Source: a virus
Lineage: Duplodnaviria; Caudoviricetes
IMG/VR virus record: IMGVR_UViG_3300018405_000011
Length of the DNA stretch: 64,000 nt
Direction: 5' to 3' (one strand)
This document shows positions 1-64,000 of this stretch, piece by piece. Numbering within the stretch: the first letter of the stretch is position 1; the number at the start of each line of letters is the position of its first letter. A model generated the notes under the pieces. It was given only the letters and a program-made list of their open reading frames with translations, searched no databases and was not told the origin of the DNA. A program made the position numbers and the translations under genes.

Positions 1-621
1 AGAGGCTTCATTTGTGTGCGCTTTGTCGTCACGTAGTCCCATGATTACTGGAACCAAGAACATAGACATCTGTCCGATGAATGCCGCTGGATACAGTGGG
101 TCTGACGTCGCATAGTCAGGGTTCCAGTGTCGCTCATAGTGGGTTCTTACCCATTCCTGAACACGGGCAATTAAAGTGGTTTCGTTACTGGCAACTAATG
201 AGCTGTTATAATCCAGTAACTGAAAGTCATCGGCTGCAATGGCCACTGCTTTATCAATAGGCTTAGTGATGCCATTGATTAACAATTCTTGCTTAGGGTA
301 ACGGTTTACTAAATTCTGGTATTCATCGCCACCACGTGCATGTAGCAGTGCCGTTCTAGGATGATACAGTAATGTGTCACGGGTAAAAGGAATCTCTTCC
401 TGAGTATCGGAAGAAAGAACCGTCATAGGAACATCAGTCGGGTAATATTCTCCGGCTAAGTTCATGTAATATTTCCAGTTAACGGGGTCATCGTCCACCG
501 TTAACCCGTTGGCTTTTAAATAGTCATTAATGAGTGTATTCTGCAACTCGTATTTAAAGACCATAGAGCGCACCAACTCAACGGTGCTGTTGTAATAGAG
601 TCTAAAGGTTTCAGATAGCAT
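1..621 (-). CDS. phiKZ gp128-like virion structural protein, runs off window edge
   Basis: Not in ORF track. Hand translation from ATG 621 is open to base 1: MLSETFRLYYNSTVELVRSMVFK...WKYYMNLAGEYYPTD...RYPKQELLINGI. Divergent from the portal gene, as in phiKZ. Confidence 0.65.
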   Translation of the reverse strand, partial: MLSETFRLYYNSTVELVRSMVFKYELQNTLINDYLKANGLTVDDDPVNWKYYMNLAGEYYPTDVPMTVLSSDTQEEIPFTRDTLLYHPRTALLHARGGDEYQNLVNRYPKQELLINGITKPIDKAVAIAADDFQLLDYNSSLVASNETTLIARVQEWVRTHYERHWNPDYATSDPLYPAAFIGQMSMFLVPVIMGLRDDKAHTNEAS

Positions 622-739
622 AATGGTCCTGTCTCCGGGTGTGGAACCCCTATTAAATTAGGGATTCACGATTTTGATTAATCGGGTGCTTAAATCGTCT
701 AGTTCTGAAATCTTATAGATTCAATAAGGAGTTTATCAC

Positions 740-3133
740 ATGTCCGACACCACCAACGATGGGTTTCTTGTTCCCATTGATTCCATTTTAGCGGAGCGTA
801 AGTCCGCCCAGAACGCAGCAGCCAATCAAACGGCAAACAAAGACCAGATTCGTGCGGTATTGGAAGAAACCACAAACCAGTTAAATAACGTCAGTGGGAT
901 ACTCGAACTGCATCCTGACTTGCGTCTATGTATGGAAATCCGTACAGCAATGATCCTTTCTCCTAAGGACATGGTCACACCTAAACTTCGGTTTAAACTC
1001 GACCCTGATGTCTATCAGCCTGACGAGAAAGCGACAGAGTTATTGACGGAACTTACCGCCCACTTTAGAACCAGAACGCCATTAGAGCGGGACATGTCAA
1101 CCTTTATTGATGAAGCGCTCTTTTTATACGGCGCGCATATATGGTTGATGATTCCACCTAATACACTGGATACGGCTATCCAGGGTAATGAGTTCGGCAT
1201 GGAGTCTATCACTGACTTAGACACATATTGTAAAACACACGGTATTATAGCGCCAGAGCCAGAGGTAGAAGCGACCTTTAAGCGCCTAGGGATTTCGGGT
1301 ATTAGTGACAACTTAAATATCTTACGCCGTCCTGCTATTGAACAGGTACTAAAAGACCACCGCAATGCTGAAGTCAGTATGGAAAGTTACGGCAGTGCCC
1401 CTGTCTTCCGTAACCGTAAACGCGAGCTAATGAAGCTAAGTGCGCCTATTGGCGATAAAGCCAAAGGCGGCGACCCACTCATCTTTAAAATCCCGCCAGA
1501 TTGTATCTTACCCATACATGACCCGGCTGACCCATCACGTCATGTGGCCTACATCATCCAAGTCGACCAACACGGAAGTATTACTTCTGAAATGGAAGAA
1601 GCGAATTACTTTGAGAAGCTGCAGAAGCGTCTCTTAGCGGCTACGCAGAGTAATACGACTCAAGACTACATGACACTGAAAAACATGGGATTTGAAGGGA
1701 AGATGCGTGAAGAAGACCCCGCGGGGCTACTGCGTATGTATCGCAAGGAGATGGAAAAGACCATTGAGCAAGCAGTGCGTACTACGGGTGAAGATGGGTA
1801 CTTTAAACTGAAAGACCACGAACCTTTCTATCGCATGATGTTCTCACGCGCTCTAGAAGCACAGGAAACCCGATTGCTCTATGTGCCACACTACATGGTC
1901 GACTACATGGCGTTTGAGTACAACAGTATGGGCCATGGCGTATCTCTCTTAGAGAAAACACAGCTCTATTCATCTTTACGTGCCGTAGTGATGTTCTCTG
2001 ACCTAATCCGTCAGATGTCTAACTCTATCCCACAGAGAGATTTAAACATTACCCTCGATGCTAAAGACCGAGATGGTCCACGTACCGTACGTAACCTCGT
2101 TCATGAGTATGGGCGTATCATCGACCGAAGTATTCCACTAGGGACATTCTCACCAACCTCTATGATTGATGAGTTACGTCGCTCTGGAATTCGTGTAAAC
2201 GTAGATGGGGGCGAACGCTACCCTAATACGAAGTTAGAAGTTGAAGACCGTCAACGTCAAATTGCCCGTGTAGATGACGAGTTAGCTGAACAGTTAAAAC
2301 GTGCTCAATACGCGGGGCTATCTGTACCACCTGAAGTCATTGACCAGTCACTGCAAGGCGAGTTTGCTATTAACACGATTACATCAAACCAACTCTTTGC
2401 TAAACGTTCCATGGTTGACCAAGATACCTTTATTACACTGATGCGTAACCGCATCCGTAAATACATTTATCTATCCGACCATCTATGGAAAATGATTAGT
2501 GATATAGTGGGTGAAGCAAACGTAGACCGATTCATTGATGCCTTAGCTCCAGCACTGCCACGAGCTGATGAAGTCAGAATCGAACAGCAAATCGAAGCAT
2601 TTAATCGATATGCTGGGTTTATCGACGACGTAATGGAAGTGCACATTTCCGATACGATGTTACGCGGCTTAATCACCACCGATGTCTCGGGTGACGCCTT
2701 AGAGGAAATTCGAGCTATATTTGCTGCGCACTTTAAACGAGAGTACCTCATCTCTGAAAACATACTCCCTGAGTTACAACGCCTGTATGACCTAGAAGAT
2801 GCGGAAAACATTGCTGACCGTATTAATAGTTACCATAAAGACCTGTTCAAAACAGTAGGGCGTATTGTGAAAGGACTTATCATGACCAGCTCTAAACTTC
2901 AGAAAGAAGAAGATAAAGCAAATGATAAAGCCGGAGGAACGGCAGATGCACCTGCAGAAAGTCCATCTAGTGACCCATGGAGTACACCTGCACCGTCATG
3001 GGACTTTGGCACTACTGACGAAGAGGAAGAAACTCCCACTGAACCTGTAGAGGAAGACCTACCTGCTCCAGAAGAGGAAGAGGAAGAAATGCCACCTACG
3101 GAAGAAGAGGAAGAAACCCCTCCAACGCCATAA
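740..3133 (+). CDS. Portal protein (phiKZ gp129-like)
   Basis: 797 aa; AGGAG RBS; segment LSVPPEVIDQSLQGEFAINTITSNQLFAKR resembles jumbo phage portals as I recall them; GMES/SMES motifs; acidic Pro-rich tail. Confidence 0.7.
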   Translation: MSDTTNDGFLVPIDSILAERKSAQNAAANQTANKDQIRAVLEETTNQLNNVSGILELHPDLRLCMEIRTAMILSPKDMVTPKLRFKLDPDVYQPDEKATELLTELTAHFRTRTPLERDMSTFIDEALFLYGAHIWLMIPPNTLDTAIQGNEFGMESITDLDTYCKTHGIIAPEPEVEATFKRLGISGISDNLNILRRPAIEQVLKDHRNAEVSMESYGSAPVFRNRKRELMKLSAPIGDKAKGGDPLIFKIPPDCILPIHDPADPSRHVAYIIQVDQHGSITSEMEEANYFEKLQKRLLAATQSNTTQDYMTLKNMGFEGKMREEDPAGLLRMYRKEMEKTIEQAVRTTGEDGYFKLKDHEPFYRMMFSRALEAQETRLLYVPHYMVDYMAFEYNSMGHGVSLLEKTQLYSSLRAVVMFSDLIRQMSNSIPQRDLNITLDAKDRDGPRTVRNLVHEYGRIIDRSIPLGTFSPTSMIDELRRSGIRVNVDGGERYPNTKLEVEDRQRQIARVDDELAEQLKRAQYAGLSVPPEVIDQSLQGEFAINTITSNQLFAKRSMVDQDTFITLMRNRIRKYIYLSDHLWKMISDIVGEANVDRFIDALAPALPRADEVRIEQQIEAFNRYAGFIDDVMEVHISDTMLRGLITTDVSGDALEEIRAIFAAHFKREYLISENILPELQRLYDLEDAENIADRINSYHKDLFKTVGRIVKGLIMTSSKLQKEEDKANDKAGGTADAPAESPSSDPWSTPAPSWDFGTTDEEEETPTEPVEEDLPAPEEEEEEMPPTEEEEETPPTP

Positions 3134-3158
3134 AGATACACTCGTAAACGTAAGACTT

Positions 3159-3195
3159 AAAATAGGTAAGAGCCTTTGTGCTCTTACCTATTTTT
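3159..3195 (+). terminator. Intrinsic terminator
   Basis: 15-bp stem AAAATAGGTAAGAGC/GCTCTTACCTATTTT ending in a T-run after the portal stop. Confidence 0.85.
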
Positions 3196-3206
3196 CTATG
3201 TCGTTT

Positions 3207-3220
3207 AAAACCTATATTAC
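3207..3220 (+). promoter_or_regulatory. Early (virion RNAP) promoter motif
   Basis: AAAACCTATATTAC; 13-mer core recurs 6 times intergenically; contains phiKZ TATATTAC. Confidence 0.8.
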
Positions 3221-3254
3221 TATTTGAATAAGCCCTTTTAACGGAGATACCTTT

Positions 3255-3905
3255 ATGTATGTAGCATTGACTGACGACTGGTTAATGAAACCAGAACACC
3301 CACTATTATCTGCACTGCTCAGTAGACCTATATTAGCTCTCTATGAGGCAGAAGGTTTTAATGATGACGTGTGGACTTGCATCTGTGCTGTTACAGGCTT
3401 CTACAATGAAGACGTCGAAGTCTGTAACCAAGAAAGAGCTAAGGCTGCTCAAATCTTACTCGCCATTGCTAATTACTGTGCACTCTATAATGGTACCATT
3501 ATAGACTTGCTGGAAGAACCAGAGTGGACACATGCCTGGGGACAGTTACCGACTGTGATGGCTAATCAGTTTCAAGTCCCGCCTGCCGATAGAATCTATG
3601 ACTTCTACGCGGCACAAAATGTCAGCCGTGAGGATTTCTTTAAGTACATCAAACGCATTGAAACCGACACGTCTATCTTACCATCATTTATAACAAACTT
3701 ACTTTACCTGGAAGCCCATCCGGTATTAGCGTCATTTAAAGCAATGATTGACACGCATCTCATTACACCTACTGGTGGACTAAACTACACCGTCATTAAT
3801 CAGCTAGAACGTCTAGGCTACCGCCATCGCGTGATAGAGCGAGACTTATGTGACCCACTGCGTTGTGGTATAAAACTAAAGAAAGGGGAATTTTATTATG
3901 GGTAA
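3255..3905 (+). CDS. Hypothetical protein
   Basis: GGAG RBS, first gene after the early promoter. Confidence 0.8.
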   Translation: MYVALTDDWLMKPEHPLLSALLSRPILALYEAEGFNDDVWTCICAVTGFYNEDVEVCNQERAKAAQILLAIANYCALYNGTIIDLLEEPEWTHAWGQLPTVMANQFQVPPADRIYDFYAAQNVSREDFFKYIKRIETDTSILPSFITNLLYLEAHPVLASFKAMIDTHLITPTGGLNYTVINQLERLGYRHRVIERDLCDPLRCGIKLKKGEFYYG

Positions 3906-4758
3906 CTGTGTGTATTTGAGCCGCAATTGGTATGCGGCTCTTTTAGTCTTAATCAGTGTTTCATTAACCGTAAACGTATATTCGATACTGGAGGTCAGTG
4001 ACCTAAAAGGACAGAAAGCAGAGCTTCTGGTAAAAAAGGAAAACTTACACGACTACATCGATGAGCTCGAGTATACTAATGAAGACCTGTTAGTTCAAAT
4101 AGGCAGTCTAAAAGACGAGATGGATGAAACGGCGGATATGCTCGATACGTTGCCCTATGCTAAGCTTTGGTCACCCAAACAAAACCTTGCACAATGGCAA
4201 GAAGAGCTCTGTCTATCTATCTTACTGTTTGGTGAAGAAAGAGCCGGTTCACGTAAAGACATGGTCTTTATTGCTAACAGTGTCTATGAACGGGTAGGGC
4301 TATCGTGGTATGAAGGCAATGCCTGTCTAGTAGCAGCCGAAGGCTATGGGACGCAGTTTACATCTATGAAGCCCTACGCTAAAATCTTAAAGGAGATTGT
4401 TTGGGGTAAGGTAAAAGACTTTACACCAGTAGAAGCCCGTAGTAATGCAATCGAAGCCCGTAAATGGGAACAGATACGCAAACTGGCTAAAGATATCCTT
4501 TCGGGTAAAGAACGTAAATACATTCAGGCGACTCACTTTATCGCATTAGATAAATTAAAAGTAGTTCCTGGATGGGCAAAGGCCATGCGGCCAGTAGCCG
4601 TTTCGTCAGGCCATGTCTTTTTTACCGAGTATGATATTATCGATGGGAAAATCGTTCGCTATACAGAAGACAATCCGTTTAACCAAGCACAATACAATCT
4701 TGCAGGTTGGGAAAACCCACAGTACGACACTGCACCAATATACCTAGGGCGCTATTAA
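3898..4758 (+). CDS. SleB/Hydrolase_2-like cell wall hydrolase with N-terminal TM helix and coiled coil
   Basis: CLSILLFGEERAG (catalytic Glu), IANSVYER, QFTS, ATHF, PGWAK, SGHVFF motifs. Confidence 0.75.
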   Translation: MGNCVYLSRNWYAALLVLISVSLTVNVYSILEVSDLKGQKAELLVKKENLHDYIDELEYTNEDLLVQIGSLKDEMDETADMLDTLPYAKLWSPKQNLAQWQEELCLSILLFGEERAGSRKDMVFIANSVYERVGLSWYEGNACLVAAEGYGTQFTSMKPYAKILKEIVWGKVKDFTPVEARSNAIEARKWEQIRKLAKDILSGKERKYIQATHFIALDKLKVVPGWAKAMRPVAVSSGHVFFTEYDIIDGKIVRYTEDNPFNQAQYNLAGWENPQYDTAPIYLGRY

Positions 4759-4774
4759 CGCCCTAGGTTTTATT
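4742..4774 (+). terminator. Intrinsic terminator
   Basis: ACCTAGGGCG/CGCCCTAGGT stem then TTTATT. Confidence 0.7.
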
Positions 4775-4801
4775 ACACCGACTTTTAAATTGGAGACCAT
4801 A

Positions 4802-5350
4802 ATGGCTAAGTCACGCAAAAAGAAATATAACCCGAATAAAACCGCCGGTAGTGTCCGTCAGCGCTTTTTTGAAAATATCTGGATTTCGGATAGCTCCGTT
4901 GTTTATCAGGCCACCGTGCACAATGCCGACGGTAAAGGGATAACGCCATTAGGGATTCCATCCGATATGCGGGCAACATGGATACGTGAGCTTAATACCA
5001 GTAAGTTTCCGTGGACGTTTGTTTTCTTTGCCTTTGACTCGACCGCAAAAGACTTTAGTTATGCCGAGGTACCTGCCTCACGTCCATGCAGTTCTATAGA
5101 GCTGATTGACGACATTAACGTGGCTCTACAAGACTATTTAAATGGTTTCGAGCACGGAGTGGATGCCTGGGGTTGGGTTGCTGTTCCTTCTCATACTGTC
5201 GACATTGAGGCTAACGCTCTCGCATGGGGTCAGTACTTCGAATCTATAGGTATCTATGACCTAGATAAAATCGAACGTTTTAAAACCATCCGCATTTTAG
5301 GAGAAAATCAAAATGGCTTATCAACGAGTAATGTTGACGCTGGACATTAA
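4802..5350 (+). CDS. Hypothetical protein
   Basis: Start moved to ATG 4802 after GGAG; basic MAKSRKKKYNPNK N-terminus. Confidence 0.75.
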   Translation: MAKSRKKKYNPNKTAGSVRQRFFENIWISDSSVVYQATVHNADGKGITPLGIPSDMRATWIRELNTSKFPWTFVFFAFDSTAKDFSYAEVPASRPCSSIELIDDINVALQDYLNGFEHGVDAWGWVAVPSHTVDIEANALAWGQYFESIGIYDLDKIERFKTIRILGENQNGLSTSNVDAGH

Positions 5351-5840
5351 GCGCCATACAGTGCATGCGTCTATTCTAGAAACATTAAAGCATTTTGCTT
5401 ACTTATTGGGAGTTGAGCGCTACAAGGAAGCACAGAACCGTTTTGACGGAGAAAAGGCCTCGCCTCGTATTAGAAAGCTTTTCCATGAACTGATGACCTC
5501 TACCTTAGATGACCCTACGTGGAAACACAGCAGTATCCAAGAAGGGCCGGGTTATTTTCGACTAGAAGCTTCCTTTATTAGCACCTTAAGCTACGAAGGT
5601 GCCTTTGAGCTTTTGCATCTTTTAAGGCACCACTTTAGATGCGAAGCCAACCGCCCCATCATCATTGTACACGTCGAAGGTAGGAATACTTACTTTGTGC
5701 ATATGGTAAACGCTAAGCGTGAGCTATATCACTGTATCGTACCTTTTACTGACAGCATTAATTTACAAACCCCGCATGATGTACTGGCAGAACGCGTAGC
5801 TGAGTACATTGCGGCAAACCATAAAGAAGAGGCGATTTAA
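5313..5840 (+). CDS. Hypothetical protein
   Basis: Operon packing; shares EGPGY...F.LL with next gene. Confidence 0.75.
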   Translation: MAYQRVMLTLDIKRHTVHASILETLKHFAYLLGVERYKEAQNRFDGEKASPRIRKLFHELMTSTLDDPTWKHSSIQEGPGYFRLEASFISTLSYEGAFELLHLLRHHFRCEANRPIIIVHVEGRNTYFVHMVNAKRELYHCIVPFTDSINLQTPHDVLAERVAEYIAANHKEEAI

Positions 5841-5842
5841 AA

Positions 5843-6334
5843 ATGAACACTTATTATATCAAAGTCCGCATTAATACGGAAACCGCAAGTGAGTTAGCAT
5901 GTAATACCCTAAAGCGTTTAATGGCAGAATGTGGAAACTCGCTGTATGACATTAAAACGCCACCTCTGTCTGAAGTAAAGAGTGGGTTTATTGTCTCCCC
6001 AGGACCACGTCAGTACACAGGCGAAGAAGGGCCAGGGTATTTAGGCGCGGAGCTCTATTTTACAGGTACGGGTTCCCTAACGGAATTCTTTAAACTCCTT
6101 TATGAACATGTCATTGACCATTCCAACATGTTGTTATTGAAACGACATCGAGCGGTAGGGTTATACACCACCTACTATTACGATGCATCGGATGACTCTC
6201 CAATACAGGTGCCGTTATCTAAGGGAGATGGGGCTGAAGCCCTAGATGCTTATTTTACTAACGATTTCAAAATCGGTAACCGTACCCATTTAGGGATTCG
6301 TAAAACATTGGAAGGTTTACATGCAGTACTCTGA
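5843..6334 (+). CDS. Hypothetical protein, possible paralog of previous gene
   Basis: GAGG RBS; EGPGY motif. Confidence 0.75.
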   Translation: MNTYYIKVRINTETASELACNTLKRLMAECGNSLYDIKTPPLSEVKSGFIVSPGPRQYTGEEGPGYLGAELYFTGTGSLTEFFKLLYEHVIDHSNMLLLKRHRAVGLYTTYYYDASDDSPIQVPLSKGDGAEALDAYFTNDFKIGNRTHLGIRKTLEGLHAVL

Positions 6335-6593
6335 GTTAGATGTAGCCTTATTTAATCGTTTAGCTAAAGCCCTTTCTTTAAAGAGACTTTTAAAACGAAG
6401 AGATAATTACCCGACACAGGGCGAGCAAACGTACCTATGTGGAGCAAGGGAGTTCGCCATTGTTTCACATATCCCTGCTTTAACGATGGCCGGTAAGGAG
6501 TACCGGCGCGCAGTGGTGTACGTAGATGAAACAGTAAGAGACGGAATGTTAGAGCAATACCTGTTAGGAGATACGGATGGCAATCCAGTTTAA
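6321..6593 (+). CDS. Hypothetical protein
   Basis: Operon packing. Confidence 0.65.
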   Translation: MQYSELDVALFNRLAKALSLKRLLKRRDNYPTQGEQTYLCGAREFAIVSHIPALTMAGKEYRRAVVYVDETVRDGMLEQYLLGDTDGNPV

Positions 6594-7197
6594 TATCAAA
6601 AATGGTTCTACTGTGGTTAATCGCCCAGCCTTAAAACTCGCCACTATAGGGTTTAAGATGACGCAGGGTAAGTCAATGATATTAGAGACGGAAGATTTTG
6701 CACGTGCTGTGCTGCTAGCATCAGCCCTTAAGTCGACCGGTGTATCTTACTACTGTAAGGTAAAGCCTACCGGGCGCTATAAACAGGCTGGCTATGCCGT
6801 GATACTACGAAACTGGGCAATCATGCTACTCGCACTGTCCTCCATATTGCAGTATGTATTACCTGTGGCTGTAGTTGCGGTTCACTTCTTTAGTATTTTA
6901 TCGGTAATACTTATAGGGAGAACGTTCTTTAGCCGACACGCGAAAATCTATGGGTTTTTAGCACATTGCTTTAGAAACAACCCAGCTAAGCGATACCATT
7001 TCTCAGAGTCGGGACACGGAGGCAGTTATCTTTCTGTTCACTTTAATGATAAAACGTTAGTCTCGGTGTTTAAGAAGGGGAACGTGAAGGAGAACATGTA
7101 CAATGTACAGTCAGACTATCTATCAACAACGACCGTACTGTCGATTAGTGAAATGATAGTAGCCGATGTAATTGGATTAGTTAAGACACTAAAATAA
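6577..7197 (+). CDS. Hypothetical membrane protein
   Basis: GGAG RBS; two central hydrophobic segments. Confidence 0.7.
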   Translation: MAIQFNIKNGSTVVNRPALKLATIGFKMTQGKSMILETEDFARAVLLASALKSTGVSYYCKVKPTGRYKQAGYAVILRNWAIMLLALSSILQYVLPVAVVAVHFFSILSVILIGRTFFSRHAKIYGFLAHCFRNNPAKRYHFSESGHGGSYLSVHFNDKTLVSVFKKGNVKENMYNVQSDYLSTTTVLSISEMIVADVIGLVKTLK

Positions 7198-7202
7198 GAT
7201 AT

Positions 7203-7240
7203 CTAGAGGTATAGGGTTTCCCCTATACCTCTAGCCTTTT
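7203..7240 (+). terminator. Intrinsic terminator
   Basis: 14-bp perfect stem CTAGAGGTATAGGG/CCCTATACCTCTAG then CCTTTT. Confidence 0.85.
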
Positions 7241-7301
7241 AAACATTTCTTTTTTATTTGTGTGCGGAAATCATGTGAACCAGATAAGAGGATTTATAAC
7301 C

Positions 7302-8180
7302 ATGACTAAACTTACCATTTCAGACAATGAACTCATGCAGGCATTTACTGGCTTAGGTGCTGAGGTAGACTACGCTCAGCGCATTGTCGAGTTCCGCGCG
7401 CAGATTGAAGCTATGGGCATTAACACGCCTAACCGATGGGCATGTTTTATCGGACAGTGTGCCCACGAGTCCGCGGGTTTTACTGTATTTGAAGAAAACC
7501 TATATTACAGCTATACCGCACTTATGAAAGTATGGCCTTCACGTTTTCCTAATGCGGCATCAGCAAAACCCTACCATCGTAAGCCTGAAGCCATTGCCAA
7601 TAAGGTTTATGGTGGACGTATGGGGAATGATACGAAAGGGGATGGCTATCTCTACCGTGGACGAGGTCCTATTCAGCTTACCGGTAAAGATAACTACATT
7701 AAAGCCGGTACAGCAATTCGCTTAAACCTAGTAGAGCAACCCTCCTTAGTCAGTGAAGACCCTGTCTATGGCATCATGGTAGCAGCGTGGTTCTTTAGCA
7801 CGAATAAGAAAGACGGAAAGTCTATCCTAGAATGGGCAGACAACCTATCGCATAAAATGGTTACTCGCATTATCAACGGGGGTTACCATGGGCTAAATGA
7901 CCGCATTGTAAAGTCAAACTTTGCCCTTTCTGTTTTCGGTATTGACGAAGGTCGATTTAAACGTCCACTTATCCGTCTGGGTGACCGCAGTGATGCTGTC
8001 CTAGAAGTACAGCGCTATCTAAAAGCCTTAGGTTATTTACATAGCGCGGATAAAGTATATGGCCCTAGAACCCAACAAGCCATTATTCAGTTCCAGAAAG
8101 ATCATGGTTTAGTGGCTGACGGCATTGTTGGCGGGACAACCTATTTAACCCTTACCACTCACGTACTACAAAATAAATAA
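7302..8180 (+). CDS. GH19 chitinase-like endolysin with C-terminal peptidoglycan-binding domain
   Basis: FIGQCAHES, EENLYYS, YRGRGPIQLTGKDNY, TRIINGG; C-terminal LGDRSDAVLEVQRYL...DGIVGGTT. Confidence 0.9.
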   Translation: MTKLTISDNELMQAFTGLGAEVDYAQRIVEFRAQIEAMGINTPNRWACFIGQCAHESAGFTVFEENLYYSYTALMKVWPSRFPNAASAKPYHRKPEAIANKVYGGRMGNDTKGDGYLYRGRGPIQLTGKDNYIKAGTAIRLNLVEQPSLVSEDPVYGIMVAAWFFSTNKKDGKSILEWADNLSHKMVTRIINGGYHGLNDRIVKSNFALSVFGIDEGRFKRPLIRLGDRSDAVLEVQRYLKALGYLHSADKVYGPRTQQAIIQFQKDHGLVADGIVGGTTYLTLTTHVLQNK

Positions 8181-8193
8181 AAGCGGGCACAAT

Positions 8194-9021
8194 ATGGAAC
8201 CATCGATTAAGCGCCACATGGAGGCGCTCGACGCACAGTTAGGAACAGTGGCAACCGCCGCTAAAACCGGTAGGCTAGGAAACATTACGTTACGGGCAGA
8301 AATGCTTCCATCGGATGTTGGGTACGCCGATGCCCTTGTCTATATTACGCAGCTTATTAAGCATTACTGCACGCTCTATAGCAGAGGGTTATTACCAGAA
8401 ACAAAGTCCCTGTCTATAAGCGACTGTAAGCGATTCTCAGAGCGTTTTAAGATAATCGCAGTAAACTATAGCGAACAAGTCTTTACCACGCTCTATCCGA
8501 CGTCTGCGCGCATTAAAGCGGGTAAACAGAGAATATGGTTACAAAAGCCTTGGTTAGCCGAAGGGCTCAGTAGTCAAGTCGCCATGTTTGAACTATCTAT
8601 GTTAGCCTTAAAGAAACTCTATGCGCTTAAAGCGCTGGATGGGACTTCCGTAGCAGCAGAGCTAACGGCACCTTTAGTGGACATCATTACTGACATCGTC
8701 GTGTCCAACTATTCCCCTAAAGAAATCGAACGTAAGATACCTAAACTAAAGTACCATGTACCTTTAGAAACACCTCCCGTTTTTTTAGCAAAGATTGCTC
8801 CAGAGCGCCGCACGGTGTTAACCTCTCTCCCTACACGCCATGGCGCGTTAGGCGCAGTCGTAAAGTCCTATCTTGTTGAGCTAGTCCCTACACAAACGAC
8901 ATTAGTGGGAACTACATTAAAGCCAGGTGACCTGTTTAAAATAGGTCAGCAGTTATACCTGTCGAAGAAACGACAGACTATGTTAAGCTCCATAGACACA
9001 CTTAGTGTTCACTTGCTATAA
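8194..9021 (+). CDS. Hypothetical protein
   Basis: 275 aa ORF, operon packing. Confidence 0.75.
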   Translation: MEPSIKRHMEALDAQLGTVATAAKTGRLGNITLRAEMLPSDVGYADALVYITQLIKHYCTLYSRGLLPETKSLSISDCKRFSERFKIIAVNYSEQVFTTLYPTSARIKAGKQRIWLQKPWLAEGLSSQVAMFELSMLALKKLYALKALDGTSVAAELTAPLVDIITDIVVSNYSPKEIERKIPKLKYHVPLETPPVFLAKIAPERRTVLTSLPTRHGALGAVVKSYLVELVPTQTTLVGTTLKPGDLFKIGQQLYLSKKRQTMLSSIDTLSVHLL

Positions 9022-9038
9022 TAAGGAAATTCATCGAT

Positions 9039-9587
9039 ATGCACGCTAAACTCATTTTTGATTCATTAATTAATACCTTTAACAACATGGGGTATAAAAT
9101 CACCACTAAAGACGCCCGTAAGGTCCGTGATGCGTTTTTAAGTAGCATCATGAACATCGCTATGTCTGGTGATGAACGCCTTACCATACGCCATCTAGGC
9201 GTATTCTACAAGAGCCGTGGGAAAATGCGCTTTAAACCCGCTGCGGTTTTTAAGGACCGGCTAAACAATGGGTTTAAGTCAGGTCCTTACCCTTGTTTGT
9301 CAAAGCAAGTCATTGATATCATGGAAGCCATATTATCCGAATATCGATGGACACGAGAAGTCCATGAAAGCATCTATCGCAGTATGTTTACCTTAATAGA
9401 AACGGAATTAGCCGTCACCGGAAAGATTCGCTTTACAGGTTGGGGTACGTTTTATACGGCAGACGTGGCCCCACGTCATTATGTTACCGCTAAAGACCCA
9501 ACCGGACATGTGTTTAAACCTCGTCATATGACCGTTCGTTTTAAACCATCGACAGTACCGTCTAAAAACTTACTCAATCTTCATTAA
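9039..9587 (+). CDS. Tandem HU/IHF-like DNA-binding protein
   Basis: Two HU-like units: LTIRHLGVF...RFKPA and IRFTGWGTF...VRFKPS. Confidence 0.65.
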   Translation: MHAKLIFDSLINTFNNMGYKITTKDARKVRDAFLSSIMNIAMSGDERLTIRHLGVFYKSRGKMRFKPAAVFKDRLNNGFKSGPYPCLSKQVIDIMEAILSEYRWTREVHESIYRSMFTLIETELAVTGKIRFTGWGTFYTADVAPRHYVTAKDPTGHVFKPRHMTVRFKPSTVPSKNLLNLH

Positions 9588-9605
9588 GCCCTGAAAGGAA
9601 TCCAC

Positions 9606-10538
9606 ATGGCTACAACTGCAACTATCGATTTAAACGATGCTGCTTATGCGGACATTGAACTTCGTGATATCTATGGTCCATCTGACTGCTTTATCGAAGA
9701 AATCAAACGTTTACTTTCCGTAACGATTGACATCAATGGTAAAGTCCTTATCCGTGGGGAACACAGCCGGTCAGCACGTGAAGTATTACTGCGCATGCTT
9801 TCGCATCTAGCCCGACGTTTACCTTTGTCTATGGAAGTGGTGACCGAGTACATCCAGTCACAGCTTTCTATGATACAGTACTCTAAACGGATGCCCGTCA
9901 TAGAAGCAGGGAAGTTAAAGATTACGGCTAAAACGCCGAATCAAGCGACTTTACATGAAAGCCTAAATGAACACCTACTAAACTTTGCAATTGGTCCTGC
10001 GGGTACAGGTAAGACATTAATTACCGTTATGGCCGCCGTTCGTGCTCTACAAGCTGGAGAAGTCGATGGCATCACGGTACTGCGCCCTGCAGTGGAAGCA
10101 GGGGAGAAGTTAGGGTTTCTACCGGGCGATGAGCAGAAAAAGCTAGACCCTTACTTACGCCCTATATTCGACGCCTTAGCGGAAATCCTAGGCTTTGAAG
10201 AAACCAACAAGTTAGTGGAAGCTGGTATCATCGAAATCTCGGCCTTGGCATTTCTACGCGGCCGTACATTTAAACGTAAGTTCGTGATTTTAGACGAAGC
10301 CCAAAACACGTCGGTTGAACAAATGAAAATGTTCGTCACGCGTTTAGGGTATGGGTCGAAGATGGCTATCTGTGGAGACACGGCTCAGATAGACTTACCT
10401 AAGGGAATCGAGTCGGGTTTAAAATACGCCATTGACACTTTTTACGAAAAGGCGCCGTCACCTAAGTTTACATTCTTAGACGACAGTGACTGTCATCGTC
10501 ACCCTATCGTAGAAGAACTCCTAGGGTTTATGCAGTAA
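9606..10538 (+). CDS. phoH: PhoH-like ATPase with N-terminal KH-like extension
   Basis: GPAGTGKT, RPAVEAGEKLGFLPGD, LAFLRGRTF, ILDEAQN, GDTAQIDL, RHPIV. Confidence 0.95.
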   Translation: MATTATIDLNDAAYADIELRDIYGPSDCFIEEIKRLLSVTIDINGKVLIRGEHSRSAREVLLRMLSHLARRLPLSMEVVTEYIQSQLSMIQYSKRMPVIEAGKLKITAKTPNQATLHESLNEHLLNFAIGPAGTGKTLITVMAAVRALQAGEVDGITVLRPAVEAGEKLGFLPGDEQKKLDPYLRPIFDALAEILGFEETNKLVEAGIIEISALAFLRGRTFKRKFVILDEAQNTSVEQMKMFVTRLGYGSKMAICGDTAQIDLPKGIESGLKYAIDTFYEKAPSPKFTFLDDSDCHRHPIVEELLGFMQ

Positions 10539-10541
10539 CAT

Positions 10542-10576
10542 TAAAAGCACTGGGTTACTCCTAGTGCTTTTATTTT
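10542..10576 (+). terminator. Intrinsic terminator
   Basis: TAAAAGCACTGGG/CCTAGTGCTTTTA stem then T-run. Confidence 0.8.
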
Positions 10577-10608
10577 CATCATCTTATGTATTATAAAAAG
10601 GAATACCC

Positions 10609-11349
10609 ATGTCCATTGCTATTAATAATCTTTTCTATGTTACTGACCCTTCGGTAGTATGGGATTGTGAGTCTAAAATCCGCATACCGGAACTCTTTAC
10701 ATCTGTAGAGATGTACATTACCAAAGATTACGATATTGTCCATGTACCGAATCAAACCGTTTACAAACGCGACCGCGCTATAGCTATCGAAAAGCTCGTC
10801 TACAGTGACGTTCCAGATTTAGCAATTAATGGGCAGTCTGTCCACTTAATGCTTTTATTAGCGGGTATCTTTAAACCTTTAAACTTATTACCTACCGATT
10901 ACGTCTATACTGTAGGTAGCCCACAAGGACCTACGGTAAAGGTACTTAATCTAGAATACCGAGATAACCCAGCAGAGAGTCTATTCTGGCAATATCCTAA
11001 AGAAGGGATTCTAGTACCTAATACTGGACTGACCGAAAAGGTTTACTATATCCCCGCACTGAAAGATGTGTATGTAAGAGAAGACGGCGAGATATTAAAT
11101 GCTTCTTATGCACTATTTGAAAAAGGTGAAAATCGCACAACCTACTACGTGAAATCTAGCGCGGATGAAACTGCTTTATTTGAGCTTACCCAAAAAGAGC
11201 TGGTTGCGTTAGCACTAGGGCTCTATGACGCTACGGATTTAAGCTGTATTACTATTCAGCCCGATGGCGTTGGTGGTACAGAAATAGGCCCAATTATGGA
11301 ACTGTTTACCACGGTTGACTATGTAGGTACAGAAGCACCATCCCCATAA
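10609..11349 (+). CDS. Hypothetical protein, possibly structural
   Basis: AAGGA RBS; follows a terminator and an ATCTTATG late-like motif. Confidence 0.75.
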   Translation: MSIAINNLFYVTDPSVVWDCESKIRIPELFTSVEMYITKDYDIVHVPNQTVYKRDRAIAIEKLVYSDVPDLAINGQSVHLMLLLAGIFKPLNLLPTDYVYTVGSPQGPTVKVLNLEYRDNPAESLFWQYPKEGILVPNTGLTEKVYYIPALKDVYVREDGEILNASYALFEKGENRTTYYVKSSADETALFELTQKELVALALGLYDATDLSCITIQPDGVGGTEIGPIMELFTTVDYVGTEAPSP

Positions 11350-11414
11350 CTTAAAGGCTTTCTAATCCTATGACTTATTAGAATTCTCTCAGTATTATCC
11401 ATAAGGAACTATCC

Positions 11415-12620
11415 ATGTCTAAGTCAGTATTAAAACAAGCCATTATGGCGACACTCGCAGCCTCGTCAGAAATCAGTTCTGTAGAAGCAGCACAAGAAAC
11501 CATTGCGAGTTTCCAACAGGAACAGCGCGAATTTGAAGAAGCGGTAGAGCTTCATAACAAGCTGGTGACTATCACTGAAAACTGTCGTCCTGCGGACACC
11601 CGTATGGCTATCATTGCTGCTAATGAAGCACTGGGCGCTATTCCAGAACTTCAACTACCAATGGTCTCAATGGAGTCCAGCGCAGAAGACCATTACGAAA
11701 TCGCAATGGAAGGCATCGGTGATATTATCGAGTCTATCTCTAAATTCGTAAAAGAGAAGTTTAAATCTCTAATGGAAAAAGTAGGTAAATTCAAAGATGC
11801 CTTTACTTATGTGTTTAAAGACGAAGCAGAACGTGCTGCTGCACTATTATCTCTGATGGATAAGTCACCGGCGTATGTAGAAGGCGACATTGCTTTACCG
11901 GAGCCACAGGTACATCTGTTCCAGGCGGGCGGTAAGATAATGGATACCTCTAAAGCGATTGGTGACGTTGTGAAACACAACGAAGCAACGTTTAGTCCAA
12001 AAGCGGTTGAAAAAGGTATCGCTGCTATTAAAGCGAATGGTTGGAAAGGCTACGTCGATGGCATGGACGCTATCAGTAAGGTTATGATGGGTCTGGTTAA
12101 AGACTTCGGCATGAAGCCAACGAATGAAATCGGTGATAAGCCGGTGAGTAAGACACACGTTGCTTACCGCACAATGACCAAACTCCCAGCTAACTATTAC
12201 AACTACGTGCTGATGATTGCACGAGTGGTACCTGGCGATAAGCGTGAGTTCTATACGTGGGACCGCGTAGGGTCCATTAACGAAAACGCTAAGTTCGCGA
12301 CTAACAAGGGCGTTTCTGTAATGCCTGCATTAAAAGAAGCCGAACTTAAGAAAGTCCTTACTGCCATTAAGGATGGTTCTTCATCTAACGTAGAGCGAGT
12401 GCAAGCCATCTCTAACTGGGCACGTAACCTAGACGGTTTCTTTGATGCCTTCTTTAAGCAGATGGAAGATTTGACACTAACCAAAGAAGAAGTAAACCGC
12501 CTGTATACAGATGTGTATAGCCTAGCAACGTTTAGCTTCTACGCTATGTCAGATAATTTAGACTATCATGACCGTGTGTTTGGTGCTTATCTAAGCGTTG
12601 CAAAACGTCACTTTAAATAA
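11415..12620 (+). CDS. Internal head protein with cleavable propeptide
   Basis: Acidic Ala/Glu-rich N-terminus ending VSMES...IAMEGIGDII, typical of processed phiKZ-type head proteins. Confidence 0.75.
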   Translation: MSKSVLKQAIMATLAASSEISSVEAAQETIASFQQEQREFEEAVELHNKLVTITENCRPADTRMAIIAANEALGAIPELQLPMVSMESSAEDHYEIAMEGIGDIIESISKFVKEKFKSLMEKVGKFKDAFTYVFKDEAERAAALLSLMDKSPAYVEGDIALPEPQVHLFQAGGKIMDTSKAIGDVVKHNEATFSPKAVEKGIAAIKANGWKGYVDGMDAISKVMMGLVKDFGMKPTNEIGDKPVSKTHVAYRTMTKLPANYYNYVLMIARVVPGDKREFYTWDRVGSINENAKFATNKGVSVMPALKEAELKKVLTAIKDGSSSNVERVQAISNWARNLDGFFDAFFKQMEDLTLTKEEVNRLYTDVYSLATFSFYAMSDNLDYHDRVFGAYLSVAKRHFK

Positions 12621-12627
12621 ACCATAA

Positions 12628-12665
12628 TTAATAGTCCTAGGAGCATCGGCTCCTAGGACTATTAA
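12628..12665. terminator. Bidirectional terminator
   Basis: 17-bp perfect stem between convergent genes. Confidence 0.85.
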
Positions 12666-12680
12666 TGCTATTTCTCTTTT

Positions 12681-13400
12681 TTAATCTTTTTCAAAAGTAA
12701 CCAGGTGGTAATTCTGCTTACCGCTGATGATGTCAGTAGCCTCCCAGCCAAACCTATACCCCCATAGGGTAAAGACTTTAAAGGTTAGTAATGGGTTGTC
12801 CGTTTCGTACTGGTAGTACTTTGCATTGTATGCAGTATTACGCATTGTCCAGAATGTCGAACAGATGAAGTTAAAGTAGGCGTTCTTACCACCCCTTAAG
12901 TTTCCTAGTTCAAAGGTATTGCCGAACAATACATTCTTTTCAATATACTCGACTTGCTTAGCGATATGGCCACGGAACGGTTTACCAATGACTGGGTAGT
13001 GTTCCCCGGTAACGATTTTCTTTAGGAAACCTAAATCTACGGTATCGTAGTTAGAGTCGTCGTCTACCCAAATCCATACCGCCCAGTACCAGAACTGGAA
13101 GGTTAACCACCCTATATGCTCCTTAGGTACCTCACCTCCCATCTCAAAGCGCGTAGACTGAAGTAGCCATAGTGTTTCCTTAGAAACGGGATGGCGCTCA
13201 TAGAGACGCTTTAACCAACGCTGTTCTTGTAGGATATAGTTATAGACGTAATAACGTGCAGGTTCACGGAACCACACTACACACCAATACACAGGCACGC
13301 CGACGACTTTACGGATGCCGGTAATCGAAGTTACCATAAAAAAATAAATGTAACGATAAAAGAAATAAAAGAGTTCTTTCATTAAGGGCTCCCTAGCCAT
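12681..13400 (-). CDS. Hypothetical aromatic-rich protein
   Basis: W/Y/F-rich ORF; start uncertain (13430, 13400 or 13382). Confidence 0.65.
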   Translation of the reverse strand: MAREPLMKELFYFFYRYIYFFMVTSITGIRKVVGVPVYWCVVWFREPARYYVYNYILQEQRWLKRLYERHPVSKETLWLLQSTRFEMGGEVPKEHIGWLTFQFWYWAVWIWVDDDSNYDTVDLGFLKKIVTGEHYPVIGKPFRGHIAKQVEYIEKNVLFGNTFELGNLRGGKNAYFNFICSTFWTMRNTAYNAKYYQYETDNPLLTFKVFTLWGYRFGWEATDIISGKQNYHLVTFEKD

Positions 13401-13432
13401 GGTTAATGTTATCATAGTGATGTAAACCACCC

Positions 13433-14209
13433 ATGGGATTCCTAAAGGTAAATATTAACGATACGCAAACATCCCATGTTACTGATAAAAGAGGAAAGGT
13501 TATGAAAGATAAACTGACTGAGTTTTTAAATGCAAACCCAGAAGTAATGCAAGACTGGTTAGAAGGCGGCAGTAATATAAAGTCTGTCTATAAATCCCTC
13601 ATTCGTGAACAACTGGGCAATCCAGTTATATTCTTAGATGTAGATGAAGTCATACAAGTTCATCGTGCTCACTTACAGGGTCTCATGATAGACCCCGTTG
13701 CTGTAGAGCTGATTCAGAGACTCTGTGACCTAACGGGGGCGAGAATTGTCTATGCTAGCGTATGGGGTACCTTTATGAACGATGGTATTACGGCGTCTTC
13801 TATTCACGAAGCGTTTGGCTTTAAAGGAATGTCATTGATGCAGACTGCGGATGGCACAGAAATGCCATGGCGTCTAGAATCCGTAACTGGAAGTGGTAAC
13901 CGTGGACGCTCTGTTCAGAAGTATCTGGCTGATAACCCACACATTAAAAACTATGTCGTTATTGATGACAGTTGGTCTGATTACATGGAAATACTGGATA
14001 AGGTCGTTGCACCAGACGGCATTGAAGGCTTCGGCGTTCGTGACTTCTACCGTGCTAAAGACATACTCGTACACGGACAGGTTCGCTCACCTGAAGAGAC
14101 ACGTCTGCCCTTTATTTACCCGCACCGTTCTCAAGGTTGCGTACGTGATATGAAAACGCCATTAGAAATCTGGCAGCTAGAACAACAAATTAAAGATAAG
14201 GAAAGCTAA
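13433..14209 (+). CDS. HAD-family phosphatase (Swiss Army Knife RNA-repair type)
   Basis: FLDVDEVI motif I, ARIVYASVW, RGRSVQKYL, YVVIDDS; start may be 13502. Confidence 0.75.
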   Translation: MGFLKVNINDTQTSHVTDKRGKVMKDKLTEFLNANPEVMQDWLEGGSNIKSVYKSLIREQLGNPVIFLDVDEVIQVHRAHLQGLMIDPVAVELIQRLCDLTGARIVYASVWGTFMNDGITASSIHEAFGFKGMSLMQTADGTEMPWRLESVTGSGNRGRSVQKYLADNPHIKNYVVIDDSWSDYMEILDKVVAPDGIEGFGVRDFYRAKDILVHGQVRSPEETRLPFIYPHRSQGCVRDMKTPLEIWQLEQQIKDKES

Positions 14210-14793
14210 TGTTAGATAAGAAATGTAAAATGTGTCTTAAAGAAGGCATGGTCTATGACGAACGTGGTTCCGTGGACCGACATGTTGTGATGGGACACTG
14301 CGGGCATTGTGGTGCGCTTGTGCGTAAGCAAACCAAACCTATGGTGTCCATGGAAACATGGTTAAACATAAAGGATGAAGTATTAGTCCTTAATGAAGCA
14401 GAGTCTGACGGGTATTGGGATAAACACGCGGCGCTTAATAAGGCACTGGAGTACCTTAAAACCAACGAAGTCTGCACGACTTGTCATACAGGACACGTGG
14501 AACCTTATGCCGACCTTAGCTTAGGTGAAGAGCCTACACCGCTGATACTCTATCGTAAGTGTGGAAACCCAGACTGCGCATCCGAACCAGTAGTTTTTAC
14601 GGATGACGAATCCGACGTTCGCGTGATCATTGACTGTTTACGTGGCATGGAGAACCCAATTGCCGTAAGTCTGTCCGTGTTATACGAAGCCCGTTTATTA
14701 GGGTTTAAAGTACATGACGACGAAGGTCACTACTTAGACATCGATTTTCTGGCACAGCAAATAATGGAGCACGCTAATGATCATCAGCAGTAA
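14209..14793 (+). CDS. Zn-ribbon-containing hypothetical protein
   Basis: Four CxxC-type pairs (CKMC, CGHC, CTTC, CGNPDC). Confidence 0.7.
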   Translation: MLDKKCKMCLKEGMVYDERGSVDRHVVMGHCGHCGALVRKQTKPMVSMETWLNIKDEVLVLNEAESDGYWDKHAALNKALEYLKTNEVCTTCHTGHVEPYADLSLGEEPTPLILYRKCGNPDCASEPVVFTDDESDVRVIIDCLRGMENPIAVSLSVLYEARLLGFKVHDDEGHYLDIDFLAQQIMEHANDHQQ

Positions 14794-15781
14794 GCATGAC
14801 GTAGACAGTCACGTCTACAACTACATCCATGACAGTGGCGTACAGACTACCGTTAAAGTCTCACCATCGGGTCACTACCGCCAGGACAACTTAGACCGAA
14901 CACAACCGGTTACTCAAGATAAACGTAAATACTCGGTTATCATCTCTTCGTCTGTAGGCTGCCCTTTAAGCTGTCAGTTCTGTCATCTAACCTTACTGAA
15001 TAAACCGCATCGTGCGCTGAGTCATAAGGAAATCACGGATAACGTACTGGAAGCGATTCACGTCACCCGTGACCATGAAGACTTAAGTAGTCGCTATATC
15101 AAGCTCTGCTTTATGGGGGAAGGGGAAGCCATCCTAAACATCAGTAATGTCCGAATAGCGGCACTGGACATCATTAGTGGCGTAATGGAGCGAGGATGGG
15201 CAGCGGGGTTAGACGGTGTAGACATCGCCACCGCTTTCCCAAATGTAGGGGTAGGGAAACTCTACGAAATCATCGCCTTTAACCATGAGCTTTCTGTTAA
15301 GTGGCCTCTAAATCCGCATAACTACGAACTAAACGTTCGTGGGGAGTTTAGGTCAGTCGTCCGCTTGTTCTACTCAATGCACCATTCTAACGATGTCGAC
15401 AGAGCGAAGCTCATGCCGGGCACGGCACCACTAAGCGACGCATTACGCCGACTAGGCACCATTGCCAACAGTTCGGTAAACTTAGTTATCCACTACATGT
15501 TTATTGAAGGGGTTAATGACAGCTCAGACCAAGTCAATGAACTGGTCAATCTCATTAATGGGTTAGAGTATGCGTATAAGATACAGTTTAGAATCTTACG
15601 CTATAACCCGCCTAATGCAGATACTCGTGAAAGTCCTAGACTAAAAGACATTGTCAGTTATCTACAAGACGACTTAGCCGTGGACTTTATTAAGGTACAG
15701 TATTCTGCAGGTGAAGCTATTAAAGGTGCATGCGGGATGTTTATGGACGATATGGTCGAGGTTACTCATGGCAAAGCCTAA
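14777..15781 (+). CDS. RlmN/Cfr-like radical SAM enzyme (divergent)
   Basis: SSSVGCPLSCQFC, FMGEGEA, SMH..ND..R..LMP, YMFIEGVNDS, RYNP, IKGACGM. Confidence 0.8.
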   Translation: MIISSKHDVDSHVYNYIHDSGVQTTVKVSPSGHYRQDNLDRTQPVTQDKRKYSVIISSSVGCPLSCQFCHLTLLNKPHRALSHKEITDNVLEAIHVTRDHEDLSSRYIKLCFMGEGEAILNISNVRIAALDIISGVMERGWAAGLDGVDIATAFPNVGVGKLYEIIAFNHELSVKWPLNPHNYELNVRGEFRSVVRLFYSMHHSNDVDRAKLMPGTAPLSDALRRLGTIANSSVNLVIHYMFIEGVNDSSDQVNELVNLINGLEYAYKIQFRILRYNPPNADTRESPRLKDIVSYLQDDLAVDFIKVQYSAGEAIKGACGMFMDDMVEVTHGKA

Positions 15782-16229
15782 CTGGAAACTACGTCGGGTT
15801 ACCGTAAAGTTAACCCTAAGTTGGGTCACGGTAATGTGTGGTTACTTGCTCTATCGTGGTAATGGGGAATCCATGCTGCATGAAACATTGGTGTCTAATC
15901 TACTGCTATTAGCGTTTTTAGTGGTTGGCGGCTATGTGTTTGGAGTCGCATCCGATAACCATGTTAACGGCAGTGGTGAAGAAGACACGAGTGGGTCAGG
16001 TAAGGACACGGCATTAGGTACATGGTCAGAACGACGTAAGGTCATTCTAAGGGCACTGGTACTTTGCGCGGGAGCACTTACCTATTTAATGCTCTACGGG
16101 GAAGACAGCACGTTAAACAGCACCTTTGCATCAGGACTATGTCTGTTCTATGCCGGCGTAATTAATAGCTGGATATTTGGCGGCGTCTATGACGACTACG
16201 CCATTAAGCAAAAACTAAATAAGGAATAA
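15768..16229 (+). CDS. Internally duplicated four-TM membrane protein, holin candidate
   Basis: Two repeats of W..RR...YL...G....L..T...FG...D; start moved to ATG 15768. Confidence 0.6.
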   Translation: MAKPNWKLRRVTVKLTLSWVTVMCGYLLYRGNGESMLHETLVSNLLLLAFLVVGGYVFGVASDNHVNGSGEEDTSGSGKDTALGTWSERRKVILRALVLCAGALTYLMLYGEDSTLNSTFASGLCLFYAGVINSWIFGGVYDDYAIKQKLNKE

Positions 16230-16234
16230 ACTTC

Positions 16235-17410
16235 ATGTTTATTAACAAAATACCGTCTAGTCGCTTGCGGCTATGGACTTTAACTAATATTAGCTTTACG
16301 AGTGTAGTATTATCCGTGTGTCTATTAGAGGTCTTGAGCTTATACCTTAAGACTGGAGAAACATTAACATGGACCGGAGTTACATTAGCCGACTCTTTAT
16401 GGGTGATTGGTTTATGGTGGGTAGGTTGCATTATACTCTATGCTATCCTTGACTCACTAACCTATGATAATCGTCATATTGAATACCTTAATAAAACAGG
16501 GCGATGGCATTGGGCTCCTATTGTTATTTTGGCCGTTGTTATTAATGCCTTGGTTGAAGAACCAACACAGGGTCCGATTATAGCCACTGAACTCGTACTT
16601 CATGCCTTTACTAAAATGGGATACTTTATTGTACTCTATCCCTTTATAGACGCCGTGATGGAAGGGGTATTAAATCCTTACGAAAAAGGACGTATCCTAG
16701 ACCGCTTTTTTATTACGCGTATACGCAATACTACGGCATGGCGCCGGTACGTATTTCATGCAGGTAGACTGCAGTGGGACATTAGTCTAGTCGGCCCACG
16801 TGGGCCTGAATTCATGGTTACAGTCGACCCTGATGGAGAAGAACAGTTTCACCTATGGATAAACTGTGGTTTGTTTGGCATCGGTTTCTCCTCTGCCCAA
16901 ATCCCTTATCTAAGCAGTCGTTTATTTAAAGGACATTATCGGTTAGGGTTTTACACGTGTACAACGCACCTATGTATTGCCCTTATGGAGAATGAAGACT
17001 TCCGTGGTTGGCAAGGGGGTAGAAACTTTATCTTTCACTGGGAGACTATGCTTAAAGGTAAAGAAACGGTAGAGTGCAGTGAGGAAGTATCGCGAGGATG
17101 TTTTCAGTTCCCGACTATTCCTCAAGAAGGCTATCCAGAAGAACAGCTAACATTACAGGTAACTTCCTGTATACTGAAACGTCGCTATAGCCGATGGTTC
17201 TCACCGCCTGACCTAGAACGCTTCCATGTGTTCACCAAAACCGATGAAAAGGTAGCACGTGTACCTGGCAAGGGAGAAAACGGGTGGGACTGCGACGATG
17301 AGTACGGAATTGACGTATGGTTAGCCGCTCGACCGATTACAGCTATGACGCCTAGACAGGCGGCTCAAGAAGTCATTGCTGATCTAGCACAAACTCGCTC
17401 ACGTCGTTAG
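16235..17410 (+). CDS. Membrane protein with soluble C-terminal domain
   Basis: About four N-terminal hydrophobic segments. Confidence 0.75.
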   Translation: MFINKIPSSRLRLWTLTNISFTSVVLSVCLLEVLSLYLKTGETLTWTGVTLADSLWVIGLWWVGCIILYAILDSLTYDNRHIEYLNKTGRWHWAPIVILAVVINALVEEPTQGPIIATELVLHAFTKMGYFIVLYPFIDAVMEGVLNPYEKGRILDRFFITRIRNTTAWRRYVFHAGRLQWDISLVGPRGPEFMVTVDPDGEEQFHLWINCGLFGIGFSSAQIPYLSSRLFKGHYRLGFYTCTTHLCIALMENEDFRGWQGGRNFIFHWETMLKGKETVECSEEVSRGCFQFPTIPQEGYPEEQLTLQVTSCILKRRYSRWFSPPDLERFHVFTKTDEKVARVPGKGENGWDCDDEYGIDVWLAARPITAMTPRQAAQEVIADLAQTRSRR

Positions 17411-17442
17411 ACGTGAGCTTTACTGCTATAAGGATATGATAA

Positions 17443-17907
17443 ATGAACATCGATGGATTTGAAACCCTCAGTCTTTACCCTAAAGAAAATATAGCGAGTT
17501 TTAAAATCCACGCTGCTAGACGAGAATATCTAAACTTTCTAGTAAACCACGAAGTCCGTGTGGTATGCCCTAAGTGTGGAAGTAAGCAGATACAGCTTAT
17601 GCCAGACGGAACTGTAGATAAGCCCGTATGGCGCTGCCGTTTAGACAAGGAGCGTTTCTCCGTAGACGGCATTCCTCTTGCCTGGCCCCAGGTTACACTT
17701 TTTGAGTTTATGACCCGCGTAAGAGCAAAGGTAGCGGAGTCACCTGACCACCTACCTCTCTTTACCCAACTTAAAGAACGGATACTGACAGGTGTTGATG
17801 ACAGCATCAGTTATATTGAAAAGTTAAAAGAACAACACCCGTATTGGGCAACTACCATTAACGATATTGAGCGCGATGCTAAACTGCTCTTTAACAGCGA
17901 GGTATAG
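17443..17907 (+). CDS. Zn-ribbon hypothetical protein
   Basis: CPKCGS...WRCRLDKERF. Confidence 0.7.
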   Translation: MNIDGFETLSLYPKENIASFKIHAARREYLNFLVNHEVRVVCPKCGSKQIQLMPDGTVDKPVWRCRLDKERFSVDGIPLAWPQVTLFEFMTRVRAKVAESPDHLPLFTQLKERILTGVDDSISYIEKLKEQHPYWATTINDIERDAKLLFNSEV

Positions 17908-17910
17908 GCA

Positions 17911-18576
17911 ATGGGTACTAACCTAATTGATATTTTTGTAGCGCTATTAAGCCAGCCTATGGCAAAGAAAGAGTACTTAAACTTAGGGTACTTGCAGATA
18001 CGCGTTAATCGCCTTATTATTAAGATTACTGACATTACTGTAATTGCAGGCACCTACTGTGTCACTGGCACCATCATTGGTAAATTGAACGTTTCGGGGA
18101 AACACGTTTATTACGATGCCCCTAAAGAACTCATTTTACACATCAACGATGAAAATTGTCACCACTACGAACATACGGCAGATATGCCTACGTCGTATCT
18201 GCAAGGAAGTCTGCGCTTATTAGAACACGTTAGGGGCGGCGACCCTATAGACGTAGTCAATGACGCTGTTAACAACATGCAGTTAATCGGTCTCTACAAT
18301 CCCGCGACTCAAGAGTTACTCGAGTGCTTAATCATACCCGCTAGTGGCTATGACCATACGCGAATGGATGGGGTAAGTAAACACCTTTACTACGACTTAC
18401 AGTTTTTATGTCGTACAGCGAATTCTGTCTATTCACTGCCGGGACTAAAGCTTACTTATGCCGAACTCATTAGCTATTTACATAACTACCTTATCGTTCC
18501 TAAATTGATAGCGACAACAGGCGACGCTCGCTTATACGCCGATGTGCCAGAGTGGGCGTATTTAGGTAACATGTAG
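17911..18576 (+). CDS. Hypothetical protein
   Basis: Operon packing. Confidence 0.7.
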   Translation: MGTNLIDIFVALLSQPMAKKEYLNLGYLQIRVNRLIIKITDITVIAGTYCVTGTIIGKLNVSGKHVYYDAPKELILHINDENCHHYEHTADMPTSYLQGSLRLLEHVRGGDPIDVVNDAVNNMQLIGLYNPATQELLECLIIPASGYDHTRMDGVSKHLYYDLQFLCRTANSVYSLPGLKLTYAELISYLHNYLIVPKLIATTGDARLYADVPEWAYLGNM

Positions 18577-18630
18577 TCTTTAATAAACGTATTTCCATAT
18601 AAACAAAACTTATTATACCCTAAGGATTAA

Positions 18631-19539
18631 ATGATGACTGAGTTTGAAAAAGCATTTGGTGTTCCGTCCAATGACCCTTCTCTAAGAGGGGCTTCGTTTC
18701 TAGCCCGACGAAACGAGTGTTACCGTTATGTTGGTGTACATACGCCTGACCCTTTAGGTGACAGTTATGTTGTACTACAATGCGCCATAACTGACGAAAT
18801 TTACATGCGCAGCGAGATGATTAGCTGGGGCGCATATAACCTGATGTTAAAACCGGAAAAGGGGAAGCTCATCTATATCGAAGGTGTAGACTCTGTAGGG
18901 AAAGCCACACAGACTCGTTTATTAGCGGCGCATCTACGTAGTCTAGGAAAATATGTGGTTACCTTAACCTACCCTAACTATGGTAAACCGATTGGTCAAA
19001 TCATTAAACGTTATTTAAATGGAGAGTTCGGTGAAGCGTCTACTATACATCCAGAACTCATAAGCTGCGCGTATGCCTTAGACCGAGCTAAAGACTCCAG
19101 CTTTATTAAGCAGGCACTAGAAGACGGCCACTGGGTTATCCTAGATAGAAGCCCCTATTCTAACAGTGCCTTCCAAGGAGGTAAGCTCGACCATGAAGAC
19201 GGGATGGTGGTAGCACGTCACCTAGCAGCATTAGAGTTTGATGCAGTAAACTTCCCTAAACCAGATAAAGTGTTCTTCTTAGATGCTAAACCATCGATAG
19301 CGATGGAGCTTATGGCTTCTCGCTCTAAACATGCCAGCGTTGCCGCTGATGGTAAGAAAGACCAACATGAATCTAATCATCAACTCTTAGACTCAGCCTA
19401 TGGCATCTATAAAGCTCTCTGTGAAGAGAACAGCGAGTGGGAAGGCATTCCTATCATAGATACGCAAACAGAGGCTCTGCGTACACCAGAGGCCATTAGT
19501 AAAGAGATACAGTCATTTGTATCGCAATGGATAAAGTAG
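18631..19539 (+). CDS. tmk: Thymidylate kinase with N-terminal extension
   Basis: IYIEGVDSVGKATQ, YALDR, ILDRSPYSNSAFQG, PDKVFFLD, DQHE. Confidence 0.9.
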   Translation: MMTEFEKAFGVPSNDPSLRGASFLARRNECYRYVGVHTPDPLGDSYVVLQCAITDEIYMRSEMISWGAYNLMLKPEKGKLIYIEGVDSVGKATQTRLLAAHLRSLGKYVVTLTYPNYGKPIGQIIKRYLNGEFGEASTIHPELISCAYALDRAKDSSFIKQALEDGHWVILDRSPYSNSAFQGGKLDHEDGMVVARHLAALEFDAVNFPKPDKVFFLDAKPSIAMELMASRSKHASVAADGKKDQHESNHQLLDSAYGIYKALCEENSEWEGIPIIDTQTEALRTPEAISKEIQSFVSQWIK

Positions 19540-19554
19540 GGTAGACTGATAGAT

Positions 19555-19588
19555 ACAGGGAGTAGCACTGCGCTACTCCCTGTGTTTC
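19555..19588 (+). terminator. Intrinsic terminator
   Basis: 12-bp stem ACAGGGAGTAGC/GCTACTCCCTGT. Confidence 0.8.
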
Positions 19589-19598
19589 TATATTGTTT

Positions 19599-19612
19599 AA
19601 AACCTATATTAC
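19599..19612 (+). promoter_or_regulatory. Early promoter motif
   Basis: AAAACCTATATTAC. Confidence 0.8.
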
Positions 19613-19647
19613 TTCAGTGAATGACTCTATTAATAAAGGTGAAGAAC

Positions 19648-20028
19648 ATGAACGCACAAAAAACATTTGAAGGCTACCATCCCGTCTTAGGTTACCGTTT
19701 AGTACACAACGAGCCCTTCTACCCATCATGGACGCTGGAAGTTATGGACGCGACCGTCACGGATACTGTGTCCTTAGGTTTACTAAGTGAAGGAAACCTT
19801 AAGGATGCCCTTCTAGCGTTTTCTCTAAAGTATCCAGGTAAGCAGGTTGCAGCAACCTCTATGGCTCGCCATCGTGCCGTGGCTTTGGACGGTGAGATAG
19901 TTAAAGAGCGTAAGTACGCTGACTTCTACCATGTTACAGATGACATCGAAGCTGAAGAAGAACGTATTTTCGACGGCATGTTACTGGCTGACCACGATGG
20001 CATGGGCGGATATCTGACAACAAAATAA
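19648..20028 (+). CDS. Hypothetical protein
   Basis: Start moved to ATG 19648 after AAAGGTG. Confidence 0.7.
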   Translation: MNAQKTFEGYHPVLGYRLVHNEPFYPSWTLEVMDATVTDTVSLGLLSEGNLKDALLAFSLKYPGKQVAATSMARHRAVALDGEIVKERKYADFYHVTDDIEAEEERIFDGMLLADHDGMGGYLTTK

Positions 20029-20035
20029 TTTAACT

Positions 20036-20065
20036 TGGGAATAGGGCATATCTGCCCTATTCCCA
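20036..20065 (+). terminator. Intrinsic terminator
   Basis: 13-bp stem TGGGAATAGGGCA/TGCCCTATTCCCA. Confidence 0.75.
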
Positions 20066-20112
20066 TTTCCTACTCCCTTTCTATTTTTATTATGAAAAAA
20101 GGATGACGAAAA

Positions 20113-20601
20113 ATGACTACAGTGGTACTACACAATAATAAACTTTATGCTGACCGTAAACGCTCCACCAACAGTTATTTTATCGAAGGTGATAAAATTT
20201 GCTTTCTCGATGAGAACACGGCCGTTGTATGGGCTGGCCCTGCTGGGATTATAGACCTCGTAACAACAATTGTAAATTCACCTAGAGAACCCGTCTTTTA
20301 TCCATCGCGTGACAAAGTGGTATCTATATTTTACTGCGTAAAAGGCCAATGTCCTGAAACATGGACAATCCAGCAGGACATGAAAAGTCATGAATGGTCC
20401 CTAGTTAATCGCTTTCGAATAGAAAGCAAAACCACTGGTTCAGGCAGTGGTTATGGATATGCACGTGGCGCATTGCTAGCGGGAGCCGATATTTTGGATG
20501 CTTTAGATATCGCAGTGATGTTAGATAACTATAGTGGTTTTGGGTTCGATGTTTTAGATTTAACCGATTTTACAATGACTAAAATTAAAGGAGCAAAGTA
20601 A
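20113..20601 (+). CDS. hslV: HslV/proteasome beta-like Ntn threonine protease
   Basis: M-T-T start, YAD, DKI, WAG, GSGSGYGYA, ALDIA, DNYSG align with HslV catalytic elements. Confidence 0.65.
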   Translation: MTTVVLHNNKLYADRKRSTNSYFIEGDKICFLDENTAVVWAGPAGIIDLVTTIVNSPREPVFYPSRDKVVSIFYCVKGQCPETWTIQQDMKSHEWSLVNRFRIESKTTGSGSGYGYARGALLAGADILDALDIAVMLDNYSGFGFDVLDLTDFTMTKIKGAK

Positions 20602-21122
20602 TGTTTATTTATGACGATAAAACCATTTACCTGTTTTCAGACACAATGTGCCCTCTAGGCAAAGAAACTCTGTATCCGATAGTACATGAATTCGAACGCG
20701 GCTGGTTACTTTTAGACCGAGCAGGTGCCCTTACTACGGCGATGTGTATCGTCGAAGAAATGCTAAAAACGAGAACGCTCGAGAACAAAGCAGTACAGAG
20801 CACCTTACACATCATCGACTGTCAGTCAACCTTTATCTATGTGCCGCGCCGTATTGACTTGCCCATTTATAGAATCATTGGCGGTAGAGCAGAAAACACA
20901 TCGGTTAGTATTGCTAACCCGGGCATCGGCGTACTACCAACAGAGCACGGAGAATACACCGACGAGATGATGGGTGCCCTTGCATACCACAAAGGGAATA
21001 TTCCAAAAACGTTAAAGGGCATCAATGGAAAGATGGGGTTTACTCTTTTACCTGGTATCGCATACCGAATGTCTGTAAAGAGTAATCAACGCGTCCTAAA
21101 GCATATCCGGAACTATAACTGA
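20601..21122 (+). CDS. Possible degenerate HslV-like paralog lacking Thr1
   Basis: Similar size; weak LFSD / AGA / GALA correspondence; TAATG coupling to previous gene. Confidence 0.4.
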   Translation: MFIYDDKTIYLFSDTMCPLGKETLYPIVHEFERGWLLLDRAGALTTAMCIVEEMLKTRTLENKAVQSTLHIIDCQSTFIYVPRRIDLPIYRIIGGRAENTSVSIANPGIGVLPTEHGEYTDEMMGALAYHKGNIPKTLKGINGKMGFTLLPGIAYRMSVKSNQRVLKHIRNYN

Positions 21123-21140
21123 AGCATTAAGGGGGAGGGT

Positions 21141-21449
21141 ATGTGTAAAGAAGAGCATCGACACATAATCGCTTTAATAGGTGCTATACGCGATTCACAT
21201 CCCGACATGTTGAAGCTTTATATGGAAGGGCAGTGTTTTAACTTTGCTCAGATACTGAGAACCCAATTCCCTGGTGGTGAGTTCTGGTATTCCCATGTCG
21301 AGGGACATATGTACTATTTTTACAAAGGTAAATGGTACGATATCAGGGGAGTCCATCTAATGGAACCCATGGGCAGCAGTCGGTACAGTTTTCTCGATGG
21401 AGACCCAGCCCATCGTTGGGGCAGAAGGGACAAACGTAGACTGATATAG
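21141..21449 (+). CDS. Small phage protein with Cys-His-Asp pattern (papain-like fold candidate)
   Basis: GQCFNFA...GHMY...YDIRG. Confidence 0.5.
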   Translation: MCKEEHRHIIALIGAIRDSHPDMLKLYMEGQCFNFAQILRTQFPGGEFWYSHVEGHMYYFYKGKWYDIRGVHLMEPMGSSRYSFLDGDPAHRWGRRDKRRLI

Positions 21450-21542
21450 ATAAGCTTAAATAATGCACGCTGTTACTTTATAGGGAGGTGTTAAAAATGT
21501 AACTCTTCCTTGACCATATATTACCCCCCTTAATTACTGATT

Positions 21543-21580
21543 AGGCAGGAATACACGTGTATTCCTGCCTGTCTATTTTT
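21543..21580 (+). terminator. 28-bp perfect palindrome / terminator
   Basis: AGGCAGGAATACAC-GTGTATTCCTGCCT followed by T-run. Confidence 0.75.
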
Positions 21581-21613
21581 TAACCCCCCCTCCTTTTTTA
21601 TAAGGTGATTTTA

Positions 21614-22237
21614 ATGACTACGATTCTAACAACTAAAGACCGTGTTTATTCCGATACGCAAATGGGTAATGGATCCATGGTTGCTAACGAAAAGGTCTTA
21701 AAATTTATTCCTATGACTGAAGGACGTATCGCTTATTGCTGTGGTACTGTTCCTAACATCATGGCGGCTATTTGTTTACTAGAGGACCCAGGGCGACACA
21801 AAGACCGCCTTAAGGAATCAATTACTGAAGTTACGACGTTACGCATTCTCCATTCCGATGGGTTCCTCGAAGCTCAGAAATTTACAAAGAATGATAAAGC
21901 ACCGTCCATGAGCCCATTATTATGGCACGGTTACTCAACCCATAAAGCTGTGGGGAGTGGCACGCCATTTGTAAACGAGTTTTATCGCATGGGCGGAATA
22001 GACCCTTTAAAGGCGATGGCTCATGCGGCTCGCTTTGATACCGCCACTGGGAGTAACTTTGTTAGTATTCCAAGACAGTGGAACAAAAATGTAGGTTGTC
22101 TACTTACTATACATGGCGAGGGGCGTAAAAAGGATAAAACTCTTTTACTAGAACATCCAGAGGACAAAAACTGGGCGCTGAATGTTCTTATGGGTGTCTC
22201 AGAATCCCAAGTATCTGTACTTAGCAGAAAACTATGA
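21614..22237 (+). CDS. hslV: Second HslV/proteasome beta-like Thr protease
   Basis: Start moved to ATG 21614 gives M-T-T; YSD, EKV, CCG, AVGSG, DTATG. Confidence 0.65.
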   Translation: MTTILTTKDRVYSDTQMGNGSMVANEKVLKFIPMTEGRIAYCCGTVPNIMAAICLLEDPGRHKDRLKESITEVTTLRILHSDGFLEAQKFTKNDKAPSMSPLLWHGYSTHKAVGSGTPFVNEFYRMGGIDPLKAMAHAARFDTATGSNFVSIPRQWNKNVGCLLTIHGEGRKKDKTLLLEHPEDKNWALNVLMGVSESQVSVLSRKL

Positions 22238-22327
22238 AGTCGTAAGGAGGCGTTAAGCCTCTAGACCGATACTGTTTCAACCCCGTATCTTTTAAAATCA
22301 CATCTTTAATCGAAGAAGGAGTTCCAG

Positions 22328-22837
22328 ATGAATAAAACAACCGCAGTTATAAACGGAGTGTCGCTTACTGAAGGGCAAATAATGACGCTTTGGGTAGCAT
22401 TAAATTCTTTTAACTCTAACCTAGATGCGCATGGTCTTGGCACTGACCCGGTCGGCATTGGGATAACCAATGGGTACAAAACCCGTATTAAGGAACTGTA
22501 CCCTCTATTTACAGGCACGGAAGAAGGTCCTGCCCTACATCCTGATACGGCGGACATGGTTGACAATACCGTACTTGCACTTAAGGCTAAGTTACTTAAT
22601 GCGCAGGAAAAGTATGAGTTAAAAGATGGAGCACTGTCGAACAAGAACATTACTGAAGACGACGGGAAACGCTTCTTTGTGTCACCAGAGGGCTGTGTTA
22701 AAGCATTACACGGCCATCTGCTCAAGGGGGACATCCTCGACAGCATGGCCTATTTAGTCTTTCTTCATCACATGACTGGTGAAAGCGATAAGGTTGATGT
22801 ATTAGCAAGCTACTTTGGAGGGATTAATAATGGCTAA
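22328..22837 (+). CDS. Hypothetical protein with Ea22/MazG-like C-terminal helices
   Basis: GHLLKGDILDSMAYLVFL resembles the H..KGD..DVAN pattern. Confidence 0.5.
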   Translation: MNKTTAVINGVSLTEGQIMTLWVALNSFNSNLDAHGLGTDPVGIGITNGYKTRIKELYPLFTGTEEGPALHPDTADMVDNTVLALKAKLLNAQEKYELKDGALSNKNITEDDGKRFFVSPEGCVKALHGHLLKGDILDSMAYLVFLHHMTGESDKVDVLASYFGGINNG

Positions 22838-23159
22838 GGGTAACGATGGCGCTGTTAAAGGTGAAGCTAAGAACAACACTGTGTGGATGAGCCCGGCGGG
22901 AATTAAGGCGCAGAAACACAAACAGTTATCCGCGGTATCAGTTAAAGTACTTCATTTAGGTGGCGTAAAAGAGCTGTTTCTTTCTAGAACACTTTTTACT
23001 AAGCGTGAGATTAGTGAGAGTGATAAGGAGGCACTAATGGATCATCTACGACGCAATGGCGGTGACTTAGATGGTGATACAGTAATGTTAATTCACGAAG
23101 TTTACCCTAACCTCATGGTTTATGTAAATCTCCTTAACAACACGGTTAAAATCATTTAA
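22830..23159 (+). CDS. Hypothetical protein
   Basis: GGAGG RBS, start moved to 22830. Confidence 0.7.
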   Translation: MAKGNDGAVKGEAKNNTVWMSPAGIKAQKHKQLSAVSVKVLHLGGVKELFLSRTLFTKREISESDKEALMDHLRRNGGDLDGDTVMLIHEVYPNLMVYVNLLNNTVKII

Positions 23160-23177
23160 TAAGAAGGAAATTCAATA

Positions 23178-23666
23178 ATGAATACTAATATGACAAAACC
23201 AATTGCAATTATTTGCATTGGTCCTGGGTGTTCAGGGAAGTCTACCTTTGCTCGCAAACTGGTTGCGGAAAAGCAATTTGTCGAAGTGAACCGCGACAGC
23301 ATTCGTTTTCCTGATGGGGTTATCGATTGGTCAAAGTGGGAAAGCACTCCAGCTAACGAGCAGGAAGTAACGGACGACTGGAACCGTCGCTTAGATAATG
23401 CAATTTGCTTAGGTAAGAACATTGTTATTAGTGATACTAATTTAAATGTTAATCGCCGTGAAGAATATTTGTCACGCAAGCTTACCTTAGCGGGCTACGA
23501 AGTAGAACTGAAGTACTTTGTAGAAAATCTACTTACTCTATTGACGCGCAATGCCGAGCGCGATAAAGACGCTCTGCCTGAAGAAGTTATCGTTTCGCAG
23601 CAACGGAGACTACTCCGTGAACTAATGGACGAAGCCGATGACGTTTTAGCTTCCATTCGTAACTAA
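23178..23666 (+). CDS. Polynucleotide kinase-like P-loop kinase (PseT kinase half)
   Basis: IGPGCSGKSTFA, VNRDSIR, VISDTNLN, RNAER. Confidence 0.8.
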   Translation: MNTNMTKPIAIICIGPGCSGKSTFARKLVAEKQFVEVNRDSIRFPDGVIDWSKWESTPANEQEVTDDWNRRLDNAICLGKNIVISDTNLNVNRREEYLSRKLTLAGYEVELKYFVENLLTLLTRNAERDKDALPEEVIVSQQRRLLRELMDEADDVLASIRN

Positions 23667-23778
23667 CTTAAATAGGTAAGGTTTAAAAGACAAAAGAACA
23701 TTGAGTAGTTCTTCTGACACCTTGCCTAACCTTAGTTTTCCCCATTAACAATAGTCTATTATAAAAGGTAATATCCCA

Positions 23779-24153
23779 ATGAAACATATTAAGCATGTAA
23801 CCCTCGTTCAGCTCGAGCTCAGTCTCTCTATGTGTGTTATTAAGAATAACGGAAACGTAGTCGATGCTATAAACATGGAGATGGTCTTTTCGTCAGGTAC
23901 TTCCCATGAGTCTATTAAAGACGAAATTAGTAAGGTACTTTCCACCTTTAGCGTGGAATCCATGGAAGCAGGAAACATTAAGCCTCATTATGCCGAAGTC
24001 GCTAGCCGTATGTTAAGCAGTTTTGAAAATGCATGCCTACACGCAATAGATACTGCACCAGAGGACGATATACAAGGAACGCTGTTTAATTATACTTCCC
24101 CTTTAGAACCTCACCTACATGGCTCAGGTAAGATGTCAGCTTGGCGTCGTTGA
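23779..24153 (+). CDS. Hypothetical protein, possible head protein
   Basis: Contains SVESMEA motif. Confidence 0.6.
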   Translation: MKHIKHVTLVQLELSLSMCVIKNNGNVVDAINMEMVFSSGTSHESIKDEISKVLSTFSVESMEAGNIKPHYAEVASRMLSSFENACLHAIDTAPEDDIQGTLFNYTSPLEPHLHGSGKMSAWRR

Positions 24154-24185
24154 TAGGACTGAACCTCAGTAATACAGTAAAGCCC

Positions 24186-24217
24186 TTGCTAGAGGAGACC
24201 TTATTCTCCTCTAGCAA
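24186..24217. repeat. Hairpin, copy 1 of direct repeat
   Basis: CTAGAGGAGACCTTATTCTCCTCTAG at 24189-24214. Confidence 0.8.
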
Positions 24218-24326
24218 TAACACGTTACTTTTTTATGAACACGCGATAGACATCGTTATGGAACGTTGCCCGTGAAAGTGGATAACGCTAATATAGTAGG
24301 TAAGCTTAAACGTATAGGAAACCATA

Positions 24327-25316
24327 ATGTTAAATCCAAGTGTAAAAAGACGCATATTGCGTGAAGTAGTTGCTAACCACCTAAAAGGTGAGGAAGAAGT
24401 GTCGATGGAAGGCGTTTTCGATATTGTTAAACGTTTCTTCAAGGGTGGAGCGGTCTCCAAGACTTTAAAACAGGACAGGCAAAAATACTGGAAAGATAAT
24501 GTCGGACATTACCTTAAAGTTATTGAGCTGGCTAAAGAAACGGTTACAAAGTCTACCAGCGATGAATACACGCTTAATCTTAAGCGCATTTCGGGGCTTG
24601 TTCCGTCTAATGGCAAGGATTTTGATTTGGCATACTTAACAAGCTTCTTTGAGGATTATTATTCTACTAGAGATGCGTATGTTAGACTTTATGACTTTTT
24701 TATAGCAGAGATGGTAAAACTCGCTAAAAAGAAACACATTACGGAAGCCGACATCAAGGCCGCTGGAAGTAGAGTGACACAAGAAGGTATTAAGGTCATT
24801 GATATTAAGGAGAAGGCTACCTTCTCTTCTAAACATGGTGGACAGCGCTACAAGTTAATCGGTAACTCACCTGACCTGGCTGACGTACCTTATGTATCGG
24901 GTAATCCAGATGTTTATTGGGGGATAGATGCGTGGAAACAAAGAAGTAAAGTGACGGAAATGAGTCCGGCTAAACTTTCTAAAGATGAAATGCTAAAAAC
25001 TCTGTCACTTCTAGAGAAACTCATTAAAGCGGTTATCATTGAGCCATGTGACTCATTCAACAAAATTGATAAACTTTCGAGTACAGTCGGTTTTACCGTG
25101 GCTTCAAGCGAAGACATCATTACTGATGACGAATGGGACGAAAGTAGTAACCCTATTAAAGACCGTTTTTTAACATGGGATGACTATTTTTATTACATTT
25201 CGTGTTTCGACCCATCTGATGATGCCGGGCTAGATGAATGGTGGCTAAGTACCGACATTGATTTTATTGATGCCATAATCGAACCCGTCGCCACCGCCAT
25301 CGATACATTCCGATAA
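24327..25316 (+). CDS. Internal head protein with short propeptide
   Basis: EEEVSMEGVFDIVKRFF motif. Confidence 0.7.
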   Translation: MLNPSVKRRILREVVANHLKGEEEVSMEGVFDIVKRFFKGGAVSKTLKQDRQKYWKDNVGHYLKVIELAKETVTKSTSDEYTLNLKRISGLVPSNGKDFDLAYLTSFFEDYYSTRDAYVRLYDFFIAEMVKLAKKKHITEADIKAAGSRVTQEGIKVIDIKEKATFSSKHGGQRYKLIGNSPDLADVPYVSGNPDVYWGIDAWKQRSKVTEMSPAKLSKDEMLKTLSLLEKLIKAVIIEPCDSFNKIDKLSSTVGFTVASSEDIITDDEWDESSNPIKDRFLTWDDYFYYISCFDPSDDAGLDEWWLSTDIDFIDAIIEPVATAIDTFR

Positions 25317-25350
25317 CTCATCTTTTTGATTTATATTGAAAAATTAGACA

Positions 25351-25384
25351 ATTACTAGAGGAGACCTTAGTCTCCTCTAGTAAT
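25351..25384. repeat. Hairpin/bidirectional terminator, copy 2 of direct repeat
   Basis: CTAGAGGAGACCTTAGTCTCCTCTAG at 25355-25380, 25/26 identical to copy 1. Confidence 0.85.
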
Positions 25385-25399
25385 ATCAATCTTCCTTTT

Positions 25400-25924
25400 T
25401 TAATGAAGCGGTGCCCCAGCACGAATGGCTTGCCTTGCTTGATGCGCTATGTAAGGAGACAGTACCTCTCCGTCTACACTAAGCTGAGCTGGTAATGTCG
25501 GATTAACTACACAGGCTACAAAGTCTTCGTCCTTCCCATTGCGTGTCGCAATACGTGATACCGCTAGTGCAGGAAAATGAAAGTTCTTAGGGCCACTTTC
25601 ATCAACGAGGTCTAGGTATATTACACCACTAGGAATATCATACGTACAGGAACGCATGACTTGTCTAGCCGTACCCCCTATCTGGAATAGCCGATATAGG
25701 TCATGCCCTATAGTGGCTATTGGAGTATCCCCTGTTTTCCAGTCCTCGTCGTAGCGGGCTACTTTACCCGTAACAGGGTCAGCATGTCCAACCTGTATCC
25801 AAAGTAGTACATCCGTCATTTCTTTCTGGGTACTAAGTCGCCCCATAGCATGACTAAAGTTTGTCCATCCCATAGGCATAATGTACGACATTAGGAAGCC
25901 GTAAGTATCTGCTTCTACCGTCAT
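25400..25924 (-). CDS. Hypothetical protein
   Basis: ORF track; possible RBS upstream. Confidence 0.7.
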   Translation of the reverse strand: MTVEADTYGFLMSYIMPMGWTNFSHAMGRLSTQKEMTDVLLWIQVGHADPVTGKVARYDEDWKTGDTPIATIGHDLYRLFQIGGTARQVMRSCTYDIPSGVIYLDLVDESGPKNFHFPALAVSRIATRNGKDEDFVACVVNPTLPAQLSVDGEVLSPYIAHQARQAIRAGAPLH

Positions 25925-25952
25925 GTAGGTTCCCCTTAACGTTATAGTGCAT

Positions 25953-25978
25953 ATAGGTGAGGTAACGCCCTCACCTAT
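25953..25978 (-). terminator. Hairpin after thyX
   Basis: ATAGGTGAGG/CCTCACCTAT stem. Confidence 0.6.
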
Positions 25979-25996
25979 TCGCTAACTTTGACTTTT

Positions 25997-27382
25997 TTAC
26001 TTTTTAATAATGGTTTGCTCTGCACGGCGGGTGTCTAAGACGTCATTACCCTTTCTATTTATATAAAGAGGGAAGTTACAGAACGTAGCTAATGCGTTAC
26101 CCATGTTAATGGCCACTTCGCGCACTGTAGCGTGGCAATTGACCCCAGACCTGAGCTCGGCCACGTAGACCGCATTGTCAATCGGATACGACGCTTCTAC
26201 GTCGACTAGAGAACCCATAGGTAACATGTATTCTATGTCTTCGGACGGAATCCCTAAAGCACGTAACTGGCTAGCTGCGGCGTGGACTTCACCCAAGATA
26301 ACATTAACGTCATCATAAACGCCCGCATTAGCGAATTGCTCACGGTACCAACTATGCAAGGTACCTGCTTCCATTAGACTACGACGAATGTTCCCTTTAC
26401 GGTGACGGTTTAAATCACGGAAACCACCAAAGTCGATACTATAAGCAAAGCTAGCACGCCCATAGTGACCAATATCGTCTGGTAAACGAGCGTGTCTAGG
26501 GCGTTCCCACAACTTTAGGTCACGTGTGTAGCTGTCTAATCCATCCACATCTAAAGTGTTTAGATTTAGAGAGATTAAGCCTTCTGGTACAGAACCGTCG
26601 TCGTTTAATAGGAACCCGGAATGTTTTGTCAACCAGTCATTAGACGCAGCATCTTTTACAGTGAAAGAGCTTGGGTACTCGGCAAGCATTGCTTCTAGTA
26701 TATCAGATGCCATCTGACGAACTTCTAGGTTAGAATGATTTGCTAAAATACCGATGACCTGACGGAAGTTCTCTAAGTTACCATCCCATACCCCAACTGT
26801 TTTAAGCCCTGACGGTAACAAAGAACGACAAATATCGAATGAACGTGGGCGTACAGTAGCTTCCCATTTAGCATCACTCACGTCGTCTGGCTTTTCTAAG
26901 TTGGCCATTAGGGAATCATAAACACGGTCTAGTACACGGGTATACGTAGCCATAAGTATGTCAGTGATGCGTAAATATGTCTCTAGCGCATCTGGGTGAG
27001 CTTGAATGCTTTCTGGGATAACAACGTTCTCAGCAGAGAATGGAATATAGCGAGTGGACGATTCCTGACCTGCATAGAGTGGATTTAAGTTCTGTAGATG
27101 GTTGATAGCAATCATAGAAATGCCCGTAATGAAAACCTTGGAGCTTGAGCACTTGCCAATTGAGTCATGTCCGTAACCTATTAGGTATGTAGACATAAAC
27201 TTATCAGCGCCTTCGCGCATTACTTTCTCTAAGTTCGCTCTAGGCCCATCCTTAGAGCGGCTACATAAAGCAGACAACATTGCCGAGGCTTCAGCATTCA
27301 TGCCGTACTTTGCTGAATCCACAACAGTAATAGTTAGGTTCTTTGCTTCTTGATTAAACGAGTTATTTCCACTCATTGTCAT
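25997..27382 (-). CDS. thyX: Flavin-dependent thymidylate synthase, tandem two-domain type
   Basis: GYGHDSIG, QESSTRY, RSFDICRSLLP, FRDLNRHR, ELRSG...H. Confidence 0.8.
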   Translation of the reverse strand: MTMSGNNSFNQEAKNLTITVVDSAKYGMNAEASAMLSALCSRSKDGPRANLEKVMREGADKFMSTYLIGYGHDSIGKCSSSKVFITGISMIAINHLQNLNPLYAGQESSTRYIPFSAENVVIPESIQAHPDALETYLRITDILMATYTRVLDRVYDSLMANLEKPDDVSDAKWEATVRPRSFDICRSLLPSGLKTVGVWDGNLENFRQVIGILANHSNLEVRQMASDILEAMLAEYPSSFTVKDAASNDWLTKHSGFLLNDDGSVPEGLISLNLNTLDVDGLDSYTRDLKLWERPRHARLPDDIGHYGRASFAYSIDFGGFRDLNRHRKGNIRRSLMEAGTLHSWYREQFANAGVYDDVNVILGEVHAAASQLRALGIPSEDIEYMLPMGSLVDVEASYPIDNAVYVAELRSGVNCHATVREVAINMGNALATFCNFPLYINRKGNDVLDTRRAEQTIIKK

Positions 27383-28509
27383 TTTCCTTTTTCTCTTAAT
27401 GATTTTAAAATAGTATTCGTTAACTCAAGGTATTCATCTGTCCCATAATTAACTACACGTGTTTCAGTAAACCCTTCTGGAAGCATTTCTGACGGAAGCC
27501 TTTCCCCTTGGAGTTTCTCCCCCAGTTGCTTTTCGAGGAAATAACTAATATTTTTATCTACATGCCAGTAGTCCAGAATATAACTTTTAGGCCATAGCAC
27601 GCGATAGTGTTTCAGGCGGCCTCTCGGTGCGATGGAAGTCCCATATTTAAAAATATTTTTACCTTGATAGGTTCCAAGGTAGATTAAATAAATGGCGGTA
27701 GTTTCTTTCTCATCATTGCATTTTTGGCACCCATATAGGTTATAATAACTCCGTGGTGGAATATTAAGTTTATGTCCGTAACGACACATTACCCAATGTG
27801 GAATCAGTTGCCCGAGCCACTCCTTGGATAGAACCTTAAACATGTCCCCATATAACGTATTCAGCTTAAACTGAAAATCATCAATTGTTCTGATGGTATC
27901 AGTATCACACATGCTACAACCATGGCCATTCAACAGGTTATAAACATGTTGTTCTCTCTGTCCATGAATGGGACAAACGAAGCTTATTTTTGAATCCGTG
28001 CCCATATATGTATTCTCTATAAACCTATACTTATCTCCGTGAACACTTTTAAGCTTACCATGGACAATACTAAACGGTATGATTCTATCACGATCACATG
28101 CCTCCTTTGAACATCTAGGGCAGCCGGTTGGCGACTGGAGGTGCGATAAGGGGGTTGCAGTGAACTCCCCATGTGTTTTGCAGACTAGTGTGATTTTAGT
28201 ATCCTGATTAATATAGTCGACGAGACTATAATCAAAAAGGTTTCCAAATTTCTCTTTGCTTAAACCGATGAACTCATTATTAGTTCTTTTAAAGTGCTGC
28301 CGTCGGACTTCAATACCGCAAGCTTTACATCCGGCTGGCTTTGTTTTTCTCGTGTGATTTCCAATACTCTGGGTGAAAGGGCCATGGTGTGGACAGAGTA
28401 TATTTACATGGTCGGACATACGATCGAAGTCAACAAGTGAATAATCGTATTTATCACCATGTGCCTTTTTTGCCCTTTCTAGGAAAAGGCTATATTTTAT
28501 GCTATCCAT
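27379..28509 (-). CDS. Putative homing endonuclease: CPxHG Zn-binding repeats plus C-terminal GIY-YIG-like domain
   Basis: Repeats HGDKYDYS...CPHHGPF...GC..C; C-terminal IYLIY...FKYGTS..PRGRL; AT-rich; ATGA overlap with thyX. Confidence 0.65.
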   Translation of the reverse strand: MDSIKYSLFLERAKKAHGDKYDYSLVDFDRMSDHVNILCPHHGPFTQSIGNHTRKTKPAGCKACGIEVRRQHFKRTNNEFIGLSKEKFGNLFDYSLVDYINQDTKITLVCKTHGEFTATPLSHLQSPTGCPRCSKEACDRDRIIPFSIVHGKLKSVHGDKYRFIENTYMGTDSKISFVCPIHGQREQHVYNLLNGHGCSMCDTDTIRTIDDFQFKLNTLYGDMFKVLSKEWLGQLIPHWVMCRYGHKLNIPPRSYYNLYGCQKCNDEKETTAIYLIYLGTYQGKNIFKYGTSIAPRGRLKHYRVLWPKSYILDYWHVDKNISYFLEKQLGEKLQGERLPSEMLPEGFTETRVVNYGTDEYLELTNTILKSLREKGK

Positions 28510-28527
28510 GACCTTTCCCTTTTATTT

Positions 28528-28998
28528 TTAGTGCATATAGGTATCTAGATAAGCCAGAGCCTCATCTGGAAAGTATTTGGGTTCTTCGCCTGGGACAGGC
28601 AGTCCCTCTTTTAAAAAGATACGTAAGAGTTCTTTTAACTGTGTTAAGCTGATAGTTTCTTGTGTATCATGGATTTCTTTAAGGAAACCATGATAGCCGA
28701 ATGTAAAGGTATGGCCTTCGTGGTCGAAGTTCCCCCAGCTTTTGTGCCAGCCCCATATGGTGCCACCGAAGAAACCAAAGATGCAGATAGCCGTCCAGTA
28801 CTCCTGCTCTGTCTTTAAATGGATTTGCTGGTCTAACAATTTATCACGGATAGCCTTAACAGGTACCGGGTAGGTATCTAAGTCAGGTAACGTAGGTGCT
28901 CTAAATACAACACACTCTTTAAGAGCATCCCAGTCATCGTTAAAGATAGCTCGGGCAATCATTAGTCCGATAGACGGACCCTTTTCGTTGAATTCCAT
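28528..28998 (-). CDS. Hypothetical protein
   Basis: Operon packing. Confidence 0.7.
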   Translation of the reverse strand: MEFNEKGPSIGLMIARAIFNDDWDALKECVVFRAPTLPDLDTYPVPVKAIRDKLLDQQIHLKTEQEYWTAICIFGFFGGTIWGWHKSWGNFDHEGHTFTFGYHGFLKEIHDTQETISLTQLKELLRIFLKEGLPVPGEEPKYFPDEALAYLDTYMH

Positions 28999-29009
28999 TT
29001 GGGTATTCC

Positions 29010-29327
29010 TTAATCGTCAATTTCGTCAATGGGTAGGAGAGGTACGGTTTGTCCTGCTAAGGCATGGGTACAGTCATTCAGGTACTGGATATTACCCTCC
29101 TTAATAAAACTATGGCAGCGGCACGGAGTGCGTTCCTCACCCCAAGTAAACTCTACGAGTAATGAAGGGGATAAGGTAGGTTTATCTAAGTCACCATTAA
29201 ACAGCCATGTAGGTCGATTAGGTACGTCTTTTACTGTGTAAAAGACATGCTCCATTTTACATCCGGCGCAGTAAAACTCAAATATGCCAGGGACACTACC
29301 GAACGGTCTTACTTTACGCTGAGACAT
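29010..29327 (-). CDS. DUF6527-like Cys/His metal-binding protein
   Basis: FYCAGCKMEH, WLFNGDLDKPTLSPSLL, CHSFIKEGNIQYLNDCTHALAGQTV. Confidence 0.7.
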   Translation of the reverse strand: MSQRKVRPFGSVPGIFEFYCAGCKMEHVFYTVKDVPNRPTWLFNGDLDKPTLSPSLLVEFTWGEERTPCRCHSFIKEGNIQYLNDCTHALAGQTVPLLPIDEIDD

Positions 29328-29339
29328 TATAACACCGCC

Positions 29340-29915
29340 TTATTTAAACATTCCGAGATATTTACCGACTAGCCATCCTTTATGGTTTACTACCCATGGA
29401 CCATAGTGACCTTTAATCGTCACTCTTTCAACTAACCCTAGGTCAACTAAGCTACCGCGGTCTGCTTTAGAAGGCATGTCACCATCCTCTAGCCCTTGAC
29501 TCATGCCAATCTTTTGCAGGGTTTCCTTTTGACCTCCGGTTAAACGCTTACCGATAATCACGGCATAGGCGTTTTTAATCCATTCGGACTCATCATCAGC
29601 GAACAGCATATTGGGTTCTTTAAAGACAACGTTTAACCCTTCAGCTAGGTAGAGATGATCACGCGCAAAGGTTCTGAAGAACTCTACGTCTTTATAATGC
29701 GAAGGTAAGTATTCGACATCAACCTTTGTCATTAGTTCACCGTAAGCGGTGAGCTGTTTCTTCACGAACTCTTCTAAAATACGTACGACGTCATCTTCAT
29801 CGAGATTAGGGCCGAAGAGTTGTTCTGGATAACGATTACTGTAAAGTTTGCCATCACTGCCTACATTAGACAAAGTAATGTAGCGTTTGGCTTGTTCGAG
29901 TTGGGTAAGATTCAT
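29340..29915 (-). CDS. Hypothetical protein with C-terminal winged-helix-like segment
   Basis: DGDMPSKADRGSLVDLGLV. Confidence 0.65.
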   Translation of the reverse strand: MNLTQLEQAKRYITLSNVGSDGKLYSNRYPEQLFGPNLDEDDVVRILEEFVKKQLTAYGELMTKVDVEYLPSHYKDVEFFRTFARDHLYLAEGLNVVFKEPNMLFADDESEWIKNAYAVIIGKRLTGGQKETLQKIGMSQGLEDGDMPSKADRGSLVDLGLVERVTIKGHYGPWVVNHKGWLVGKYLGMFK

Positions 29916-30018
29916 GGTAGGGTTCCTTATTGAGATAGTCTATCATAGTATCTCAACAGTCGATTAAATAACACAAGGTGAAATTCTATAGTAAGCTACT
30001 TAGATAAGGACTACCCAC

Positions 30019-30528
30019 ATGTTACGTAACAGTATTACCCGTAAAGTTGCCCAGCTTAGTCAAGCCCACGATGAAGCTGTTGCATTAATTAAAGACGCTA
30101 TTAAAGCATACGATAAGCACGACTTGATTATCATCGCGCTAGGGCGCTTAACTGATGAAGCCAGAGGCATTGTACAGCCTTTAATCGCTCACGCCGTTAA
30201 AGGGCGTGGAGAGTCGTCTTTAGCCTTAGGGTCAACGTTTGAATCCCTTAGAGAACCTAAAGCATGGGGCGTAAGTGAAGAAGAGATGTTAAACGTGTTT
30301 CAGTTAACCGTGCCAGACACGGAGTATCTGAAAACCATTGAACTCTCTATTGTCGAGCAGATGGAAACCATCCGTAAAGACTTCAGTAAAAGCATCTTTA
30401 TTGTAGACCGCTACTTTACAGAAACGGCTAAAGCCAACGGGCATCCTGTTTCAGAAGTTTATCGATACGCGGCACGTGTTGATAAAGTGGCTATATTTAA
30501 CATCCCATTCCTAGAAAGCGAAGAATAA
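30019..30528 (+). CDS. Hypothetical protein
   Basis: AAGGA RBS; preceded by AAATTCTATAGTA. Confidence 0.75.
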   Translation: MLRNSITRKVAQLSQAHDEAVALIKDAIKAYDKHDLIIIALGRLTDEARGIVQPLIAHAVKGRGESSLALGSTFESLREPKAWGVSEEEMLNVFQLTVPDTEYLKTIELSIVEQMETIRKDFSKSIFIVDRYFTETAKANGHPVSEVYRYAARVDKVAIFNIPFLESEE

Positions 30529-30531
30529 GAA

Positions 30532-30562
30532 TACTCCTCTACCTTTAGCGGGTAGAGGAGTA
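30532..30562. terminator. Bidirectional terminator
   Basis: TACTCCTCTACC/GGTAGAGGAGTA between convergent genes. Confidence 0.8.
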
Positions 30563-30569
30563 AGTCTTT

Positions 30570-32774
30570 TTATTTTACTGTATAGTACCGCTGTATGTCC
30601 ACGATGTCATGGTACCACACTTCACGAGAATCTATCTCTGGGATAGTAAAGTCATCGATACCTTCTAACCCCACGTCTAAATCCTCAGTCCACTCTAAGT
30701 CGTAGCCGTCTATGCCTTCTAGTCCTAACATGAACCCTACAGAAGTAATACCTCCATCACCCATCATAGCCTCTGTCATCTGTTTACTCCACTCAGCCAA
30801 GTCAAGACTACGCGTTGTTAGGTTATCTTCAGGACGTGTATCGAGTAACGGGGTTACGACGTGAACCTTAGCGTCTTGCCCTAACCGGTCAACACGACTA
30901 ACGGCTTGGTTGCGTATATGTTCTCTAAATGGAGTATCATAGAGTATAACCGTATTACACTCAATAACAGGTACAGCAGTAGACAAGGACGGATAAGTTG
31001 CTATCAAAGGGTTAGCTTCTGGATTACGCTGGAGTTCCTTCATGATGTCAGTAAGCTGACTGTTCGTATCCCCATAGACTAACAATGGCTTAAAACCATC
31101 CTTACGGACTTGCTCAGCAATTCGGTCTACAACATCCACATAAGAGGTAAAGATAAGGGTCTTTTTCTCACTCTGGTCAATAATGTCCTTAAAGGGAACA
31201 TGTGCCACCATAGAACGCAGGGCATCCATACGTAACCGAGTAATCATCCCCAATGACTCGCCCTGTATGACAAGATGTAGATATTTATATTTAGAGATAA
31301 GCTTACGAAACTCTAACGCATCCTTCTTATCCATGCGTGGTTCTATCACGTCTTTCTCGTACCTCTTTAACTGAGGGAACCAGTCCTTCTGGAGCTCCAT
31401 GCTAAAGTGCTTACGGATTTGCTCTACCTTACTGCGGTATTCCCGATAGATAGGCCATTCCTCTTTAGATAAGGTAGATTCATGGTCTTTAAGGTATTGT
31501 TCCGTTTTCTTAACGATGGTCGGTATTTGAGGTTTATAATACTCGATTCTATCTTCAATAAACTCCCTTACTTTACGACGGACTTCATTTAACGTATAGT
31601 CTTTCCCGTTAGGGATTTCGATTTGAAGAGTATATTCCTCTTTCTCGTTATTTACGACAGCTTGTTTTTCTATCTTAAAGCTTAAGCTTGTTAAACGGTG
31701 ATTTAGTACATCTAATGCACGCCCTACTGTAGCCCCATAAAGTCCCACGAAAGCCTTTCTAACGTCCTCTGTGAAGAGAGGGTCGATAGTGGTAAGGAAA
31801 GGCACTGCTTCTTTACCAATCGCCTTTAGAGGGGTACCTGAAGCCCATACGACATGGTTAGCCTGAGTTTCTTTACATAGCTGAATAAATGTATTCGTGC
31901 GAGCAGAAACTATTTCGTTAAAGTTATGGGACTCATCTAGCCATATAGTAACAACTTTATTGGCAAGCTTAGGGGCGATATCTAAAAGTCTAGGTAAGGA
32001 CTCATAATGGCAAATGAGGTATCTTTCTTTTCCTGTAGGCGGTTGCTTAGAGCTTGATATCCAATACGATTGCTCTTTACGGAAACGAGATTTTAGAGTA
32101 GCCTCCCATACCTCATGAAGCGAGTTCTTTGGTACTGCAAAGACGGTAACGTCAGAATCCATTGCTAGTGAGAATGAGAACCCAGCGATAGTTTTACCTG
32201 TACCAGGAGGGGCCGCTAGCATTAGTCCATTTAGATTTAACTTAGGTGCCTTTTCCGCGTAACTGCGTATAAAACCAGACTGCGTTTCCAATAACTTAAC
32301 ATTCATCTCCTTTTCGATGGCACGCCAGTTGATTGAAAGAGCAGGTCTTTCCTGAGCTTCTTTAATCCACGTCTTTTCATAGACAGTAGAGATAATGCTG
32401 TCTAAGGTACTATTCGCAATACGGGTCTTACGCTCTTTCATCTTTTCTAAGATGTAAAGTACCTCTAATACAAAGAAACTATGGAAAACAAGACTACGAG
32501 AGGTTAAGTCGATAAAGATAGAGTTTGCGACTCTTTGTGTCTTCCATTCGTTAAGTACCGCACTATTTAGGTCTTTAGCACTAAATCCACCTACACGAAC
32601 AATATTGTCCTTTTCTTCACAGCGAACAAAGGGCAGTGCATTAAGAATGAAGTCAAATGCCTCCATTGAATATTCGATTTCAGAAGGACTTAGGTCACAT
32701 ACGCAGGATAGATATCGGTCTGGGTTGACATCGAATATCGTATCGATATGAAAGGGGAGTTCTGTTGTATTCAT
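30570..32774 (-). CDS. SF2 (SNF2/DEAD-like) helicase, likely virion-packaged
   Basis: APPGTGKT, LDESHNF, ASGTP, KTLIFTSY, LSTAV, QAVSRVDRLGQ; N-terminal YSMEAFDF. Confidence 0.85.
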   Translation of the reverse strand: MNTTELPFHIDTIFDVNPDRYLSCVCDLSPSEIEYSMEAFDFILNALPFVRCEEKDNIVRVGGFSAKDLNSAVLNEWKTQRVANSIFIDLTSRSLVFHSFFVLEVLYILEKMKERKTRIANSTLDSIISTVYEKTWIKEAQERPALSINWRAIEKEMNVKLLETQSGFIRSYAEKAPKLNLNGLMLAAPPGTGKTIAGFSFSLAMDSDVTVFAVPKNSLHEVWEATLKSRFRKEQSYWISSSKQPPTGKERYLICHYESLPRLLDIAPKLANKVVTIWLDESHNFNEIVSARTNTFIQLCKETQANHVVWASGTPLKAIGKEAVPFLTTIDPLFTEDVRKAFVGLYGATVGRALDVLNHRLTSLSFKIEKQAVVNNEKEEYTLQIEIPNGKDYTLNEVRRKVREFIEDRIEYYKPQIPTIVKKTEQYLKDHESTLSKEEWPIYREYRSKVEQIRKHFSMELQKDWFPQLKRYEKDVIEPRMDKKDALEFRKLISKYKYLHLVIQGESLGMITRLRMDALRSMVAHVPFKDIIDQSEKKTLIFTSYVDVVDRIAEQVRKDGFKPLLVYGDTNSQLTDIMKELQRNPEANPLIATYPSLSTAVPVIECNTVILYDTPFREHIRNQAVSRVDRLGQDAKVHVVTPLLDTRPEDNLTTRSLDLAEWSKQMTEAMMGDGGITSVGFMLGLEGIDGYDLEWTEDLDVGLEGIDDFTIPEIDSREVWYHDIVDIQRYYTVK

Positions 32775-32854
32775 GAGTGAGTAGCCTACTAGTATGCTAA
32801 TGTTTTACTATTAAAGGGGTCTATTGGATTCGGTCATTGTTTCTAAGTTGAATG

Positions 32855-32867
32855 AAACCTATATTAC
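32855..32867 (+). promoter_or_regulatory. Early promoter motif
   Basis: AAACCTATATTAC. Confidence 0.8.
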
Positions 32868-32920
32868 CTTTATGAATTATTACGTTTATAAAACCCATTC
32901 TATTAAAAAAGGATAACATT

Positions 32921-33532
32921 ATGAATAAGTTACAAAACATTAAAACGGCTAAAGAATACTACGATGCCTTATCTACTCGCGTTATTGGTCAGGAACATGC
33001 TAAGCGAGCAGTAGCTGTAGCGCTACACTCTCGTGAGTTAAATGGCCTATCTGGGCAAACTAAGGGTATCCCTAATAATATCCTGTTAAAGGGCCCTACG
33101 GGTTCAGGTAAGACTGAGATTCTTCGTACCCTACAATCAGAGCTGGGCTTGCCTGTAGAGACAATAGTGGCCACAAACATTACGCCTCCTGGTTATGTCG
33201 GCGAAGATATTCAGGACGTAATAAAGCGCCTCTACGATAATTTTGATGTAACGTCTATTCCGGAATGGTATTTAGATGATTTAGAGCGAAGAAAGGAGTA
33301 TGACCTTATCCCAGAGCACCGTCGACAATTGCGGTTCTTAGAAAATCTGGATGTAGCAAGTGCGGAGTTTACATGCTGCGGGGACATCGTTGATGATTAT
33401 ATGCGAGGGGTAGACATCATAAAGGATATTCTGGTTTCACTACCCTATCAAATCAAGATACCGTTTCTTAGAAAAAGTCTAGCGGCTATTTTTCCATCGC
33501 TGGTTAGAAGCTGGGGCGCTTGTCAAGGTTGA
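32921..33532 (+). CDS. hslU: HslU/ClpX-like AAA+ N-terminal fragment
   Basis: RVIGQEHAKRAVAVAL, NILLKGPTGSGKTEI, GYVG pore loop; no Walker B before the stop. Confidence 0.75.
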   Translation: MNKLQNIKTAKEYYDALSTRVIGQEHAKRAVAVALHSRELNGLSGQTKGIPNNILLKGPTGSGKTEILRTLQSELGLPVETIVATNITPPGYVGEDIQDVIKRLYDNFDVTSIPEWYLDDLERRKEYDLIPEHRRQLRFLENLDVASAEFTCCGDIVDDYMRGVDIIKDILVSLPYQIKIPFLRKSLAAIFPSLVRSWGACQG

Positions 33533-34139
33533 AGAAGATGCCATTCACCGCTTTGAGTCTTCGGAATATAACCTTGTCATCCGTCCAACAGTAAAGGATG
33601 GCTTTCGAGCTATTGCTTTTGCTGTGGATGGCGAAGAAGACATGGAATTGGTACTTTTAACCACTTCTCATTTTACGGAATCTCAATATTTGGTGCCCGC
33701 CAAGATATCCTCTCCATACAAACGGGAAGATAAGGAACTGGTGGAATTACTCAGTGAGCGGTTATCGAATGGAGTGTATAAAGGTAAAGAAAAGAAAAAT
33801 GCTTTTCTCTTCCGTCAAGCACTATGTACACAAGCGCACTGTAATGGTCAGATTTCAAATTCATTATTTCAGGTCTATATCACTGGGCGCTTTCTAAATG
33901 GGGATTTCAATGCATTAACATATAGTCATGCAGCCGTGACAATTCTAAACCACCACATCGTGGCTTTAGGTTATAAGCGCATGCATCTTGGGAAAAGCTG
34001 GACACCGTGGTTCGAAGTCGACGGTAAACATCCTCTAGAGTGGTACCCACTTTCCTTATCTAAGATACCGAATGAAGAACAGAAGGCATTAATACTGAAG
34101 TATTTAAGGAAGCGTTTGAACGTTTCAAACAAACGTTAA
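33483..34139 (+). CDS. Hypothetical ORF, probable frameshifted continuation of the hslU-like gene
   Basis: Frame is open from 33483, 47 codons before the GTG at 33624, overlapping the hslU-like 3' end. Confidence 0.5.
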   Translation, partial: RLFFHRWLEAGALVKVEEDAIHRFESSEYNLVIRPTVKDGFRAIAFAVDGEEDMELVLLTTSHFTESQYLVPAKISSPYKREDKELVELLSERLSNGVYKGKEKKNAFLFRQALCTQAHCNGQISNSLFQVYITGRFLNGDFNALTYSHAAVTILNHHIVALGYKRMHLGKSWTPWFEVDGKHPLEWYPLSLSKIPNEEQKALILKYLRKRLNVSNKR

Positions 34140-34142
34140 AAC

Positions 34143-34174
34143 TAGAGCGTATTCCCGAAAGGGAATACGCTCTA
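34143..34174. terminator. Bidirectional terminator
   Basis: 14-bp stem with GAAA loop between convergent genes. Confidence 0.85.
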
Positions 34175-34198
34175 TGACCTTTATTTTTTTTTTATTAC

Positions 34199-34522
34199 TT
34201 AAACCAATGGTAACGGCTCACGCCCTTCTAAAAGCGACCCGATTAACATGACTGCAATGGAAGCGTAGCGCAGCGGTGAAGGGATTTCTTTTAAGAAACA
34301 AACACACACTAAACGCACGTAGCCCAGTAACTGTCGTGCAAATAACCAATTCTCACGAAACTGGGTATGAGCACTGGCGTCACCATTAAGGTTATCAATG
34401 GCGCGCTGACTCATAGCAACTTCGCGTTTAGCTCGCTCTAGTCTACGCGTTTGGAAATATAACATAACCGAGCGAACCTTGGCTGCTACGCTTAGCTTTG
34501 CTTTCATTAAGAATGCATACAT
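34199..34522 (-). CDS. Hypothetical protein
   Basis: AGGAG RBS; hydrophobic C-terminus. Confidence 0.65.
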   Translation of the reverse strand: MYAFLMKAKLSVAAKVRSVMLYFQTRRLERAKREVAMSQRAIDNLNGDASAHTQFRENWLFARQLLGYVRLVCVCFLKEIPSPLRYASIAVMLIGSLLEGREPLPLV

Positions 34523-34594
34523 GACTTTCTCCTTTTATAGCTTCTATGCAATTGAAAAGATGAGTATAAAATAGCAAAGAAGGTATCTGTGGAC

Positions 34595-34951
34595 TCAGTT
34601 AAGGCATTCTCCATCAAAGAATATATCCGTAGGAGTAATTCTCAAGTCATGTAAGACTAAGGCCAGACTCTGAGCACTGTGGTCATTTAACCCAACGAGA
34701 ATAAGTTTCTTTATTCTCGCTAGGCGATTTGCCCTTCCCTCTAATAAAGCCTTCCAATAGCTGTAATCGATGGTATGGTCGACTGTGGCTATAATTTCGA
34801 TGATGTTCGGTATGAACTTAATATCGAACATTGCCTGTATCACCAAGGGGTCTTCTAGGGAAGAATGTAGCTCATTATGGTGTTGGGAGAGGTCGACAGT
34901 AAGACGGAGGGGCTTTGACATACTGATGCTCCTGAAAGCCAATGATATCAA
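34595..34951 (-). CDS. Hypothetical protein
   Basis: ORF in minus-strand operon; start probably 34921. Confidence 0.6.
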   Translation of the reverse strand: MISLAFRSISMSKPLRLTVDLSQHHNELHSSLEDPLVIQAMFDIKFIPNIIEIIATVDHTIDYSYWKALLEGRANRLARIKKLILVGLNDHSAQSLALVLHDLRITPTDIFFDGECLN

Positions 34952-35570
34952 AGAGCTCTGCTCTATCTTCTTCTATCTTAAGATTAAAGCAAGGGATATC
35001 CAAATGTCGTGCTAGATAGACCGCAATACGCGTACCACCACTCACGGTTCCCTTAACTCTATCTTCATCGGCGTAGTAAACAACAAAGTCTGTTTTAGTC
35101 CAGTCCCGACATAGGACTTGATAAACGTTTCGGCAAAATAACCGCTGAATAGATTGCTTCACCTTATTTATCCATGGACATACCCCACTGTCGATTAAGA
35201 TATGTTTGGCAAATTCAAACTCCATGTCGCGTATGACTAAATATCGATTTCCGTCTTCTTTACGTCCCTCGAAATTCCACCATGGTAACCAGCTTTCGAG
35301 ATAGTCTTCTTTTTCAAAGTCTGTTGCTGCGGCTAAAGTTCCTTCTTCAAAATGACTGTCTGAACCAGGAGCTGACCCAGTATATAACTTATTCCCGTTA
35401 GTAGTAAGATAGTAGGCCAGTTCCCACATCAGTCTAGCTATCTCCGGTGGTACTGACCGGCTCCCAATGCCCGTCCAACGGAATGCCCTTTTCTTTAGTA
35501 AGAGCTTCCCAGCTCTGGGGTGAGAGTTGGTCCATAATGTCCGTAATGCGGATACGTTCTCGTTCACCAT
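34875..35570 (-). CDS. SLOG/DprA-like nucleotide-binding domain protein
   Basis: WTGIGSRSVP, TGSAPGSDSHFE, LPWWNF, RNVYQVL, SGGTRIAV..A...IPCFNL. Confidence 0.75.
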   Translation of the reverse strand: MVNENVSALRTLWTNSHPRAGKLLLKKRAFRWTGIGSRSVPPEIARLMWELAYYLTTNGNKLYTGSAPGSDSHFEEGTLAAATDFEKEDYLESWLPWWNFEGRKEDGNRYLVIRDMEFEFAKHILIDSGVCPWINKVKQSIQRLFCRNVYQVLCRDWTKTDFVVYYADEDRVKGTVSGGTRIAVYLARHLDIPCFNLKIEEDRAELFDIIGFQEHQYVKAPPSYCRPLPTP

Positions 35571-36219
35571 CTTTATACCCCACCATGATAAAACCCGGCT
35601 CAGCCAAAGTAGTTATTTTAGCTGTGCCTTTAAAGGTCTGTATTTCTGCCCCTATCGCAAGCTTTGATTTATGAATAAACGCAAAGATGTCGTAGGATAG
35701 GCCAGCATGGCTTAAATAACATTGTGTTACACCTAACTGTTTGAGTTGCTGCTCGAGTTTAGGAATCGTAACAAAATCCCCATGTTTATTAACAACATGG
35801 GTCTGTGTTTGGGTAGCGGTACACTCTATCACTTTTCCCGACGGGACGTCATAGAGATAATACTCACGGGACAGCCCATGGTAATTAATGGCCGCGCGCG
35901 GCACATTTAAAGTACCGATATATACTGGAGTGATGCGGACGTAATTCCTTTCTGGTAAAAGGCTAAAATGAATAAGTCCATTAGCTGTGAGTTTCCCTTT
36001 TAATGACTCGTCCATTTCATCCCATACACACCAGTCTTTTAGCCAGTCTTGCATAAGTACGAATGGCGTACCGTGCTCATCACTGATGCGCACTGAGTTA
36101 CCCATAACATCAACGTGCGCAACGCGTATTACAGACCTCTGTGGCTGGCGGGTACTGCACATTAGCTTGCCAATCGACCCACAGAGCGTTTCTAGTGTAA
36201 GGGCAGGTAGTCTACTCAT
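35434..36219 (-). CDS. Hypothetical protein, possibly fused to the SLOG domain
   Basis: 137-nt overlap with the SLOG ORF. Confidence 0.65.
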   Translation of the reverse strand: MSRLPALTLETLCGSIGKLMCSTRQPQRSVIRVAHVDVMGNSVRISDEHGTPFVLMQDWLKDWCVWDEMDESLKGKLTANGLIHFSLLPERNYVRITPVYIGTLNVPRAAINYHGLSREYYLYDVPSGKVIECTATQTQTHVVNKHGDFVTIPKLEQQLKQLGVTQCYLSHAGLSYDIFAFIHKSKLAIGAEIQTFKGTAKITTLAEPGFIMVGYKDGERERIRITDIMDQLSPQSWEALTKEKGIPLDGHWEPVSTTGDS

Positions 36220-36701
36220 AACTCGCTCTCCAGTATGGTGTCAGAGATATAATGAAACATCGTATCGCCCAATACGCGCTTGTCAAAACGGTGTTGTCCG
36301 GTGATGTCTGCAATACCTTCGATAGTAACTAGGGCAGGAGAATGGCACGTCGACGCAACGTCTTCTTCTAGCTCAACCATGTAGGTGGCGACATCGCCAG
36401 ATTGTAGTCCGCGTACCTTCATGTCACCAATGCCAGTAAGCTGTATCTGCGTTTCCAAATACGGGCCGTTTGATGAAACCGTCCCTTTACGATGACAGTC
36501 TACGATATTACTAACTATAGACTCCAGTTCTTCTAAGGTATTAACTTTACGCTTAACCATATCCGCCAGAATTGCTGCCGCAGCTCGTGGCGTCAACCGA
36601 ACATCCGTCTTCTCGTTCCATAGTTTCAGGAAGAGCTCGCCATTAATCTTCGTGCCGTCTGTCAACATACACATTGCGGCTTGTTTTAATTTTGCTACCA
36701 T
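36216..36701 (-). CDS. Hypothetical protein
   Basis: Operon packing. Confidence 0.7.
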   Translation of the reverse strand: MVAKLKQAAMCMLTDGTKINGELFLKLWNEKTDVRLTPRAAAAILADMVKRKVNTLEELESIVSNIVDCHRKGTVSSNGPYLETQIQLTGIGDMKVRGLQSGDVATYMVELEEDVASTCHSPALVTIEGIADITGQHRFDKRVLGDTMFHYISDTILESEL

Positions 36702-36703
36702 TT

Positions 36704-37144
36704 TTATACTCCTAACTTAAGGGAATTTTCTTTTATTTGAATATCACTGCCTTCTAGTGTGTAGAAGTCCTCGACATAAAACCATTGGGTTATGTAATAA
36801 AGCGGGATAGTGGTTACTGGACCATAACGCCCATTGACAAAATAACTGCCTTTAGCTAAAGCAGTATCGTGATTAACCCAGTGTAAGTGTGCTTTAATGA
36901 CTTCGCCATTAGCTTCGTTACGACCTATGATGTATCCTTTTCGGGATGGATAAAGGAAGCGGCGCTTAGTGGCACTTAGAAACGAAGCGTAATGCTTTCC
37001 GCAGCAACTACAGGCACATAGAGCATCGGGTGACAGTATGCGTTTACCAGTGTTAACGTGTAACCAGTCATGATGGCCTGCCTTACACATTTGCTCGTTC
37101 TGTTCTAGACTATGCCAAAACAAAGTACGGAGTATATGTATCAT
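36704..37144 (-). CDS. Zn-finger hypothetical protein (paralog A)
   Basis: CKAGHHDW...CSCCGKHY...FLYP...PLYY. Confidence 0.7.
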   Translation of the reverse strand: MIHILRTLFWHSLEQNEQMCKAGHHDWLHVNTGKRILSPDALCACSCCGKHYASFLSATKRRFLYPSRKGYIIGRNEANGEVIKAHLHWVNHDTALAKGSYFVNGRYGPVTTIPLYYITQWFYVEDFYTLEGSDIQIKENSLKLGV

Positions 37145-37593
37145 AAAGGTTCTCCTCGCTCTACTTTACGGATTACTAGATGGAGTTCCCAGTTACGCAT
37201 GGTAGAGAAATTATCCGTGTATTGCCAATTTGCCAGGTGATACAAGGGATATGGCCGACTTGTAAAAAACTGACCATCTGTGTATTCCGAAATCTCAGCG
37301 GTGCCCGTTTCTAAGCAAACCTTATTAACTCGCATTACCATAAGACAGTGGTCTACAGAATCGTAACCGACCACATAAGTGTTTTCCTTAGGGTAAATAA
37401 AGCCTTCTTTTTGTTTAAGGCAGTATAGATAAGATACCCCACAGTGGCGACAGTGGCCATCGGCAATCAATTTATGGGTTTTTATAATTCCGTCATTTAT
37501 TGCTGGAGGCCAAGCATGGCGACCTTTAAGACATCTCCGTGCCTGTAAAGTCGCTTTGATGAATTGACTAATGGTAAGTCCATGTATTAACAT
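37141..37593 (-). CDS. Zn-finger hypothetical protein (paralog B)
   Basis: CLKGRHAW...CRHCGVSY...FIYP...PLYH. Confidence 0.7.
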   Translation of the reverse strand: MLIHGLTISQFIKATLQARRCLKGRHAWPPAINDGIIKTHKLIADGHCRHCGVSYLYCLKQKEGFIYPKENTYVVGYDSVDHCLMVMRVNKVCLETGTAEISEYTDGQFFTSRPYPLYHLANWQYTDNFSTMRNWELHLVIRKVERGEPL

Positions 37594-37670
37594 TCTTTTT
37601 TAACCCTTTGCTTTATTGGCTACTAATCAATTCTATTTTTGTATTTTCTTTCACCGTATCAAAATTTAAT

Positions 37671-37684
37671 AAAACCTATATTAC
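37671..37684 (+). promoter_or_regulatory. Early promoter motif
   Basis: AAAACCTATATTAC. Confidence 0.8.
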
Positions 37685-37721
37685 TCTAATGGTTACATAC
37701 TGATAAACTAGGAGAAACAGA

Positions 37722-38591
37722 ATGCTTACTGAAACACGCACTAAAGGTACAGAAGAAGAGTTATCGTTAAAGAATCGCTATGGGCACTATGTTGGAGCCT
37801 TTATTAAGAATGAGCTGCCAGGAGCTAAACGCCCCAATGGTGAACTCATGTCGAATAGTGACCCTTACGGCACAGGCTGCGTTGAAACCTTAGGTCTCTA
37901 CCATATCTCTGGGGACGACCCACGTTACACATTCCTGGGAGGGGGGCACAGTCGCACGGCGTGGTTTGATGGTCTAAGTGACGTCGTCATAAAGACCCGT
38001 GACCAAACAGAAGCGAGGGAAGGAAATGGGTTGGAATATGCGGCATGGAAACTCTTAAGTAAATCAGCTAAAAGGAAATTACTTTGTCCAATTGCCAGTA
38101 TCAGTTCTGAAGGTGATGTACTTCGAATGCAGCCCGCGCGGTCACTTGCACATGACGAGATGGTCATTGAAGTCAATAGTATCTTCCAGTACTATCGTCG
38201 TGATAACTTTGGTTGGATTCAAATCTCTCCTACGATTGAAAGATTGGTATCTGTTGATTACGCGGATATCGACTTAGAGGGAGAGTTCCACGACTATATA
38301 CCGCAACTAAGTCAACGACCCTTTACCGGAGAACCACCTTTCGTATCTAAAGACGTGAGAATGTTCAAAATCGGCGAGTGTCGAAATATCCATACCTTTG
38401 AGCGCTGTGATGAGGAAGGTAAACCGTTAAAGGACCATCCTAAAACACTATATGCTGCTTACTGTGTTAGAAATAAAGATTACATCGAGAACCTCGAGTC
38501 CGTAATGCTAGAAAGGGGCGTAAGTAAGGCGCAGTTACGATCTGCCGAAAAGGCATATGCGCGCAGTCTAGAAACCAAAAACAAAGTTTAA
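37722..38591 (+). CDS. Protein kinase-like fold protein
   Basis: LGGGHSRTA Gly loop, VVIK, NGLE, LCP, RDNFG, VSVDYA. Confidence 0.55.
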   Translation: MLTETRTKGTEEELSLKNRYGHYVGAFIKNELPGAKRPNGELMSNSDPYGTGCVETLGLYHISGDDPRYTFLGGGHSRTAWFDGLSDVVIKTRDQTEAREGNGLEYAAWKLLSKSAKRKLLCPIASISSEGDVLRMQPARSLAHDEMVIEVNSIFQYYRRDNFGWIQISPTIERLVSVDYADIDLEGEFHDYIPQLSQRPFTGEPPFVSKDVRMFKIGECRNIHTFERCDEEGKPLKDHPKTLYAAYCVRNKDYIENLESVMLERGVSKAQLRSAEKAYARSLETKNKV

Positions 38592-38651
38592 ATGAGTACT
38601 CATGAATGAAGGTCTGCTTACATGTGAGTACTAAAATGAGGAATATTGTTT

Positions 38652-39266
38652 ATGTCAGAATATGGTAATTTTTTAACAGGGCGAAAAGTAAAAAATCCTA
38701 GAAATATCTTCGAGCGGATATTTTCCATGACCCTGGACGATGACCAAAAATATCTTCGCTACAATAGCGACTTGGATATCGCTCGATACACGTTCTCATT
38801 AACACCTGACTGCCTGGAGCAAATTGAAAAGTACGCGGGCTATGTTAAGTTAGATATAAAGGAGGTCGCTCTGGCGGTTCTATCACTGTTAGAGCCTAAG
38901 AATCAAAAATATGCAGATTTTATTCTTAAGGATTATAAAGGTAATGCCTTAGAAGTTTTATGGGTTGGGTTGTTTCATATAGACCGTTTTAGAGGACCGA
39001 GGCTCTTACCCATGGTATTTCTTTACCCACACTTCAAAAAGAATTTAACTAAGGATGAATACACAGGTATTTTAAAATATCGCCCTCAAGGCTACCCGAG
39101 CTATATTTATCTCTACGTAAATTTAATTAATCTCACCGTAAAGTATCTCAATGTTGGAAAAGAAAAAGTTCCAATTCGAGAAGCTAAATGTAATAACTTT
39201 TACATGGCATCTCTGGTGCAAGACTCAGCTATTCAACTATCTAAGAACTATCGGTATATTTTATAA
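38652..39266 (+). CDS. Hypothetical protein
   Basis: GAGGA RBS, start moved to 38652. Confidence 0.7.
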   Translation: MSEYGNFLTGRKVKNPRNIFERIFSMTLDDDQKYLRYNSDLDIARYTFSLTPDCLEQIEKYAGYVKLDIKEVALAVLSLLEPKNQKYADFILKDYKGNALEVLWVGLFHIDRFRGPRLLPMVFLYPHFKKNLTKDEYTGILKYRPQGYPSYIYLYVNLINLTVKYLNVGKEKVPIREAKCNNFYMASLVQDSAIQLSKNYRYIL

Positions 39267-39289
39267 ACAACTTACTAAAGGGTGAAAGT

Positions 39290-39619
39290 ATGTTACAACA
39301 CGTAAGCACTCCAACTCTCGCGGTCTTATTCTTAGCTGTGGGGTTAGTCACTCTGACTCTACCTAAAAAAGAAATGACTGTATATCAGGATAAGGCTCTG
39401 TCTAATAGCCAGGAATCTCAGGACTATATATTGCGGTGTTTGAATACATCAGTTATCAAAAGTGATATCGAAGAAGGTGTCCGTATCTGCGAAAGCCAAG
39501 CAAAGGAACTGTTCGGCGATACCATTTTTTATGGGGCATCGGCTTTTGGAGCGGTGCGTTTTTGTATTACAGATAACATTAAAAGCACACAAAGCTGTTT
39601 AAAAGAAAACTACCACTAA
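39290..39619 (+). CDS. Membrane-anchored or exported protein
   Basis: N-terminal hydrophobic helix, four Cys. Confidence 0.7.
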   Translation: MLQHVSTPTLAVLFLAVGLVTLTLPKKEMTVYQDKALSNSQESQDYILRCLNTSVIKSDIEEGVRICESQAKELFGDTIFYGASAFGAVRFCITDNIKSTQSCLKENYH

Positions 39620-39632
39620 AGGGGGACACGGC

Positions 39633-40547
39633 ATGTTAGGACCTAGATTTGCAATAGACCACCCGTCATCAGAAACGTTTATCGAAGTTCCATTAGACCA
39701 TAATGATTTTACTAATGGTAACATTAATAATAACGGCAGTATTAAACTCAGCAACATTTTGACTCAGTTCTCCTCCAATAAACCAGAAGGTACACTCCAC
39801 CTTCTAGTGGACGGTATCGTACATAGCTATATTCATATTTGTAATGGAGAAATCGCGGTAATCGAAAACGCAATGTCAAATAGTAACCTCAAACAGGAAG
39901 AGGGTGGCGCAGATGGCTTACCGGCATGGCAACAGTTTGCGGACTACGGTCTAAGCTCACTCAAGCCCCCTCAGATAGGTAGCGGTAAAACGGACGTTAT
40001 TTTAGTAGACGATCATCAAAAAGGAAAAACTGCGGCTATAGTGGCCGCTACCTTTGTTCGAGGTGGTCTGACAGTATCACCTGGAAGTACTGTCACCAGA
40101 CATGACGGTACTATCGTCGATGATGCTGAGACCATTCGTTTACGTGACCCATTTAACTATTTTTCTGGGACAACACTGACTTCTTTATGCCGAGTGCGTT
40201 CACCAATTGACAAGAAGGCTGAAGGTGACCAGGGGCTAGAATGTACTTGGGATGAAATTAAGAAAAGAAATAATGGACTCTCTACGCGGGAGGAACGTTT
40301 AGTCAAACATTGGCTTGAGCTATTAGAACCTGAAACGATTGATGGCACTGCCATGGATTTTGACGGGAACACCGCTTATCCTGCATCTATGAGAAAGGCA
40401 GAAATGAAGCATCTGGAGTCTGATGCTAAACGCATGAATCCTGCGTATCGTGACGGGAAGCGCTTACAGAATGACTTGCCTGGACCAATGCGCAAGAAAC
40501 CTAACCGTAAGAAGCTAAAAGTTAAACGCAAAGCCTCTCGCCGATAA
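39633..40547 (+). CDS. Hypothetical protein
   Basis: GGGGG RBS; basic RKKLKVKRKASRR tail. Confidence 0.7.
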   Translation: MLGPRFAIDHPSSETFIEVPLDHNDFTNGNINNNGSIKLSNILTQFSSNKPEGTLHLLVDGIVHSYIHICNGEIAVIENAMSNSNLKQEEGGADGLPAWQQFADYGLSSLKPPQIGSGKTDVILVDDHQKGKTAAIVAATFVRGGLTVSPGSTVTRHDGTIVDDAETIRLRDPFNYFSGTTLTSLCRVRSPIDKKAEGDQGLECTWDEIKKRNNGLSTREERLVKHWLELLEPETIDGTAMDFDGNTAYPASMRKAEMKHLESDAKRMNPAYRDGKRLQNDLPGPMRKKPNRKKLKVKRKASRR

Positions 40548-40583
40548 TGGCTACAACGCGAACATTTAAAAAGGAGTACTACC

Positions 40584-41186
40584 GTGAATAAACTAAACAA
40601 TACTCAAAAGTTCTATAAGGTGCCATTTCCAACAGACTCTATTAATGACACCTTTGTCATTAACCTAGAAGAAGAACGTGCTACTTTATCGGGCCCTAAC
40701 CCAGATGGCAGTGCTAGCTTCATTCTACAGGTTCCTAGAGAAGCACTGGCTCAAATAAAGCACATCGAAGTCTATCTCAATCGTCGTGACATTAAAAGTG
40801 AGTTAATTCACGTTGCTGATGATGGTAAAGAAGCCTATGCTCTATTTCGACAGTGGTACACTGGAGAACTTCAGCGCAGTATGGCGCCTCAGCGAAAATA
40901 CTTCAATATAGAGTATGACGGTGTACATTACAGTGACGCAGTAAGGGTCTGTAATATGGTTATTTTCGATGGCGGTAGTAAATGCGTAGAGTTAACTGAC
41001 GCACTCTTAGGCATTCCGTCGTTAATCATTGAAGATAAAAACACGCCTGCGTTTAAAACCGGGCGCGACGTGGAAAAGGACACGGAGAGCCAACGCATAG
41101 ATGCTTTAACTGCATCGGTAGGCGATAATATACCGGAATCATCAGATGAAGATAATTACTGGGTTGACAATAACCCATTGGATTAA
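40584..41186 (+). CDS. Hypothetical protein
   Basis: AGGAG RBS, GTG start. Confidence 0.7.
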   Translation: MNKLNNTQKFYKVPFPTDSINDTFVINLEEERATLSGPNPDGSASFILQVPREALAQIKHIEVYLNRRDIKSELIHVADDGKEAYALFRQWYTGELQRSMAPQRKYFNIEYDGVHYSDAVRVCNMVIFDGGSKCVELTDALLGIPSLIIEDKNTPAFKTGRDVEKDTESQRIDALTASVGDNIPESSDEDNYWVDNNPLD

Positions 41187-41203
41187 AAAATAGGAGAGTA
41201 TCC

Positions 41204-41692
41204 ATGTTTCCTTCACCAAGACTGCTGCCGTTTCTAGATATAGATGACACAGTGATTAACGTAGAAATCGATGAATGTTGCCCGCACTGCGGGCATTCTA
41301 TATTAGAGCTAGACCCAGACGAAGTTGATCCTAAGATACACTGCGGAGGTTGTGGAAAAGATACTGGTTATGCCTTATATCTTTTACCTAAAGAACCTAA
41401 GGTTTTCTTTTATGTGACAGGGGATGTAAGATATACCCCTGTCGAAAACTCTTTTAATTATGGTCTGTTAACTAACCGTGACGGAATGGCTAAGAGTTTT
41501 TATAATGGGTTTCCTATTAAAGGCAAAGAAGACTGGAGAATTATAGACCAATCCCTGCTACTGGAACATCTGCGTAAAGGTGACCTCACTAAGGATGTTA
41601 ACCAGGCATACTTAGTTAAAAGGGAAGCTGTTAACACCGCTAGAGGTGGAAACAATAGCCCGGCGCTCGTTACAGTGGACAGTGAACTTTAA
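41204..41692 (+). CDS. Zn-ribbon hypothetical protein
   Basis: CPHCG...CGGCG. Confidence 0.7.
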   Translation: MFPSPRLLPFLDIDDTVINVEIDECCPHCGHSILELDPDEVDPKIHCGGCGKDTGYALYLLPKEPKVFFYVTGDVRYTPVENSFNYGLLTNRDGMAKSFYNGFPIKGKEDWRIIDQSLLLEHLRKGDLTKDVNQAYLVKREAVNTARGGNNSPALVTVDSEL

Positions 41693-41745
41693 ATAGGGGG
41701 GGGGGTTATGAAACTCCCTGCCTATTTGGCATATCGAGGTAACTA

Positions 41746-42180
41746 ATGAAAGCTAATAGGCTCCTCAAACTCCAAATGGAAATTGATACCATGGCCAAGG
41801 CCAGAAACTACCGACCGCTTTCCAGGAAGGACGTCGTTAAATGGTATCCTATTTATGAGAAGTATTTAAATGGTTTTCAAAACCCATTGCGTGAACTCTT
41901 TATTAGTGGAACGCGCATTGCAAGGGGATTCCAGAGAGTTGTAATCGGTGACTTCGGTGCGTATGTGGAAATCGCACCAGAAGACATGCTTATCGTACCA
42001 GAAGTGCAGCCAGGTCAAGAATGGCGGTTAGATGAAACCTATCTTAAACAGAAGGGCTTTAGCCTAAAGTACGCCTGGTACCACTTTAAAGGGTTTAAAA
42101 TTTATAAGCAGCTAGCTACGGTTAAGTATGCCGATTATAAACCTGGTTTTTATTACGTGTCCGTTCTATATTTTGATTAA
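41746..42180 (+). CDS. Hypothetical protein
   Basis: RVVIGDFGAYVE...KIYKQLATVKYADYKPGFYYVS; GAGG RBS. Confidence 0.7.
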   Translation: MKANRLLKLQMEIDTMAKARNYRPLSRKDVVKWYPIYEKYLNGFQNPLRELFISGTRIARGFQRVVIGDFGAYVEIAPEDMLIVPEVQPGQEWRLDETYLKQKGFSLKYAWYHFKGFKIYKQLATVKYADYKPGFYYVSVLYFD

Positions 42181-42188
42181 GGTGATTT

Positions 42189-42959
42189 ATGAAAAGTTAT
42201 TTAGATTTAGGTTTAGACTTTGGGAAAATAGATTTTCCGACACAGCCGTTTTTTGACGACGTTTGTAGGGCCGCAGACTATGCCATTAACCATAACGCGG
42301 TTATGACATGGACACGTGATGATGACTTTAACATGTTATCTCCAATAGGGGATGACGTGCTAGAAATTTTAGTACATGTGTGTGAAAGCTGGAAAGAGGT
42401 TGGTCACTTAATCCGCATACAGCTAGATAACGAAGATCAAGGGCAGCTTATAGATGACAGCGTCAGTATCTTTAATGCCTCACGACGCTGCAACTGGAAA
42501 CCGGAGAATGCTGTTAACTACGATAAAATTCCCGCGATAAAACTGACTGACCTACTTCTTCATTTTTCAACAGATGGTTACATGGTGGTCAATAAAAGTG
42601 TCGTTTTCCTAGCACCTGAGCCAGTGAGGGTTACAATGGACAGCGTACACGATTATATTAAACTGGGTGACTTACCGCTTTCGTTAGTTGTGGCTAACTG
42701 TAAACCCCTAGAATACCACGCGGACGATGTATTGGCGACGATAGAGCAACGCCGTATAGAAGGAGTAAAGATTATCTGGGGTTGTATTAATAGCGGGCAG
42801 CGCATTATTAACGCTTACGGGTCGTTCCGTCTAGCGACCGGATTTATGGTCAATGGGATTAGCAAGGACGATGTCGTTGCAATCTGTTCTGGTTACAATG
42901 ACCCAGTCCGCCCTGAACACATTACTGGAGTTCTTCCTTTCGTAGATAGTGATGTTTAA
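42189..42959 (+). CDS. Hypothetical protein
   Basis: AAGGTG RBS. Confidence 0.75.
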   Translation: MKSYLDLGLDFGKIDFPTQPFFDDVCRAADYAINHNAVMTWTRDDDFNMLSPIGDDVLEILVHVCESWKEVGHLIRIQLDNEDQGQLIDDSVSIFNASRRCNWKPENAVNYDKIPAIKLTDLLLHFSTDGYMVVNKSVVFLAPEPVRVTMDSVHDYIKLGDLPLSLVVANCKPLEYHADDVLATIEQRRIEGVKIIWGCINSGQRIINAYGSFRLATGFMVNGISKDDVVAICSGYNDPVRPEHITGVLPFVDSDV

Positions 42960-42974
42960 CAAGCGGATAAGTAC

Positions 42975-43004
42975 TTGCGTTCCTTGCGGATGTAAGGAAC
43001 GCAA
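42975..43004 (+). terminator. Intrinsic terminator
   Basis: TTGCGTTCCTTGC/GTAAGGAACGCAA stem. Confidence 0.7.
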
Positions 43005-43033
43005 ACAATCTTTTTATTAGGAGCGCATGATTT

Positions 43034-44293
43034 ATGCAAGACTACATCAGTCAGTTATTTCTCTACGTTACCACCTTAACTGGCGGTAATGATTTTCTTA
43101 CTACGGCAATCATTGGCGGCATTGCCGTAGCGATGAGGAATATACCAAAACAAATTTATCGCAGTATTAAATATAAGCTTCGTTACGTGGTCATCCTAGA
43201 TGAAACCGGTAAAGGTAATGCGGCGATTACTAACCTAATGCAGCTTGCGGATGAATACAGTCTTTCTAAATCTACACGTATTTTCTCATTAGACTTCTAT
43301 AGTGTAAGGAGACGCGAGTTTACTTTAGTACCTGGATTAGGCACAACTCCATGTTACTATAATGGTCGCTTCTTTTTTATTACCAAAAAGGATTTACCAT
43401 CAGATGGCGCCGAAACCCAGAAGTATCGATATACGGTCGTCTATTACGGGCTAAGTAAGGCGCCTCTTTTTGATTTCTTAAATTCTAGAAAAGTAGAACC
43501 TAATTTAGACGAATACACAATCGATATAGGGGGTCGCGTAAAACCGACCAAGAAAACCTATCTTGATACGGTGACCTTAGCCGACCACGATAAGCAATTT
43601 TTTAAAGAACAAATTGCTAACTTTACAGCGAGGAAAGATTTTGCTGCGCTACACGGCATGGACCACAAAATGGTTATTTTGCTTCCAGGTGAACCTGGTA
43701 CGGGTAAAACTACCATGGCTAAGGTTATTGCTTCTGAACTCGGCAGGGATTTAGTAGTCATTAAAGCTGATGAGAATGGAGTGTCTGCACTTACGGCGTC
43801 AGAAGGTACATGTGCGAGAAGGGTCTTTGTTTTAGAAGATGCGCATTCTTATATGAATCTTCTAAAACCGGAATATTGTCAGAATGGGTTAGTATCTATG
43901 GGTAGTAAAGAAGTATCTCTGGATGCCTTCCTAGGTGTCCTTCAACCACTGGTACCCGCTAAAGAGTTAGTTCTTATTATAACGGCTAATGACTTGGATA
44001 AATTACACCCTGCCATTTTCAGACCGGGGAGAGTGACTGCCATACATGAACTGTCTAGGCTATCGCCGGACCTTGTTAAAGAAGACTTAACTAAGGTTTA
44101 TGGTAACGAACTTGAAAATATTAAAGTCAGTATGTCATGGAGGGGCTGCGATTTAGCGATGTTTAAAGAACTGTACTATACAAGACAGTACCAACCACAG
44201 CAGCTGATCAATTATATCGAGCACGAAATGCCTCCTTTACCTGAGGTAAGGCATAACAATCTTTCTGACCACACTTTAAAACTGGTCAGCTAA
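43034..44293 (+). CDS. BCS1-like membrane-anchored AAA ATPase
   Basis: N-terminal TM; BCS1-like linker; LLPGEPGTGKTT, FVLEDAH, LIITAN, LHPAIFRPGRV. Confidence 0.75.
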   Translation: MQDYISQLFLYVTTLTGGNDFLTTAIIGGIAVAMRNIPKQIYRSIKYKLRYVVILDETGKGNAAITNLMQLADEYSLSKSTRIFSLDFYSVRRREFTLVPGLGTTPCYYNGRFFFITKKDLPSDGAETQKYRYTVVYYGLSKAPLFDFLNSRKVEPNLDEYTIDIGGRVKPTKKTYLDTVTLADHDKQFFKEQIANFTARKDFAALHGMDHKMVILLPGEPGTGKTTMAKVIASELGRDLVVIKADENGVSALTASEGTCARRVFVLEDAHSYMNLLKPEYCQNGLVSMGSKEVSLDAFLGVLQPLVPAKELVLIITANDLDKLHPAIFRPGRVTAIHELSRLSPDLVKEDLTKVYGNELENIKVSMSWRGCDLAMFKELYYTRQYQPQQLINYIEHEMPPLPEVRHNNLSDHTLKLVS

Positions 44294-44320
44294 GGTTATA
44301 TGTTGTAGCCAAAGTAAAAT

Positions 44321-44334
44321 AAAACCTATATTAC
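44321..44334 (+). promoter_or_regulatory. Early promoter motif followed by a stem-loop
   Basis: AAAACCTATATTAC then AATGGATAGAC/GTCTATCCATT. Confidence 0.8.
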
Positions 44335-44398
44335 TTAATGGATAGACTTAGACGGTCTATCCATTAGTTTCTATTTCATTTTTTATAAGGACTTTGCC

Positions 44399-44797
44399 AT
44401 GAAAACCAAACCACTTAACCAAGGATACTTTGTTCCTTTTGGCTTTATCTTATTACTCACTGCATACTGGGGATTGATTAAACTGGTAGTCGCCATGGGG
44501 GAAGCTAACGCGGCGTACTTTGATATCAGTGAACTTAATGCATTTCTATGGTTTTTTGGAAACTTAGGTCTTGTAACGTTAATTGCGAGCATCCCTCTAT
44601 TATCCTCTAAATGGTTCTGTACAGTGTTATTTAGCGCAGTCTTTATATCCATGAGTGCATGGTCACTCCCATTTAACATGGACATTACTGGTTTTTCATT
44701 TACTCTAGTAGCTGGGTTTAGTGCTGCGGTCTCGGTTGTAGCGAGTTATACATTAGCGGTATTTCTCGTTTATAAGCGTGTTAGTGTTAAAAGGTAA
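44399..44797 (+). CDS. Four-TM membrane protein
   Basis: Four hydrophobic segments. Confidence 0.75.
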   Translation: MKTKPLNQGYFVPFGFILLLTAYWGLIKLVVAMGEANAAYFDISELNAFLWFFGNLGLVTLIASIPLLSSKWFCTVLFSAVFISMSAWSLPFNMDITGFSFTLVAGFSAAVSVVASYTLAVFLVYKRVSVKR

Positions 44798-44813
44798 AAT
44801 GAGGGTACCATCT

Positions 44814-45290
44814 ATGAAAACGATTATTGTTCCGTCCGACGATACGGCTATTCCTTTTGAGCGAATTGATTATCCAGAAAGTAAAGAAGAAGCCGTGGCT
44901 CTCAATACTGCCCAGTTCATAGGGGTAATTTGTAAATCATGTAAAACCAAAGTAAATGTTTTACAGAATGGGAAGATAGTCGCGATTGCGCGCACATTAA
45001 GACACACCCGCAGCCGACGCTGCATTACCTGTCACCCTGAAGAGCGGGTAGTGCATAAACCTACCCCTAAAGTTACTGTTACCAAAGTAAATGATACTCA
45101 AATAAAGGTGTCTAGTTTAAATGAACCATTAGAGCCTACTGAGTTTAATGAGCTCGAGTCATTAGGGGAAATACAAAAGGCACGTAAAGATACAAAGGCA
45201 GTACGCAATAACCGGGCGCGCACAATCAACGAAGACCGCCGCATAGCAAAAGAACTAGGATTAACCCTAGAAGAGTACTACAGCGCCTAA
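44814..45290 (+). CDS. Zn-finger hypothetical protein
   Basis: CKSCK...CITCH; start moved to 44814. Confidence 0.65.
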   Translation: MKTIIVPSDDTAIPFERIDYPESKEEAVALNTAQFIGVICKSCKTKVNVLQNGKIVAIARTLRHTRSRRCITCHPEERVVHKPTPKVTVTKVNDTQIKVSSLNEPLEPTEFNELESLGEIQKARKDTKAVRNNRARTINEDRRIAKELGLTLEEYYSA

Positions 45291-45327
45291 CTGGCGTTTA
45301 TAATCAAACGATATATGGTGAACACAA

Positions 45328-45558
45328 ATGAAAACAATTTTAGGCTTAGTCATTCCGGTAGAACACTATCCGCGCATCTTTAATAGAAATAAGAGTGAAC
45401 TGCACTACGTTGACTTTAATATCGACTTCGTTGTACAGACCACATATAGTTCAACTAAAGGTACACGGTTTCATGCCATGTTAGAAGGGGAGCGTAAAGA
45501 AATGGAACGTATCGCTGAGATGGCTAAAACTGCGGGGTATGAAACTTATGTCCGTTAG
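45328..45558 (+). CDS. Hypothetical protein
   Basis: Operon packing. Confidence 0.6.
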   Translation: MKTILGLVIPVEHYPRIFNRNKSELHYVDFNIDFVVQTTYSSTKGTRFHAMLEGERKEMERIAEMAKTAGYETYVR

Positions 45559-45913
45559 CCCCTCACTGGAATCACTGGGACGCGCTAAAAAGCGCGTTTA
45601 TTTTTCTTATGACGTCAATGAACTGAAAACCCTTTTAGAGAATAAATGGGAAGGGGTATATAGCTTCATTACTAGTATTGAAGGTAAATCGGCGATTGAA
45701 CCTATCTTGATTAACTGTTCGCATCATGGGGAATTCACCTCGTCATTACGTAAAGTATACAATGGACCTAAATACTTATGTAAGCAGTGCCAGATTGAAC
45801 ATGCGGCTATAGGGCATCGTCGCCTTATCGAAATCAACACACCGGCGAATACTAAACCCAAATCGGCAAAACCTAGGAACTATAGTAGCTTAAAAAACTT
45901 AACGCAATACTAA
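45539..45913 (+). CDS. Single CxHHG Zn-repeat protein
   Basis: INCSHHGEF...LCKQC matches the repeat unit of 27379-28509. Confidence 0.6.
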   Translation: MKLMSVSPSLESLGRAKKRVYFSYDVNELKTLLENKWEGVYSFITSIEGKSAIEPILINCSHHGEFTSSLRKVYNGPKYLCKQCQIEHAAIGHRRLIEINTPANTKPKSAKPRNYSSLKNLTQY

Positions 45914-45922
45914 GAGAGATTT

Positions 45923-46216
45923 ATGGAAATTATTACTACGCCTTGTTTAGCAGACGATTTAGAACGCTGGCTAGAGATAGGGTTTATTAGTAAAGATGGG
46001 CGAAGTTTCATCGAGCTTACCCCTTGGGAAAAAGAACGCATACTGGACGATTTTCAAATACGTGCACTCTGTGCGATTCACTATACGACTAAAATTCTCA
46101 TTCTAGCAGAAAACAATCGTAACGAGCATTATAAGCCTTTAGCGTTGGAATCCAAACACTTAGCGGTAAAAGCAGAAAACCCCATTACAGGCACCATCGA
46201 AACTTTTAACTTTTAA
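45923..46216 (+). CDS. Hypothetical protein
   Basis: Operon packing. Confidence 0.65.
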   Translation: MEIITTPCLADDLERWLEIGFISKDGRSFIELTPWEKERILDDFQIRALCAIHYTTKILILAENNRNEHYKPLALESKHLAVKAENPITGTIETFNF

Positions 46217-46233
46217 TAAACGGAGATACCACC

Positions 46234-46608
46234 ATGCCTAGAATTATGCAAACCCCAATGTCAGTAGTGGAAGAGTTAGATATTAAAAATATTGACGAAG
46301 CCGACGTACTAAACTGTATCTTTTATTTCATTACTAAAACAAACTTAGAGCAAGACAGAATTCAACTCTATCCCATCGTCCGTCATAAGAAATGGGCAGT
46401 TCAGATTGAACTAAAAGGGTTAGTCTCTAACATCGCTACGGCTCCTCGCTTTACCTGGTTACAGTCTGAAGGTGACACATTACACTTTAACTGGTTAACC
46501 GATACCCCGGCCCCTAAGGAACTAACCCTGATGGAGTTCCGCATGGATCATAAAACCATAGAGGAATACTTCTTAGCAGAGTTACCTCTATGGGAAAAGA
46601 AAATTTAA
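46234..46608 (+). CDS. Hypothetical protein
   Basis: GGAG RBS. Confidence 0.7.
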   Translation: MPRIMQTPMSVVEELDIKNIDEADVLNCIFYFITKTNLEQDRIQLYPIVRHKKWAVQIELKGLVSNIATAPRFTWLQSEGDTLHFNWLTDTPAPKELTLMEFRMDHKTIEEYFLAELPLWEKKI

Positions 46609-46627
46609 TTAAGTAAAGGAATTATAA

Positions 46628-47041
46628 ATGAAAAGTTTTAAGAAACATATCTTTAATGCTACGTATGAGTGGCTGATAGAGAACGGTAAACGCCCTTACA
46701 TCATCATTGACTTTACAAATGAGCAAGTCATTGCTCCGGCTGGTTATGACCGCGACGGTTATCTTGTACTGAATTTATCACCAAATGCAATTGGTGACTT
46801 CCTCGTCAATGACGACGGCATTTCTTTTAAAGGTGCATTTAATGGGAAACGTCAGGCCGTTTCACTACCTTGGGATGCGGTGGTGAGATTATATGCTGAT
46901 GGCACCGGCGAGGGATTAAGCGACATGGCTGCCGATGAATGGCGTAACCAAATGGACATGTGGAGTATCCAGTGCCCGCGAGATGAAAGTACTAATGTAA
47001 AGCCTACTGAAAACAAACCTAAACTGTCTATTGTTAAATAA
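46628..47041 (+). CDS. sspB: Stringent starvation protein B (ClpXP adaptor)
   Basis: ATYEWLIENGKRPYI, LVLNLSPNA, ISFKGAFNG, LPWDAVVRLYA..TGEG, C-terminal PKLSIVK. Confidence 0.9.
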   Translation: MKSFKKHIFNATYEWLIENGKRPYIIIDFTNEQVIAPAGYDRDGYLVLNLSPNAIGDFLVNDDGISFKGAFNGKRQAVSLPWDAVVRLYADGTGEGLSDMAADEWRNQMDMWSIQCPRDESTNVKPTENKPKLSIVK

Positions 47042-47070
47042 CCGTAAAACTATCATTAAGGATAAAACTC

Positions 47071-47814
47071 ATGATTCTAGTAAACAACCTACCAGCCGAC
47101 AGCGCACTATCCATCCCACACGTACCTGCTATGGTGGCTTTAGCGCCTATGCTCAAAGAGAAAGGCATCATCTTTCTACTAAAACTTAAGTTGGGCGATG
47201 AAGAGTTCATACTTGATGGCTTTGGCGATGACTGGGAAATGGCTTTAACTTCTCCAGAAAAGCTTTATGTACGCCTACGTATGGAAACTATGGATGAACT
47301 AGTTGCCAACTCTACCGGTGACATTTCTTTGTTAGGGACTAACATACATGAAAACTTCAGTCTCCTTGTACAAATCCGCGGTCATGTTGGTAAGTCAATG
47401 TCAGAGTATTATGAGCGTACATGCTCACAGGTGATAAGCGCCTTATTAGAAGGGTTTTATGAAATAGAAGGATTAGAGCGTGTCTCTAAAGCTGTTCATC
47501 GAACCCTCTCATATCACTGTATGGCAGCTAAAGGTTTTGATAAGGGCATACTTCCTACTGTAGCGAACGAAGTAGCAAAGAGTGTTATTGAGGATGCAAG
47601 CGAATTTAAGTTAGGTCTGGCACGAAACCTCCATGGTTTCTGTCAATTTGCATTAACTAAGCGCACCATGCATACTAAAATTGTCAATACTCTCTTTCCG
47701 TGGGTAGATGGCGTATACACCGACGCTTACATTAATCCAGGAAGTTATATCTTCCATGACATTGATATCGCAAGCCTTAAAGCACTGCCGTTTCAGTACG
47801 GAACGGTAAACTGA
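47071..47814 (+). CDS. Hypothetical protein
   Basis: AAGGA RBS. Confidence 0.75.
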   Translation: MILVNNLPADSALSIPHVPAMVALAPMLKEKGIIFLLKLKLGDEEFILDGFGDDWEMALTSPEKLYVRLRMETMDELVANSTGDISLLGTNIHENFSLLVQIRGHVGKSMSEYYERTCSQVISALLEGFYEIEGLERVSKAVHRTLSYHCMAAKGFDKGILPTVANEVAKSVIEDASEFKLGLARNLHGFCQFALTKRTMHTKIVNTLFPWVDGVYTDAYINPGSYIFHDIDIASLKALPFQYGTVN

Positions 47815-47825
47815 AGGTAACACTG

Positions 47826-47860
47826 CTATACTCCCTGGACTCAATGTCCAGGGAGTATAG
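47826..47860. terminator. Bidirectional terminator
   Basis: 15-bp perfect stem between convergent genes. Confidence 0.85.
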
Positions 47861-47871
47861 ATAGCTAAGGT

Positions 47872-48483
47872 TTATTCTTTGTTAGTCGTACCTTCTAGGT
47901 CATCTACCGAGGGGAGTGTTGTTCCGCCGGTTTCTAGATTACTGACGTTCATTTCGATGACTTTGTCTTTACCATAAAGTACGGCATAGGCCAGGGACTG
48001 AGAAACTCCAGTAATGCCAGAAACGAATTCGTCTCCCATAAAGATACGGATGCCCCAACCTATATCCTCTAAGTCAACGACTTCACAGCGATAACCATCC
48101 AGAGGTAAGTAAGTGTCTCGGTCTACAAACTTAAAGAGCTTCTCTTCATGTTTGATAACATGGTCTTCTAGCACTGATGCATAATAAGCACTGATGATAT
48201 CCCAAGCTTTAAGTTGGTGCTCGTCACGTATGCGCAAACTTGAGTTTTTAACAAATACTCCAATACCCGCTATACTTAGGTGACGTAATTCTTCTGGGTC
48301 ACGGAAATGATCATCTAAGTACTCTACTGGTACCCCCCATCGCCCGTCTAAGGTTAACAATTCTTTTGCTGGAATGCGGTCAATAATGAACTCATCGTTG
48401 GCAATAGTAAAGTTAATGCCGTATAAGGCAAGGACGTTAAACTCATTAGGGGCTTCTTTGTTGATGGTTGTTAAACGTTTCAC
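47872..48483 (-). CDS. Hypothetical protein
   Basis: AAGGA RBS, GTG start. Confidence 0.7.
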   Translation of the reverse strand: MKRLTTINKEAPNEFNVLALYGINFTIANDEFIIDRIPAKELLTLDGRWGVPVEYLDDHFRDPEELRHLSIAGIGVFVKNSSLRIRDEHQLKAWDIISAYYASVLEDHVIKHEEKLFKFVDRDTYLPLDGYRCEVVDLEDIGWGIRIFMGDEFVSGITGVSQSLAYAVLYGKDKVIEMNVSNLETGGTTLPSVDDLEGTTNKE

Positions 48484-48512
48484 TTTGGTAATCCTTATCG
48501 TTCTTTAATGTT

Positions 48513-48543
48513 GTTAATATATTTCATAATGAAATATATTAAC
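48513..48543. promoter_or_regulatory. AT-rich inverted repeat between divergent genes
   Basis: GTTAATATATTTCA-TAA-TGAAATATATTAAC. Confidence 0.5.
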
Positions 48544-48640
48544 CCTTACCCTAATACTAACGTATTAGTCGGTTATTCCTCTACCTATATGACACGAGTC
48601 TGTTTTTAATTACACCCCCTAAAATCAAAGGAGATTAATC

Positions 48641-49258
48641 ATGTTACCTAAAGCCTTATCTTACGAGATGTTAGAACTGTTTCTCGATTATCGTAATCTC
48701 AGTATATTTCAGTCTAAAGGACTGATTCCCGTTACTCCTAGTAACCTAGGAGATGTTAACGTACGATTAAGCCGTAATCGTTATATGGCAAAGCACCATG
48801 GTATTACATTAGACCTAGAGACCAATAGCTTTAAGACGTTGTTTGGTATTGAGATAGGATATGTTGACATCATGCATCAGTTCGTTATTACTAAAGATAA
48901 TGAGCATTACTATTTCGATGCAGAAACCGGTAAACTAATATCCTTTACTAAAGCAGGGACTATACATGTCGTTACTCGTCATAATAAGAGTCATACTTAC
49001 GTACGGTTTATGGGTACCTGTACTCACAGCTTTGATGCAAAGGGACGTCTTGTTACTATGACGGAAGATGCGCCCCGTACTATTGTCATTGACTACATTA
49101 ACGATAGCTTTGACATTAAAGAAGAACATCATACGACTACCGAAGGTATAGTGTCATATGCGTGGTCTGCCATTCGGCCATCGTCAGTAGTGGCATGGAA
49201 GAAAGATACCGATGGTACGGTAACGGCTGCTAACCTTTTGCTAGAAGGGAAGTTCTAA
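48641..49258 (+). CDS. Beta-hairpin (YD-like) repeat protein
   Basis: YFDAETGKL, FDAKGRLV. Confidence 0.65.
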   Translation: MLPKALSYEMLELFLDYRNLSIFQSKGLIPVTPSNLGDVNVRLSRNRYMAKHHGITLDLETNSFKTLFGIEIGYVDIMHQFVITKDNEHYYFDAETGKLISFTKAGTIHVVTRHNKSHTYVRFMGTCTHSFDAKGRLVTMTEDAPRTIVIDYINDSFDIKEEHHTTTEGIVSYAWSAIRPSSVVAWKKDTDGTVTAANLLLEGKF

Positions 49259-49308
49259 ATTCTATAGTACACTGACATTACACTCCATGTATTCAATAAG
49301 GAAAAAAC

Positions 49309-49749
49309 ATGAGCTTATATTGTAAACTGTTTACTGGAGCAACGTCCAGTAAAATCATAGCAGGGCCATTAGGCTACGATGAATCGGCTTTATGGGAAAC
49401 ACTAGAAGGCCCAGGGCCTTATGTGGTCTTCTATAAGCCAGGTAAAAGCATTACCATTAACTCGGTAGATTTTATTAAAGAACCTGTCGTCATCTACCCA
49501 GTGTTTGATTTGCCTGCAGATGCTAAAGACATTCCTAATCTACGTGCAGACGTAGAGACTATTCATTTAGCTCTAGTTCAAGACACAGGCGGTTCAAACT
49601 ATATCTACTCGGCTACGCATTTTGAAGAGCGTTTAAAATCGTATGGCGGTGCTTTAGCGGCGCATAAGTTAGACCGCGTTAAACATCTGCTGGATTATGT
49701 GAAAAACCAAGAGTATTGGCCAGAGCCTGCTCCAGCTCCAGAAGTGTAA
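49309..49749 (+). CDS. Hypothetical protein
   Basis: AAGGA RBS; preceded by AAATTCTATAGTA. Confidence 0.75.
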   Translation: MSLYCKLFTGATSSKIIAGPLGYDESALWETLEGPGPYVVFYKPGKSITINSVDFIKEPVVIYPVFDLPADAKDIPNLRADVETIHLALVQDTGGSNYIYSATHFEERLKSYGGALAAHKLDRVKHLLDYVKNQEYWPEPAPAPEV

Positions 49750-49755
49750 TACCAT

Positions 49756-49792
49756 CCCTCGTTAGGCTAAGTGGTCTAACGAGGGCATTTTT
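49756..49792 (+). terminator. Intrinsic terminator
   Basis: CCCTCGTTAGGC/GTCTAACGAGGG then CATTTTT. Confidence 0.8.
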
Positions 49793-49839
49793 AACACCCT
49801 TGTAAAATACATTAGCTAGACTAAAAAGGATACCTCCCC

Positions 49840-50928
49840 ATGTTGATGACACCTTATACCGATGACCTGCTTATCGGTCGAATTATTGCAATGCCTATTT
49901 TGGGTATTGAAACATATGAAGAATTAGAAAAAGAAGGCTTCTTTCCTTGTAGCCTAGGCGACCTAAAAGAGTTTAAAGGCGTCTACGTTGACCCCATCAT
50001 AGTGGCGCTGGAACGTACTTCATACTATGACGATGCCTGTGAAGACTTTGGGTATAACCTTCCTAACCTACATAACGAACTCATTGCGGATGGCGTTGCT
50101 AATGATGTTTTGAAAAACATCCCTTCTTCACTTTCCGTAGTATGGGAAGATGAATACGTACGCGTATCGGTAACCTACGGCGAAGTCTTCCGTGAATACT
50201 ACTTTACTGAAGAGGGTCAGCTACTGAAATGCATCTATACACCTGGCTCTGTGAATCCTGTTACCACTGTTCGTGAGTTCCAGTATGATGAAGACAATGA
50301 GTGTATTGGTTACATTACCTATGGTGATCATCTGCGCCATGTTGGTTATCGTCAGTTCCATCCACTCAGTCGTACGATATATTGCGAACAGCGCATCTAT
50401 AAAGAAGAGTGGTTACGTCATTTTGATTTTGGCAATAACCATATTAGCCATCGCGCGGTAGAAGAGACCTTTCGCTGGGAAGACTATCGTAATCGCGAAA
50501 CCTTCCGTTGTTCAGATGGTCCCTCTAAAGGGGAGTTCTTAATTACTCACCATAGAGCGATGCTCCAAGAACGCGAGCAATACGGACACGTCTATAATAG
50601 CTACGTGTTCCAGAACGGCGTACCATACTGTACCATGTCCCATCGCTACATTCCTAAAATGGGACAGGCGGTGACCTATGGAACAGGCCGTAAGTTAAAC
50701 TCAGTACCTAACTGTATTTACTTTACGTATAATGAAGATAAGAAACTGGTTAGTGTGTTATTCGGTGGCGGTCACCGTTTTACACTGGAGCGCATGCATG
50801 ACGATGAAGGTAGTCTACTAGGACTCGTTAAACGTCGTTGGAACGCCAACTCAGACAGCGCTATTACGGCAGAAAGAGAGGTGCTGATTGAATATATCGG
50901 AACTGAAAACCTCGAGGGATGGGTTTGA
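49840..50928 (+). CDS. YD-like repeat protein
   Basis: YYFTEEGQLL, FQYDEDNEC, TYNEDKKLV, HDDEGSLL. Confidence 0.7.
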   Translation: MLMTPYTDDLLIGRIIAMPILGIETYEELEKEGFFPCSLGDLKEFKGVYVDPIIVALERTSYYDDACEDFGYNLPNLHNELIADGVANDVLKNIPSSLSVVWEDEYVRVSVTYGEVFREYYFTEEGQLLKCIYTPGSVNPVTTVREFQYDEDNECIGYITYGDHLRHVGYRQFHPLSRTIYCEQRIYKEEWLRHFDFGNNHISHRAVEETFRWEDYRNRETFRCSDGPSKGEFLITHHRAMLQEREQYGHVYNSYVFQNGVPYCTMSHRYIPKMGQAVTYGTGRKLNSVPNCIYFTYNEDKKLVSVLFGGGHRFTLERMHDDEGSLLGLVKRRWNANSDSAITAEREVLIEYIGTENLEGWV

Positions 50929-51748
50929 TTTCATAAATATCTACAGTAAAGGGAAGACTGAGCTAGGGAGAGATTTAAGTAACTTTGCTCGTTTTCCTTT
51001 TACCCATCCTAAGTATGGGCAGTTTACTTCCATAGAGGGACTGTGGTACTGGCTAAGAACAGAGCTATTAAGCTATGGATGGACTGAAGAGCAAGAAACC
51101 GAAAGAGTGCATCTCAGGCTTGTCCATGGCCATGACGCAAAGCGATTAGGTAAAGCTTTACTGGCCAATGTGCCAGAGACTCAATGGGTTGATTTTCCAG
51201 AAGAGACGTTTTGTGAAGGGATTATCGATGGGATACGAATGAAACTCCGTAGTCACCATCGGTTACTTAAAGCGTTTGCTAATAGTACCTTACCATTAGT
51301 GCACTACTATACGTTTGGTAAAGAGGGAAATGAAGTTATCCGTGATGGCGGCCACGGGTGGCTCATAGAGGCGTTGGAAGGGGTACGTAAAGAACTGCAT
51401 TACGACTTCGCCGAAGCCTTTGTGTACCGCTTACAGGAGTCCTCAGATACCCCTAGAGAGAAATGGACGGTCTGGGTAGATAAGTCTGAGAATCGCTGGG
51501 TCAACACCAAACTGATGGCTGGAATGATTGGCCTGTGTAATCGCTATGCTGGAAAGCCTGCGACGGATAAAGCATGGGGCACGTTCAGGTCAACCATAAA
51601 GGCGATGGATGCCATGGATGAAAAACACATTGATTCATTTATCCTCTCACATTTCATCGCAAAGGATACCATTAAGCCTGTCCATGACTTTACGGTTCTT
51701 CAGCATAATGGCATTGCCGTAAAACCATTTGAATGTAGAGGAGACTAA
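50888..51748 (+). CDS. NADAR-like (T4 gp30.3-like) ADP-ribosylhydrolase with C-terminal extension
   Basis: LSNFARFPF, GQFTSIEGLWYW, HGHDAKRLG parallel gp30.3 LSNFAQWPF, QFGGLEG, SGLAAQQAG as recalled. Confidence 0.6.
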   Translation: MNISELKTSRDGFDFINIYSKGKTELGRDLSNFARFPFTHPKYGQFTSIEGLWYWLRTELLSYGWTEEQETERVHLRLVHGHDAKRLGKALLANVPETQWVDFPEETFCEGIIDGIRMKLRSHHRLLKAFANSTLPLVHYYTFGKEGNEVIRDGGHGWLIEALEGVRKELHYDFAEAFVYRLQESSDTPREKWTVWVDKSENRWVNTKLMAGMIGLCNRYAGKPATDKAWGTFRSTIKAMDAMDEKHIDSFILSHFIAKDTIKPVHDFTVLQHNGIAVKPFECRGD

Positions 51749-51770
51749 GGTAGTCTCCTCTATTTCTTTT
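51736..51770 (+). terminator. Intrinsic terminator
   Basis: TAGAGGAGACT/AGTCTCCTCTA then T-rich tail. Confidence 0.8.
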
Positions 51771-51817
51771 TAAACTTATATTTCAACTAGAGACAACAAA
51801 TAAATTTGGAGTTAATC

Positions 51818-52531
51818 ATGCAAGAAAATAAAACAACTTCGGCCGCACCGTGCTTAGAGTCAAAGGTAGAAATTACCTATGGGTATGAATGCGGCACTAT
51901 AGATTTACATACCATAAAGGCGACGGGACATCAGCGATTGGTTATTACATTGCCTGAGTCCTATACGGAAGACACGAGCATTCGTGAACTCATGTTTGGT
52001 GCGCTAGAGGTAAGTGAAACACTTTTGCAGGCAAAGGAGACGGTAGAAGAGACTCGTAACCGACATAAGGCATTAGCCTTAGCTAGTGAGAAAGCCCTCT
52101 CTCGAGAACGCGCAATAAAGTTCATTAAGTTAGGCCACCTTAATAAAAATCGCACTTTGCTAGTAGGTGGGCTACTAAAGCTCTTTGAAATAGACCATTG
52201 TTATTTCCGAGCTGTACCCGACATGGTCATGAAGAAACGTACCATCGACATGGCGAAGTGGCTAGAGAAACACATGGCCGTAGACGCCCGACATGTTATT
52301 AAAGCGGGTTGCTTTAACAGTGACATGAAGAATAAAAGTTTCTTTACAGGCGCAAGGGCACTGAAAGAACTCCCTATCTATCCTTTAATGGAGAATGGGT
52401 ACATTACTGGCATTGACTGGGAACACGAGGATTTTCAATCTTTTCTTCACCTAGGATGTCGTGGGGTGGACATTGAATGCTTAGAGTACACGTATCCAGA
52501 ATGGCGCATAGGTGAACATAAAGGAGACTGA
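51818..52531 (+). CDS. Hypothetical protein
   Basis: GGAG RBS, start moved to 51818. Confidence 0.7.
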   Translation: MQENKTTSAAPCLESKVEITYGYECGTIDLHTIKATGHQRLVITLPESYTEDTSIRELMFGALEVSETLLQAKETVEETRNRHKALALASEKALSRERAIKFIKLGHLNKNRTLLVGGLLKLFEIDHCYFRAVPDMVMKKRTIDMAKWLEKHMAVDARHVIKAGCFNSDMKNKSFFTGARALKELPIYPLMENGYITGIDWEHEDFQSFLHLGCRGVDIECLEYTYPEWRIGEHKGD

Positions 52532-52922
52532 AGTGTATTATATCTTCTACGCTCCTGAACTAGTAGCGCTATTCCATCAAAATCCAGCGGATGAGTATGG
52601 GTTGGTCAATATGATACTGGATGCCTTGCAGGGCGTCGATTTTGATGGGTTAATGGGAAACTGGCAGTTCGGCCCAGACCATGAACTCGATGCCATAGGT
52701 AGACATTATGCCACCCTTATTAAGCGCCGAATTCCTGATACGCCCAAAGTCCTTTTCGAGAAATGGGATTGCGATGAAGCGGTTGAGTTATGGGGCGACG
52801 ATGGGGCGACGCTATACCTTCTGGATAACGCGTCTATCATGGTCGCTTATAATCCAGACCTTAAAGGGAGCATGTTAAAGGATTTAAACATTCCACATGA
52901 AATATACCCTAGAGGGGTATAG
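52512..52922 (+). CDS. Hypothetical protein
   Basis: Operon packing. Confidence 0.65.
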   Translation: MNIKETEVYYIFYAPELVALFHQNPADEYGLVNMILDALQGVDFDGLMGNWQFGPDHELDAIGRHYATLIKRRIPDTPKVLFEKWDCDEAVELWGDDGATLYLLDNASIMVAYNPDLKGSMLKDLNIPHEIYPRGV

Positions 52923-52924
52923 AC

Positions 52925-52958
52925 CTGTCTAGCATTCCCAAGTGGGAATGCTAGACAG
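52925..52958. terminator. Bidirectional terminator
   Basis: 16-bp perfect stem between convergent genes. Confidence 0.85.
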
Positions 52959-52966
52959 TAGTCATC

Positions 52967-53278
52967 TTATGCCATCCATGGATGGACGGAGAATCGGTCT
53001 GGGTCACGGGTAGATTGCGGATTAGCTTTTGTGAAATCGGCGCTAAAGTCGTAGTTCATTACACTATGAACATTGATGTTAAGGGTGATAGGTTTATTCG
53101 TTGTTACGTAGTAGACATCAAATGAGACCTCATCGCCTTGCTTTACTTTAACAACGCGCTTAATGGGGAACTGATGTTTAGAATCGAGATGGATATGGGC
53201 AGCACCTAATGGAAGAATGTGCTGAGCAATTTTTTCGACTTTAGCCATTCTGGCTGCTATCGAAGTTTCTTTTAACAT
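52967..53278 (-). CDS. Hypothetical protein
   Basis: AAGGA RBS. Confidence 0.7.
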   Translation of the reverse strand: MLKETSIAARMAKVEKIAQHILPLGAAHIHLDSKHQFPIKRVVKVKQGDEVSFDVYYVTTNKPITLNINVHSVMNYDFSADFTKANPQSTRDPDRFSVHPWMA

Positions 53279-53402
53279 GGGTTGTCCTTAAATGAATACG
53301 TAGTTGTTTTACACGGGCTTTTACCCTACGGACTCTTAGGTCTATAGGTTGACCATTCAGGTACATTGCTTTTGCAATATTAATCACCTTTTGACATAAC
53401 AT
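53241..53402 (-). CDS. Small basic protein (53 aa), not in ORF track
   Basis: AGGAGG RBS; MLCQKVINIAKAMYLNGQPIDLRVRRVKARVKQLRIHLRTTHVKRNFDSSQNG. Confidence 0.5.
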   Translation of the reverse strand: MLCQKVINIAKAMYLNGQPIDLRVRRVKARVKQLRIHLRTTHVKRNFDSSQNG

Positions 53403-53477
53403 AGGGAATTACCTCCTAACGGATTGTAATCCATAAGTTAGTTTTTAATCAACCACTTATAATAGGGATACTGGAAT

Positions 53478-54182
53478 ATGTTAAACCATACAGCCAATCT
53501 TAAAGCCATTAGTGAAATCTGTCACATTGCAGGCACGATGCCTAATACCTCACTCTGTGACTTTAAAATGCAGCTAGCCGTACTGGCAGAGGAAGGCAGA
53601 GAGATTTTATTGTCTATACTAGATGATAACTACCACGGAGACGACGGGCTTGTAGATGCCTTACCCGACACCCTCTTTGTACTCTACACACTAATGTTAG
53701 AGCGCGGGCTTACACCCTGTGACAATTTAGAGCTACGGGGCCATAGCGGTAGTCCAAAGGAACGCGACATATTTACCTTAGAGCTAGCGCGAGACATTCA
53801 TCGCGGCATTAAAAAGATAAGTCGTGATGGGGAGTTCTATCTGGCTAAACACACATGCACCAAACTGTTGAAAGACTTACTCTCTTTAGCGGGACATATC
53901 GAACATGACTTACAGGCTTGTTTAGATGTGGTTATTGAAGCCAACTTACGTAAGTTTGACACGAACAGTGAAGATGCTCAGTTAACTAAAGAAAAGTACG
54001 CATCACTCGGCATTGCTACTTATGTCCGTGCAACCCATCATGAAGGTAAAACTTACTATGTAGTCTGTGTGGATGGTGACCAAGTCAAAGTCGATAAGAC
54101 GTGGCCCAATCATAAATGGCTAAAAAGTCATCGCTGGGAAGCACCTGTCTACCATGAAGACTGTTTTGTCGTGGACATTTAG
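53478..54182 (+). CDS. MazG-like / PRA-PH-like NTP pyrophosphohydrolase
   Basis: LAEEGRE...DGLVDALPDTLFVLY...VVIEANLRKF. Confidence 0.65.
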   Translation: MLNHTANLKAISEICHIAGTMPNTSLCDFKMQLAVLAEEGREILLSILDDNYHGDDGLVDALPDTLFVLYTLMLERGLTPCDNLELRGHSGSPKERDIFTLELARDIHRGIKKISRDGEFYLAKHTCTKLLKDLLSLAGHIEHDLQACLDVVIEANLRKFDTNSEDAQLTKEKYASLGIATYVRATHHEGKTYYVVCVDGDQVKVDKTWPNHKWLKSHRWEAPVYHEDCFVVDI

Positions 54183-54758
54183 AAAGATGGTCGGCGTACT
54201 GATGCATAACGAACGGGCGCTCATACAGCGCATGGGCGCATATTGTCATAACACCTATAGTCTGGATGCGGTAGATTACGAAATCAAAGCTAAAGCCTTT
54301 CTAGAGCGTTTAAAGACACTCTTTAAGTCCGATACCTTTCGTAATCACCCTAACCAACTCAACATTCCTAACTTTGGTTCCTTTCTGGTAAAGGAGCGCA
54401 CCATCACGATGAATCACGACGATACGACGGAGCAGATTAAACGTATGGTCTTTTCCTTTAAGTCCACCTCAGAATGGCGTCGCCGTGTCGCCCATGGCGA
54501 ACCACATCTAGTCGATGTCGTCAATCGTCGACTGGTTGAGCTGTATCCTGAATGGGATAAGTTAACGCTGGGGTTTGTCGTAGAAAGCTTCATCAATGTG
54601 TTAACAATGGGACTTATTAATAACGAAGGATACAAGATTATCAACCTAGGGAACTTCTTCCCACGTGAACGGAAAGTGTCCTGCACTTCTTAAAAACCAA
54701 TGCCGAGAGTACAAAACGCATCTTGTGTTTTAAACCTTCTCGCGTTAGACCATTATAA
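54154..54758 (+). CDS. Second tandem HU/IHF-like protein, frameshifted near the 3' end
   Basis: LNIPNFGSFLVKER...FSFKS; IINLGNFFPRERK; the -1 frame from about 54675 continues to KRILCFKPS, stop 54758. Confidence 0.6.
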
Positions 54759-54774
54759 TCGGAGTAAAATCAAT

Positions 54775-55395
54775 ATGCGTAGCATTAATGTTAAAGTAAA
54801 AGGACTAGAACCAGCCTCAATTAAAGTAGGGTACTTTAAGGTAATTAGGGACGATACGGCTACCCCTACCCTAATCAGTCACCATACCCTTAATAAAGTC
54901 TTGGGGTTAGCAGGATGGCCTGACTGTGCTGACGATAACTATACGGTTAATATAGCCGAACTTTTAAAGGAGCTACCCTGTATAGCCTACGCTCCTATTA
55001 TTGACGGACTTGAAGTTACTGTACTAATAGATGCCCCCCTTTGGCAAATACGTCGTTTGCCTAACTATACGGTTTACCGCTTTGATGCGCTAAATGCAAC
55101 TAAGTTAAATGTTAGCGTTGAAAACTGTACCTATGGGTTTACTATCCAGCCTGACCTAATGCTGGAGCCAGGCAAGTGGATTACACTAGACAAACGCACT
55201 CATGTCGTACTACGTGCGATAAAGTTTAGCACTATTGAAAAATATATGGATGGGCGGGCGCTATCGGCTGTGATAGATGTATTGCGGGCGCGGGGTGACA
55301 TTGTTACGTTAGACTCCCCGCTGCGCTTGGTAGTGACCCCAGCAAGTGAAATAATCGGGGATGAAGTACCAGCCACAGACATCATTCATCTGTAA
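54775..55395 (+). CDS. Hypothetical protein
   Basis: GGAG RBS, start moved to 54775. Confidence 0.7.
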   Translation: MRSINVKVKGLEPASIKVGYFKVIRDDTATPTLISHHTLNKVLGLAGWPDCADDNYTVNIAELLKELPCIAYAPIIDGLEVTVLIDAPLWQIRRLPNYTVYRFDALNATKLNVSVENCTYGFTIQPDLMLEPGKWITLDKRTHVVLRAIKFSTIEKYMDGRALSAVIDVLRARGDIVTLDSPLRLVVTPASEIIGDEVPATDIIHL

Positions 55396-55423
55396 GTCGA
55401 ATCTTATGACCCGTAGATAGCCC

Positions 55424-55450
55424 TAGGGGTAAGGATAGCCCTTACCCCTA
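55424..55450 (+). terminator. Hairpin/terminator
   Basis: TAGGGGTAAGG/CCTTACCCCTA. Confidence 0.65.
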
Positions 55451-55478
55451 ACTATCGACCTAGCGTAAGGATTCCAAC

Positions 55479-56147
55479 ATGAGTACTCCAAGCATTGGCT
55501 CTCCCGCATGGCGAGCCCAAGAACAAAAACAACACAGTAATCTAGACCCAGCGACCGGATGGCCAGACGAATTAGAAACTGTGCGTCTTTTGCAGAAAGC
55601 GGCGCAGGAAGCCGGACAGATTAAAGTCGATTGGTCTGGGGTAACCTTAACCAACTTTACTGCTTCGGTAAAACAATATTTTGACATTAACGCTGGCGTA
55701 CCAGCCCTAACGGCGTTAAACGTATTTCCGGCGAGCTCTATGGGTGAAGGGGTTGAAGCCATTTTCGATCCCGCACGTGCAGTGGATAACCCTGTAGGTC
55801 TTGTAGGTAAGTTAATTGAAAACGCATCCAACAAGCAAGCCCATGTGTGGCGTATTATTTTTACCTACAGTGGGAAATCCGTCAATGCCAATGTTGGCGT
55901 AGGGGTGAGTCTAGAAAACCCAACTTCTGGCTTTATTGTAAAAGATGCGGATACACTGCCTACAGGTGTCACATCCGGCACCTTCACTGCATTGTTAATT
56001 ACCATCGCCGATGAAAACTCCATCCCGTCACCGGGCGGATATATCTTAGGCTGTGAAGTAACCGACAGTGATGCGAGTCTATCGATTTCGGTTGATAGCA
56101 TTACACGAATTTCTAATGCCGCGTTTTTAGAATCGGTCATTGAGTAA
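55479..56147 (+). CDS. Hypothetical protein, possibly virion-associated
   Basis: AAGGA RBS; beta-rich C-terminal half; hairpins on both sides. Confidence 0.75.
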   Translation: MSTPSIGSPAWRAQEQKQHSNLDPATGWPDELETVRLLQKAAQEAGQIKVDWSGVTLTNFTASVKQYFDINAGVPALTALNVFPASSMGEGVEAIFDPARAVDNPVGLVGKLIENASNKQAHVWRIIFTYSGKSVNANVGVGVSLENPTSGFIVKDADTLPTGVTSGTFTALLITIADENSIPSPGGYILGCEVTDSDASLSISVDSITRISNAAFLESVIE

Positions 56148-56151
56148 ACAT

Positions 56152-56195
56152 AATAAGACTGTAGTGTTTCGGCACTACAGTCTTATTTTATTGCC
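56152..56195 (+). terminator. Intrinsic terminator
   Basis: 15-bp stem with TTCG loop. Confidence 0.85.
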
Positions 56196-56246
56196 TTTTA
56201 TAATTCTTTGTCTTATAAATATTAACCTTTTAAATGGAGAACCATA

Positions 56247-56741
56247 ATGCAGAATACAATCTTTGATATCGCCAACGTAGGTACGATGGTTAAGCTAATT
56301 GAAAAGTATGGCCTAGAGGGGAGGTTTTTACTCGGTAAACCAGACGAGAGCTGGGATGAAACCCTAACTAACCTTTTCGCCGTCCCTATGGGTCCTGGCT
56401 TAAAAGCGTGGATAGTGCCAGTGGCGGCGAATGCGAAAGAACATATGGGGTTGATTGCCCAGTCAACATTATCTCCGGACGGCGTTCATGTAAACATGGA
56501 ATACGAAACGATACATAGTCGTATGCCAGCACACAGCATTAGCTTTAAATATGACTGTCTGGTTGCCATTCAAATCCGTGGGCTCAAGCGTAACCGCCAG
56601 CCTAAATGCATTACGGTAACCTGTACTGAGTCAGACTGGGATGTACGTTTAGATAAAGAACTGTCTAAACTTACACGCGTGATGGACAAACAAGCCCCAC
56701 ATGTGCAGTGGAACCTTATAGACGACCAGGTCACCTTCTAA
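56247..56741 (+). CDS. Hypothetical protein
   Basis: GGAG RBS. Confidence 0.75.
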   Translation: MQNTIFDIANVGTMVKLIEKYGLEGRFLLGKPDESWDETLTNLFAVPMGPGLKAWIVPVAANAKEHMGLIAQSTLSPDGVHVNMEYETIHSRMPAHSISFKYDCLVAIQIRGLKRNRQPKCITVTCTESDWDVRLDKELSKLTRVMDKQAPHVQWNLIDDQVTF

Positions 56742-56756
56742 CACGGGAACAAAGCC

Positions 56757-57086
56757 ATGGGAACAGAATATATGGGTACATGTGTCATTGGAGCAGGTCC
56801 CTCTATCGGGTTATCGTATCGTTCACAAAAGGCCGCCATATTAATGGCAGACTGTCTTTGCCCAGCGATGACTTATCCTTCCATCGATGTATCAGCAGTG
56901 GATGGCTTTCAAAGCGACGACAGCTGGAAGAAAGCACTGGTATCTCGTCCACTGCCAGGTAAATCTGAAGAAGAACACTGGAATGACGAACAAGGTAAAG
57001 AAGTAAATGTGTTTAAACGTCGCCGTAAAGACGTACTGAAAGATCGTAAGGCTAAACGGGACGCGTGTAAGAAACACCGTAAATAA
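56757..57086 (+). CDS. Hypothetical protein with basic tail
   Basis: RKAKRDACKKHRK C-terminus. Confidence 0.65.
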   Translation: MGTEYMGTCVIGAGPSIGLSYRSQKAAILMADCLCPAMTYPSIDVSAVDGFQSDDSWKKALVSRPLPGKSEEEHWNDEQGKEVNVFKRRRKDVLKDRKAKRDACKKHRK

Positions 57087-57096
57087 GGAGGTCGTA

Positions 57097-57555
57097 ATGG
57101 CAAACCCACTAGAAGACATCTTGGTGTCTGCTCGTACGCAGGACCTAACGGTTATCGGAGTCTTTGACAAAGAGTCTGTAGAGTACCAAAGCACCAGTGT
57201 AATACCTAAACAGTCATGGGTTCCTTCGGAAGATAATCCATCTGTTTTACTGTTTCCGCTATGCATTAGAATACCGGGACAAGATGTCATTGCAACGGAA
57301 GTGTTATTGGGCGCAGTCCTCTTACAGTCCACCCTATATAGTGACATTGGTGAGTCTCAGTTAATCGCCACATATGGCTCTCTAAAAGATATTCTTATAA
57401 AGGGGTACCATTCTATCATGAAAAAGGATATCTCTTTAAAATGTAGCTTAGAGGACGATTTAGAGCACATATTAAAAGATATGTCTCGACCTAGGTCAGA
57501 AACACATTTACACGTTACGGTAGAGGAGTTTAATCGACGCTATGATTCCCTTTGA
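57097..57555 (+). CDS. Hypothetical protein
   Basis: AGGAGG RBS. Confidence 0.75.
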   Translation: MANPLEDILVSARTQDLTVIGVFDKESVEYQSTSVIPKQSWVPSEDNPSVLLFPLCIRIPGQDVIATEVLLGAVLLQSTLYSDIGESQLIATYGSLKDILIKGYHSIMKKDISLKCSLEDDLEHILKDMSRPRSETHLHVTVEEFNRRYDSL

Positions 57556-58033
57556 TAGAACAAAAGCAAAGACGCTAGGGCTGACTAAGTTATCCACATG
57601 GACATTGGCTAAGCAGATTGAAACCTTTCCAGTAGGGAAAACCCAACACAGTAGGGATTGTGGATATAATGAAACTTATTACTTGAGATTTATTTCGGCG
57701 AAGTCACTAGAGCTCAATGTATTACCGTCATTAAAGCTACTAAAAGCCATGGGTTATAGTATCCATATTCATATTCTCCCTTACGAGTCATTTTTACCCT
57801 ATATCAAAATGCCGTATGATAGTAGTTCTTTCCTAACGGCGGACTGTGGCTTTTCCAGAGTAGTAAAGAAGCGATCACTAACAGCGAAAGACGTGGTTAC
57901 CATCAGTGGTGCACCAGAGATACTGGTTAATCGCTGGATGGCAGGTAACCCACCTTCACTGTTTTTACAACATTTGACTTCGCTGCAGCGATGTGGCATT
58001 TATGTCAATATACGCTTCCCTACTTTTAAATAA
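57542..58033 (+). CDS. Possible tandem XRE-like HTH protein
   Basis: Two similar halves ending LKAMGYSIHI and LQRCGIYVNI. Confidence 0.5.
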   Translation: MIPFDRTKAKTLGLTKLSTWTLAKQIETFPVGKTQHSRDCGYNETYYLRFISAKSLELNVLPSLKLLKAMGYSIHIHILPYESFLPYIKMPYDSSSFLTADCGFSRVVKKRSLTAKDVVTISGAPEILVNRWMAGNPPSLFLQHLTSLQRCGIYVNIRFPTFK

Positions 58034-58045
58034 GGATAAAGAGCG

Positions 58046-58609
58046 ATGAAACGCATTTTATTACTCAATGACATGGATGGGCTGTGTGCCGACTGGCGTG
58101 GCTATGTCCTGGATAAGCACTTCCCTGGGCAAACCATCGAGTGGCTTAATCACCATGAGCGGCGACTAGAATTACTTACAGAGGTGTATCACAAAGACCC
58201 AGAGCTCTTTATGAACCTACCTGTTCTAGACGGGTTTATGTCCTATTGGCATAAACTTCAAAAAGAATACGGCGACTATGTTGAGTTTGGCTGGCTAACG
58301 GCAGACGGCGGATATCATCCTAGTCCGGCCGATGTCTTTAATCATAAATATGAATGGTTAAGGGCTTCGATTCCTTTAGCGCACAGCGATGGCGTATTTG
58401 GTCTTGTCGAGCAAAGCTCAGAAAAACCAGAGGCTTTGAGTGAGTATTTAGATGACTATGACCACGTCATCCTAGTGGATGATTTTAAACGCACGATAGA
58501 TGCCGTTAAAGCACTAAACCATGACCAACTCCATGGCGTGTGGTTTAACGATAACTGGAATCTTTTACAGATGCAGATTCGCTCGCTGGTATCCCATCTG
58601 CTCCCTTAG
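58046..58609 (+). CDS. HAD 5'(3')-deoxyribonucleotidase-like protein
   Basis: LNDMDGLCADW, FMNLPVLDG, KYEWL, ILVDDF. Confidence 0.8.
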   Translation: MKRILLLNDMDGLCADWRGYVLDKHFPGQTIEWLNHHERRLELLTEVYHKDPELFMNLPVLDGFMSYWHKLQKEYGDYVEFGWLTADGGYHPSPADVFNHKYEWLRASIPLAHSDGVFGLVEQSSEKPEALSEYLDDYDHVILVDDFKRTIDAVKALNHDQLHGVWFNDNWNLLQMQIRSLVSHLLP

Positions 58610-58676
58610 TAGAATTAAACCTTTAGCAAAAATGGTATAATCCATATTCCCTCACTATAAACAAGGAACATTTGAC

Positions 58677-59606
58677 ATGTCTGAAGTACAAGCAACGAAC
58701 AATGCCATCGATGATATCCATGCTGTCACGCTGGGACACTCGGTCAATGAACGCATATTGAACGTTTTAGGAATGAATCCACATTACATCGAAATCTTAA
58801 AACACAATAATATCATTCCGTGTACCGTAAAGCAATTCGTGACACTGGAAGGGAGTTGGGTAAAAGAAATCGTTGAAGCCGTAAAACTCTTACTATGGAA
58901 CGAGAACGGTGAACCACTTTGTGCCCATGCGCAGTTTGGTAACGAGTTCTTCCATTATGACGATGAGTCTGGCCATACCTTCGTCGGTTTTACAAACCTA
59001 GGCGAACAGAGCGTTCATAGTACATACCGCATGTCTGACGGGCGAGTCATTCGTCAGGCCATTGTAGAAACCGAGACGGGTAAGGTATTAAACGTACTTA
59101 ACGAATGTAAGTACAAAGATGACCTACTGAAAGAAATCATTACTCCTGTAATGGTTCCTGCAAGCGATCAACAGAGTTATGTCGACACGGGCAACGTTAA
59201 TATTGAGCGTTTCCTATTTAAAGACGGTTTCTGTGTTGAAGAAGTCCATGCATCGGTGCAACGCGATAAGAAGGGGCGCATCCCAGCTTTAACCCGTGAT
59301 ATGTTTTCTACTAAAATCTATCATGAATACGAAGACGGTAAATGTGTTCGTTCAAAACTGCCAGATGTATTTGGTAAGATGTCCATCGTAAACTTCGAAT
59401 GGGATGCTCAAGGGAATTTGGTGAAGCAGTCTCAGGACGGTGCATTAGTCGCATTGATTACAAATGCCTACGATAGCGAAGGTCGCTTATTATCCATGAC
59501 ACGTCATGAGCAAGCTGGTGTGACAATGACAAATACCAATGGTCGCTACGAGCGCTCTACGGAAGATAAAGACGTTGTATTAATTGATCTAGCGAAGTAT
59601 TACTAA
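58677..59606 (+). CDS. YD-like repeat protein
   Basis: HEYEDGKCV, EWDAQGNLV, AYDSEGRLL. Confidence 0.7.
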   Translation: MSEVQATNNAIDDIHAVTLGHSVNERILNVLGMNPHYIEILKHNNIIPCTVKQFVTLEGSWVKEIVEAVKLLLWNENGEPLCAHAQFGNEFFHYDDESGHTFVGFTNLGEQSVHSTYRMSDGRVIRQAIVETETGKVLNVLNECKYKDDLLKEIITPVMVPASDQQSYVDTGNVNIERFLFKDGFCVEEVHASVQRDKKGRIPALTRDMFSTKIYHEYEDGKCVRSKLPDVFGKMSIVNFEWDAQGNLVKQSQDGALVALITNAYDSEGRLLSMTRHEQAGVTMTNTNGRYERSTEDKDVVLIDLAKYY

Positions 59607-59632
59607 GGTAAAGTGTGTTTCAAGAAAAAGTG

Positions 59633-59645
59633 AAACCTATATTAC
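59633..59645 (+). promoter_or_regulatory. Early promoter motif
   Basis: AAACCTATATTAC. Confidence 0.8.
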
Positions 59646-59762
59646 TTTATTGATATTAACGTGAAGAATCAATGAAATCACTTTGTTAATACGTTAACTG
59701 CGACGGTGCCTCTATGGTATCGTCGCATCTCTTCTTTTTATTTTTCTGAAAGGAATTTCATA

Positions 59763-60017
59763 ATGTCAGTAGCTACTCTTATCACAACCGAAAACCTTAA
59801 CAACATCTGGACTTTAGTTGAAGAGGGTAAAATAAAAACGGCGATGTTGGAAGGTGTTGAACTTACACTCGTCACAGACTGCTTCTATACACGCAATGGG
59901 AGCAACGAAGATGTCCCGCACACCCTACTCTATGGCCACAGCTATGATGAGAAAGGAGAAGTCAGTGATGTCTTCCCTCAAGACGAATTACTCGGCCATG
60001 CCACTGTTGAACTTTGA
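59763..60017 (+). CDS. Hypothetical protein
   Basis: AAGGA RBS, start moved to 59763. Confidence 0.7.
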   Translation: MSVATLITTENLNNIWTLVEEGKIKTAMLEGVELTLVTDCFYTRNGSNEDVPHTLLYGHSYDEKGEVSDVFPQDELLGHATVEL

Positions 60018-60025
60018 TCATTAAT

Positions 60026-60065
60026 GATAAAGCATTCTCTTAACAGGGAATGCTTTATCTTTTTA
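60026..60065 (+). terminator. Intrinsic terminator
   Basis: GATAAAGCATTCTCT/AGGGAATGCTTTATC then T-run. Confidence 0.75.
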
Positions 60066-60091
60066 CCGTTTTCACGATAAGGAATAGAGTT

Positions 60092-60475
60092 ATGGGAAAC
60101 GTATTTAAATTCATTCCGGGACACGGAGAACTACGAAGTCAACCTCCCGTTTTAGCCGATGCCCCCATTGCGGCATTTGCTGAAGGCGTACCTACCTGTG
60201 CAAAAAACTGTAAAGTTAAAATCTTTAAACTCGCCTTAGTCAAAAATAAGCGACAACTCTATCACTACCATGATGAACTGGTGCTTAGCGAACCTAAGCT
60301 TGACCGTAAGACCGTAGAGCGAGAACTTATGGATGTCATACGTGGACTACTTAACCGCAGTCGATTTACGAAGTGGCAAACCTTAGATATTCGCTATGAC
60401 GGTCGCTACGCGGCTACTTCTTATTCTACCATTACTGTCACTGTAGATGGTAATGTGACTACTTTCTTAATTTAA
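60092..60475 (+). CDS. Hypothetical protein
   Basis: AAGGA RBS, start moved to 60092. Confidence 0.65.
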   Translation: MGNVFKFIPGHGELRSQPPVLADAPIAAFAEGVPTCAKNCKVKIFKLALVKNKRQLYHYHDELVLSEPKLDRKTVERELMDVIRGLLNRSRFTKWQTLDIRYDGRYAATSYSTITVTVDGNVTTFLI

Positions 60476-60492
60476 AACACGAGGACTTCACT

Positions 60493-60618
60493 ATGTCTAA
60501 ATCAACTATCGTTGTTATTCTAATCACTGTACTGGTTACCACGTTAGCTTTCGCTAATGGTGGTGGCTCGACTAACGTAACTACGCAAGAACAACGCGTA
60601 TTACAAGACCTATACTAA
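60493..60618 (+). CDS. 41-aa signal-peptide-bearing micro-protein, not in ORF track
   Basis: GAGGA RBS; MSKSTIVVILITVLVTTLAFANGGGSTNVTTQEQRVLQDLY. Confidence 0.65.
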   Translation: MSKSTIVVILITVLVTTLAFANGGGSTNVTTQEQRVLQDLY

Positions 60619-60634
60619 GAAAGGAAATTGACGA

Positions 60635-61117
60635 ATGAAAAACATTGATGTTTTAGATGCCATTATCTTTATAATCATTCATAAGTATCCTGGGGCTGCA
60701 CCGGTTTCGTTTATTGGTGACGAAGTTATTCGTGTATGCCCTAAAGGTTGCTATCATCGAGTCGACGTTGAAACCTGCCTTAAGGAAAATAAAGGTAATC
60801 TTTGGAACGTGGGTGCCAAACCATGGTCCTATGACGTTGAGTATGGTCTAGATGACGAGCGCTTAGCTGGCTTAGCGAATGCCTTAGACGTAGGCATGAT
60901 TATTGCTTTAGATGCCCATGCCATCACATGGGCCAAAGTAAGGCTTTTAACGGCTAACATTAACGACTGCGTGTCTCTTAGTCCTCAGCGTAAACCTACT
61001 ACGACCACAAGTTTAGTAGAGTATTATACGGGGCTAATCTCAACGCTGGTTAGTTGGGATGCCAAACAGGCAGTTGACATTAGAATAAATGATGTTAGAA
61101 ATCGACTTCCTGGATAA
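60635..61117 (+). CDS. Hypothetical protein
   Basis: AAAGGA RBS. Confidence 0.7.
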   Translation: MKNIDVLDAIIFIIIHKYPGAAPVSFIGDEVIRVCPKGCYHRVDVETCLKENKGNLWNVGAKPWSYDVEYGLDDERLAGLANALDVGMIIALDAHAITWAKVRLLTANINDCVSLSPQRKPTTTTSLVEYYTGLISTLVSWDAKQAVDIRINDVRNRLPG

Positions 61118-61128
61118 GGGTGAGAAAG

Positions 61129-61159
61129 ATAGAGGATAGGCATTACGCCTATCCTCTAT
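61129..61159. terminator. Bidirectional terminator
   Basis: 13-bp stem between convergent genes. Confidence 0.85.
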
Positions 61160-61185
61160 TAACTTATACTGTTTTTTTTTTCGAT

Positions 61186-61599
61186 CTAAATAGACGCTAA
61201 CGGAACTAACATGCCTGCATCCGATGATGGCGCTGTAGACTGAACTTCATCATAGATTTTACTGATGAGTAAGCCTTCAGCATTAGGAATGCTTTCATAG
61301 ATAAAGTACAGGGCTTGAATGGTTTCCGTAGTCACCACATCGCTGTCTTTATCGCAGAAAATGTTAGTAGGTGAAAGCTCTAATAAAAAGTTATCTATTT
61401 CTAAATTTAAAAATAGACAAGCGTCTTCCCCAGATGAATGTACGCGTAGATAAGCCATTGCTGTCGCCAGCGGAATAGACAACTTACCCAACCACTCTAA
61501 GCCTATGTCGTTTTGCCCCGTAAGGGCATACGACGCAGCTATACTTTGACCGTGTGCATTTCCATGAAATATATTATTATAAACAGTCGTTGAAATCAT
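61186..61599 (-). CDS. Hypothetical protein
   Basis: GAGG RBS. Confidence 0.7.
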   Translation of the reverse strand: MISTTVYNNIFHGNAHGQSIAASYALTGQNDIGLEWLGKLSIPLATAMAYLRVHSSGEDACLFLNLEIDNFLLELSPTNIFCDKDSDVVTTETIQALYFIYESIPNAEGLLISKIYDEVQSTAPSSDAGMLVPLASI

Positions 61600-61685
61600 A
61601 GTACGAGTACCTCTGACGTGTTAGGATTGGTCACATTAGGGATATGTCCTTTCCTTTTAAAACAAACTTACATAAACACATTAAC

Positions 61686-62171
61686 TCATCGTACTGTAAT
61701 TGCTCCCTGTGCTGTCGCGAGCACATAGGTATCTGTCATTAACCGTAGTTGCCCCGGTGTGATTAAGGTATGGCGTTTAATCGTAAAGCCTACTCCGATT
61801 TCAAACACGGTACGTGCGGTTTCTGAACAGAAATACGCCCCGTTAGACTGATAGGATTTAGCCACAATAAAACCGACTATGCCTTTCCAGTCATATTTCG
61901 TCCCTAAGATAGACTCCGCCCAAGCTCGTGCTGCGAGGTAGCGCTCCTCGGTCACATAAACTTCGGTGGTGTGCTTAGGGGCATGGGGTTGCTCAGCTAA
62001 CGTCTCCTTTACCGTGCCGTGGGTCATGGTACTGTGGATTAATGCCCCATCTTCAAACTCGACTGCACAATGTGAAAAAGCAGTTGATAAACGGGCTTTA
62101 ATAATCCAGCTTCCAATCGTACGGTTATCAAAGTAATGAAAGCGCAGCTTACGTAATGGCGTTGCACTCAT
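61686..62171 (-). CDS. Permuted papain-like NlpC/P60 (YaeF/YiiX-type) enzyme
   Basis: FSHCAVEF (His), KYDWKGIV, YFCSE (Cys); start moved to 62171. Confidence 0.8.
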   Translation of the reverse strand: MSATPLRKLRFHYFDNRTIGSWIIKARLSTAFSHCAVEFEDGALIHSTMTHGTVKETLAEQPHAPKHTTEVYVTEERYLAARAWAESILGTKYDWKGIVGFIVAKSYQSNGAYFCSETARTVFEIGVGFTIKRHTLITPGQLRLMTDTYVLATAQGAITVR

Positions 62172-62191
62172 GGATAGTTCCTTATGGGTAA

Positions 62192-63181
62192 TTAAAGAAC
62201 ATGATGCCATTTGGTTTTCACCGTGGCATCGGCGGGTGTATAGACTTGCAAGGCGATGTCAGAACCGTCTCGTATAGCCTGTACCTGGAACTCAGTGGTA
62301 TCGGTTCCTATCATGCCCTGTGTGGCTACGGCTATGTCACCGCCTGCTACCCAGGTTAGATAGAACGTTGTATGGGTCGCCCCATTGGTGTCCACTGATA
62401 GTATTGTGCCGTGGGCGGAGTTGCCTACGGACTCGTCCCAGCTCGCCACTGTGGTCCATGTATTAGACGTGACCGTGTGTGTAGAATCTGGTATTGCAGG
62501 ATGGTTTTTAATCCGTTCCTGTAGTTGGTTCAGTAAAGTCGTTGAACCAATATTTAAAGAGATGCGGTTAATCGCATTTTGCATCTGTGCCTGAACACGT
62601 AAGATGCCATCGATTTGCTCTAAAATGTTTTGGTTAGTACCTAACATTGGCTTAGAGTTTACTAGGGCATTGGTAACATCATCTAAAGCCTGAGTTAAGG
62701 CTTCTAGTCCAGTAAAGATAGACAATGGATGTGAGTGTAGCTCAGGTGGAAATCGCTGAGGTTTACCGATGATATTTGCCCATGGAATCGACGGGTTATC
62801 GGAAGCGCTATTAATGGCTTCGATTAAGTCGAGTATCAATGAGTTAGCATAGCCTTCTGGACCACCAACACATTGATAGGTAATATTGATACTGCCAATA
62901 AAGGTCGTGCTGGTGAGCTGAATGGCGCCTGCAACTTCTTTACCGGCGGCAGCCGTTAAGTAAGGTTCTAGTGACTGGAACGTGTAGTCTACGCCTTTCG
63001 TCAAAATGAGTCCAGTGGTTAAATCTTGAACAACAATAGACTCCGTATAGAAAGCACCTTCTTTTAAAGGAATTGGGACGAGTCTAGGTGTCGTAAAGGT
63101 ATGGACTTCATTCGCGATTAAGTTAGAAGCAGAGGTACCTGTCTTATCATACTGGTACTTAAAAAGAGTGAGTAAGTTCAT
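62192..63181 (-). CDS. phiKZ-like virion tail/baseplate protein
   Basis: YQYDKTGTSASNLIANEVH, GAFY, YQCVGG, WANIIGKPQRFPPELHSH; start moved to 63181. Confidence 0.7.
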   Translation of the reverse strand: MNLLTLFKYQYDKTGTSASNLIANEVHTFTTPRLVPIPLKEGAFYTESIVVQDLTTGLILTKGVDYTFQSLEPYLTAAAGKEVAGAIQLTSTTFIGSINITYQCVGGPEGYANSLILDLIEAINSASDNPSIPWANIIGKPQRFPPELHSHPLSIFTGLEALTQALDDVTNALVNSKPMLGTNQNILEQIDGILRVQAQMQNAINRISLNIGSTTLLNQLQERIKNHPAIPDSTHTVTSNTWTTVASWDESVGNSAHGTILSVDTNGATHTTFYLTWVAGGDIAVATQGMIGTDTTEFQVQAIRDGSDIALQVYTPADATVKTKWHHVL

Positions 63182-63245
63182 GGCACGCGTGCCTCCGTAA
63201 AGGGAATATAGGGTGAGTAACACTATTGGATTTGTCAGTAATAAA

Positions 63246-63277
63246 TAGACTCTACCGCCCGAAGACAGTAGAGTCTA
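63246..63277 (-). terminator. Hairpin/terminator
   Basis: TAGACTCTAC/GTAGAGTCTA. Confidence 0.6.
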
Positions 63278-63286
63278 GTTTAGATT

Positions 63287-63994
63287 TTAATGTTCCGCAT
63301 AGTCGGAGTTGTAATCTGGGTCGTAGTGTTCGCTAATATCAAAATCAGCAATGGCTTGTGCTGTGGTTAAAGAGGCAATGTGTAGTGCCACGGCTTGCTC
63401 TTTCCCAAAACACTCTTGGTTAACGTAATGCATCATAGCGTCACTGAAGTGCGTAAAACCTACAGCACCATCTGCAGTAGTCACCCCTTTAGACTCGACG
63501 TCTAAGACTACGTACTCAGCAGGGCCTACTTTATACGAATAGATAAAGGTAGAAGGAATCTTACCTTTATCGTACTGGGTCTGGATGACCATTACATCGC
63601 CATTAGCATCTCGGTCAGAGATAATGCGGTGACCTTTATAGATGAAGCCTAATTCAATCGCTTCGATTCGTGTCTTCTTAAGCTCTTCCAGTTTCACTAG
63701 CTTTAATTCCTCTACAGGAATTAACTCGTAGTTTTGCTGGGTGACTTGAGTACGAGTAGACTCATCGCGGAAGACTTCTGACGTAGAAGGACGCTGATAG
63801 CTGTCTGGATAGTCCAGTTTATTATCGCGGTTCTCGTTGACGAAGGCGATTTGTTCAGCGTCTTCAGCGTCTTTAACACCCCACTGGTACCAAAAACGGT
63901 GACCACGTGGGACGTTAGAGCCTTTGTTTTCGCCTTCGACGACAATAACGTCAGACAACAAGTCTGTGGTAAGGTATTGAAATTTTCTTGACAT
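63287..63994 (-). CDS. Tail fibre assembly / DUF4376-like protein
   Basis: KLEELKKTRIEAIELGFIYKGHRIISDRDA; A...AQAIADFD tail. Confidence 0.55.
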   Translation of the reverse strand: MSRKFQYLTTDLLSDVIVVEGENKGSNVPRGHRFWYQWGVKDAEDAEQIAFVNENRDNKLDYPDSYQRPSTSEVFRDESTRTQVTQQNYELIPVEELKLVKLEELKKTRIEAIELGFIYKGHRIISDRDANGDVMVIQTQYDKGKIPSTFIYSYKVGPAEYVVLDVESKGVTTADGAVGFTHFSDAMMHYVNQECFGKEQAVALHIASLTTAQAIADFDISEHYDPDYNSDYAEH

Positions 63995-64000
63995 GAGTAA

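Follow-up and report, generated by a model that had tools for sequence, protein, structure and literature searches.

RlmN, the dual-specificity C2-methyl synthase of 23S rRNA A2503 and tRNA A37 (PDB 3RFA, 5HR6/5HR7 and 6FZ6; TIGR00048), and Cfr, the C8-methyl synthase of 23S rRNA A2503 (PDB 9P0P; cryo-EM complex in bioRxiv 10.64898/2026.02.27.707579), use a two-cysteine mechanism that is the textbook case of radical methylation of sp2 carbons. A methyl-carrier cysteine is attached to the substrate base during the reaction, and the second, resolving cysteine takes the proton from the attacked carbon, breaking the enzyme-RNA cross-link. The C118A/S mutants of RlmN and the C105A/S mutants of Cfr remain cross-linked to RNA, as a preliminary description of the present locus had stated for RlmN, and removal of the second cysteine is the standard means of trapping either enzyme on RNA. 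The Cfr E91A mutant behaves like C105A.

In phages, proteins of phrog_27142 are named 'Fe-S-cluster redox domain-containing' (201phi2-1 gp434, CcrColossus gp283, Brevundimonas phage proteins and Tunturi_5 gp170, all from jumbo phages). Literature searches for phage RlmN-like enzymes returned nothing relevant and no paper on the family described here, and no phage-encoded enzyme of RlmN/Cfr-like type was found in the reviews searched.

An RlmN/Cfr-like radical SAM gene in a giant phage

The window, which is the whole 64,000-nucleotide stretch of DNA analysed here, was drawn from a 215-kb contig of a giant phage. It carries a gene whose product, P0001, has an N-terminus that lines up with the N-termini of its homologs in the alignment (Table 1). 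Residue equivalences were taken from HMMER alignments to solved structures, and the 3rf9 sequence served as the check on E. coli residue numbers.

Table 1. Features of the radical SAM locus, with positions in the window.
Feature	Position	Strand	Evidence
HAD phosphatase, RNA-repair 'Swiss Army Knife' type (PF18143 HAD_SAK_2)	13433..14209	+	Pfam E 5.6e-15
Cys-rich 194-aa ORF with several CxxC pairs	14209..14793	+	its end shares 17 nt with the beginning of the radical SAM gene
GGAG Shine-Dalgarno / ribosome-binding site	14766..14769	+	7 nt before ATG; read from sequence
RlmN/Cfr-like radical SAM gene (P0001, 334 aa)	14777..15781	+	ORF list, translation
Codon Ile55, position of the resolving Cys (RlmN C118 / Cfr C105)	14939..14941	+	HMMER alignments, column counts
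C62-x3-C66-x2-C69, radical SAM [4Fe-4S] cluster motif	14960..14983	+	aligned to RlmN C125/C129/C132
Codon Cys111, sole further Cys of P0001, aligned with Cfr Ser153, on the strand beside Ile55	15107..15109	+	alignment, 9p0p numbering
MGEGEA (residues 113-118), counterpart of the RlmN MGMGEP SAM-binding motif	15113..15130	+	alignment
Codon His239, near-invariant in all phage-type clades; Glu in RlmN and Ala in Cfr	15491..15493	+	alignment, column counts
Codon Cys319 in GACGMF, methyl carrier (RlmN C355 / Cfr C338)	15731..15733	+	alignment
P-loop kinase (AAA_33)	23178..23666	+	Pfam E 6.3e-13

The NCBIfam models of RlmN and Cfr matched P0001 with E values of 1e-14 to 4e-20. TIGR00048 (RlmN) matched at E 3.9e-20, yet with 72 bits against a cut-off of 290, and PRK11194 gave 53 bits against a cut-off of 633. 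The Cfr models (TIGR04432 and NF000424) gave 64-67 bits against cut-offs of 530-550; because P0001 is so far under these cut-offs, a Cfr-type resistance function is not expected. The profile of phrog_27142, whose PHROG label is a name only, matched with 79 bits (E 8.8e-22), best over residues 193-323. The Pfam search of P0001 yielded no match, including to the HhH2 domain PF21016 that the canonical proteins P0113 and P0114 carry. The AF2 model of P0001 (pLDDT 94.6) contains the partial TIM barrel and beta-sheet extension of RlmN, and its best Foldseek matches were 6fz6, RlmN and Cfr. Against the RlmN-tRNA complex 5hr6/5hr7, VIA-align gave a Z score of 28 with an rmsd of 2.6 A over 264 residues; Z was 25-28 for RlmN, 19.5 for Cfr and 15.7 for the next family (PFL activase). 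In sequence as well as in fold, P0001 is most closely related to RlmN and Cfr.

P0001 shares with RlmN the CxxxCxxC motif, the G-x-G-E SAM motif, the beta-sheet extension and the flexible C-terminal loop with the methyl-carrier cysteine in A-C-G-[QM], and with Cfr the scaffold of class A chemistry, an aromatic side chain at residue 199 and, following strand beta6, an R-Y-N-P motif. Its identity to RlmN is about 20%, and unlike RlmN it is virus-specific and contains an extra helix-loop insertion at approximately residues 157-190 with an invariant N179. Residues 1-327 of the model map onto RlmN residues 81-363. The HhH2 domain at the N-terminus, which spans residues 1-80 in RlmN and is also present in Cfr, is therefore missing, as had been proposed from the sequence. 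The preliminary description was likewise right that the open reading frame encodes an RlmN/Cfr-like protein that keeps the methyl carrier and has lost the resolving cysteine: C319 (residues 315-321, IKGACGM) aligns with the RlmN AACGQL segment, and residue 55, seven residues ahead of the first cluster cysteine and within KYSVIISSSVGCPLSCQFC (residues 51-69), is isoleucine, with zero indels between this site and the first cluster cysteine in the alignment of P0001 to the RlmN and Cfr structures.

Loss of the resolving cysteine across a viral clade

Cysteine was found at position 55 in none of 107 close homologs and in none of the 215 members of the clade to which P0001 belongs, where the position is mostly occupied by Phe (148), Val (32) or Ile (28). 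The loss, first read from one protein, is thus a conserved one. The clade is almost confined to viruses and forms a single well-supported branch (SH-aLRT 99, 111 representative clusters), outside of which lie the Cys-keeping phage forms and a Tyr55 clade. The phrog_27142 proteins are the sister group in this tree; they share with P0001 the missing N-terminal domain, His239 and the methyl-carrier cysteine, differ at the C118 site, which is Tyr in the 201phi2-1 type and Cys in the Tunturi_5 type, and keep a Glu aligned with RlmN E105. Near-identical DNA was not found in cultured phages, among which Klebsiella phage 05F01 alone encodes a clade member (gp104, 38% identity).

The remaining catalytic motifs are strictly conserved. 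The cluster motif C62/C66/C69 is invariant in all 195 full-length members, C319 in 199 of 199, and the G-x-G-[ED] motif across 195-215 sequences; K109, D146, D149, R196, F198, R272, K306, Q308 and S310 are the clade's own invariant residues. The change of MGMGEP to MGEGEA that was noticed in P0001 is real but does not extend to the family, as E115 is present in 30/215 members, all of the window's subclade, and most members have MGMGEA or MGMGDA. RlmN E105 and Cfr E91 are a conserved Glu in the strand preceding beta1, essential in Cfr. No invariant acidic residue was found in the corresponding segment of the clade (residues 35-47); this region is the most variable and indel-rich, and its alignment is uncertain.

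Based on these alignments, the Cys-less state is ancient and has been kept in more than 200 diverged sequences. Because it has persisted this long with the catalytic motifs intact, the family is best regarded as a working enzyme, and we infer that P0001 is active and belongs to a virus-specific branch of the RlmN/Cfr-type class A radical SAM methyl synthases. The block of turnover in RlmN and Cfr once the resolving cysteine is lost counts against a working Cys-less enzyme.

A nucleotide pocket also appears in the alignment. In Cfr, the A2503 ribose and phosphate are bound by Ser103, Ser153 and Asn288, Ser153 acting through a hydrogen bond to the ribose (bioRxiv 10.64898/2026.02.27.707579). The aligned residues are S53, C/S111 and R272, and both Ser equivalents are kept in the clade, as S53 and C/S111. 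Cfr Asn208 and Thr210, which contact a neighbouring base, correspond to R196 and F198. Judged from these equivalences, the nucleotide pocket is kept in the clade, whereas the contacts that Cfr makes with neighbouring RNA bases are altered (N208 to R196, T210 to F198, N288 to R272 and R327 to Q308); the RNA-contacting positions have thus changed in the clade while the catalytic motifs have not.

Candidate replacements for the resolving cysteine

No residue able to replace the resolving cysteine is conserved across the whole clade. About half of the members have Ser at position 111, among them 101 with F55, and each of the 65 members whose residue 55 is I/V/L/M has Cys there. C111, placed by the alignment at an active-site position on the neighbouring strand, may therefore be a relocated resolving cysteine in the window's subclade. 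Another cysteine at the C118 site, or its retention in homologs, had been named in advance as what would speak against the proposal; the homologs lack cysteine at the site family-wide, but P0001 itself has C111 on the adjacent strand at an active-site position, and for this one protein the objection may still hold. Covariation of positions 55 and 111 was considered as support and set aside: the raw count is 65/65, but it corresponds to only 4-5 independent contrasts on the tree, with which significance is unreachable. Two clade members have four cysteines in total, those of the cluster and the methyl carrier, and no fifth.

Tyr199 was also examined as a compensating residue and rejected. It is present in all Tyr-type and most Cys-less proteins, but of four Cys-keeping phage forms two, including Tunturi_5, have Leu. 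In a wider sample, Ile, Val, Leu, Phe or Trp occupies the position in about 30 Cys-less members, and two other Cys-keeping forms have Tyr; Cfr has Phe. By strand alternation, the side chain of Tyr199 probably points away from the pocket. A cysteine supplied in trans by a conserved partner was rejected as well, as no universal neighbour emerged when 646 neighbour ORFs, drawn from 30 loci, were clustered.

Gene neighbourhoods and a probable link to tRNA

In the window, the gene lies downstream of a HAD_SAK_2 phosphatase gene, an arrangement repeated at locus L002, and of a Cys-rich ORF, which had zero Pfam or PHROG matches and was found, among the 30 loci, only in the window and in L002, its nearest relative. 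The P-loop kinase of the window resembles the kinase portion of a phage PNKP encoded beside the homolog in L003 (phmmer E 6.6e-25). The window contains no tRNA genes.

Across lineages of gene neighbourhoods, a tRNA array or tRNA/RNA-repair genes (Rnl1, PNKP, RlaP, Thg1-like, CCA-adding enzyme, YqeY and HAD_SAK_2) accompany the gene in 13 of 17, and the other four have no such gene within 8 kb of it. Three records have the homolog gene inside their main tRNA cluster, and in a fourth record a tRNA lies about 90 nt upstream of it. Near or direct neighbours occur in combinations, namely Rnl1 with PNKP, RNA ligase PF09414 with Thg1-like, RlaP with YqeY, and PNKP with RlaP and CCA-adding enzyme. A CCA-adding enzyme gene is near Tyr-type homologs, 2-3 kb away in Caulobacter and Brevundimonas phages. 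RlaP is single-copy in two contigs (152 and 228 kb) and is located inside the 17-kb locus in these. Two loci found later in genome collections also fit, with tRNAs in L035 and Rnl1 in L036.

The background for this clustering came from five records, in which tRNA and RlaP genes were located. Large phages group their accessory genes in any case, which counts against a tRNA link, and that no single neighbour gene is universal across loci counts against the main reading. A link to tRNA is likely to be common to RlmN and P0001.

Proposed function and alternatives

With about an even chance in our judgment, P0001 is a tRNA-directed class A radical SAM methyl synthase in which the covalent intermediate is resolved without the canonical cysteine. 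The substrate would be tRNA, most simply an anticodon-loop purine by analogy with RlmN at A37, and the enzyme would belong to the module with which large phages supply and repair tRNA. The reaction would start as in RlmN, with one SAM methylating C319 and a second SAM giving the 5'-deoxyadenosyl radical that converts it to the C319-CH2 radical. This radical would add to the base, and the adduct would be deprotonated by a group other than the canonical cysteine. For the Ile/Val55 subclade, which includes the window's protein, C111 on the adjacent strand is the candidate; the larger Phe55/Ser111 subclade would depend on a non-Cys group, candidates being the clade-invariant charged residues K109, D146, D149, R196, H239 and R272. 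Such methylation could improve decoding by the tRNA or let it withstand host anticodon nucleases after repair.

A model for the latter idea is bacterial Pnkp/Hen1 RNA repair, in which a methylase, Hen1, is encoded alongside the enzymes that heal and seal RNA ends, and the mark it leaves guards mended RNA against recutting. The likeness is one of functional logic only, as Hen1 is a SAM-dependent 2'-O-methyltransferase with a fold and chemistry unrelated to those of a radical SAM C-methyl synthase.

Of the three outcomes the preliminary description had offered for this enzyme, a different resolution and a new substrate agree with the conservation and with the altered RNA-contacting residues, and the third, a suicide trap for host tRNA or rRNA, gained no support from the analysis. 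Among the alternatives to the tRNA reading, the one that fares best, itself improbable, is a small adenine nucleotide (NAD, ADP-ribose or a nucleotide signal) or other non-RNA molecule as substrate, the loss of the N-terminal domain reflecting it. The missing HhH2 domain is the reader of RNA tertiary structure in RlmN and Cfr, NAD-salvage genes (NAPRTase and an NMN-adenylyltransferase-like protein) lie close by in L019 and L029, and Klebsiella phage 05F01 has an ADP-ribosylation gene directly upstream; NAD genes occur, however, in only 3 of 17 lineages, against the 13 with tRNA/RNA-repair genes, and Arg/Lys residues are family-invariant at the Cfr positions that contact RNA phosphate and neighbouring bases.

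Methylation of 23S rRNA at or near A2503, which would tune host ribosomes for the phage, we judge quite improbable. Homology to RlmN and Cfr, the Cfr-like RYNP motif, the aromatic residue at 199 and the database annotations that name some homologs rRNA methyltransferases point that way, but the N-terminal domain, which grips H91/H92 when Cfr is bound to rRNA, is missing, the equivalents of the Cfr contacts to the 2501-2505 strand are altered, and the neighbourhoods indicate tRNA rather than ribosome genes.

That P0001 is a single-turnover enzyme, ending covalently bound to its RNA target with the adduct as the product, we hold to be very improbable. The cross-linking of the C118A/S and C105A/S mutants would fit it, as would the Cfr E91A phenotype, since the clade lacks an invariant acidic residue there (the alignment being uncertain), and the two members without a cysteine beyond the cluster and methyl carrier. 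Stoichiometric removal of tRNA would, however, be costly compared with a nuclease, the window's subclade strictly keeps a cysteine at the active-site position beside residue 55, and a suicide trap fits poorly with a gene that sits in phage tRNA arrays and RNA-repair modules, among genes that provide and mend tRNA rather than destroy it; a deliberate suicide cross-linker is unlikely.

Large phages use radical chemistry in DNA modification, but modification of phage DNA bases against restriction we judge very improbable here: Dam methylase, UDG-family, thymidylate kinase or ribonucleotide reductase genes are near some loci, but a consistent DNA-modification partner was not seen, the equivalents of the Cfr residues binding the ribose 2'-OH/3'-O are kept as Ser or Cys, and the tRNA/RNA-repair context is far more frequent.

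Tentatively, and with less confidence than for the tRNA reading as such, this almost exclusively viral family could be of two kinds, cysteine-free completion of the reaction in the Phe55/Ser111 members or a natural 'C118A mutant' that ends as a protein-tRNA adduct, and in either case would represent undescribed tRNA chemistry against host anticodon nucleases.

Significance

A natural, diverse family without the resolving cysteine would mean that the finishing step of RlmN/Cfr-type catalysis is done differently, or is deliberately left undone, and the natural variants with Cys, Tyr, Phe, or Ile plus Cys111 form a matched set for working out this step. The Cys-less family probably modifies tRNA via a finishing step so far undescribed. 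If so, a base-modifying enzyme joins the toolkit of tRNA genes, ligases, kinases and nucleotidyltransferases with which phages are thought to sustain translation when hosts attack tRNAs.

Family and active site of P0001

Pfam returned only a below-threshold radical SAM match for P0001, the radical SAM protein of the window, and its PHROGs match was phrog_27142, a family without tested function. The NCBIfam RlmN and Cfr models matched with E values of 1e-14 to 4e-20 and scores far under the cut-offs (72 bits for TIGR00048; cut-off 290). The AlphaFold model, built from 43 homologs, had a mean pLDDT of 94.6, and 6fz6, E. coli RlmN and Cfr ranked at the top in Foldseek. VIA-align paired RlmN 81-363 of the cross-linked RlmN-tRNA complex with model residues 1-327 (Z 28.1, rmsd 2.6 Å, 264 residues); the next family after RlmN/Cfr was PFL activase (Z 15.7). 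Based on the model matches, Foldseek ranks and VIA-align coverage, P0001 is an RlmN/Cfr-type core lacking the N-terminal HhH2 domain, in agreement with the preliminary description, which had noted a missing N-terminal helical domain; the model aligns from RlmN residue 81.

Residue numbering was verified on the E. coli RlmN sequence and on the Cfr chain, which has S103-F104-C105 and C112/C116/C119 at the published positions. In HMMER alignments with solved chains, C62/C66/C69 of P0001 aligned with the cluster cysteines, C319 with the methyl-carrier Cys (RlmN C355/Cfr C338), and I55 with the resolving Cys (RlmN C118/Cfr C105). The preliminary description had likewise read Ile in place of C118, a retained methyl-carrier Cys and MGEGEA in place of RlmN MGMGEP, and the sequence bears out all three. 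The Glu replacing Met at residue 115 of that motif was confined to the window's subclade (30/215), always accompanied by Ile or Val at 55 and Cys at 111. PMC9692996 ascribes to the main chain of this Met a probable role in stabilising the thiyl radical in RlmN.

Conservation and phylogeny

Aligning homologs, as the preliminary description had proposed, showed that the Cys loss is conserved. A word-indexed search gave 110 homolog clusters (identity 31-65%); position 55 was Phe, Ile or Val in 107 of these homologs, with Cys in none (0/107) and C319 present in all. Profile searching across 1.84 billion representatives gave 148 clusters at E <= 1e-30, and over all 215 collected members of the Cys-less clade position 55 was Phe in 148, Val in 32, Ile in 28 and Cys in 0. 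Two full-length members have only four Cys each, and neither position 58 nor 111 is Cys in 96/195 members.

In a maximum-likelihood tree of 127 rows rooted on two canonical RlmN proteins, the phage-type forms made one clade (SH-aLRT 100), sharing the lack of the N-terminal domain and His239 instead of the RlmN Glu. A few of them keep the Cys (Tunturi_5 gp170 and three metagenomic proteins). The Phe/Ile/Val55 clade (SH-aLRT 99, 111/127 rows) includes the window and Klebsiella phage 05F01 gp104, and loss of the resolving Cys marks one large subclade of the phage-type forms. A Tyr55 sister clade (SH-aLRT 100; 201phi2-1 gp434, CcrColossus gp283 and Brevundimonas phages) carries Asn111 and Arg115 (M-A-R-G-E-P), and thus presents this active site in a second natural version. 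The codons for Cys, Tyr and Phe at position 55 are one base apart. Cys-less members were found in 2 of 185,579 species genomes, both MAG contigs, so the family is almost exclusive to viruses. Literature searches found no paper describing these phage RlmN-like proteins.

Candidate substitutes for the resolving Cys

The carbon that is attacked in the cross-linked radical intermediate gives up its proton to RlmN C118/Cfr C105, which triggers C-S fragmentation, and the C118A/S and C105A/S variants remain cross-linked, the route to the RlmN-tRNA and Cfr-rRNA structures (PMC9692996; bioRxiv 10.64898/2026.02.27.707579). Cfr E91A acts like C105A (PMC2836569). Residues 35-47, where this Glu would be expected, vary more than any other part in the Cys-less clade, and no invariant acid was found in this segment, where the alignment is uncertain.

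The one further Cys in P0001, C111, lies on strand beta2, adjoining beta1, the strand of residue 55, and aligns in HMMER with Cfr Ser153, which hydrogen-bonds the ribose of A2503 (bioRxiv 10.64898/2026.02.27.707579). Whenever position 55 was Ile, Val, Leu or Met, C111 was present (65/65 members), suggesting a candidate relocated Cys in the window's subclade; Tyr55 pairs with Asn111 and Cys55 with Ser111. Since the tree offers only 4-5 independent contrasts, this 55/111 covariation is not significant. Among Phe55 members residue 111 is Ser in 101 and Cys in 37; relocation cannot account for the Phe55/Ser111 majority. Tyr199 looked at first like a compensating residue and was ruled out on a wider sample. 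Residues invariant in the Cys-less clade only are K109, D146, D149, R196, F198, R272, K306, Q308 and S310.

The gene and its phage

The P0001 gene starts inside the upstream ORF, the two having 17 nt in common, and has GGAG 7 nt 5' of its ATG. The window comes from a phiKZ-like jumbo phage: one virion protein (797 aa) shares 57% identity with Vibrio phage vB_VmeM-Yong, an endolysin, PhoH and a weak match to phiKZ internal-head-protein lie nearby, and the P0001 sequence is also on record for a 215-kb contig. The upstream Cys-rich ORF had no match in Pfam or PHROGs, and its only other occurrence is in L002, the nearest relative; its product may be a partner of the zinc-ribbon kind or a small protein with no link to P0001. 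Both downstream ORFs have syntenic counterparts in L002. A PNKP-like end-healing enzyme appears in the window as two separate genes 9 kb apart, one for the HAD_SAK_2 phosphatase half and one for the AAA_33 kinase half, and phmmer with phage seeds found no RNA ligase within the 64-kb window.

Features in the window and in homolog loci
Feature	Coordinates	Strand	Remark
HAD_SAK_2 phosphatase	13433-14209	+	two genes upstream of P0001 gene
194-aa ORF	14209-14793	+	nine Cys, mostly CxxC-type pairs; overlaps P0001 gene start
Radical SAM gene (P0001)	14777-15781	+	334 residues
Downstream ORF (132-172 aa)	15831-16229	+	N-terminal part looks hydrophobic; phrog_14936 (unknown function)
Downstream ORF (391 aa)	16235-17410	+	N-terminal part looks hydrophobic; no match
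AAA_33 (PNK-type) kinase	23178-23666	+	7 kb downstream of P0001 gene
Tyr55 homolog, 201phi2-1 gp434	L031:3875-4783		sister clade, cultured jumbo phage
Tyr55 homolog, CcrColossus gp283	L032:3962-4867		sister clade, cultured jumbo phage
Tyr55 homolog	L034:3890-4822		sister clade, cultured jumbo phage
tRNA genes with pyrimidine 37	L013:7025-7099, L025:7778-7853, L035:2715-2789, L009:1621-1697		adjoin radical SAM gene
tmRNA gene and CUA-anticodon tRNA	L017:10513-10908, L017:16278-16353		tRNA-Pyl per ARAGORN

Gene neighbourhoods and proposed function

No universal neighbour was found across the neighbourhoods (loci with L numbers), and a link to tRNA biology recurred in 13/17 lineages by raw count. 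HAD_SAK_2 lies two genes upstream in L002, as in the window; T4-type Rnl1 and PNKP lie two to three genes downstream in L003/L005; an RNA ligase (PF09414) adjoins the gene amid 18-20 tRNA genes in L011/L012; and Thg1-like or YqeY genes are immediately upstream in L013-16 and in L018 and L020-24, respectively, the latter also with RlaP. RlaP and tRNAs occur in L013-16 and L025/L026, a tmRNA and 18 tRNA genes in L017, PNKP and RlaP in L028, a CCA-adding enzyme, RlaP and a PNKP fragment in L029, a tRNA-Gln end ~90 nt upstream in L030, three tRNAs in L035 and Rnl1 in L036. In Klebsiella phage 05F01 the clade gene shares its block with a YqeY-like gene. Among whole records, it is within the main tRNA cluster (G002, G003, G006) or 6 kb from it (G007), and in both G003 and G004 the sole RlaP gene falls inside the 17-kb locus. 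The Tyr-type genes of CcrColossus and Marchewka have a CCA-adding enzyme 2-3 kb away.

A purine is the norm at tRNA position 37. Phage tRNAs encoded next to the radical SAM gene carry a pyrimidine there (tRNA-Glu(UUC) U37, tRNA-Asp(GUC) C37, tRNA-Pro(GGG) U37), which may be linked to evasion of anticodon nucleases, an idea put forward for phage tRNAs in PMC10264068. The CUA-anticodon tRNA of L017 may be a TAG suppressor in a phage that recodes TAG.

The main rival reading is a small-nucleotide substrate; NAD-related genes occur, instead or as well, in 3/17 lineages. Compared with the RNA contacts of Cfr, the clade has R196 for Asn208, F198 for Thr210, R272 for Asn288 and, matched by spacing from the methyl-carrier Cys, Q308 for Arg327, and S53 corresponds to Ser103. 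The pocket still resembles one for a ribonucleotide, but with different local recognition. The suicide trap of the preliminary description, in which the enzyme ends bound to RNA, is chemically possible but fits poorly with the genes accompanying the clade gene. The simplest account is that P0001 is a putative functional RlmN-type methyl synthase acting on tRNA, which would have shed the domain that reads tertiary structure and would resolve its covalent intermediate by means other than the canonical Cys.

Follow-up and report, generated by a model that had tools for sequence, protein, structure and literature searches.

HslU-like ATPases of jumbo phages

Nucleus-forming jumbo phages carry HslU-like AAA+ ATPases as accessory genes. 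In phage RAY, gp116 is an accessory gene described as a member of the "HslUV protease family" and its product is located inside the phage nucleus (Prichard et al., 2023, PMC10299810). RAY gp116 probably belongs to the phrog_4339-type family, as the related phage Ea35-70 carries a member. A tblastn search of phage records with the N-terminal piece of the gene described below returned about 150 records, mostly from Erwinia, Salmonella, Cronobacter and Pseudomonas jumbo phages. The members of this family are single full-length genes of 569-687 aa, e.g. Kwan gp148 of an Erwinia phage (580 aa), CR5_127 of a Cronobacter phage (687 aa), Machina gp129 (578 aa) and Ea35-70 gp115 (569 aa). Their Pfam layout comprises a Walker A half, an insertion of 270-400 aa and a Walker B half that matches AAA_2, and the insertion begins after the pore-loop helix at a common IPxW[YF] motif.

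The locus described here was found in a stretch of viral DNA of 64,000 nucleotides (IMGVR_UViG_3300018405_000011), referred to as the window, with positions counted from its first letter. Like the phrog_4339 members, it lies in the accessory setting of a nucleus-forming jumbo phage, but no more than the first third of the gene is left in the window, without the Walker B half and small domain that the members have. The HslU-like family is absent from all five complete genomes among the more distant relatives, and the gene is therefore regarded as accessory and dispensable. An HslU-like gene adjoins the neighboring helicase gene in none of 25 more distant relatives that were found via the helicase.

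The truncated gene and the frame behind it

The truncated HslU/ClpX-like gene, ORF1 (32921-33532, + strand), extends from ATG 32921 to TGA 33530-33532 and encodes 203 aa, with a ribosome-binding site AAGGAT at 32909-32914 on the + strand, 6 nt 5' of the ATG. Residues 3-123 are HslU/ClpX-like, and the top PDB chains are HslU 7mhb (E 6e-17) and ClpX 6wr2 (E 7e-16). ORF1 shares helix alpha-0, IGQ-x-x-AK and 35-47% identity with bacterial HslU (ClpY; 7mhb, 1g4a, 1do0) and ClpX (6wr2, 3hws), as well as their Walker A GPTGxGKT and GYVG pore-1 loop. The features that characterize the HslU/ClpX clade in HMM and PDB alignments, i.e. alpha-0 together with the GPTGxGKT P-loop of Walker A and the aromatic-hydrophobic GYVG pore-1 loop, are thus all present. 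Both motifs are canonical: Walker A reads GPTGSGKT (aa 58-65, nt 33092-33115, + strand) and the pore-1 loop GYVG (aa 91-94, nt 33191-33202, + strand). The first-pass annotation had described an HslU N-terminus with Walker A and a GYVG pore loop in an ORF ending at TGA 33532, and the PDB matches, phrog_4339 and the sequence agree with it. The best virus family for ORF1 is phrog_4339 (E 1e-27, profile positions 3-122 of 552). ORF1 keeps the family motif as IPEWY, and the IPxW[YF] motif places it in the phage family rather than with ClpX. A full-length match to the 552-position profile is not reached, and from its sequence the window gene is a fragment of a phrog_4339 member, not a complete member.

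Unlike bacterial HslU and ClpX, ORF1 has no Walker B, sensor-1, arginine finger, sensor-2 or small domain, and it is also without the HslV-docking tail, zinc-binding domain and IGF loop of these proteins. Pfam AAA covers just profile positions 1-50 of 131, and AAA_2 (PF07724), which marks the second half of the AAA module in intact relatives, has no match in ORF1. Neither Pfam (AAA_2, ClpB_D2-small) nor the HMM found a sensor-1, an arginine finger, a sensor-2 or a C-terminal small helical domain. With filters off, a ClpX HMM constructed from 106 hits aligned to aa 3-110 of ORF1 only, gave -3.2 bits for the tail (aa 105-203) and found no Walker B (hhhhDE, strand beta-3) before its alignment ended at aa 110; the same HMM recognized three domains, including Walker B and arginine finger, in the intact protein of the relative described below. 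AlphaFold2 with 42 aligned sequences gave pLDDT above 60 for aa 1-124 only and below 50 for aa 125-203, and the model has no complete sheet. ORF1 holds alpha-0, beta-1 with Walker A, alpha-1, beta-2, the pore loop and alpha-2, and is without beta-3 to beta-5 and the inter-subunit elements. The lack of Walker B and sensor motifs noticed at first pass is therefore confirmed by Pfam, the ClpX HMM and AlphaFold2.

A MAFFT alignment hinted that the ORF1 tail might be a degenerate Walker B/sensor region, with WYLDD aligned to YIDEID of ClpX, and this was rejected by the ClpX HMM. WYLDD itself (aa 116-120) only resembles a Walker B: Kwan and CR5 have no acidic pair at that position, and their true Walker B lies about 300-400 aa 3' of it.

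The stretch at 33284-33521 (+ strand, 238 nt, ORF1 aa 122-200) lies between two blocks of homology and contains the junction of the deletion proposed below. No part of five family members, nor the N-terminus of the 266-aa protein described below, shows significant similarity to it, and Smith-Waterman comparison of the ORF1 tail with the insertion domains of the five family members gave z below 1.2 against shuffles. Codon-usage support here is weak for the ORF1 frame yet the best among the three frames, and pLDDT is below 50. The insertion (I) domain probably begins here, in diverged form. A third-frame segment at 33307-33375 (21 aa) resembles residues 368-388 of the relative's ATPase (9 of 21 identical, z 5.4, tblastn E 2.4), but was judged a chance match because stops abound in the third frame and its codon usage is poor; if the match were true, more than one deletion would have occurred inside the HslU-like gene.

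The +1 frame is open from 33483, directly 3' of TAG 33480-33482, to TAA 34137-34139, and overlaps ORF1 by 50 nt (33483-33532). The overlap contains a run of five T residues on the + strand (T5, 33489-33493), and skipping one base within it gives a 405-aa read-through product (P0001). This much of the first-pass description, i.e. the open frame from 33483, the T5 run and the 405 aa obtained by a one-base skip, holds in the sequence. Codon-usage log-odds trained on the long ORFs of the window favor the ORF1 frame up to about 33460-33490 and the +1 frame from there on.

The +1 frame belongs to another gene. Residues 125-405 of the read-through product, used as a query against 5.8 billion proteins, gave one match, a 266-aa protein (P0122) of the relative. 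Frame-2 nt 33522-34136 align to it without gaps over 205 aa with 51% identity (E 2e-75), and 33522-34139 (+ strand) is accordingly a 3' remnant homologous to P0122 residues 62-266, which lacks the first 61 or so codons, the start codon and the ribosome-binding site. Among 1.8 billion representatives the family consists of P0122 and the window product (P0123) only; a third listed match, to a 1,803-aa protein, was discounted as weak (E 2e-6 over eight short stretches). The gene is referred to as the orphan gene, since it matches no Pfam or PHROG family. Its part of the locus had no tblastn match in phage records, the ESM Atlas gave no lead, and AlphaFold2 of the 266-aa protein (pLDDT 38) was too poor for a fold search. 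DNA searches of phage records found no match, and scans of IMG/VR with ORF1 and with the +1 frame (ORF2) found no relative.

Comparison with an intact locus

The only close relative, Logan contig SRR22535648_29911 (L003), is syntenic with the window. The L003 protein was missed by a whole-protein word search, which was swamped by ClpX, and was found by a region-restricted search. Synteny is anchored by a divergent SNF2/ResIII helicase gene (30570-32774, - strand, 734 aa; Pfam ResIII, Helicase_C), the product of which is 78% identical to its L003 counterpart. Both sequences have the order helicase (-), HslU-like gene (+), orphan gene (+) and minus-strand genes, with 33-89% amino acid identity. 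The HslU-like gene of L003 is complete: its 594-aa product covers phrog_4339 positions 5-518 of 552, matches Pfam AAA, AAA_2 and ClpB_D2-small, and has a Walker B (IVFIDEIDK), sensor-1 and arginine finger. ORF1 aa 9-121 align to L003 ATPase residues 10-127 with 42% identity and no other part aligns. Between the ATPase and the 266-aa gene of L003 lie a terminator, made up of a hairpin (-20.7 kcal/mol) and a U tract, and then a strong ribosome-binding site, AGGAG. L003 thus has both genes whole and separate with a terminator between them, whereas the window has two remnants that are out of frame; the promoter motif, the ribosome-binding site of the ATPase gene (context AAGGATAmCATTATG in both), the flanking helicase and the downstream minus-strand genes are alike. 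The interval between the homology blocks is 1,652 nt in L003 vs. 238 nt in the window. About 1.4 kb is thus missing, a difference not divisible by three.

The L003 ATPase also has a Walker-B-like WFIDEL right after the pore-loop helix (residues 121-127, L003 4511-4531), about 285 residues 5' of its true Walker B IVFIDEIDK, and the window has WYLDDL (33263-33286) at the same position. This could be a vestige of the origin of the giant insertion domain, the insertion having duplicated the target strand, or a coincidence.

We consider it likely that the locus is a deletion scar, in which the front of an HslU-like gene has been joined out of frame to the back of the next gene. An ancestor resembling L003 would have had one early promoter, an HslU-like ATPase gene of about 590 codons, a terminator and a separate 266-aa orphan gene. 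In the ATPase a large insertion domain would have parted the Walker A half from the Walker B half, and a small domain would have completed the protein. The window lineage would have lost about 1.4 kb, with one end of the deletion within the insertion domain and the other near codon 60 of the orphan gene. This would have taken away the whole Walker B half and small domain, most of the insertion domain, the terminator and the beginning of the orphan gene. The outcome would be a 203-aa fragment with intact signals, a startless orphan remnant near the promoter, and the original downstream terminator. Several findings characteristic of a gene remnant come together here, i.e. an intact orthologous locus, homology blocks that end at one junction, the loss of parts and an allele that is reproducible. 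The ORF1 stop (33530-33532) lies within a few codons of where the orphan-gene homology begins, and the frame switch coincides with the jump in homology from one gene to the other, which points to an out-of-frame deletion junction. The exact breakpoint within the junction stretch is blurred because the window and L003 are too diverged. A Walker B half was not found in the remainder of the 64-kb window.

A deletion is preferred to a gain because the family norm is full-length and a third of an AAA+ core is not an ancestral functional unit; with one close relative, the direction of change is suggested by parsimony and this norm. No short fragment like ORF1 was found in a second lineage, where tblastn gave long genes only. 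The deletion is probably recent, judging from the sequence of both remnants, as neither has decayed further: against phrog_4339, the N-terminal 130 aa of ORF1 reach 99.9 bits and the same part of the intact L003 protein 92.7 bits, and the orphan remnant has 205 uninterrupted conserved codons. Of the two outcomes that the first-pass annotation had put forward, the decaying gene is supported by the synteny with the intact L003 locus and by the missing parts. The other, a chimeric, ATPase-dead HslU mimic encoded as one gene, did not survive the comparison, since L003 has two separate genes with a terminator and ribosome-binding site between them. That annotation had looked to homologs for either a full-length gene or two genes, and L003 has a full-length 594-aa gene as well as a separate 266-aa gene.

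The truncation is a real allele in the assemblies compared, and a one-off assembly error is very unlikely. The exact 203-aa product, including the out-of-frame tail, occurs on 12 contigs from JGI, ENA and Logan assemblies. The loci of JGI 3300018411, JGI 3300018412 and ENA ERZ27247441 match the window with 100% identity over 5-6.6 kb, and Logan contigs of SRR7974114 and SRR7974361 carry the same pair of 203-aa and 171-aa genes. The contigs that match the exact helicase or the exact 107-aa neighbor all have this 203-aa and 171-aa arrangement, and no intact allele was found among them. The T5 run at 33489-33493 is the same in every assembly compared. The switch of frame at a homopolymer might suggest that the frameshift is a sequencing or assembly artefact and that the gene is in fact intact or fused in frame. 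This is scarcely credible: the same allele in many assemblies, from three pipelines and several runs, argues against a sequencing error, T5 is too short for short-read errors, and the Walker B half would be missing even if the locus were read in frame.

Programmed +1 frameshifting at A-UUU-UUC-C (33488-33495), yielding a functional 405-aa chimera, would account for some features of the overlap. The two frames share 50 nt, tRNA-Phe on UUU could slip onto UUC in the +1 frame, and codon usage changes frame exactly there. The ORF2 frame has no start for 47 codons, yet those codons are conserved with P0122. Furthermore, ORF1 stays open for about 80 codons past its homology, and this, together with the 205 conserved codons of ORF2 on both sides of any start codon, speaks against a deletion scar in that it would also fit a fusion that is translated and selected. 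The site itself offers none of the features that programmed frameshifting normally uses. It has no slow, rare or stop codon in the A site, no Shine-Dalgarno-like stimulator upstream and no stable RNA structure around T5 (z +1.4). The parts are separate genes in L003, the sole relative, the two-frame arrangement occurs in no homolog, and the N-terminal piece of such a fusion would be just a partial AAA+ core. A programmed frameshift is therefore regarded as highly improbable.

A second difference between the two sequences lies 3' of the orphan gene. L003 6811-8979 carries two extra genes (350 and 331 aa, without Pfam or PHROG matches) 5' of the common terminator, which are absent from the window (34130-34145) and would have been removed from the window lineage or never gained. 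A GTTAA pentamer is present at both edges of the extra L003 segment, and microhomology may have been involved in its loss or gain. The common terminator is intrinsic and is located at 34143-34193 (+ strand), with a 14-bp hairpin at 34143-34174 (-25.2 kcal/mol, z -8.3) and a T10 tract at 34184-34193, and the minus-strand genes that converge on the locus share it. The window remnant has its stop codon inside GTTAAAACTAGAG, a conserved sequence leading into this hairpin. The homologous hairpin in L003 is at about 9088-9121, where it follows the two extra genes. One pair of the hairpin shows a compensatory change, G-C in the window and A-U in L003, which indicates that the structure is under selection.

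Predicted products of the remnants, and the remaining ATPase and adaptor genes

The signals in front of ORF1 are intact. A promoter-like motif, TATATTAC, at 32860-32867 (+ strand), 53 nt upstream of ATG 32921, corresponds to the phiKZ-type early promoter consensus (PMC7058600, Table 2), and the same motif occurs in L003 at 4098-4105, in the same place upstream of the intact gene. By analogy with phiKZ, the motif at 32860 would be an early promoter. TATATTAC occurs 11 times in the window vs. 4.3 expected, and 10 of the 11 occurrences are on the + strand, a distribution that fits a phiKZ-type set of early promoters. Examples are found at 3213, 19605, 21517, 32860, 37677, 44327 and 59638, several of them shortly 5' of + strand genes. 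With both the promoter motif and the ribosome-binding site intact, the phage probably still produces the 203-aa fragment at an early stage of infection.

Such a fragment could in principle have been retained as an early, ATPase-dead N-terminal decoy that poisons or redirects the HslU or ClpX rings of the host. Its promoter motif and ribosome-binding site are not only intact but conserved, its Walker A and GYVG loop have canonical sequences, fixation of the allele is seen in several samples, and the phage also has an SspB homolog. The piece outscores the N-terminus of the intact relative both on the ClpX profile (82.7 vs. about 60 bits) and on phrog_4339 (99.9 vs. 92.7), but a recent deletion explains this lack of decay equally well, and no such fragment was found in a second lineage. 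Of the five core strands three are absent, there is no Walker B, sensor-1, arginine finger or small domain, and the AlphaFold2 model has no complete sheet and a disordered tail. Incorporation into a hexamer is structurally implausible, as parts of the subunit interface are missing according to established AAA+ architecture. From the established AAA+ fold, the fragment should be unable to bind or hydrolyze ATP as an AAA+ module or to form a ring, and the polypeptide is expected to be unstable and inactive. A decoy is thus very improbable. The same low expectation applies to a deletion that was co-opted afterwards, in which the early 203-aa product, or a 405-aa product of rare +1 slippage, would serve as a decoy or poison subunit for host HslU/ClpX, or as an adaptor acting together with SspB and the proteasome-like genes of the phage; if this were true, a deletion accident would have been turned into a host-takeover factor.

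The orphan remnant might also be functional in shortened form, as a protein of 165-171 aa, in which case only the HslU-like gene would be dead. The first in-frame start candidates of the remnant are GTG 33624 and ATG 33642, none being present in its first 47 codons, and public gene callers start it at 33624 to give a 171-aa product (P0123). Conservation in the family is highest in blocks within this part, and the 205 codons of the remnant are free of stops and frameshifts. The starts themselves are less favorable, as there is no Shine-Dalgarno sequence at a usable distance from either: GAAGAAG ends 2 nt 5' of ATG 33642 and nothing precedes GTG 33624. About 95 N-terminal residues would be gone, including predicted beta-strands (in a low-confidence model, pLDDT 38), and the codons at 33522-33623 are conserved though they would be left untranslated. 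A functional short protein is for these reasons considered unlikely.

The window encodes a second, intact AAA+ ATPase, a 419-aa protein at 43034-44293 (+ strand) in which the PF00004 AAA domain is complete (aa 215-339, E 1e-11) and an N-terminal region of 200 aa has no Pfam match. Its Walker A region is the only other, weak match to the L003 ATPase. The SspB homolog is encoded at 46628-47041 (+ strand; Pfam PF04386, E 7e-15). In RAY, the SspB homolog gp039 is reported to be cytoplasmic (PMC10299810).

Taken as a deletion scar, the locus removes a false lead, as there is no new chimeric "HslU mimic" but an ordinary gene loss in a known accessory family. For annotation, the public calls of 203 aa and 171 aa each represent a fragment of a different gene, and both should carry the label of a remnant. 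The allele is fixed in an environmental phage population, and this phage does without the accessory HslU-like ATPase. It provides a natural knock-out, i.e. an environmental nucleus-forming jumbo phage that has no HslU-like ATPase and has PPH peptidases and SspB, and it could be taken as a tentative argument that the proteasome-like (PPH) peptidases are independent of the HslU-like ATPase.
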